Numbered from the stretch's first letter, positions 1 to 31,836 are shown. The stretch is 31,836 bases of DNA from Promethearchaeia archaeon (GCA_029856125.1 JAHQWJ010000076.1:1-31836); one strand, 5' to 3'. Notes: generated by a model from the letters alone, not told the origin. Made by a program: numbers and translations.

Positions 1-494
1 TCTTCATCATTCATTATTACTTCAAGAGGTTTAATTTTTTTCCTAGGACTCACCGTAAAAAGAACTAGATCCCGGAAAAGATATAGCATTGACATACCGT
101 CTCCTATAACATGAGGTATGGTTATAATTATATCTGAAAGAGATTCGGAAATTAACAATTTCACTCTAATTAATGGAGAAACGCTATTAATACCCGTTTC
201 AAACGGGATTTTGAATTCTTCTTCAACAATTTTCTTACAGAGATCATCGTGTGTTCTGGGAATAACTTCTACTGGAATCAGACCATTAACGCCCCAAATT
301 AAATGAGGTTGTCCTTCAATATCCACGTCTAAACGAGCTTGAAAGATTGGATGTTTTCTTTGTACTTTTTCTAAAGCTTTCCGGAGTAATTCATTATTTA
401 ATTGTCCTTTAATTGTAATAGCCATACATATATTATAAGGCTGCCCAATAAGCCAGTTTAAGTATTCAATTTCATTTAATTTGCGTTTGTGCAT
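1..494 (-). CDS. Condensation-domain / PapA5-like CoA-dependent acyltransferase (partial, runs off window start)
   Basis: Not in ORF track. Manual translation from ATG 494: MHKRKLNEIEYLNW...LRKALEKVQRKHPIFQARL...PLIRVKLL...IPHVIGDGMS. HxxxDG motif at 96-113; open to position 1. Confidence 0.85.
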   Translation of the reverse strand, partial: MHKRKLNEIEYLNWLIGQPYNICMAITIKGQLNNELLRKALEKVQRKHPIFQARLDVDIEGQPHLIWGVNGLIPVEVIPRTHDDLCKKIVEEEFKIPFETGINSVSPLIRVKLLISESLSDIIITIPHVIGDGMSMLYLFRDLVLFTVSPRKKIKPLEVIMNDE

Positions 495-619
495 TATATT
501 TATTATAAATAAATTTCTATTTAATAGTTATAGTTCCTCTCTTCTATTCTATTTATATATATCCAATTATAAAGCTGAAAGGAAAAATAATATAAAAAAG
601 AAAAAAAGAAATCAACTTC

Positions 620-1537
620 CTAAATGGACAGGGCTGATTGAATTATTATTGATAAGATATATACTAAGAGTGATGCGTGAAACATGGGTAAAGCTTTTAA
701 CCAATCTTTTGGCTCTTTTCCCCTCATTATCTTAATGTTAGCGACAATGATAAGTAACCATGAAACTGCGAATCCATAGGGTGCAACTCCACCTAAATCA
801 AACAATACAAATATCACAGAGGTTATAAGATGAACTGCTGAAAATAAATGAACCCATATTTTATTTCCTTTTACTCCGTATAATCCTGCAATTGTTTTAA
901 GCTCTTTTGCTTGGTCGTTCTCAATATCTACGAGATCGTTGGCTCCAAGATGAGCTAGTGCCCAAGGATACATAAAGAGAAGATAAAAGACAATTGTGAT
1001 GTTAAATTGACCAAATAGCAAATAGCCCGCAATGGGGAACAACAGCAGATCTGTTCGACCAAGAATCTGGGCAATTGGAAACTTTTGCTTCCTCTTTACC
1101 ATCTGATAAAATACTTCCATTGAGTACGCATATGCCATTATAATATAGATATAGATAAGATTTGGATAGGGGACAAAGAGGATTAAAATCACAGTGATTG
1201 CCACTAATACAACAAAAATTATGATTGCTTCTCGAAAAGAAACTTTTCCCGAAGGGATTGGTCGTTCCTTGAATGGTCGCCAGTAATTTGTTAGTGTGTT
1301 TTCCTTATCTTTTTTATCTATATTATGGTCAACAATATCGTTTAGCACCATACCTGCTTCAAAACCAAATAATCCGATAAAAATGGCTAATAGCAATAAT
1401 TCCCAAGAGAATATCCCTCCATTTCGAAAGGCTAACATCAAGCCCGAGACAAAAAGTAGAGGCCAGACCGGTGCGAAATGCGCTCTTGTGAGATCAATAT
1501 ACGCTTTAAGTTTTTCTTTAATTAACATAGATGTCAA
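620..1537 (-). CDS. UbiA-family prenyltransferase
   Basis: Two Asp-rich motifs NDIVDHNIDK...RPIPSG and NDLVDIEND...KT; about 8-9 hydrophobic segments. Confidence 0.9.
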   Translation of the reverse strand: MTSMLIKEKLKAYIDLTRAHFAPVWPLLFVSGLMLAFRNGGIFSWELLLLAIFIGLFGFEAGMVLNDIVDHNIDKKDKENTLTNYWRPFKERPIPSGKVSFREAIIIFVVLVAITVILILFVPYPNLIYIYIIMAYAYSMEVFYQMVKRKQKFPIAQILGRTDLLLFPIAGYLLFGQFNITIVFYLLFMYPWALAHLGANDLVDIENDQAKELKTIAGLYGVKGNKIWVHLFSAVHLITSVIFVLFDLGGVAPYGFAVSWLLIIVANIKIMRGKEPKDWLKALPMFHASLLVYILSIIIQSALSI

Positions 1538-1650
1538 CTTTTCTTAAATTATTTTGAATGGTACTAATTAGAGATATTCACTCTTTATAAAGAAGTTGGA
1601 GTCTTAAAGCAATTTTGAATAATTATCATAAATTTTAAAGGTTGAAACTT

Positions 1651-1681
1651 TAAAAATAAAAAAAAAAAATTAAAAAAAAAA
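1651..1681 (-). terminator. Poly-T terminator (minus strand) after response regulator
   Basis: Long A-tracts on the plus strand immediately downstream of the stop at 1684. Confidence 0.55.
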
Positions 1682-1683
1682 TG

Positions 1684-2523
1684 TTATTGCTTTAGATATT
1701 TGAATATAACATCTAAGTCGTTTAATCTGTCAATGGGTTTAAAAATAATCCCATCAGCTCCTGTATCAGTTAAGATTTCCTCTTCTTCTTTTTCGGAAAA
1801 GGCAGCGGATATTAAAATTATTGGAATTGAATTGTATTGAATGCTCGATTTTAGCATTTGGCAGAACTTGTCCCCATTTATGTTGCTGGTTTTTAAATTA
1901 ATATCAAGTAATATTGCTTTAGGAGTCAGGGTCTTAAGAACGTATAACGCTTCATCAGAAGTTTCCAGTGATTTAATATTTACACCCTTCGCTTTAAAAA
2001 AATGATCTACGGTTTTACGCTCTAACTCGTTGTCTTCGACATATAAAAGATCAATTTTTTTTACGAATCTTACTATATTTGGCTCTTCAAAATGTCGCAC
2101 CACAGAAATCTCTAAATCTTCTAGAGCACTTATTGCGTTCAAAATGCCGTCTTGAAGTTTTTCTTTATCCTCGATGTAATTGTTTAGCATTAATAGTGAA
2201 ACTTTAAGGGGCGATAGTTTTTGCTTTAATTCTTCGTGAAAGCTATTACCGATTTCGTATCCTTTAATTGCCTTTCTGATTAAATTATCAAGTTCGATTT
2301 CGTCATAACTTTGAGGATCATCATATGATTTCTTCTGAAATATAGCGATTAGGTAATCAATGCAGTAATTCACGCAATTCCTTATGATTTTTGCCTGGTT
2401 GTTTATCTTGTATTCTTCCATGAAATCTTTTAGTTTGGAGTTAAGATAAGAATCTACATAAGTATACCATTTTATGTCCTTCTTCAATTTACCTGAATTT
2501 GTATTTTCATAATCATTTGCCAT
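1684..2523 (-). CDS. Response regulator with C-terminal receiver domain and unusual N-terminal region
   Basis: REC motifs LLYVEDN, ILLDINL, PIILISA, FKP in the last ~125 aa; overlaps the upstream kinase by 11 bp. Confidence 0.88.
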   Translation of the reverse strand: MANDYENTNSGKLKKDIKWYTYVDSYLNSKLKDFMEEYKINNQAKIIRNCVNYCIDYLIAIFQKKSYDDPQSYDEIELDNLIRKAIKGYEIGNSFHEELKQKLSPLKVSLLMLNNYIEDKEKLQDGILNAISALEDLEISVVRHFEEPNIVRFVKKIDLLYVEDNELERKTVDHFFKAKGVNIKSLETSDEALYVLKTLTPKAILLDINLKTSNINGDKFCQMLKSSIQYNSIPIILISAAFSEKEEEEILTDTGADGIIFKPIDRLNDLDVIFKYLKQ

Positions 2524-3283
2524 TAAACATCACCTTCTTTTTTTTTGATAAAGGAATTAGGATCACGAAATTGCTGCCCTTTGTTGAATCTCCCTTTATA
2601 CGATTTTCAACACATATTTTTCCACCGTATAATTCTATTAATTTAGCAACTAATGATAACCCGATTCCCATGCCTTTAGACCTCCTGCTTATCATATGAG
2701 AATCTTGGAAAATGATCTCTTTTCTATCGTCATCGATACCTATCCCATTGTCTTTGAACTCGAGCTTTACATAATTCCTATAATAAATATCAATCACAGA
2801 AATTACTACTTCTACTTGGACAACTTTATTTTTATTGTAATTAATAGAATTTATAAGTATGTTTTCAAATACTTCGCTCAACAGCTCATTTGCCATAACG
2901 CAAATGAATCCGTAATCAGAGACGACCTTAATATCAATATCTTTTTTAGGAAAACTAATACGAGTAAAATTAATCGCACTTGTCAACTTAGAAAACACTT
3001 CCACAGGTTCTAAAGGCATTTCGTATTCTTCCAATTCTGAAATGTTTCTTGCGTTTCTAATTAGCTTTTTACCTCGGTTTAATTGCTGAGAAATCATTTG
3101 GAAATACTCATTGATACCTTCTGATTTTACTTCGTTTTTTAGCAACGATTCACAGAGCTCTATAGAATTACTTATTATCTGGAACAAATTTGAAATGTCG
3201 TGAATAAATAACCCTTTAAGGCACTTTGTTCTCAAATACGCATCCTGATAAACATTTTCTACATCTTGCATAATTTTTTGCAT
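2513..3283 (-). CDS. Sensor-less histidine kinase (HisKA + HATPase_c)
   Basis: H-box FIHDISNLFQ, N-box VFENILINSINY, G1 DNGIGI, G2 GMGIGLSLV; no input domain. Confidence 0.9.
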   Translation of the reverse strand: MQKIMQDVENVYQDAYLRTKCLKGLFIHDISNLFQIISNSIELCESLLKNEVKSEGINEYFQMISQQLNRGKKLIRNARNISELEEYEMPLEPVEVFSKLTSAINFTRISFPKKDIDIKVVSDYGFICVMANELLSEVFENILINSINYNKNKVVQVEVVISVIDIYYRNYVKLEFKDNGIGIDDDRKEIIFQDSHMISRRSKGMGIGLSLVAKLIELYGGKICVENRIKGDSTKGSNFVILIPLSKKKKVMFNGK

Positions 3284-3339
3284 CTTTTTGTTTTGTTTTG
3301 TGTTAATTTATATTTGTGATAAAGTTCATTAATAGTTTA

Positions 3340-3371
3340 CAATCCAGAACTTTTGTTAGAGTTTTGGATTG
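3340..3371. promoter_or_regulatory. Inverted repeat, putative operator or hairpin
   Basis: CAATCCAGAACT-N8-AGTTTTGGATTG (11/12 matching arms) about 57 bp upstream of the kinase start. Confidence 0.45.
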
Positions 3372-3638
3372 ATTTTAGACAAGGTTCATTTTTAATTAGT
3401 ATAGCTCATCTAGAGAGATTCTATTGAATTACGAGGAAAATAAAATCCTGGTCGACAATTTTCAAAAAATATTCGAGCTGAGTAGTAACAAGGGGGTTAT
3501 AGACCAGACTTCCATTAATAAGGGGCTAATTAGTTATGGAAGATATTTTTATACCTAAGATAGAAAGCATCTAATTCTAAAGTTTTATATAAGAAAAATC
3601 TAAATATATATACTAGAACATAAAAAGAATTAAATGAA

Positions 3639-4187
3639 GTGAATATCAGTTTGGAAGAAGAATCTGTAAAGAAAAAGATCAAGATAAAAGTCACAGTTAT
3701 AGGAGACGGGGGTGTAGGGAAAACATCCTTAATTCAAAAATTCACTCAAGGGAAATTTCAAACTGATTATATCAAAACTATAGGGGCACAATTCACTCAT
3801 TATGAAACGGAAATAGATGGATATAGGATTGAATTAATATTCTGGGACATCGCAGGGCAAGACAATTTTCATTTCCTACGCCCTTCTTTTTATAGATCTA
3901 GTAAAGCAGCGATTATCGTATATAGTTTAGAAGAAAATAATCTAGGGGAACGGAGTTTTGAACATATAACATCTTGGTATGAAGACGTTAAAGAATTTTG
4001 CGGGGAGATTCCTGCCGTAATCTTTGCCAACAAAGTTGACCTGATAAACGAACAGACTTTAGATAAGGAAAAGATTCAAAACCTCGTAAAGGAGCATAAT
4101 TTCCTTGGTTACTATATCACCTCGGCAAAAACAGGGCAGGGGCTTGACCACGCTTTTAATGCTTTAAGTAAAGAGATACGAAGATAA
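3639..4187 (+). CDS. Rab/Ras-like small GTPase (eukaryotic signature protein type)
   Basis: G1 GDGGVGKTS, G2 TIG, G3 WDIAGQ, G4 NKVD, G5 TSAK; no C-terminal Cys prenylation motif. Confidence 0.95.
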   Translation: MNISLEEESVKKKIKIKVTVIGDGGVGKTSLIQKFTQGKFQTDYIKTIGAQFTHYETEIDGYRIELIFWDIAGQDNFHFLRPSFYRSSKAAIIVYSLEENNLGERSFEHITSWYEDVKEFCGEIPAVIFANKVDLINEQTLDKEKIQNLVKEHNFLGYYITSAKTGQGLDHAFNALSKEIRR

Positions 4188-4427
4188 TTAAGTCTACTTT
4201 TTCCTATTTTCAAAAATTTTTTATCGACAATGTAGATATAAAAGATTACCTCTTTCTGTGATATTTCCAAACAATTTTTACTAGCCGAATCCATATTTCT
4301 ACCAGTAAAAATAAGAATTTACCGGTAAGTTTCAGTGCAACCTTTATATTCACGATTCAACAAAAGTGATTTAATCATTATCAATAATAAAGTTGATAAT
4401 GAAATTTGAGAGAAAAAAAGAAGGCAA

Positions 4428-6875
4428 ATGAAAATGAGAAGAAAAGTAGTTAAAACAAGCTTGCTGGTGATCGCGTTGATGGTATCTATGACAATCCCCA
4501 TACTCGCTGTAACAGCTAAAAAGAAAGAGTGGGTTATTGATCCAATCATTATTGATGAATTAGGAATAGGTTTGCCAGGTTTGCCAGGTTTGCCTTGGGC
4601 GGATTATGCAGATGAACCTTGGTTGAAGGGCTCTGGCACTCTTGAAGATCCGTACATGATTAAAAATGTGGTTATAGACGCTAAAGGTTCAAATTTTTTC
4701 TGTATGATGATTCTGAACTCAGATGCATATTTTAAAATAATGGATTGTACCTTCAGTAATACAGGTCCTGGGCCAGATGCTGGGAGAAATGCAGCTTTGA
4801 TATTAGCCAGTACCCAAAATGGCGTAATTTTCAAAAACGAAATCTTTGATTGCGGAAATGTAGCCGGTCAAGGAAGCGGGATAGCATTAATAGCTTCCAG
4901 TAATAATAAAGTACAAAAAAATTTCTGTCACGACAATGCAGGGCCAGGTATTTATCTTCAGTACTCCAATGATAATGTACTAAGACAGAATTTGTGCAAA
5001 AGGAATCAATGGGGTATCATGATATCAGAGGGGTCAAATAATAACGAAGTAACAAAAAATGAGTGCTACGATAACAATGAGTATGGTATATTTTTGTATC
5101 TTGAGGCAAACAACAATCTAATAACGCAAAATGAATGTAAGGATAACTTTAATTCTGGAATTATAGTGATACAGTCACATGGAAACACTATAAGCGAAAA
5201 TGATTGTAGTGTAAACGGGAATGGGATCATCATAATGTATTCTAATGGTAATGATGTTATAGATAATGTATGCTCTGAAAGTTTCCTTGAACACGGTATT
5301 CTCGTCTCGAATTGGGCTGCAGATAATACAATCGCGAGGAATAAATGCTTTAAGAACGCACGATCAGGGATTGTGTTATATAATATGGCATATAATAACA
5401 TGATAACTGGTAACCTTTGCTACGAAAACTTTGAATCGGGAACTGTTATTGATAGTTCCTTTCTAAATGCTGTGGAAAATAATCTTGTGTACGGAAATAG
5501 TTATACCGGGATGCAATTATACTACGCCGATAACAACATGATTGCCTGGAATGTTTTCACTGAAAATTATATAGGAATACAACTATTTTACTCTAATGGT
5601 AATGAAATAACGAATAATGTCTGCAATGAAAATTATGATCAAGGAATCACGGGAGAATATTCGAATGGAAACATGATAGCTGAAAATTTCTGCAGCGAAA
5701 ATGTAGGACCAGGTATTAGTTTCAGATCCTCCAATGATAATTTAATAACACTGAATTTGTGCACTGGGAGTCCATGGGGTATCCTTTTATCAATGTCGAA
5801 TAATAACGATGTAACCAAAAATGAGTGTATTGAAAATGGAGAGGGAATTGTTGTCGCTTATTATGCTAACGATAATAAAATCACGGAGAATAATTGTACT
5901 GGTAATTATGAGAACGGTGTTATTTTGGCGGTAAACGCAAATTATAACATTATTAATCAGAATAATTGCTCGGAAAATCTCCTATCTGGTATAGCACTAA
6001 TAACTTCTAGCGGTACTATTATATCAAAAAATGACTGCAATAATAATGGTGAATCTGGCATTTCTATTATCGGTTCCGATTACACCGATGCTAGAGATAA
6101 TATACTCTATGGAAATATGATCGCAGGCAACCTAAACGGTATCCATTTCTCCGAAGCGGACAAAAACGATATTTTTATGAATACAATTAAAGAGAACGAT
6201 GTGGGCATGCTAGTCGAAGGACAAAGTGAACTTAACCTCATCTTTCACAACAATTTTATAGATAATGTTGTACAGGCAGTGAATGAACGCGCAGGGCTTA
6301 ATAATTGGCATAACATCTATATGTTAGAGGGTAATTACTGGAATGATTATGAAGGCGCTGATGATGACGAGGATGGTATCGGAGATATACCGTGGCCACG
6401 GTCGGACTTTGACGTACATCCATTCATGGAAGAAAATGGTTGGGAAATTCTTACTCCTATAGAACAGGAAATACTAAATGCGCGAGCAGATCCCGATACT
6501 AATAGGTTCGGGTTCGGTCTCGTTTATCAATCTACCGAGCAAGGCTATCTAATTGTTGGATTAGGACAACTATTTTCAGAAAGGACGCATGACACCTGGA
6601 TTCCTCCCTTTACATGTCGACTATGGTTTTATCAAGTAGTAAATGGCGAAGTAGTAGAAGTAGAATCTTACTTTCAAGGAAATCTTTGGTCTTTCGAGTG
6701 GAGTACTTTCTATCAAGAACCAGTATGGGCTAATTTATATTTCTTAATAATTCCACCAAACATTATAGATCTTCCTCCCGGAGAGTATCCATTTAAATGG
6801 GGAGTTAGTTTTTATAGTGGAGGGGAGCAGCAATTTATGAATTTTACTACATCCTTTAAAATTCCCGAACCCTAA
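4428..6875 (+). CDS. Secreted right-handed parallel beta-helix protein (NosD/CASH-like)
   Basis: Signal peptide (MKMRRKVVK + hydrophobic stretch), GSGTLEDPYMI cap, >20 GIxLxxSNNNxIxxNxC repeats, closing GNYWNDY...DGIGD motif, extra C-terminal domain. Confidence 0.9.
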   Translation: MKMRRKVVKTSLLVIALMVSMTIPILAVTAKKKEWVIDPIIIDELGIGLPGLPGLPWADYADEPWLKGSGTLEDPYMIKNVVIDAKGSNFFCMMILNSDAYFKIMDCTFSNTGPGPDAGRNAALILASTQNGVIFKNEIFDCGNVAGQGSGIALIASSNNKVQKNFCHDNAGPGIYLQYSNDNVLRQNLCKRNQWGIMISEGSNNNEVTKNECYDNNEYGIFLYLEANNNLITQNECKDNFNSGIIVIQSHGNTISENDCSVNGNGIIIMYSNGNDVIDNVCSESFLEHGILVSNWAADNTIARNKCFKNARSGIVLYNMAYNNMITGNLCYENFESGTVIDSSFLNAVENNLVYGNSYTGMQLYYADNNMIAWNVFTENYIGIQLFYSNGNEITNNVCNENYDQGITGEYSNGNMIAENFCSENVGPGISFRSSNDNLITLNLCTGSPWGILLSMSNNNDVTKNECIENGEGIVVAYYANDNKITENNCTGNYENGVILAVNANYNIINQNNCSENLLSGIALITSSGTIISKNDCNNNGESGISIIGSDYTDARDNILYGNMIAGNLNGIHFSEADKNDIFMNTIKENDVGMLVEGQSELNLIFHNNFIDNVVQAVNERAGLNNWHNIYMLEGNYWNDYEGADDDEDGIGDIPWPRSDFDVHPFMEENGWEILTPIEQEILNARADPDTNRFGFGLVYQSTEQGYLIVGLGQLFSERTHDTWIPPFTCRLWFYQVVNGEVVEVESYFQGNLWSFEWSTFYQEPVWANLYFLIIPPNIIDLPPGEYPFKWGVSFYSGGEQQFMNFTTSFKIPEP
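4568..4594 (+). repeat. Perfect 9-bp tandem repeat x3 (AGGTTTGCC) encoding GLPGLPGLP
   Basis: Read directly from the sequence. Confidence 0.9.
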
Positions 6876-6879
6876 TAAC

Positions 6880-6904
6880 GGCTCATAAGAGCCAATTTTT
6901 TTTT
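6880..6904 (+). terminator. Hairpin plus poly-T terminator
   Basis: GGCTC-ATAA-GAGCC followed by a 9-T run just after the stop of the beta-helix gene. Confidence 0.7.
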
Positions 6905-6953
6905 ATTTTTGAGTGTAATATGATATTACTATTTTAAGTGTAATTAATTAAAA

Positions 6954-7328
6954 TCAATAATTCTTGGATCGAATTACATCATACCATTGATTCCAAGTAT
7001 TTAATAATTGTACAAACTTTTCTCGGGAAATTGAGTATTCCTTGAATTTACCTTTCTTAGAACTATGAATAAATTTATGTTCCTCCAAAATTCTAACATG
7101 ATGGGAGATGGAAGGTTGATTTCTATTCAAGCTTTTTTCAATATCAGAGAGGAAACATGGTTTATTATTTAATAGATTTAAAATTAAAAATCTGTCTTCA
7201 TTGCCTATGATTTCCAAACATTCTCGTAAGAACTTATAGGAGGTATTATTCTCGAAATTTTTTTTTATAGTTTTAATTTTATTCTTTGTTAATTCATCCA
7301 TGGTTTTCTTCCTATTTTCTTTTTTCAA
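6954..7328 (-). CDS. ArsR/SmtB-family HTH transcriptional regulator
   Basis: GNEDRFLILNLL...NQPSISHHVRILEE...KKGKFKEYSI. Confidence 0.9.
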   Translation of the reverse strand: MKKENRKKTMDELTKNKIKTIKKNFENNTSYKFLRECLEIIGNEDRFLILNLLNNKPCFLSDIEKSLNRNQPSISHHVRILEEHKFIHSSKKGKFKEYSISREKFVQLLNTWNQWYDVIRSKNY

Positions 7329-7343
7329 TTATTTTTCGAATAA

Positions 7344-8168
7344 TCAAGATGAGAGATTTTTAATCCAATTCTCCCATAGTTGCACGAATTCCATTATTTT
7401 TGGCTTATTTATGGAGTAATAAATATATTTTCCGCTTTTCCATCCTTTAATGAGTCCTGTTTTCTCTAATTGTTTAATGTGGTGTGAAGAGGTAGATTGA
7501 GATTTACCGATACACATCTGTATCTCATCCAATTTTAAGGGTTGAGATTTTACTATTTCTAATAGTAAAAATCTTTCAGGATTTGAGAACGATTTCAACC
7601 ATTCAACTAAATTGATTTTTTCACCAAAAACATCTATTTCAAGCATAGGATCTATGTCTTCGTTTGCTTGTTCAAGATAATTTGTTTTTTCTAAAAGATT
7701 TTTAACTTGAGAGGGTAAAATATTTTTATCTGGTTGAACCAATTGTTTAATCTGTTCAAATTTTTCATGACCTTTCTTAAGTTTATTTTTCACTTGATGA
7801 TTATACATTGCGAGTTCTATTGTAGGTAGAAGGTCATCTTCATTCGTGATAGGTTTTACGATATATCCATAAGGTTCCGATAATTTGGCTCTATTTAGGG
7901 TTTTTTTATCACTATATGCAGTTATGAATATAATGGGAATATTATAGTTTGAAGTAATAATTGCCGCTGCTTCAATTCCATCCATAGTTCCCGATAGAAT
8001 TATATCCATTAATACCAAATCAAGATTTAAATTCTTGATTTTGGAAATTGCTTCCTCTCCAGAGGAAACAATAACAATTGGATTATAGTTTAATTTTTTT
8101 AAAAGAATCGCGATTGCTTCAGCGGTAATTAATTCGTCCTCAACAATCATAACTTTTAATTGTGTCAT
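7344..8168 (-). CDS. Response regulator: N-terminal REC fused to C-terminal ArsR-type wHTH
   Basis: REC: IVEDE, VLMDI, FITAY, IVKP. ArsR: SNPERFLLLE...SQSTSSHHIKQLEKTGLI...GKYIYYSI. Confidence 0.92.
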   Translation of the reverse strand: MTQLKVMIVEDELITAEAIAILLKKLNYNPIVIVSSGEEAISKIKNLNLDLVLMDIILSGTMDGIEAAAIITSNYNIPIIFITAYSDKKTLNRAKLSEPYGYIVKPITNEDDLLPTIELAMYNHQVKNKLKKGHEKFEQIKQLVQPDKNILPSQVKNLLEKTNYLEQANEDIDPMLEIDVFGEKINLVEWLKSFSNPERFLLLEIVKSQPLKLDEIQMCIGKSQSTSSHHIKQLEKTGLIKGWKSGKYIYYSINKPKIMEFVQLWENWIKNLSS

Positions 8169-8172
8169 TTTA

Positions 8173-10089
8173 CTACCAGATAATTATAATATGAGTTCCA
8201 TTATTTTTTTCAATAGAAATCTTTCCACCCATTTTTTTGGTTATAGTGGATATAAGTTTTAATCCTAGTGTATCTGAATTTTTATAATCTATGTCTTTAG
8301 GGAATCCTATTCCATTATCATACACTTCTAATAATTTTCTATTGTTTATGGTTTTTTTGAGTGTAATAATAATTTTTCCCTCATCATTTTTAGAAAATGC
8401 ATGTTTTAACGAGTTAGATACAAGTTCATTTATAATTAAGCCACAAGCATTGGCATCGTCTAGACTGAGATCAATATTATCAATGTTCAATTGTAGTTTA
8501 ATCTGTTTGGTATTTACAGAATAAATTTTAAATAGATTATTAACAAGGTTTTTTATGTATTTTGTAAGATATATCTTATTCAAGTTTTCGGAGTCGTATA
8601 ATGTTTGGTGTATTAGCGCCATAACTTTAATACGACTTTGGAAATCCTTAAAAATATTAAGAATTCGCTCATCTTTTACATATTGTTCTTGTAGTACTAT
8701 TAAACTTGAAATTATTTGTAAGTTGTTTTTTACTCTATGATGGATTTCTTTCAGGAGTATTTCTTTTTCTGCTAGGGACGATCCCAGTAGGGTTTCATTC
8801 TTTTTCTGCTCAGATATATCAATTATATTTATATACAGAGCAGAATTTCCTTGAAATTCAATCCTTTTTGAATATTGTCGAGTATACAAATAAATTTCAT
8901 TTTTTTTCTTCATTCGTATTTCGGATTGAAATGAGGAGAGATCTCCGCTTAAAATTTTATTATATCTTTCAAGAGCTATTTGTAAATCTTCCGGATGAAT
9001 ATGCTGAGTTATAGTGTTTAGATTCCAAGATAATAGTTCATTTATTGAAAATCCTAAAATGTTAGATATACCTTTGTTTGCAAAAATTATTCGCCCATTA
9101 GAAACTATAAGCGTACCCAACAAGGATTGTTCTGTGAGCATTCGATATTTTTCTTCGCTCTCTCTTAACTCTTTTTCAGTAGAATCACGAACAATAACAC
9201 CTGTAAGAACATTCGCTATAGATTGTAAAAAATTGATATCATCTTTTGAAAATATCCGATATTTTTTTGTATGAATTCCTAAAATACCAAATGGGGTGTT
9301 TCTTCCTTGAATAATAACGCTCATTCCGCTAATAACATCATGATCCGCAAGAAGTTTTGGAGCAAAAAATCTAGTTTCAGTTTTTAAGTTTTCCGCAATT
9401 ACTGGAGTAGTTTTTAGTAGTGTAAAACCCGCTTGCGAATTTTTATTATTTTCAACGGTTGCATTTCCAACTAATCCTTTATGCCAGCCAATTCCTGTCC
9501 GTAATTTTAAAAATTTCTTATTAGGAAGAATTTCAAGTACCTTTGTATACTCAACATCCAATATTTTTGCAAGCAAAGATGTTGCATTTTTAAATATAAT
9601 GTCAATATTTTTTTCAGTAATAGTTTCCAAGCCAAATTTGGCAATCAAAGCTTGCCTATGTATATGATCTTCAATGGACAATTGGATTTCCTTGCTTTTC
9701 GTTAAATCTTGGGAAACACAGAGAATTCCGATAATTTTATTTTGATTATTAATAATTGGTGCTTGATTTGATGTAAGATGTATATAAGTTCTATTTTTTT
9801 TTTCTAATCGATATTCAATGTTTTTAACCAATTTACGTTCCATTACTTTTTTAATTCCTTCGTTAAGAATCTTTTTATCATTAGGATGAATTAATTTATT
9901 AATACTTGATGAATCAAGGATTTCTTCTTTATCATATCCTAATAAATCATTAAAAGCATTATTAACATCAAGGAAATTTGTGTTTATATCTACTGTATAA
10001 ATCATACAGTTAGAAATTTTAAGTAATGTTTGAAATTTCTCTTCAATTAAATCTTGAGAAGAATTAACATTTTCGTGTTTTTCACTCAA
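8173..10089 (-). CDS. Cytoplasmic PAS-GAF-PAS histidine kinase (HisKA_2 type)
   Basis: Two PAS domains (IHPND, IHPED), GAF (DDINFLQSIANVL), EIHHRVKNNLQ, NELVSNSLKHAF, DNGIG, TLGLKLI; no TM helices. Confidence 0.93.
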   Translation of the reverse strand: MSEKHENVNSSQDLIEEKFQTLLKISNCMIYTVDINTNFLDVNNAFNDLLGYDKEEILDSSSINKLIHPNDKKILNEGIKKVMERKLVKNIEYRLEKKNRTYIHLTSNQAPIINNQNKIIGILCVSQDLTKSKEIQLSIEDHIHRQALIAKFGLETITEKNIDIIFKNATSLLAKILDVEYTKVLEILPNKKFLKLRTGIGWHKGLVGNATVENNKNSQAGFTLLKTTPVIAENLKTETRFFAPKLLADHDVISGMSVIIQGRNTPFGILGIHTKKYRIFSKDDINFLQSIANVLTGVIVRDSTEKELRESEEKYRMLTEQSLLGTLIVSNGRIIFANKGISNILGFSINELLSWNLNTITQHIHPEDLQIALERYNKILSGDLSSFQSEIRMKKKNEIYLYTRQYSKRIEFQGNSALYINIIDISEQKKNETLLGSSLAEKEILLKEIHHRVKNNLQIISSLIVLQEQYVKDERILNIFKDFQSRIKVMALIHQTLYDSENLNKIYLTKYIKNLVNNLFKIYSVNTKQIKLQLNIDNIDLSLDDANACGLIINELVSNSLKHAFSKNDEGKIIITLKKTINNRKLLEVYDNGIGFPKDIDYKNSDTLGLKLISTITKKMGGKISIEKNNGTHIIIIW

Positions 10090-10545
10090 ATTTCATGCAC
10101 TATACTAAACTATCTTTTTTTTATTGACTTTAATGTTTAATAGAATGTCTTTAATTATAATATTGGAAATTTAATTAAAAAAATATCTGTTTATATTTGA
10201 TCCATCCAAGTTTTCATTCTACTTTTCTTAATAAGATTAAAAAATGCTTTAAAATAAATCTTTTGAATATAAATCGAAAAAGATTAATATTATTCATCTA
10301 AGATAGATTCAATAGAAAGAACTTAATTGCTAATCTAGCAAAGATTTTATGTGGTAATGTAAATTTTAAAGATTTTCTTCCATTTTTTATTAAGATTCTA
10401 TCTAATTTGTCAATTTAAAAAACTTATTTATATGGGAAAATTTATAAATGAAAAAAGGTAAGAAAAGTCATATAAAAAATTTTGATTTTTTATTTAAATT
10501 TGTTTGTTTCAAAAAATATAATATCGAAAAAATAGGTCAATAAAA

Positions 10546-11031
10546 ATGGTAAAACTAACAAATGAAATGAAAGAAGGTTTAGTTGTTCCCGGCAAAGGGG
10601 GCAGTTTGATTTACTTAGCAACGTCATCATTAGATGGTAAACCAAATATTGCCGCAATGCGTTATATAGATACATATAAAGACGATAAACTTCTGGTTGC
10701 AGATATGTTCTTGCTTAAAACTAAAGCGAATCTTAAAGAAAATCCGGAATGCACAATAACAATATGCCACCCAATGGACTCTGGAAGAGACTGGTCCTTT
10801 AAAGGTAAAGCTGTTGATATTGAATATGGTTTTCCTCCAGATTTTGATTGGCACGGAGCTAAAGCTAAAGATATCTTAGAAGGTTGGGGTGACTGGCATA
10901 ATAAAGAACCTCCAGATGAAGTTCCTCCAGATGTAGTTTATCCTAAAGCAGCTCAACGCGGAATAGTAGTATTACATGTAGAAGAAATATATTCAATCGA
11001 AAAAGGAAAAGTAGGTGAAAAGATACAATGA
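10546..11031 (+). CDS. Pyridoxamine 5'-phosphate oxidase-like FMN-binding split-barrel protein
   Basis: LATSSLDGKPN...ADMFLLKTKANLKENP...FKGKA...VEEIYS. Confidence 0.85.
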   Translation: MVKLTNEMKEGLVVPGKGGSLIYLATSSLDGKPNIAAMRYIDTYKDDKLLVADMFLLKTKANLKENPECTITICHPMDSGRDWSFKGKAVDIEYGFPPDFDWHGAKAKDILEGWGDWHNKEPPDEVPPDVVYPKAAQRGIVVLHVEEIYSIEKGKVGEKIQ

Positions 11032-11444
11032 CTGTGAAATTAACTGAAAGGATGAAAGCTTGGATTAAAATTGGTTGTCATTTGAATGTAGCAACGAAAA
11101 CTGGGATTCCTTTGGTCACCGTATCAAGAAATGTAAAATCTGTTTCTGATGATGAGGCAGTTTTTGCGTTATCTCAGGATGAATATTCCGTTATTGGAGC
11201 AGCTTTAGCTGAAAATCCTTGGGTTGCATTTGGAGTGTCTCGAGCAGGAGGAATCCGTGCTTGTTTTCAATTCAAAGGTAAAGGATCTATTGACAAAGAA
11301 GGAGATATTTATAATTTAAAGGTAAAAATATCTGAATTCTATTGCACCAAACCCGGATGCTATGCTGGAACAAGACTAGACACTAAACCCGCTCAAGAAT
11401 GTGAAGAATGGGAACATGGTCTCTGGACCGATTTACCAAAATAA
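11028..11444 (+). CDS. Divergent split-barrel (PNPOx-like) paralog
   Basis: VATKTGIP...LAENPWVA...FQFKGKG...ISEFYCTKPGCYAG; ATGA overlap with the previous gene. Confidence 0.7.
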   Translation: MTVKLTERMKAWIKIGCHLNVATKTGIPLVTVSRNVKSVSDDEAVFALSQDEYSVIGAALAENPWVAFGVSRAGGIRACFQFKGKGSIDKEGDIYNLKVKISEFYCTKPGCYAGTRLDTKPAQECEEWEHGLWTDLPK

Positions 11445-11530
11445 TAAAATAATAAATATAATCAAATTTTTTTTTTGAATTTTAGTTATTTGAAAATTGA
11501 ACTTTTATGGGTTAACGATGGTATTAATTT

Positions 11531-11860
11531 ATGGAGAACAAAATAGTGGCTGAAGAAGATATCAAAGAAGAAGAAATAATTAAGAAAAAACCAAAAAAAC
11601 CAAAAAAACCTCCGAAGCAATTCCCGTGGTTTATGCCCTTTATGTGTGATGGGTGTGGTGATTGCGTTAAGGTTTGTCCACAATCCGGCATTGAATTATT
11701 AGGTCTGGACAGAAAGGTTCCATGTGCTTGGCTTATGTATCCTGATTATTGTATAGGATGTGGAAAATGTGCAGAAGCTTGTCAAAACTCAGCTGTTCAA
11801 ATGACTGCATATGTAGAAAAAGCTATTGAAAGGTATAAGACAAAAAAACCTTTCCAATAA
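11531..11860 (+). CDS. 2x[4Fe-4S] ferredoxin with charged N-terminal extension
   Basis: CDGCGDCVKVCP and CIGCGKCAEAC; N-terminus EEDIKEEEII-KKKPKKPKKPP. Confidence 0.9.
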   Translation: MENKIVAEEDIKEEEIIKKKPKKPKKPPKQFPWFMPFMCDGCGDCVKVCPQSGIELLGLDRKVPCAWLMYPDYCIGCGKCAEACQNSAVQMTAYVEKAIERYKTKKPFQ

Positions 11861-11911
11861 AAATTAGTAAACAAAGATATTTTAAAATAAAAACAAAAGA
11901 GGAAATTAAAA

Positions 11912-12976
11912 ATGGTATTTGATTTAAGAAGATGCGATTTTTCAAAATGTAAGGGAGAATGTCTCGCAAGGTGTTTGTTCATTGATTACAATGAAGAACA
12001 AGCTAAAGCAGATATGGCTAAATTAATTCACCAGAAACCTGCGGATGTACTTGCTAAATGCGTAACATGCTATGCGTGTAATGAATTTTGTCCACGAGGA
12101 GCAAATCCATGGGATTTGATTAATCAAATGCAAGAAAAAACAGGTCTCTATATATATCCAGAAGAGGCTAAAAAAACTGCATTAGGGTGGGCGAAAAAAG
12201 AGGATAAGATTATTAAAGGAGATACTGGTAAACCAGCATTGTCTATAGGAGGCTTTGCTGATGCTCTTCCATATGATAAAGTGTTTAAAGGAAAGTTATT
12301 TGAAGGACTCTCTTTAATAATGGGAGGCTCATACGCTTGTAGAGCACCCGAAACTCATATGTGTGATGCTAATTCTTGTTTAGATAATCTGCCTTCAATG
12401 ATTAAAAATCTTACAGATACAGGTTACAAAGAGATAATTTTCTACCATGATGCATGTTATGGGTTTGTAACATCGGAAGCATTAGCAATGATGATTGAAG
12501 TTCCTTTTAAACCTATTCACATTATGGAATATATTAGAAATTGGCTCCGTGATAATAAGGATCTTATTACTCCATTGAATTTGAAAATTGCATATCAACG
12601 ACCTTGTACTTCAAGATATAACCCCCATGGAGAACTTACAGAAAGTTTATACGATTGGATGGAACAAACTTTTGAATTACTTGGTTGTGAGCTTGTAGAA
12701 CGAAAATATCAGAAGGAGAACTCTATGTGCTGTAGTTCTGGTATTTTTCCAACCCAGAAAAAGAGGGCAATGGGGTATGTCAAACAAAATCTTCAAGATG
12801 CTAAAGATGCCGGAGCGGAAGCATATATTACATTTTGTCCGATCTGTACAGCAGTAATGAGAAACACAGCTAAAAATATGGAAATGACACCTTATTATAT
12901 TGTCATGTTAGTACAAAAAGCTCTGGGAGAAGAATTGCCTATAGGTGGGGCTGGAATTGGTGTACCAGTTCATTAA
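11912..12976 (+). CDS. HdrD/GlpC-like Fe-S oxidoreductase (4Fe-4S + CCG-type domain)
   Basis: N-terminal Cys cluster, CVTCYACNEFCP, and C-terminal YQRPC...CCSSG...CPIC (CCG-like). Confidence 0.8.
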   Translation: MVFDLRRCDFSKCKGECLARCLFIDYNEEQAKADMAKLIHQKPADVLAKCVTCYACNEFCPRGANPWDLINQMQEKTGLYIYPEEAKKTALGWAKKEDKIIKGDTGKPALSIGGFADALPYDKVFKGKLFEGLSLIMGGSYACRAPETHMCDANSCLDNLPSMIKNLTDTGYKEIIFYHDACYGFVTSEALAMMIEVPFKPIHIMEYIRNWLRDNKDLITPLNLKIAYQRPCTSRYNPHGELTESLYDWMEQTFELLGCELVERKYQKENSMCCSSGIFPTQKKRAMGYVKQNLQDAKDAGAEAYITFCPICTAVMRNTAKNMEMTPYYIVMLVQKALGEELPIGGAGIGVPVH

Positions 12977-13019
12977 AATTTTATAACCAATTTTTTTTTT
13001 TAAAACTAGGTGTATAATT

Positions 13020-13769
13020 TTGAAAGTTTTGATTAGTATCCGTTCCTTAGAAGAGTTAATCCCTGCTATTAATGGAGGAGCTAATATAATCGATTTAAAA
13101 AACCCTAATGAAGGTTCGCTTGGTGCTCCTTTTCCTTGGATGATAAAGAAAATTAGAAATTTTGGTAATGACTTTGCTTTAAGTGTTGCTATTGGAGATA
13201 TGCCGAACTTACCAGGAACAGCAGCCCTTGCTTCTTCTGGTGCTGCAGTCTGTGGTGCGGATATAGTTAAAGTAGGCCTCTATGGTCCTCGTTCTTTCAA
13301 TGAAGGGGTTAAATTGTTAAAAAGCGTAGTAAAAGCAGCAAAAGATATTAACCAAAAAATTTTAGTTGTTGGAGCAGGTTACGCAGATTTCAAGTCTTTT
13401 AATGGTATTGATTCGATGGATATTCCTTCAATATGTAAATCCGCTGGAGCAGATATAGCAATGTTAGATACATATTCAAAAAATGGTCAAAAATTATTCA
13501 ATTTTACAGATTCTGAAAAATTAAGGAAATTTGTTAAGAAAGCTCGCGAAAATAACCTATTAGCAGCTCTAGCTGGGTCACTCGAGCTAAAAGATATAAA
13601 AAAAATAAACGATATAGGAGCAGATATTATCGGATTTAGAGGGGCTGCTTGTAGTGGATCTGATAGGAAAAATGGAGTTGTAGAAATTAACAGGGTAAGA
13701 CAAATTTTAGAAATCTCACAAAATCTAAATAAAAATGATAGGATTTTAAGATCTACTACTTTAGTATAA
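13020..13769 (+). CDS. mfnB: (5-formylfuran-3-yl)methyl phosphate synthase (4-HFC-P synthase, DUF556)
   Basis: KVLIS...GGANIIDLKNPNEGSLGA, SVAIGD, DIVKVGL, GYAD, MLDT, ALAGSL, DIIGFRGAAC; both family Lys residues present. Confidence 0.92.
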   Translation: MKVLISIRSLEELIPAINGGANIIDLKNPNEGSLGAPFPWMIKKIRNFGNDFALSVAIGDMPNLPGTAALASSGAAVCGADIVKVGLYGPRSFNEGVKLLKSVVKAAKDINQKILVVGAGYADFKSFNGIDSMDIPSICKSAGADIAMLDTYSKNGQKLFNFTDSEKLRKFVKKARENNLLAALAGSLELKDIKKINDIGADIIGFRGAACSGSDRKNGVVEINRVRQILEISQNLNKNDRILRSTTLV

Positions 13770-13826
13770 AATTTTGTTATGAAAATATAATATTATAAAA
13801 AAATGAATGAAAACCTTACATAAATT

Positions 13827-14093
13827 ATGATGAAAAGTATGACTAATATGAAAATTAAACATTCTCCTGAAAAATGTTATGCGTGTAAAACTTGTGAATT
13901 AGCATGTTCTTATCATCACACGAAAACTTTTCAACCATCTGTTTCAAGTATTTCTGTTGAGAGAGACCATGTTAATGGAATTTGGCGTTGGACCTTGATG
14001 GATACGTGTGATAAATGTCAAGGCGAAGAACAGCCCTTATGTGTAAAATTCTGTTTTTATAATGCAATTTCTATTGAGGAGGCTGGTGAATAA
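13827..14093 (+). CDS. Small Fe-S subunit of aldehyde oxidoreductase (AorA-like, short)
   Basis: CYACKTCELACSYHH...CDKC...PLCVKFC; directly precedes the AOR gene. Confidence 0.85.
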   Translation: MMKSMTNMKIKHSPEKCYACKTCELACSYHHTKTFQPSVSSISVERDHVNGIWRWTLMDTCDKCQGEEQPLCVKFCFYNAISIEEAGE

Positions 14094-14094
14094 A

Positions 14095-16014
14095 GTGAAT
14101 AATTATAATATCAGAGGGGGAATCACAGGAAAAATACTTAGAGTAAATTTAAGTGATGAAACCGTAAGAGTAGAAGATAATGAATACGCAAAAAGATGGA
14201 TTGGGGGGAGGGCTCTAAGTAGTTCGATTCTTCTAAATGAAGTAGAACCCAACATAAAGTGGGATGATCCAGAAAATTATCTTATTTTTGGCACGGGTGC
14301 CCTTGTAGGAACTCTTGTTCCAGCAGCATGCCGGATGAATATCGATACTTTAAACGTCTTCAATAACGGTAAGGGGTCCTCTAATTTTGGTGGACACTTC
14401 AGCCCTGAAATGAAATTTGCTGGTTTCGATCAAATTATAATCAGTGGAAAAGCAGAAAAACCAATTTATCTCTTTATAGAGGATGGAAAAGCTGAAATAC
14501 GAGACGCTAGGCATTTATGGGGTGCAAACACATTTGAAACAGAACAACTCCTTAAAACCGAACTAAACGATAATAAAATTGAAGTTGCCTCAATAGGACC
14601 GGCTGGAGAAAATCTTGTTCGTGGATCTGCTATCATCGTAGATTGTGGTCGAGCAGCGGGAGGGTCAGGTGTTGGATGTATAATGGGAGATAAAAAGATC
14701 AAATCAATCGTTGTTCGAGGGCATAAGGAGGTAAAGGTAGCTTATCCTGAGAAGTTTATTGAACGGGTATACGAAGCGTATCAAAAAATTATGAAACGCC
14801 CTACAGCTAAATTATTTAGAAAAAAAACACTCGGAGGACTAGTATATAACGATTCTGAACAATTCGATGAACTTTGGGAGATGATGCACACCGTCAGAAA
14901 TGCCCAAGATGTTCATTGGTCTCGTGAAAAACGAACAAGAATGATGGGTAAAAATGGCGTTGGTAGGTTTTTCAAAAAAATTCAAGCGTGTTACGCTTGT
15001 CCAGTAGGGTGCCAGCCATATTCAGAAATTGAGGAAGGAAGATATGCAGGTACTAAAGGGCTAGGGTATTGGATAAATTCTGTAATGTGGTCGGGTAAAA
15101 TGGATATTTCTGATCCAGAAGCATCATTAAAATACCATCTTCGTGCTAACCAGTTAGGTTTGGATGGGGATAACTCTTCTGTCGTGATGGCATGGGCTTT
15201 TGAGGCGTATGAGAAAGGATTATTAACGAAAGAAGAAACTGATAATCTAGAATTAACATGGGGAAATGTAGATGCTATGATGGAATTGCAAGAAAAAGTA
15301 GCTCACCGCAAAGGTTTTGGAGATTTTCTCGCAGATGGAGTAGTTGAGGCAGCAAAAAAACTCGGAAAAGGCTCAGAAAGATTTGCTATTCACCAAAAAA
15401 ATCAAGACACTCTTGATCCTTATAGACTTGCTAAGGGGTGGTCTCTAGCATGTGCAACATCACCTGTAGCAGGACGTCATATGAGAGGCAGTATCAACCT
15501 CCCTATCGCATTTGGTCCTAAAGGAGTTAAATTTAATCCATATTCTTATGAAGACCAGCCACCAATCGTGTTCTGGGAACTTATTTCAAAAGAAATAGAA
15601 GATATTATAGGAATTTGTGTATATGTTGGAACATGGTCTGGAGTATATGCGCTTGAACGACCTGATTACGTTGACTTAACTAATTTAGCACTTGGAACTA
15701 ATTTAACTGAAGAAGAATTCGTGTTGCTTGGACAGAAATCATATAACTTAGAAAAAGCTTTTAATACTTTACATGTGGGCTTCACACGTAAGGATGATTT
15801 ACCACATCGGAGATTCTTTGAAGATCCAATCCAATCAGGACCCCATAAAGGTGAGAAATTAGATATGAACAAGTATAACTCGATGCTGGATAAATTTTAC
15901 GAGCTTCATGGTTGGGATAAAGAATCTGGATTGCAAACCCGAAAAAGCTTAGAAAGTATAGGTTTAAAAGACGTAGCTGAAAAATTGGCCAAAGCCGGAC
16001 GCTTAATTGAATAA
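14095..16014 (+). CDS. aor: Tungsten-dependent aldehyde:ferredoxin oxidoreductase family protein
   Basis: GKILRVNLS, SNFGGHF..EMKFAGFD, SIGPAGEN, CYACPVGC, LGLD, GIC, FYELHGWD. Start revised from 14062 to in-frame GTG 14095 (GGTGA SD, 1 nt after upstream stop). Confidence 0.93.
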   Translation: MNNYNIRGGITGKILRVNLSDETVRVEDNEYAKRWIGGRALSSSILLNEVEPNIKWDDPENYLIFGTGALVGTLVPAACRMNIDTLNVFNNGKGSSNFGGHFSPEMKFAGFDQIIISGKAEKPIYLFIEDGKAEIRDARHLWGANTFETEQLLKTELNDNKIEVASIGPAGENLVRGSAIIVDCGRAAGGSGVGCIMGDKKIKSIVVRGHKEVKVAYPEKFIERVYEAYQKIMKRPTAKLFRKKTLGGLVYNDSEQFDELWEMMHTVRNAQDVHWSREKRTRMMGKNGVGRFFKKIQACYACPVGCQPYSEIEEGRYAGTKGLGYWINSVMWSGKMDISDPEASLKYHLRANQLGLDGDNSSVVMAWAFEAYEKGLLTKEETDNLELTWGNVDAMMELQEKVAHRKGFGDFLADGVVEAAKKLGKGSERFAIHQKNQDTLDPYRLAKGWSLACATSPVAGRHMRGSINLPIAFGPKGVKFNPYSYEDQPPIVFWELISKEIEDIIGICVYVGTWSGVYALERPDYVDLTNLALGTNLTEEEFVLLGQKSYNLEKAFNTLHVGFTRKDDLPHRRFFEDPIQSGPHKGEKLDMNKYNSMLDKFYELHGWDKESGLQTRKSLESIGLKDVAEKLAKAGRLIE

Positions 16015-16096
16015 TTTTTTTTTTCTCTTTTTTAAGAACTAATTTCTTAACCATATGGATATAAAAAATAGTTCTTTCTGAGATGTTTTAAACTAA

Positions 16097-16252
16097 TTTG
16101 AGCAATTTTCATTAGTAGTATCTGTATTTCTATCGGTTGGGATTAATCAAAATAATTTCAACTATCGAGGTGCAAAATTATTTTTGCTTGAAAATGGAAT
16201 TTAGCTAATCGGTTTGGTAATTGCAGGGATAATATTAGCAGTTTGAAGTTAA
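16097..16252 (+). pseudogene. Remnant resembling the C-terminus of a DUF1761-type membrane protein
   Basis: Frame reads FSLVVSVFLSVGINQNNFNYRGAKLFLLENGI*LIGLVIAGIILAV*S*; two internal stops, no start codon. Family resemblance from memory. Confidence 0.4.
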
Positions 16253-16258
16253 AAGAAA

Positions 16259-17923
16259 CTAATTTTTTTTATTCTTTTTAAGATTTGGAATAACTACATA
16301 AAGAGGCCACTTCTTCAGAATCCCTTTTGGAATTTCACCATCTTGAACCTTTTTCAGCATTTCAGAGCGAGGATAAAGGTAGGAGACAGGAGATTCTTTG
16401 GTCATTTTTATTTCTAAATACCCATCTCTTAAAGCTTCTTCTATTTTTAGAACATTGCTACAATCTGCCATTAATTTATTTAGATTTGACCCCTTTATTA
16501 ATTCTTTTTTATTATTTTGTTGTAGATATAATATCCAATGAGAATGGCGAGTATTTTCTGAGTTAATTAGGAGAAGAGAATCTAAATTATTATCTAATTT
16601 AGAACTTATACAGTTTTTAATTCTTTTGGGATCGATGATCTCCAAATTTTTGAATTTAAAGTAATCTCCTACAAGAACAATATGTTCCGAAGGGTATTTC
16701 ACGTCCTTTGAAAAATTTATTGGATATTTTAGGGTAAAACTAGATCTTAAAATTTTTCCATCGATTTGTGGCAATCCTTTATTAGATAATACAGTTATTA
16801 CATCTCCTAATTCTATGTTTATGAGGGGCTTATTACCGTCTAACCGTGAAATGCACAATTCTCCTCTATTTATTTTTGTTCTAGATATAAGTTCTTTTTG
16901 TCCTTCCTGCTTAAGTACAGACATAAATAAAGGAAAAATAACCATCTTTCGTTCTCGAGCTAATTTGAAACTTCCCATATTTAGGCTTGCTGCAACGGGT
17001 CCTGCTTCCGAAGCCACATAAAGATTTGTAAATTTCTCACTACCCTTTTGCCAATTCATGTATTTTCTTATCTGCGACCAGTCACCTTCTGAAAGGGAAC
17101 TGATGCTAAAAACTAAACAAGTATTTGCAAGTTTTTTAAATAACATACTTTGTATCTTTTTTGTGGCATCAGTTAACCCTTCTTGTTTTATTAACGATTC
17201 AAGTTTTTCATAAATTGGATTTATAATAGCAGGTTTCGTTTTTAATGAAGATTTTATACCCGTTTTAAATTTTTCTAAGTTTATCCAACCCAAAACTGTA
17301 GCCGCAGGTGCTGAAATGACTTTTATTTTTTCAATAGATAAAATTTTTGAAATAATTTCAAGGTTTTTAGAATTGCGATATTCATATAATAAATAGGATT
17401 TCGGATTAATCAAGGATAGCATTAATCTCTGAGAAAATTCTGAGGTATACATTTTGACGTATTTCTTCCCATTTTCATAATCGATACCATCAAAATCTAC
17501 TCGTGAGGGAACAAAAATAATCGCTGACGATATAGAATTTAAGCCGCTGGATTCAAATATTGCTTGCATTCCTGGTGCCCAATTTCTCTGAACAAAACCT
17601 TTTGACATATGAAACCATTTAAGAGCAGATTTCTTGTTACTCGTAGTTCCAGAAGAATGACAGAATATTGTAGGTTTTGAGCTAGAACTATTTTGAAGAA
17701 AATCATTAATATCAATAGAAAACTCCTTGGAATCAGTTTTTTTACGCTTGAGTTTATTGAAAATATCATCTACTCCTGACAGTTCTGCTAGCTTCAAACA
17801 AACTTCTTCATATTCTTTACTCGAGGAGATATTTAACCAACTTCTCCAATGATTTGAAGAAATATCTCCAAAAGTTTTATTAAAAATCTCCTGCAGGTTT
17901 GGGTCAAAATCGTATGAATTCAT
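16259..17923 (-). CDS. GH3/LuxE-like adenylate-forming (ANL superfamily) enzyme
   Basis: HSSGTTS..K P-loop, LYVASEAG, INIELGDVI. ATG 17923 lies 1 nt after the stop of the upstream small ORF (track start 17941). Confidence 0.7.
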   Translation of the reverse strand: MNSYDFDPNLQEIFNKTFGDISSNHWRSWLNISSSKEYEEVCLKLAELSGVDDIFNKLKRKKTDSKEFSIDINDFLQNSSSSKPTIFCHSSGTTSNKKSALKWFHMSKGFVQRNWAPGMQAIFESSGLNSISSAIIFVPSRVDFDGIDYENGKKYVKMYTSEFSQRLMLSLINPKSYLLYEYRNSKNLEIISKILSIEKIKVISAPAATVLGWINLEKFKTGIKSSLKTKPAIINPIYEKLESLIKQEGLTDATKKIQSMLFKKLANTCLVFSISSLSEGDWSQIRKYMNWQKGSEKFTNLYVASEAGPVAASLNMGSFKLARERKMVIFPLFMSVLKQEGQKELISRTKINRGELCISRLDGNKPLINIELGDVITVLSNKGLPQIDGKILRSSFTLKYPINFSKDVKYPSEHIVLVGDYFKFKNLEIIDPKRIKNCISSKLDNNLDSLLLINSENTRHSHWILYLQQNNKKELIKGSNLNKLMADCSNVLKIEEALRDGYLEIKMTKESPVSYLYPRSEMLKKVQDGEIPKGILKKWPLYVVIPNLKKNKKN

Positions 17924-17924
17924 A

Positions 17925-18119
17925 CTAGATAACTGGTTCAAACTTTTTTATCTTTTCGTATTGTATAAAGTTCTTCATATTTATTTTGTATCTCAATTCT
18001 TTTATAGTTGTATCACAATCATATTCAAGTTCTTTACACTGTTTCTTATAAAGTTCACAATCTCTGGCAGTTTCCCTGACGACTATTGATAAATCGTCTA
18101 AAACTTTGTTAAAACTCAC
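17925..18119 (-). CDS. Small hypothetical helical protein (64 aa)
   Basis: Stop abuts the ATG of the GH3-like gene (TAG-T-ATG), suggesting coupling; fills an otherwise empty gap. Confidence 0.6.
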   Translation of the reverse strand: MSFNKVLDDLSIVVRETARDCELYKKQCKELEYDCDTTIKELRYKINMKNFIQYEKIKKFEPVI

Positions 18120-18221
18120 TATAATACCTAATTTTTAATTAAATATAATGCTATTTCTTATGAACTTTTATAATGATGATTTTAACAATTTTGAATATGA
18201 ATAAGAATGAGTAATTAGAAA

Positions 18222-18929
18222 TCAATACCCTACATAGTTTTCAGTTTTGACTTTTCCTTCCGGTATATTGAGCACTGTTGTGAGAATAGTTTTAATTGAC
18301 TTAACCATAGTAGGTGGCCCAGAAATAAACCACATTCTATCTGTTAAGCCTGAAACTGACGAAGAAATAAATTCAGCGTTAATATATCCTTTTGGACCGT
18401 CCCAACCCTCTTCTGGATCAGAGAGAATGTGAAATATTTTAAAGTTATCTTCTGAAATGTGCTCTAACCCGTCTTTAAACGCTATATTATTAGAGTCTCT
18501 ATTGCCGTATAGCAATATTATATCGATGTTAGAATGAGAATCCAACACCCATTTTATATTTGATCTCGCCGCCGTAATTCCTATTCCTCCACAAACAAAT
18601 ACTATTTTTTTCATCTCTTCAGTTACAGTAAATTGCCCTGAAACTGTTGCTATCTTTATAGTCGTTCCAATTGTTAATTGATTTAACCTATTTTTGAACG
18701 GACTATTACGGATTCGAGTTGTAAATTCAATATAGGGTTCAGTAGGAGAACTGGAGAACGAAAAATGATGCATCATACTACCCTCGACTTCAGCGGGGAT
18801 ATATATAAAAAAGAACTGTCCGGGGAGATAGGAAAGACCTTCAGGGGGAGCAAATCTAAAACTCGTAATATCAGAGGTTCTTTCGATTTTATCTGTTAAA
18901 TTAACATTCCATTCTGGCATTTCAATCAA
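18222..18929 (-). CDS. FNR-like FAD/NAD(P)H oxidoreductase
   Basis: YLPGQF, HHFSFSSSP, VCGGIGITA, LLYGNR, FISGPPTMV, terminal ENYVGY. Confidence 0.9.
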   Translation of the reverse strand: MIEMPEWNVNLTDKIERTSDITSFRFAPPEGLSYLPGQFFFIYIPAEVEGSMMHHFSFSSSPTEPYIEFTTRIRNSPFKNRLNQLTIGTTIKIATVSGQFTVTEEMKKIVFVCGGIGITAARSNIKWVLDSHSNIDIILLYGNRDSNNIAFKDGLEHISEDNFKIFHILSDPEEGWDGPKGYINAEFISSSVSGLTDRMWFISGPPTMVKSIKTILTTVLNIPEGKVKTENYVGY

Positions 18930-19096
18930 GTAGTATTAATTTAATTTAAAAAATGCAGTCAAACTAATTATCATTAGTAGTTTGCCCGTCGAATTTAGTT
19001 ATATCTCTTCTGATTCATAAAGTAAATCTTTAAAATATCGATTAAGATTCAAATCTAAACATAAAAAAACGATAATCTATTTGAGATAACAAACAC

Positions 19097-19993
19097 GTGA
19101 AAATATCGAGGAAGTTGAACTTGAAGAAAAATAGGAGATATATTTTTGCTTTCATTTTTCTATTAGTCCTAATTATTTTGCTATTTTGGAATCAGTTTGA
19201 TAAAATTCTTTTCTTTCCAACAATTACACCTGAAGAATGGTGCACAAGTCAACCTTGCATAGAACTCGAATTCTTTTCGTTAAAGATAATGCTGGTTCAG
19301 CCCAGTTCCACTTTCTTTGTCTACTTACTTGGTTTTATAACTATAGCAATCGGGATACATCTAATAAGAAGCAAAAAGAATCAGAAATTTATATCTTGGT
19401 GGGGGATAGCACTGTTATTGTGGGGGATTGGAGCTATCCTAGCAGGAACCAGTTATCAAGCATTCGGCTACGAGATCAAATGTGCTGGGAGAGCATTTTG
19501 TGCCTGGACTAGCCTGTGGGAGATTTTTTACCTCATATTCTCAGTAGGAAGCGTGAATGCTATGTTGATGGCTCAAGCACATTTGGGTGAGAGAGATAAA
19601 TGGGGTAAAATAATGGCAGGATACGCACTTGCGAATTTTATAGCGTTTGTTGTCACCGTGGTAATCGGAGCTACGATACCTATTCAATTCATGATTTCGT
19701 TTGAAATGATGCTTTTGTTTTTAGCCCCTACTATTCTATTCTTATTAATTTTCAACATTCGGAAATATCTTGACCTTAAGAAGCGTATTAACCGCTCTCT
19801 CGTAATTATATGGATAGCTCTGATCCTTATAATAGGATTATACTTTCTGTATTTCATGTTGGATATTACCAATATCCTTTGGGAGCATGGGATTTGGTTC
19901 TCCGAGAACGACATACTCCATATCGGCTTGATACTATGGATGATCTACATCGGAATAGTTGCGAGTAGATTTGGAAAGAACATAAATAAATAA
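19097..19993 (+). CDS. Polytopic membrane protein (DUF6962/CREST-like)
   Basis: About 8 hydrophobic helices, QPSS near TM2, C-terminal ENDILH; family call tentative. Confidence 0.6.
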   Translation: MKISRKLNLKKNRRYIFAFIFLLVLIILLFWNQFDKILFFPTITPEEWCTSQPCIELEFFSLKIMLVQPSSTFFVYLLGFITIAIGIHLIRSKKNQKFISWWGIALLLWGIGAILAGTSYQAFGYEIKCAGRAFCAWTSLWEIFYLIFSVGSVNAMLMAQAHLGERDKWGKIMAGYALANFIAFVVTVVIGATIPIQFMISFEMMLLFLAPTILFLLIFNIRKYLDLKKRINRSLVIIWIALILIIGLYFLYFMLDITNILWEHGIWFSENDILHIGLILWMIYIGIVASRFGKNINK

Positions 19994-20026
19994 GAACCGT
20001 TCAATTTAGAAAGGGTGTATAAAAAA

Positions 20027-21241
20027 TCATGTTTTCTTAAGTGATCGAATGATTTTTTTATCTTTATTGATGAAGTAGTGCCACGTATTACGAGACATCA
20101 AACACATATCGTTCTGTCCAATATCCTTGAGAAGTTTCATCCTTAGCTTTCGTGCCTCGATATAATCAGGCTTTGCTTGAACTAAAACGTCCAATACTTC
20201 TAATGCAAGTTGTGTCTGCCCTTTACTAAAAAGTTCTTCGACTCGATAAATTATTTTCTCTGAATCTCCAATAAGTCCAAAAATTTCGTTCATTACTTCT
20301 TTTTCAGGTCGAGGAAGTAAATGAGCTGGATTGTGGTCAAAATATCCGTGATACCACCTGTACACGTTATATACGAAAAATTCAGGCCTTGAGTAAAAAG
20401 TTTTTAAATATGGACTCTTCTTGAGATGTTCTGGAATTTTAACTGCGTGGATCATTTCCGTGATGTGCATGTCTTGATTGATATATTCTACTACTTGATC
20501 GTGCATTGAACGTATGACTTCGATATTTGCGTCTAGTGCTGCAGTTGCTTTTTTCCCTTTAAAAAGGGTAGCGGCCCCGTTACAAAAAACATACTCCGGT
20601 TCAAGCGCTCTAACTCGCTCAAGCTCTTTAGCCCAATCTAGTGCGTATCTAGTGGGTTTCCAAGGGTTCCCAACGTTTGGAAATTGAGTTCCTATTATTA
20701 AATCTCCAATAAATACGGCTTTGAGCTCTGGAATGTGAACCCAACAGACGTCGTCTGTTTCCGCGCGTGCCGTATGGAGCTCGAAGGTTTTCCCTCCTAA
20801 GGTGAATGTCATGTCTCCTAAAAAAGTTTTGGTCGGTCGCACTATTTTTTTTACTGGTCTATCGTTTTCAGGGATATTAAATTGCATAGAGGAAATGCGA
20901 GCACGGTAAGGCGCTAACATATCGTACCTGTCGAGTCGATCGGGCAAGTATTTACTGGCAATCACCCCGGGATTATCTTTCATAAAAGCTTCAGTTCCGC
21001 CCACGTGATCGTAATGTCCATGAGTGTAGATGATGTATTTAATTTTTCCTTTAATTCGTTCCATCGCTTTTTTAGCCGCCCCTCGAGAGATTAATGTGTC
21101 GATTAAAACAACTCCGTCCATTGTATCAATCCACGCACACCCGGCGATTGGAAGATTTGCTGTATGAACACCCTCTAATGGCTCTTTAAAAATAGGATCC
21201 CTGATGTTCAGGATGTTTATTCCACCAATATTATCCTTCAT
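20027..21241 (-). CDS. Alkyl sulfatase-like MBL-fold hydrolase with dimerization domain
   Basis: THGHYDHVGG, AETDD, FIGD, YRWYHGYFDHNPAHLLP; lacks the C-terminal SCP2 domain. Confidence 0.88.
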   Translation of the reverse strand: MKDNIGGINILNIRDPIFKEPLEGVHTANLPIAGCAWIDTMDGVVLIDTLISRGAAKKAMERIKGKIKYIIYTHGHYDHVGGTEAFMKDNPGVIASKYLPDRLDRYDMLAPYRARISSMQFNIPENDRPVKKIVRPTKTFLGDMTFTLGGKTFELHTARAETDDVCWVHIPELKAVFIGDLIIGTQFPNVGNPWKPTRYALDWAKELERVRALEPEYVFCNGAATLFKGKKATAALDANIEVIRSMHDQVVEYINQDMHITEMIHAVKIPEHLKKSPYLKTFYSRPEFFVYNVYRWYHGYFDHNPAHLLPRPEKEVMNEIFGLIGDSEKIIYRVEELFSKGQTQLALEVLDVLVQAKPDYIEARKLRMKLLKDIGQNDMCLMSRNTWHYFINKDKKIIRSLKKT

Positions 21242-21269
21242 CTTTCATCCCTCTTTATATTATTTTAAC

Positions 21270-21425
21270 TTAATTTTTCTCTCTTTCAAAGACCAAGTAA
21301 AGAGAAGCAGCTAATTTTAATTCCCATCCTTCTTTTGCTTGATCATTTAGAATTTTTTCAAATTCTTTAGCGTGTTTTGTATTGGAATAAATATTTCCCA
21401 CAATTTCCACTTTATATTCTTTCAA
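21270..21425 (-). CDS. DUF4177-like small protein (51 aa)
   Basis: Not in ORF track. TTG start behind AGGTGA SD: MKEYKVEIVGNIYSNTKHAKEFEKILNDQAKEGWELKLAASLYLVFEREKN; pattern EYK...LN...EGWEL...FER. Confidence 0.85.
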   Translation of the reverse strand: MKEYKVEIVGNIYSNTKHAKEFEKILNDQAKEGWELKLAASLYLVFEREKN

Positions 21426-21464
21426 TTTTAGTATCACCTAACATTTAAGATGGTTTTTAATCTA

Positions 21465-21480
21465 ATTAGGAATTCTTAAT
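21465..21480. promoter_or_regulatory. Near-palindrome ATTAGGAATTCTTAAT, possible TTAGG-N4-CCTAA-type operator
   Basis: One mismatched pair; 40 bp upstream of the DUF4177-like start. Confidence 0.35.
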
Positions 21481-21577
21481 ATTTAACTGTTAAAAGATTA
21501 TATTGAATTCTGCTGAAATTTCCAGAGATGAAAAATAAAAATAAAAAATCTGTTTTTTTTTATTTATAGTTCCTAAA

Positions 21578-22507
21578 TCAAGCAAAACTTAATTCATAAA
21601 GCTTGTTGTTTGAGCTTAAGTCAGTTTTAACATCTTTTATAAAATCTCTAAAATCTTTTGTAATTCTATTCATTTCATTTTTAGCTGCTCTAGCATGCCC
21701 TGATAATGCAATCTTTCCGTAGGCAGAATTTAAGAGGTTTAGAAGTTTTCTTCTCAATATATATTTAGGAATCCAAGAAAGCGTCTTAAATTTTTTAGGG
21801 AGAATAGGAATATCGAGCTCTTTTAACGCTTTAATATTTTCTCGAATGCCAACTATTGAAAGGTTTAGTAATTCAATATCTCTTCCTAATGTTGTATTGT
21901 GTTTCTTTGCAGCATAACTCCCCATGGCTAATGGGCTTATAAAGGAAACATGTGTTTTTAACCACGCGTCAATATTGTCACTCAATTTTACTTCTATTCC
22001 TGAATTAGTAAGTATATCTTCTATTTTTTTTAAGCGATCGCTTATTTTGCCATCGAGTTCGCCCACATAAAAAGACATTTGGTCTAAATATGCGGTTATA
22101 ACTAATTGGTTCTCCCGATATCCTCCTACCCCTCCAAACCCTAGAAGTATTCGATCTTCATTCAAAATTTTCGAATATTCAGCTGCTCCCTCCATATTAT
22201 TCCCAACAAATATTATAGAGGGCACTTTTTGATTGTCTTTTAAAATAGGCAAGATATTTGTAATTTGCTGTCTTTGCATTATAACTAGGATTACATCATA
22301 GTTATCCTCAGGATTTAGTTTGTCCGTCACATCAATATCTATGTGAAAACTTTCGTGTTTTAAATCATCCCTCAGTTTAATTCCATTATTTTTTAAGTAT
22401 TCGAAACGTTCACCACGAGCTAAAATAGTGACATCATTCCCACCACTTTTTAATTTATACGCAAAAATACTACCTATTACTCCTGCGCCATATATTAATA
22501 TCTTAAT
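21578..22507 (-). CDS. Ketopantoate reductase (ApbA/PanE) family protein, non-canonical start
   Basis: Track ORF (22330) extends 59 codons upstream to IKILIYGAGVIGS...DVTILARG (Rossmann motif); WLK motif; 309 aa in total. Confidence 0.85.
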   Translation of the reverse strand: MKILIYGAGVIGSIFAYKLKSGGNDVTILARGERFEYLKNNGIKLRDDLKHESFHIDIDVTDKLNPEDNYDVILVIMQRQQITNILPILKDNQKVPSIIFVGNNMEGAAEYSKILNEDRILLGFGGVGGYRENQLVITAYLDQMSFYVGELDGKISDRLKKIEDILTNSGIEVKLSDNIDAWLKTHVSFISPLAMGSYAAKKHNTTLGRDIELLNLSIVGIRENIKALKELDIPILPKKFKTLSWIPKYILRRKLLNLLNSAYGKIALSGHARAAKNEMNRITKDFRDFIKDVKTDLSSNNKLYELSFA

Positions 22508-22557
22508 AAGTATTCACCTCTCGAATGAAATTTCTTTTTCCTCCTCTTAATACATTT

Positions 22558-23280
22558 TTATTTAATTCCATATAATACCCCCATAGTTTTCAATTCAGCT
22601 TTAAGCAATTTGGGTATTGATATTTCGTTAATAGTTTCAGTAAAATTAACTTGCTGAATACCCCATCCATTAATATGACTTATTAAATCCTCAAGTATTC
22701 CATATCTTCTGTTATTCTTAAAAGTGTCTTGGAAAGAAAAATTACCTCCCTTTTTCAAGACTCTTAATGATTCTTTTATAAGTTTTCTTTTATCTTTTGT
22801 GTCTCTAACTTCATGATATACAAAATTACTTACAATAGCATCAAACTCACCATCCTTAAAAGGTAAGTTTGAAGCACTTGCTTTCTGAAATATTAGTCGA
22901 TCTGCCACACCTTCAATTTTAGCGTTTTTTTCACACTGCAACTTAGAATAATTCCAGGTTTTTCCCCAATAATCAATTCCCCATACATCAGATTCAGGAA
23001 ATCTTTTGGCTAGCTGTATTGCTAAACCTCCTGCTCCTGTACCTACATCAAGAGCTTTTCCCTGCCCATTCCATGGCAATTTCTGTATGACTAAATCCCA
23101 AATCTTATATTGTATTTCATTGTTATTTGCTGAAAAGAAAAAATAAAGATACATCAGATAAGTGAAAGGTAGAACCCATATTCCGGCAATTACCCACAAT
23201 ACTATTTTTAGTAAAGGAACTATTGGGAACAAAGTCGGAATCAATAAAATCAAAAATATGAAAATAAAGAAATATATCAT
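22558..23280 (-). CDS. Class I SAM-dependent methyltransferase with two N-terminal TM helices
   Basis: ALDVGTGAG, GIDYW, LPFKDGEFD, RVLKKGG; true start may lie about 14-18 codons upstream. Confidence 0.9.
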   Translation of the reverse strand: MIYFFIFIFLILLIPTLFPIVPLLKIVLWVIAGIWVLPFTYLMYLYFFFSANNNEIQYKIWDLVIQKLPWNGQGKALDVGTGAGGLAIQLAKRFPESDVWGIDYWGKTWNYSKLQCEKNAKIEGVADRLIFQKASASNLPFKDGEFDAIVSNFVYHEVRDTKDKRKLIKESLRVLKKGGNFSFQDTFKNNRRYGILEDLISHINGWGIQQVNFTETINEISIPKLLKAELKTMGVLYGIK

Positions 23281-23376
23281 GTTTCTAGGGACCCAATTTC
23301 CATAATTTATTGGTTGTTTAACTTTTTATCACCATTGCGGTTTTTGAATATATATAATTTATTTTACTATTTAAAT

Positions 23377-23390
23377 TTAGGCATGCCTAA
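23377..23390. promoter_or_regulatory. Perfect 14-bp palindrome TTAGGCATGCCTAA (DtxR/MntR/SirR-like box)
   Basis: Perfect palindrome in an AT-rich intergenic region, flanked by further AAAT/TTTA symmetry. Confidence 0.6.
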
Positions 23391-23489
23391 TTTATTTTTG
23401 TAAATATCATATTATCAATAATCTAAGTATGAATAGATAGTATTATGGAGAGATTTAAGAGAATATAGATATTGTTATTCTTGTAAATA

Positions 23490-25361
23490 TCATTTACTCT
23501 CAATGAAATGTAAGTTTTCTATAATCTCCAGCTTTCTCAATTTTATACTATCAAAACTAATCTGCTGTTCAAAAAAGAAATCAAAAGGATCTTTAAGATC
23601 CTTCAGTAATTCTTTAGAATAGAGATGTTCGTAAAAGTAGCTACCCTTTTTAGTCAAGTTAACAAAACCTTCTTTTGAGAGTGATAAGAAGTTCTCGTTA
23701 ATTAAGTCATTTACAACCGGAACTACACCCTTTTCTTTAAATAAGTATAGACCAAAATAAGAAAACTCCGTGTAGACTTCTTCACCTTGTTTCAACGATT
23801 TTTGAAAATATTCTGATAATTGCTTAGGTGTGAATTCCAAATTCGAATTATCGTTGTACACCGAAAGTATCCACTTAGTAATGTATTCTCTAAAATTTAT
23901 TTCGTATTTCATTTGGAACTTTTCAAACTCAATTTCTTCTTCTTTTGAGGTAATTAAATCACGAATTATTTCGTACACTTCTTTAAATATAAGAAGACAT
24001 ACGAAGATTGCGATGATTGGATCAAAATAATGGAACAGCGTTATCCCTAGAGATGTTCCAAAACTCGATAAAAGAGCACCAATTATAATACTAATGGATA
24101 AAATGATATTTATTTTCGAGTCTATTGCACTTGCGATTAGTGAGGTGTTCCGATTTTTTTTTCCTACAAAATTTTTCAAAATTCGTAAATAAACGTTTAA
24201 AAATATAGATAGAATAGCGATTATCACGATATATATTACATTAGAAATAGGCTCAGGACCATAAAATAAAGATTGAACTGAATTTAGTAAAATCGAACCT
24301 CCTGTTAACGCCATTAAACTTATTATGATTATATTTACTAATTTTTCTTTATTAAATTTAATGCCAATTGCAATTAAAATTACTGCTATGCAATCAAGCA
24401 AATTTTCGAAACCTTCTGCGAATAACGACTCTGAATTGAAAAATCCAATTGTAATTTTGAGCAGGCTTAGAACAAGTAGCCCCAAAAACGACCTTATTAA
24501 CACGCTACTTTTGTTTAAAATTTTATTAAAATTCTTCATTTGGTTGTTTAGCATTTCATCCCACAGCTTACCCTGCTGTTTACCTACATCGTTAAGACAC
24601 ACATCAGTATTTTTAATATCTGCAAATCCTAGTGCACAAAGAGAATAAACGCTTGATTTAGCCACACTGTCATCAAAATAAACCTTTTCAATAAAGATGT
24701 TAAACATTCCACTAATTTTGTTTTTTAATTCTATAAAATTTAGGCGATTATTATCTGCTTTTCTTAAATAATATAACGCAGCATATTCTATTCGATTAAT
24801 TGGAAATAATTCAAACTTTCTTCTATGAAAAGCAACTGCAATTATTCTAATTAGCGAATTTATCGTTAATAAAATCATACAAATAAGAGAGACGTAAAAA
24901 ATAAAAGTAAATTCGATTAGTAAAATGCTTTGACTAAGAGTTTGAAGAAATATGAACAACAATATGTAAAAATAAATGAAGACCAAATAAAAACTAATTA
25001 ACCCCCGATAGATTTCTTTTACGTGGAATTGCTTGAAGATAATATTAAAACCACTTGTTAAATAATGTCCTACAAAAAAAAGCGACATAACTGTTAATGA
25101 AAAACTCCAAAGATAACTTCCTGTTATCATAAATTCGATTATTATCGATGTTGTAGAGATACAAAAATAAAGCAAAAGCACTTTTTTGGTGTCTAACTCC
25201 CAATTAAATTTATGTATAAGAATATGCGCAAAATTTAATGTCACCCCTATACTAACTAAGAAACTCCAATATATCGTTTTAAAAAATTGAAATTCTAACA
25301 TAAAGAGCGTAATTAATACAATACCTAAGCCTGCCCCAATTAAGAAATAGGTCCATTTCAT
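23490..25361 (-). CDS. Multidomain membrane protein: TM bundle + wHTH + CDF (cation efflux)-like domain + wHTH
   Basis: CDF-like SESLFAEGFENLLD, SLIASAIDSKIN, FDPIIAIFV; wHTH-like ends LCALGF...LNDVGK and LINENFL...LTKKG. Confidence 0.7.
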   Translation of the reverse strand: MKWTYFLIGAGLGIVLITLFMLEFQFFKTIYWSFLVSIGVTLNFAHILIHKFNWELDTKKVLLLYFCISTTSIIIEFMITGSYLWSFSLTVMSLFFVGHYLTSGFNIIFKQFHVKEIYRGLISFYLVFIYFYILLFIFLQTLSQSILLIEFTFIFYVSLICMILLTINSLIRIIAVAFHRRKFELFPINRIEYAALYYLRKADNNRLNFIELKNKISGMFNIFIEKVYFDDSVAKSSVYSLCALGFADIKNTDVCLNDVGKQQGKLWDEMLNNQMKNFNKILNKSSVLIRSFLGLLVLSLLKITIGFFNSESLFAEGFENLLDCIAVILIAIGIKFNKEKLVNIIIISLMALTGGSILLNSVQSLFYGPEPISNVIYIVIIAILSIFLNVYLRILKNFVGKKNRNTSLIASAIDSKINIILSISIIIGALLSSFGTSLGITLFHYFDPIIAIFVCLLIFKEVYEIIRDLITSKEEEIEFEKFQMKYEINFREYITKWILSVYNDNSNLEFTPKQLSEYFQKSLKQGEEVYTEFSYFGLYLFKEKGVVPVVNDLINENFLSLSKEGFVNLTKKGSYFYEHLYSKELLKDLKDPFDFFFEQQISFDSIKLRKLEIIENLHFIESK

Positions 25362-25586
25362 TCTTTAACATCACCAATTCAAACAAAACATCTTTATTTT
25401 ATCAGGTCACATGATTATTTCGGTTTTTATACAATATAAAATATGAGGAGTCCGTTTTTTATGAATTTGTTTAGAAATTTATTGTAAAAAGGATTGATAT
25501 TTTGAATAATTATTCTGAAAAAGTTAAAAATGATAACACATTAGCGACAATTAAGAAAGTAATATTATAATTTTGGTGAAATTAAT

Positions 25587-26036
25587 ATGGATTTATTTGA
25601 TTGGATGTTTATTATTTCTGGTTTTATTTTTTTCGTTTCCATGATGGGCGCAATACTATTGATGGCTAATGACAAGATGCAAATTATCAGAATATTTGGT
25701 GTGATCCTTGCAGTCCTGATGTTTCCAATCATCGCTATTTTGATAAATTACATCCTAATCGGTAAAGATCTGAGATTTATTATTTACCTCGTTTTAATCC
25801 TCATTTATCTACTCGCAGAATTCTTACTTGACAGCGTTTTTAAATTTGATTTTCGATCAAAAACGAGCACACATGTTCCATATATCATTATAGAATGGGC
25901 TGCGGCTTTTTCTTTCTTGTTTGGCACGATCTATCTTGATAAGACTATGGGCTGGATTATTGCAATCTTCTTTTGGGCTTTCATTGGTGTTCTGGTGTAC
26001 TATATTATTAAAAGAAGAAAGAAGAAAGAAAACTAA
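25587..26036 (+). CDS. Hypothetical membrane protein (about 5 TM)
   Basis: Hydrophobic helices, GGTGA SD, basic C-terminal tail. Confidence 0.8.
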   Translation: MDLFDWMFIISGFIFFVSMMGAILLMANDKMQIIRIFGVILAVLMFPIIAILINYILIGKDLRFIIYLVLILIYLLAEFLLDSVFKFDFRSKTSTHVPYIIIEWAAAFSFLFGTIYLDKTMGWIIAIFFWAFIGVLVYYIIKRRKKKEN

Positions 26037-26122
26037 GAAGAAGTTTCTTTTGAGAAATATATTTAATTACACCTAATATTGGATTAAGGCGAGGTACATT
26101 TTCTTTATATCTCTCATAATCT

Positions 26123-26521
26123 TTTGAAAAAAATTTTGAGGAATATATTAATAAATGAATTTTATCAGTTCCTATTGATAATACCGAAAAATTATTCCCC
26201 TTAAATGAGCTTAACGAGAAATTCCAACACTCTTTAAAGAAGAGTGAAGAAATTTATACAAGTTTTTCGTATTTTGGTCTTTATATATTCAAAGAAAATG
26301 GAATTAATTCTGTAATTAAAAATTTAATAAACAATGATTTATTGAGCGAGGAAAACCATAATATAGTAAAATTAACTGAAAAAGGTAAATATATGTACGA
26401 GAAGTTCTATTCAGAGCCACTAATGGAGAATATAAAAGACCCATTTGATTTTTTCTTCGAACAAAATTATGATTTCGATAGCTTGAGATATAGAAAGCAA
26501 GAAGTATTACTTAAATTTTAA
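26123..26521 (+). pseudogene. 3' fragment of a paralog of the CDF-wHTH gene
   Basis: FEKNFEEYINK*ILSV...FSYFGLYIFKE...LTEKG...KDPFDFFFEQ aligns with the C-terminus of 23490..25361; TGA at 26156 replaces Trp; no start codon. Confidence 0.9.
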
Positions 26522-26526
26522 AAAAA

Positions 26527-26694
26527 ACACAATCTCCAAGAAGTATGAGTATAGTGTTTAGGTTTTTCTAGGATTTGTGATTAATTAGGACAAGAGTTAA
26601 ATATAGAAATTATTAAATGTATATTGGTTCTATATTTATTTTTTTATAGGATGTGAGCTTCGTGAGAGTTAAACTATGTTTTAAATGTAAACAA
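26527..26694 (+). repeat. Direct repeat copy 1 (promoter + first 11 codons of the Zn micro-protein)
   Basis: Highly similar to 27903..28062 (shared blocks TTTTTCTAGGATTTGTGATTAATTAGG, GTATATTGGTTCTAT, GTGAGCTTCGTGAGAGTTAAA). Confidence 0.95.
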
Positions 26695-26713
26695 ATTTTT
26701 AGATTATAATGAA

Positions 26714-27475
26714 TTGGTGTATTTTATGAGTCTATGGTATTATATTTTAATTATCCTATGTGTGATCATTCTTTTTCTCTTAATCTTTGGTCTACCTCGT
26801 AAAAGAAGTGCAAGGAGTCCTAATATTGAGGGATTAGATAGTCCGGAGGTCGCGAAAGCGTTTGATAAAATGACGGATATTTTACCATTTAGAATCTTAC
26901 GGAAAAAGATTATATCACATATTCGTAAATTAAATCCATCCGGAAGACTTATAGATGCAGGTTGTGGCCCAGGAAATTTAATCGTTCAATTAGCAAAGGA
27001 ATTTCCTACCTTGGAGCTTATTGGTGTGGACATTTCTAATGAAATACTGGAACGAGCTAAGATAAGAGCAACTAAACATGAGAGAAAGATTGAATTTAAG
27101 GAAGGCTCTGTTGAAAACCTACCGTTTCCTAACGAATATGCGGATTTTATAATTTCAACTTTTTCACTCCATCATTGGATTAATCCCGATAGGGCTTTTC
27201 AAGAAATATATAGGGTTTTAAAAAAAGAAGGTAGCGCACTAATATTTGATTTTAGACGAGATTCTCGAAAATTCTATTACGGGTTCTTAACATTTATAAC
27301 TAAAATCGTCGCTCCTAAAGCATTGAGAAATGTTAATGAACCAATAGGGTCTCTTAAATCTTCTTATACGCCTCTAGAGGCGCAAGAACTCCTCTCCAAA
27401 GAGCAGATCAAAGATATAACTATTAAACCTATGCTTGCTTGGATGTTTGTTCAAATTACGAAATTAAATCCTTAG
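26714..27475 (+). CDS. Class I SAM-dependent methyltransferase with N-terminal membrane anchor
   Basis: IDAGCGPG, GVDIS, LPFP...D, SLHHW, RVLKKEG; alternative ATG at 26726. Confidence 0.92.
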   Translation: MVYFMSLWYYILIILCVIILFLLIFGLPRKRSARSPNIEGLDSPEVAKAFDKMTDILPFRILRKKIISHIRKLNPSGRLIDAGCGPGNLIVQLAKEFPTLELIGVDISNEILERAKIRATKHERKIEFKEGSVENLPFPNEYADFIISTFSLHHWINPDRAFQEIYRVLKKEGSALIFDFRRDSRKFYYGFLTFITKIVAPKALRNVNEPIGSLKSSYTPLEAQELLSKEQIKDITIKPMLAWMFVQITKLNP

Positions 27476-27534
27476 CTTCTTCTTCTAAAACAAAAGGAGA
27501 AAGTTAAAATTTCTAATTTTACTTATCATTTTGT

Positions 27535-27858
27535 ATGGAAATTATTGCAATGGGAGAGCTGCGAGAGTTTTTTACGATTAATCTGCCCAAGTTCGAGGAT
27601 CCCGTCATTTTTATTAGCTCTGAATTTATTCCTGGATGTCCAAAATGCAATAGTAGTGCAAGCGTATATTATCTCCAACTTACTGAAAGAAATTTGATTC
27701 CGAGTGAAGGAAATCTTGAAAAAGCCGAAAAACACAAATTTCCTATAGACATCTATGTCCAATATCAAGTTCTAAAAGGAAAACCCACGCAAATTGTCAT
27801 AGGCACGAAAGAATCAAATGGAACGCTTGAGATGGTGCTCAATCGAATTATAGATTGA
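27535..27858 (+). CDS. Hypothetical protein with CPKC motif
   Basis: 107-aa ORF filling the gap, followed by a T-rich tract; no family recognised. Confidence 0.6.
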   Translation: MEIIAMGELREFFTINLPKFEDPVIFISSEFIPGCPKCNSSASVYYLQLTERNLIPSEGNLEKAEKHKFPIDIYVQYQVLKGKPTQIVIGTKESNGTLEMVLNRIID

Positions 27859-27902
27859 GACTTTTGAAATCAATTTTTTTCAATTTTACTTTTAAAACTC
27901 CG

Positions 27903-28062
27903 ACACAATCTCCGAAAGGCAAGAGTATAGTGTTTTTCTAGGATTTGTGATTAATTAGGGCAAGAGTTTAAATATTGAAATTATTAACTGTATATTGGTT
28001 CTATTTTTTTTTTATAGGAGGTGAGCTTCGTGAGAGTTAAATTGTGTTTTAAATGTAAACAA
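27903..28062 (+). repeat. Direct repeat copy 2 (intact promoter, SD and start of micro-protein)
   Basis: Matches 26527..26694; contains TTTAAATA TATA-like box and AGGAGGTGA SD. Confidence 0.95.
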
Positions 28063-28197
28063 TACATAGCCATCCGCGAGAATGATTTTAATAATAGTAG
28101 AGACTTACTACTGTTTGATAAAGCTCATGCCGGTCATCCCACTCAGATTGTAAACAAAGAAGAAGTCGCTAATTATGAAATGTGGAGTGGAAGTTAA
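28030..28197 (+). CDS. Small putative Zn-binding protein (CxxC...HxxH, 55 aa)
   Basis: Not in ORF track. GTG after AGGAGGTGA: MRVKLCFKCKQYIAIRENDFNNSRDLLLFDKAHAGHPTQIVNKEEVANYEMWSGS. Confidence 0.8.
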   Translation: MRVKLCFKCKQYIAIRENDFNNSRDLLLFDKAHAGHPTQIVNKEEVANYEMWSGS

Positions 28198-28366
28198 GTA
28201 AAAATTGCGATAAGCGATAAAGAACTTTTTACATGTGTCTTAAACTAATAGTTTACCAATTACTCATTTTTTCTAAAATAGAATAAAATTATTCTAATAG
28301 GAAAACTTATTGTAAAGTTATTAGATACGGCTTAGTTTATAGCTATTAGAATTAAAGTAAGAAATA

Positions 28367-28879
28367 TTGAAAGAGATAGCTAAAGATGATTTGGGAGGAC
28401 AAAAAGAATTGAATGAAATGAAACTCACTCATTTAACTTGGGACGATATCGATGATTACTGCAAAAAATTAGCGAATTTGATCAAAAAATCTGACTTTAA
28501 ACCAGAAATCATTGTAGGAATTCAAAGAGGTGGCTGTATAACAGCAGTTCTCCTTTCTCACTTATTAAATATCGAGGATTTCTGCACAATTGGGATTCGA
28601 TCTACAGCATCCGATGATGTTCGCGCTCAACGAATGAAACCAATTATATACGATCCTTTTTCCTTACAACTCATAACCGGTAAAAGAGTTTTACTTGCCG
28701 ATGACATCACCGACAGCGGGGGAACTTTAATCAAAGCCAAAAGAGTGTTACTAAGCTATGGTTGCAAAGAGGTTAAATTTGCTACAATTGTAAGTGCTCC
28801 GGCTAACACTGGTAACGTAGATTTTTATGCTAAAGAAATTAAACCGTGGGTCGTCTTTCCATGGGAAATTAAAACTTAA
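28367..28879 (+). CDS. Type I phosphoribosyltransferase (Gpt/Hpt-like)
   Basis: LTWDDI, IVGIQRGG, VLLADDITDSGGTL (PRPP loop), WVVFPWE; ATG 28418 is a likely alternative start. Confidence 0.92.
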   Translation: MKEIAKDDLGGQKELNEMKLTHLTWDDIDDYCKKLANLIKKSDFKPEIIVGIQRGGCITAVLLSHLLNIEDFCTIGIRSTASDDVRAQRMKPIIYDPFSLQLITGKRVLLADDITDSGGTLIKAKRVLLSYGCKEVKFATIVSAPANTGNVDFYAKEIKPWVVFPWEIKT

Positions 28880-28941
28880 AATTAATAAAGGTGGAACATT
28901 ATGAGTTTATTTAACAAATCTAATAATTAAAACTGATTTTT

Positions 28942-30228
28942 TTGACAAAAACATCTAATAATTTCAACTTCGTGTTAGCATTATTGCTATTTTTGAGCTG
29001 TACAAACATTTTCTCAGTTGCTCTAGCTGATACTAACGTTAAAATTTCCTCCCCTTCATCTACTTTGGATCCCGATGTTGCAGAACTCCTATGGAATTAC
29101 ACAACAAATGACGGCATTCGAGACGTATCAATTACTGCAGATGGAGGATTGATTGCTGCTAGTACTTACTCTGATGATGGATTAATTTACCTATTTACCG
29201 ATGAGGCATCTGAATCAAAAATTCCTCTATGGACCTACAACGCAACTACTAGCGTATATGGTGTAGACATTACCCCTGAAGGAAATCATATTGCTGCAGT
29301 CAGTGATGCACAAAATGTACTGTATTTCAACGATTCAGTAACTTCCCCCAAAATGCCTGAATGGGAATTTACTTCAACCTCAGATTTTCCGAATGATGTT
29401 GCTATTTCTGCCAATGGAAATTACATAGTAGCAGCCACAGATGATGGGAATGTGTATTTTTTTAATAGTACGTATGGTAACCCTAAAACAGAAATGTGGA
29501 GTTTCTCTACAGGAGATAGCGTTTGGTCAGTCTCTATTTCTGCTGATGGAAATTATATTGCTGTAGCCAGTGCTGATAACCATTTATACGTTTTTGATAA
29601 AACTAGCTCGACTCCACTCTGGAATTTTACCGAAAGCTCTGATGTACACACCGTAGAAATTTCCGATGATGGGAATTATCTTGTAGCAGGAACACAAAAT
29701 TCTAAAGTGTTGCTTTTTAATATATCTAGCAATGTACCAATCTGGACGTATAATGCCGACGATTCAGTATATTCTGTTGCTATAAATTCTAACGGAAATT
29801 ATATTGCTGCAGGGGGTTTAGATAACAAAGTCTATTTTTTTGAAAGATCTAACTCAACTCCCCTATGGAATTATACCACTGGTGCCCAAATTGGTGATAC
29901 TGATCATCCTCATTGTATAGATATCTCGGCGGATGGTAAATATCTCGCTGTAGGTAGTAATGATAATCGTACTTATGTTTTTGAGAGGTCAAGTGGAACT
30001 CCACTATGGAATTATACTACAGAAGGAATTTTATACGCGGTTGCTATGTCTGCAAATGGTGCTTACATTACTGTGGGTGGTGATGATCATCATATATATC
30101 TGCTCTTTCAAGATTTATCTACGCCATCTCCAGCAGCGATTTCTTTTGGATATTGGTTCATTCTGTTTGCTTTACCAACATTTGTTGGACTTATTGTCTT
30201 CAGAAGAAAGCGCATTAAAAACATATAA
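28942..30228 (+). CDS. Surface-anchored 8-bladed WD40/PQQ-like beta-propeller
   Basis: Signal peptide, eight (P)LWxY/F...VxISxDGxYIA repeats, C-terminal ISFGY + TM + RRKR tail. Confidence 0.9.
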   Translation: MTKTSNNFNFVLALLLFLSCTNIFSVALADTNVKISSPSSTLDPDVAELLWNYTTNDGIRDVSITADGGLIAASTYSDDGLIYLFTDEASESKIPLWTYNATTSVYGVDITPEGNHIAAVSDAQNVLYFNDSVTSPKMPEWEFTSTSDFPNDVAISANGNYIVAATDDGNVYFFNSTYGNPKTEMWSFSTGDSVWSVSISADGNYIAVASADNHLYVFDKTSSTPLWNFTESSDVHTVEISDDGNYLVAGTQNSKVLLFNISSNVPIWTYNADDSVYSVAINSNGNYIAAGGLDNKVYFFERSNSTPLWNYTTGAQIGDTDHPHCIDISADGKYLAVGSNDNRTYVFERSSGTPLWNYTTEGILYAVAMSANGAYITVGGDDHHIYLLFQDLSTPSPAAISFGYWFILFALPTFVGLIVFRRKRIKNI

Positions 30229-30623
30229 GTAATCCTTAATTTCTTTTTTTTTTCATTTTTCTTATTAATTGGTGAATAAGCGAGTGTAAAGATAGTATAT
30301 AGACTATAAAAATTATTTGAAAATTACATTTAAATATAAGGAAATAAATTTAAAAGAACCAAAACTATTGCAACAGGAGCTAATATCTACGACTTTCGAT
30401 TCATCAAGAACTATCAAACCCCAAGAGGGTGGCCACCAGAAAATGTTTCAGAAAGTAAAGCTCTCATGTAAATAACCGACTTAAAAAAAGGATATTTATC
30501 TACTCTGTTAATTTTTAAAATTTTATATTTTTTTCCACAATTAATTATTAGATAAATAATGTTTTACTTTGTAATAGAATAAATAAATCCCTTAATTATA
30601 ATAGAATGGAAGGTGATATAGGA

Positions 30624-31836
30624 ATGAAAATAATTACGGGCGTGGATATTTTAGATGAAGAGATAAAAAAGAAATTAAGGACCGAAAATATCTATAAAAT
30701 TTTCAATAATTTCATTATTCCACTTATAACAGAAGAGGAGCGGGAATTTTTGGAGGAATTGGAGCAATTTTTACTAAAGGAAATTGAACCAAAAATGAAT
30801 TTAAGTGAGGAAGTGTACGAACTTTTTCCCATCCTCGGCAAGAAACACTACATTCAGAGATTAAATCCGTATGGAGATTCTGAAAGATATAACATGCGTT
30901 ATGAAATGCTTTTAGCGATGGCAACATCGATTATTGATCCCGAGTTAGATTTAGCACGGGTGGTGACTGGAGTAATATTTGCTAATCCACTATTTCAATT
31001 TGGTACAGGAGATAGAATTTCTGAGATTTTACATGAAATATTAACGGGCAAAAAGATTGGCTGTATTTGTATCACTGAAAGAAAACGTGGTTCTGATGCG
31101 GTCAATATGGAGATGAAGGTTAAAGATAAAGGAGATCACGTAGTTTTCACTGGAGAAAAATTATATACGACTAATGGTCCAGTAGCGGATTATTTCATAG
31201 TATATGGGGTTTCGAACGTCTCTGATCCACGCGGAACAATGTATCAAGCAATTGCAGAAAGAGGATATGAAGGATTACAAACCAATAGACTTGGCATTCA
31301 ATCTGTTCCACGCGTACAAATTGGGCAAAGCCTTTTTAATTCTGTGAAAATCCCGAGAGAAAATGTTCTTGGAGGTAGAGGTCAAGGTTATAAAAATCTA
31401 TTTTCCGGACTTGTAGCAGAAAGATGTTCCATCATTGGGTCTAGTTTAGGTATTGCGTGGTTAACTGCAGTTACAGGCCTTATTTATACAAACTTAAGAA
31501 TTCAATTTGGCCGACCTCTATATGATTTCCAAGGAGTCTCACTTCCTCAAACCCAAAATTTCACTGAACTCATGGCAGCTACAGAACTTGGCTTAAAATC
31601 AGCTTCTGAGTATAACAAGACAATTGAACGGAAACAATCCGATCAGCAAAAGTTCATTAAATACAACGCAGCCTTTAGTTCAGGTACAAAATATCTTGCT
31701 TCACACCTCGCTCATAAAATTTCTTACGAAACTCAACAGTTGTGCGGAGGTATTGCTTTTACAGATAACTTGCGGATTGATAAAGCATTAGAAGTTGCTA
31801 AAGTTCAGGAAATAATCGGGGGCGCTCGAAATATAC
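30624..31836 (+). CDS. Acyl-CoA dehydrogenase (partial, runs off window end)
   Basis: Not in ORF track. ATG 30624 after AGGTGA SD; CITERKRGSDA, GEKLYTTNG, GLVAER, RIQFGRPL..FQGV, QLCGG, QEIIGGARNI. Confidence 0.93.
   Translation, partial: MKIITGVDILDEEIKKKLRTENIYKIFNNFIIPLITEEEREFLEELEQFLLKEIEPKMNLSEEVYELFPILGKKHYIQRLNPYGDSERYNMRYEMLLAMATSIIDPELDLARVVTGVIFANPLFQFGTGDRISEILHEILTGKKIGCICITERKRGSDAVNMEMKVKDKGDHVVFTGEKLYTTNGPVADYFIVYGVSNVSDPRGTMYQAIAERGYEGLQTNRLGIQSVPRVQIGQSLFNSVKIPRENVLGGRGQGYKNLFSGLVAERCSIIGSSLGIAWLTAVTGLIYTNLRIQFGRPLYDFQGVSLPQTQNFTELMAATELGLKSASEYNKTIERKQSDQQKFIKYNAAFSSGTKYLASHLAHKISYETQQLCGGIAFTDNLRIDKALEVAKVQEIIGGARNI

Follow-up and report, generated by a model that had tools for sequence, protein, structure and literature searches.

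The seven co-oriented genes described here, from a Promethearchaeia archaeon of the Lokiarchaeia (GCA_029856125.1; the window is the whole stretch JAHQWJ010000076.1:1-31836, 31,836 nucleotides in length), point to an undescribed branch of archaeal methanofuran/methanopterin chemistry. The gene arrangement is far beyond chance, with one order in many genomes and the gene set in other orders. The conserved unit consists of the first four genes (two split barrels, a ferredoxin and a CCG protein), and this core moves as a unit between hosts using methanofuran (MFR) and H4MPT. The leading explanation, held tentatively, is an accessory redox module that may act on carrier-bound C1 units, with MfnB2, the product of the second mfnB copy, supplying extra methanofuran. 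Few archaeal pathways have been studied as thoroughly as methanogen C1 metabolism, yet the core and a catalytically altered second Mch are present in cultured Methanomicrobiales with no description found. Searches for Mhun_2380-2384 and for 4-HFC-P synthase/DUF556 with AOR, which covered papers outside subscription, returned no published account of the module, and the 2026 WOR classification with its supplements yielded no furan or mfnB terms.

Organization of the gene cluster

The initial annotation had placed seven co-oriented genes at positions 10546 to 16014, and all seven open reading frames were found there on the plus strand. The features of the locus are as follows.

6954..7328, minus strand: ArsR-type HTH regulator (PF01022), divergent from the cassette and kept beside it in Lokiarchaeia (synteny)
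7344..8168, minus strand: response regulator with ArsR-type HTH (PF00072 and PF01022; synteny)
8173..10089, minus strand: PAS-GAF-PAS histidine kinase, divergent from the cassette; the N-terminal part (~125 aa) of its relatives is absent
10440..10478, plus strand: two TATA-like elements, a putative promoter, aligned upstream of gene 1 and conserved in 11 Lokiarchaeia loci
10546..11031, plus strand: core gene 1, split-barrel flavin/F420-binding-fold protein (PNPOx_N, PF01243)
11028..11444, plus strand: core gene 2, another split-barrel-like protein; overlaps gene 1 by ATGA, invariant C17 and C106
11467..11476, plus strand: T10 run, conserved at the orf2-Fd junction; possible leaky terminator
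11531..11860, plus strand: core gene 3, 2x[4Fe-4S] ferredoxin (domain match)
11912..12976, plus strand: core gene 4, CCG-domain Fe-S protein (domain match, Cys pattern)
12991..13001, plus strand: T11 run separating mfnB2 from the core, a feature of cassettes that contain the tungsten enzyme
13020..13769, plus strand: MfnB2, predicted second-copy 4-HFC-P synthase (PF04476, E 1e-72)
13827..14093, plus strand: small Fe-S subunit of the tungsten enzyme, 88 aa, 8 Cys (two clusters); also upstream of bacterial relatives
14095..16014, plus strand: AOR/WOR-family W(Mo)-bis-pterin enzyme (AFOR_N and AFOR_C) of an uncharacterized clade
16015..16024, plus strand: T10 run downstream of the final gene, a putative terminator

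The open reading frame of the tungsten enzyme opens at 14062, and the GTG at 14095, behind GAGGAGG, fits the 639-aa homologues. The two T-runs that had been noted as possibly splitting the transcript are both present, with a third after the last gene. Across the 14 loci measured, every orf2-Fd junction carries a T-run (7-15 T) and 12 CCG-mfnB junctions do (8-13 T); in the two ftr-mch cassettes the latter run is short (3 T). Only 7% of the genes in this genome are followed by runs of at least 9 T. A sigma-70 and hairpin scan of the locus, of a kind unsuited to archaea, equaled the shuffled background. No RNA run was listed as holding the locus; four marine sediment sequencing runs are labelled metatranscriptomic and one sediment run RNA-Seq, but they were flagged as probably or possibly DNA, and the four examined consist of contigs, from which neither gene ranks nor a transcript can be read. 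The module is probably sensor-controlled. The initial annotation saw no mfnA/C/D/E/F or fwd genes in the window; in family searches fwdA, mfnA, ftr and mch fell on other contigs, as did two ATP-grasp (MfnD-like) genes. A pseudogene or assembly artefact is ruled out by the presence of the cassette in many genomes and by purifying selection (rough dN/dS 0.07-0.23 for the five genes tested).

Distribution and gene orders

The cassette is present in about 18 of the 135 genomes of the source's Lokiarchaeia family, with mfnB2 in 17 of the 18 that carry the tungsten enzyme, and all seven genes, reshuffled, are found on two non-Asgard archaeal contigs. The linkage, for which uniqueness to this genome with a sole mfnB had been considered, recurs in three gene orders, and a second mfnB is present. 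Because related genomes are not independent samples, the counts of co-occurrence may stem from a small number of transfers. The four-gene core is present in 24 of 201 Methanomicrobiales genomes, with mfnB and the tungsten enzyme not beside it, and the tungsten-enzyme clade was not found in the three core-bearing genomes tested. Cultured carriers are Methanospirillum hungatei, Methanoplanus endosymbiosus, Methanogenium marinum and Methanoculleus spp. The neighbors of the core are duplicate carrier genes: Lokiarchaeia and the two other archaea have mfnB2 plus the tungsten enzyme, some Lokiarchaeia have ftr2, mch* or mfnA2, and Methanomicrobiales have mch*. A variant order in Lokiarchaeia is core-mfnB2-ftr2-mch*, and one genome (G006) has mfnA2-mfnB2-FeS-WOR plus ftr2-mch*, beside housekeeping mfnA and mch. 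The mfnF gene occurs in relatives with and without the module, which is thus not a replacement pathway; a role as substitute for MfnF was rejected, since module-bearing relatives keep mfnF.

MfnB2

MfnB forms 4-HFC-P from two molecules of GAP, and its catalytic residues presumably include Asp25, Lys27, Lys85 and Asp151. Lys155 of MfnB is catalytic (PMC11365854). MfnB2 matches PF04476 over its full length (245 bits vs a cut-off of 22.4) and MfnB (MJ1099, PDB 4RC1/4U9P) likewise (E 3e-66), with D25, K27, K84, D150, K154 and R216 intact; its scores lie under the NCBIfam equivalog cut-offs (PRK02227; 271.5 vs 341 and 258.6 vs 304 bits). By sequence, MfnB2 is predicted to be an ordinary 4-HFC-P synthase. 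The check for a second mfnB, which the initial annotation had called for, identified the cluster gene as the extra copy: an intact housekeeping mfnB, of the type present in most relatives, lies at C84:123894-124628. The cassette MfnBs of Lokiarchaeia group with those of the two non-Asgard contigs in a single clade (SH-aLRT 96) and have Ile/Val at position 7 vs Pro in housekeeping Asgard copies. The mfnB2 gene is detachable, being absent from the cassette of another Lokiarchaeon (G745) and free of the module in five genomes, which counts against the leading explanation.

Core proteins

The core is conserved across phyla. Gene 1 is 71-78% identical between Lokiarchaeia and Methanomicrobiales and bears an invariant Trp/Pro/acid-rich insertion. 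Foldseek matches of its model (pLDDT 64) are HupZ, MSMEG_3380 and the D. vulgaris FMN-binding protein, FMN and F420 proteins both being among the top matches. A sequence search of the PDB with gene 1 was empty, gene 1 had no match in plasmids or viral contigs, and the core split barrels had no NCBIfam match. Gene 2 adjoins gene 1 in every locus long enough to tell; its Pfam search was empty, and the nearest Atlas clusters are PNPOx-family (cosine 0.92-0.94). The split barrels are predicted to bind flavin (or F420). The CCG protein has eight N-terminal Cys for two cubanes, a first CCG domain with C143, H149, H179 and C182, and an invariant C-terminal set of C232, C273-C274, C309 and C312. The description 'Hdr-like' holds for it at the domain level, by the CCG motif, but not at the family level (HdrB model TIGR03288, 21.8 bits, cut-off 345). 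A complex prediction for the four core proteins, with the CCG protein as partner, scored 0.00 in a run without controls and carries no weight either way.

Tungsten enzyme and its bacterial relatives

The tungsten enzyme has AFOR_N and AFOR_C domains, keeps the cluster Cys 299/302/306/508 and His462, and has the motif GYWINS where AOR has EGPEYE. The second shell of AOR consists of Thr243, Glu313, Tyr427 and His448 (PMC12096430). By alignment only, one of these four is kept (H462, the invariant equivalent of His448); no Glu or Tyr stands at the places aligned with Glu313 and Tyr427 among 121 sequences, and the Thr243 region is variable and uncertain in register. Of the identification as a W-AOR, membership of the AOR/WOR family stands on the domains and the four cluster Cys, but AOR in the strict sense does not, as the Thr243, Glu313 and Tyr427 equivalents are not kept. 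Strict AORs oxidize a broad range of aldehydes with ferredoxin; for this enzyme aldehyde oxidation is not to be assumed, because only the His of the four is kept. An assignment as BamB was rejected, the Cys metal ligand being absent at the Glu313 position and Trp326/Asn328 near-invariant, as was one as a GAPOR supplying GAP (24 bits vs a cut-off of 1300). No characterized member of the clade was found, and a physiological role has been defined for only 5 of the 92 WOR clades (PMC13328260). This genome has 12 other WOR and 6 other CCG paralogues. One tungsten enzyme (locus L038) has as its sister a cluster that includes sequences labelled Bathyarchaeota, and most bacterial relatives have unrelated neighbors.

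The sister clade of the tungsten enzyme is in heteroaromatic catabolic operons of bacteria. It adjoins a UbiD that, among solved structures, is closest to the furan-dicarboxylate decarboxylase HmfF (E 1e-103 to 6H6V vs 1e-54 or weaker for the next family); that this nearest solved relative is a furan enzyme counts against the leading explanation and fits a furoate route. The operon also holds a hydantoinase, a carbamoylase and a xanthine-dehydrogenase-type Mo enzyme. Given the hydantoinase and carbamoylase, the substrate may be imidazole and not furan, and the operon looks like imidazole/hydantoin catabolism (N-C1-N ring chemistry).

Module-linked Mch

Glu186 of Mch was reportedly identified as the general base by Upadhyay et al. 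in 2012. The Methanomicrobiales core adjoins a second Mch (Mch*) without this Glu, encoded on the strand opposite to the core. Mch* is present in 23 of 201 Methanomicrobiales genomes, all among the 24 core carriers, and in the remaining carrier the core runs up to the end of its contig. A normal Mch was found elsewhere in all five Mch* genomes tested. All module-linked Mch keep Arg183 and the SQK segment (93-95), and have Thr (Methanomicrobiales) or Lys (Lokiarchaeia) at position 186, where 4GVR has Gln; Glu186 is present in 16 of 16 housekeeping copies examined. Among the 135 family genomes the Lys type occurs only in G006, a module carrier. A single clade of Thr- and Lys-type Mch was rejected (p-AU 0.0009, in a tree with long branches and narrow sampling), and from the sequences Glu186 appears to have been lost twice, with a Glu-less Mch recruited independently in some Lokiarchaeia. 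Most Lokiarchaeia core carriers lack Mch*, so the core cannot need it, and a single substrate common to all forms is an assumption; this counts against the leading explanation.

Proposed function and alternatives

It is conceivable, short of probable, that the flavin/Fe-S core, with either a pseudo-Mch or a new tungsten-enzyme clade, acts on formyl/methenyl units bound to the carrier or on the furan moiety of a variant one. The core would serve as a flavin (or F420)/Fe-S chain that exchanges electrons between ferredoxin and an N-linked C1 unit of formyl/methenyl oxidation level. Its substrate-handling partner would be exchangeable: Mch* in one form, the tungsten enzyme plus the small Fe-S subunit in the other. 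With its general base lost, Mch* would hold methenyl/formyl-H4MPT without hydrolysis. The tungsten enzyme would perform oxo-transfer at a carrier-bound formyl or amidine carbon, as a side route parallel to Fwd/Mtd, and MfnB2, like MfnA2, would raise the MFR pool when the module is on. The non-aldehyde second shell of the tungsten enzyme and the N-C1-N sister operon appear to back this explanation, and the recruited mfnA2, ftr2 and mch* point to intact C1 carriers over free furoate.

A furan-aldehyde route, as proposed in the initial annotation, is rather unlikely. MfnB2 would make 4-HFC-P, the tungsten enzyme would oxidize or hydroxylate it to a furoate, and the core would carry electrons or further modify the product. 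The outcome would be either a new furan metabolite or a variant carrier on which Ftr2 and Mch* operate. Its genetic part has held up: mfnB is clustered with this tungsten clade in all three gene orders, nearly all enzyme-bearing family genomes (17/18) have mfnB2, G006 keeps a separate mfnB2-FeS-WOR block, the cassette MfnBs are a clade of their own with Ile/Val at position 7, and the HmfF-like UbiD (E 1e-103 to 6H6V) adjoins the sister clade. Its chemistry has fared worse, as three of four AOR second-shell residues are missing and the sister operon resembles imidazole/hydantoin catabolism. The Methanomicrobiales core has neither gene adjoining (the tungsten clade not being found in three genomes tested), the G745 cassette is without mfnB2, other C1 paralogues are recruited, and mfnA2 implies a boost to the tyramine arm of MFR as well.

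Carrier repair is an unlikely explanation, by which the module would re-reduce oxidized methanopterin or clear damaged MFR/pterin aldehydes after oxidative stress, with Mch* holding damaged pterin and MfnB2/MfnA2 resupplying furan and tyramine. The divergent PAS-GAF kinase and regulators conserved beside the cassette, the PAS kinases that also flank the Methanospirillum form, the F420/FMN reductases among split barrels and a patchy occurrence (12-13% of genomes), which fits a conditional function, are consistent with it. Desulfoferrodoxin, rubrerythrin and a flavodiiron protein adjoin one cassette (L037), but oxidative-stress neighbors occur in one or two loci only, and Ftr2 is no obvious repair gene. 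Ordinary co-location of a generic WOR/CCG/flavoprotein cassette with redundant mfnB and C1 genes, as chemically unlinked passengers or regulon mates, is highly improbable. It would accommodate an mfnB2 lost from the cassette or surviving alone, the many WOR and CCG paralogues of Lokiarchaeia and the unrelated neighbors of most bacterial relatives of the tungsten enzyme. However, extra copies of four distinct carrier genes (mfnA, mfnB, ftr, mch) have been recruited, mfnB is kept in the cluster through rearrangement, and Mch* tracks the core without exception across 201 genomes despite its opposite strand, Glu186 having apparently been lost twice. A thermopterin-type modification of the pterin, or substitution for the aminotransferase MfnC or for dihydromethanopterin reductase, would be further candidate roles.

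If true, the leading explanation would place a ferredoxin-linked route beside Fwd, Mtd and Hmd in methanogens and Asgard archaea and give a first role to a non-catalytic Mch; should the furoate route hold instead, biology would gain a new route to furans, of interest for biocatalysis. The module linkage provides a short substrate list for one WOR clade and a testable explanation of duplicate mch genes, and the Methanomicrobiales form opens an Asgard pathway to study in growable organisms.

Comparison with known systems

Gene 1 (PF01243, Foldseek) and gene 2 (by features only) share the split-barrel fold of pyridoxamine 5'-phosphate oxidase, but true PNP oxidases are not closest to gene 1, its nearest folds being HupZ and MSMEG_3380. 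The CCG protein shares the complete C-terminal CCG Cys set of HdrB/HdrD, with HdrB as the best solved matches (E 1e-13), and differs in having its own N-terminal dicluster and no HdrA/C partner in the cassette. With AOR (P. furiosus 1AOR) and Class II WORs (WorL+WorS; ASOR/WOR5, GOR) the tungsten enzyme has in common the AFOR domains, the cluster Cys, the His448 equivalent and an adjacent small Fe-S subunit. Unlike AOR it is without Glu313, Tyr427 and Thr243 equivalents, and whereas WorS of Class II WORs has four [4Fe-4S] clusters (PMC13328260), the small subunit here (88 aa, 8 Cys) has two. In Class II benzoyl-CoA reductase BamBCD and YdhV, too, a WOR-family catalytic subunit that has no AOR second shell is encoded together with Fe-S and CCG proteins; the enzyme described here differs in keeping the His448 equivalent, and its cassette is without HdrA-like or Nuo-like genes. 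Furoate/HMF catabolism (HmfABCDE, HmfFG) shares an HmfF-like UbiD and a xanthine-dehydrogenase-type Mo enzyme with the bacterial sister operon, which adds hydantoinase/carbamoylase, whereas the archaeal cassette has neither of the two and has a furan synthase instead. Mch* retains a fold-level sequence match to Mch (A. fulgidus 4GVQ), with Arg183 and the SQK segment, and differs by Thr or Lys for Glu186 and in being an additional copy wherever genomes were tested; ANME-2a/b/d have the ANME 'Mch2' as their sole Mch (PMC9012536). MfnB2 differs from the MfnB of methanofuran biosynthesis in falling in a separate clade and in being clustered with redox genes, not with mfnC/E/F.

Cassette and surroundings

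The window is contig C77 of genome G000 (3.69 Mb, 99% complete, 6% contaminated), whose nearest named kin are Promethearchaeota/Lokiarchaeia. All seven co-oriented reading frames of the initial annotation were confirmed as described: two split-barrel proteins (genes 1 and 2), a ferredoxin, a CCG protein, an extra mfnB (mfnB2), a small Fe-S subunit and an AOR/WOR-family tungsten enzyme (WOR). The latter most likely starts at the GTG at 14095, one base past the stop of the Fe-S gene.

3639-4187, Ras-family small GTPase
4428-6875, 815-aa NosD-like beta-helix protein
8173-10089 (-), sensor kinase
10546-16014 (+), seven-gene cassette
14095-16014 (+), tungsten enzyme, last gene of the cassette
16259-17941 (-), 560-aa reading frame, convergent with the cassette

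Three genes upstream of the cassette, divergent from it, encode a PAS-GAF kinase, a response regulator and an ArsR regulator and accompany it in Lokiarchaeia; a Ras-family GTPase also borders this block in some relatives. Two conserved TATA-like elements precede the cassette. The T-runs initially reported at two junctions are conserved at both, against a genome background of 7%, which makes staged transcription plausible as read from the DNA. The sensor kinase measures 638 aa against 762-779 aa in its orthologues; the missing first ~125 residues left no trace in the DNA upstream of the gene, a local deletion by which control of the cassette might be altered. The 560-aa reading frame is not conserved beside the cassette and had no match in Pfam and NCBIfam searches. 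HdrA-like, FrhB-like, MvhD-like or HdrBC-like genes adjoin the cassette in several Lokiarchaeia (L034, L036, L058, L141) and are possible electron partners.

Distribution

Of the 135 family genomes, 18 carry the tungsten enzyme clade, 18 carry gene 1 and 22 carry mfnB2. The first two coincide in 17 genomes, both mismatches being at contig ends. mfnB2 is present in 17 of the 18 carriers of the tungsten enzyme; the cassette of G745 lacks mfnB2, and five family genomes carry mfnB2 but no module. mfnB2 copies lacking a nearby module gene were seen at L005 (788-2902), L007, L017 and L142-L144; two of these are divergent from a 386-aa reading frame that is uroporphyrinogen-decarboxylase/methyltransferase-like by eye, and L142 and L143 end at the mfnB2 gene itself. 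Two cassettes are decaying: at L032 (7986-10747) mfnA, mfnB2 and a shortened CCG gene persist but the tungsten genes are reduced to fragments, and at L048 (3050-4155) the CCG gene is split in two pieces. Among 251 Asgard genomes sampled, only members of this Lokiarchaeia family gave matches. Two non-Asgard contigs, L037 and L038 (the latter probably from Bathyarchaeia), hold all seven genes, reshuffled differently in each and on mixed strands; that the set has stayed together despite rearrangement speaks for a functional link among its members.

Four-gene core

What is conserved as a unit is the cassette's first four genes. CCG homologues (45-48%) occur in Methanospirillum, Methanoculleus, Methanoplanus and Methanogenium, where CCG is followed by gene 1, gene 2 and the ferredoxin, and a convergent mch faces them. 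Gene 1 was found in 24 of 201 Methanomicrobiales genomes (71-78% identity); among 301 genomes drawn from their phylum it was seen nowhere else. The gene 1 family is a small, close-knit one (6 representatives at E 1e-30). The core loci examined in Methanomicrobiales contained neither mfnB nor the tungsten enzyme, whose clade was also not found in three core-bearing genomes tested. Residues ~95-136 of gene 1 (10825-10955) form a split-barrel insertion rich in Trp, Pro and acidic residues, nearly invariant from Lokiarchaeia to Methanomicrobiales; its pLDDT is <50 in the predicted structure, and it is likely a partner- or substrate-binding element.

Carrier genes

A further intact mfnB, the housekeeping copy, the presence of which the initial annotation had left to be checked, lies on contig C84. 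It is 44% identical to the cassette copy and of the type carried by most relatives. Two genes away, within the span C84 122416-124628 that takes in both, is a 247-aa reading frame, HisA-like by eye and reminiscent of orf17 in methylotroph C1 clusters. The genes fwdA, mch and mfnA, two ftr and two ATP-grasp genes lie elsewhere in G000. At C142 (60925-61827) is a divergent second Ftr-like gene, 31% to ftr2, and at C9 (7113-8732) a second FwdA-like gene that scores under the family cut-off. The mfnF of a relative and its adjoining amino-acid-kinase gene, probably mfnE (L140, 1468-3356), gave no tblastn match in the G000 assembly, by an assembly gap or real loss; 13 of the 14 family relatives examined have mfnF, whether or not they carry the cassette. 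Cassette MfnB retains D25, K27, K84, D150, K154 and R216, and the copies from Lokiarchaeia and the two non-Asgard contigs form, in a quick tree, one clade (SH-aLRT 96) to which the housekeeping Asgard copies do not belong. Rough dN/dS values against one relative were 0.07-0.23 for five genes.

In each of the five Methanomicrobiales genomes tested, the mch adjoining the methanogen core is a second copy; its profile matches 23 of 201 genomes, all among the 24 core carriers. This Mch keeps Arg183 and the SQK segment and has Thr at position 186, which is Glu in solved Mch 4GVQ and Gln in 4GVR. Glu186 is reportedly the general base. Some Lokiarchaeia cassettes finish in mfnB2-ftr2-mch in place of the tungsten genes, and their Mch has Lys at 186; among the 135 family genomes this type was found only in G006, a module carrier that has a normal mch too. 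On long branches and narrow sampling, the Thr and Lys types each cluster with their own hosts' housekeeping Mch, and a single clade of both is rejected (p-AU 0.0009); Mch appears to have been disabled at 186 on two occasions. A second mfnA lies immediately 5' of the mfnB2-FeS-WOR block in G006, and mfnA precedes CCG-mfnB2 in L032. Four carrier genes, mfnA, mfnB, ftr and mch, therefore cluster as extra copies around one module.

Tungsten enzyme

The nearest solved structure is the AOR of P. furiosus. Characterised AORs have in common Thr243, Glu313, Tyr427 and His448 (PMC12096430). The cassette enzyme retains the four cluster cysteines and His462 (equivalent to His448). By alignment, 121 clade members show GYWINS or a similar sequence in the Glu stretch, have Leu, Val or Ala at the Tyr position, vary in the Thr region and lack the Cys ligand of BamB/YdhV. 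The archaeal cassette clade is sister to Desulfobacterota enzymes (SH-aLRT 99, quick tree); more distant members have unrelated neighbours. The sister operon encodes a UbiD nearest HmfF, a xanthine-dehydrogenase-type enzyme, and proteins nearest hydantoin-5-propionate amidohydrolase and N-carbamyl-glutamate hydrolase, with both scores under the cut-off. These neighbours point to a five-membered heteroaromatic or N-C1-N substrate, with furans not singled out. At L120 (2676-18561) and L039 (1-10917) the operon comprises IclR, an ABC transporter, HmfF-like UbiD, FeS and Glu-less WOR, the xanthine-dehydrogenase-type enzyme, carbamoylase and hydantoinase, and may form an as yet undescribed anaerobic pathway for an imidazole or furan carboxylate.

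Proposed function

What the data show is anatomy, co-occurrence and residue changes; the electron chain and the partner roles are inferred. The split-barrel pair, whose folds match HupZ, MSMEG_3380 and an FMN-binding protein, would with the ferredoxin and CCG protein make up a chain linking one-electron carriers and a two-electron flavin or F420 step. The substrate-handling partner would vary with the host. An Mch without its general base would keep methenyl- or formyl-H4MPT bound and unhydrolysed; a tungsten enzyme that lacks the second shell of the aldehyde type could work on a formyl or amidine carbon that is N-linked. The two arms of methanofuran synthesis presumably start with the reactions of MfnB2 and MfnA2, as expected if the module increases carrier demand. 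A redox module acting on carrier-bound formyl or methenyl C1 units, with MfnB2 and MfnA2 supplying carrier, is our tentative choice, held at somewhat below even confidence.

The initial annotation proposed here a candidate new furan pathway, in which the MfnB aldehyde may be oxidised to a furoate or otherwise redox-modified. The system is real and recurrent, in many family genomes and in other gene orders on L037 and L038; the furoate chemistry becomes one among several readings. A furoate or variant-furan route would suit the HmfF-like neighbour of the sister operon, with the enzyme's altered Glu and Tyr positions on the other side, and we consider it unlikely. Repair of the carrier, to which the extra carrier genes could also belong, is a doubtful explanation, and passive co-location, set against the shuffled yet complete sets, a very improbable one. 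Better supported is what the carrier-acting, furoate and repair readings share, a chemical tie of the module to methanofuran, methanopterin or their precursor.

The literature searched held no description of the seven-gene combination, the methanogen form or the Glu-less Mch, and the module may, with rather more doubt than belief on our part, be a new branch of C1 chemistry. All its parts have known folds, and its kinship is with WOR/CCG redox modules and C1-carrier enzymes.
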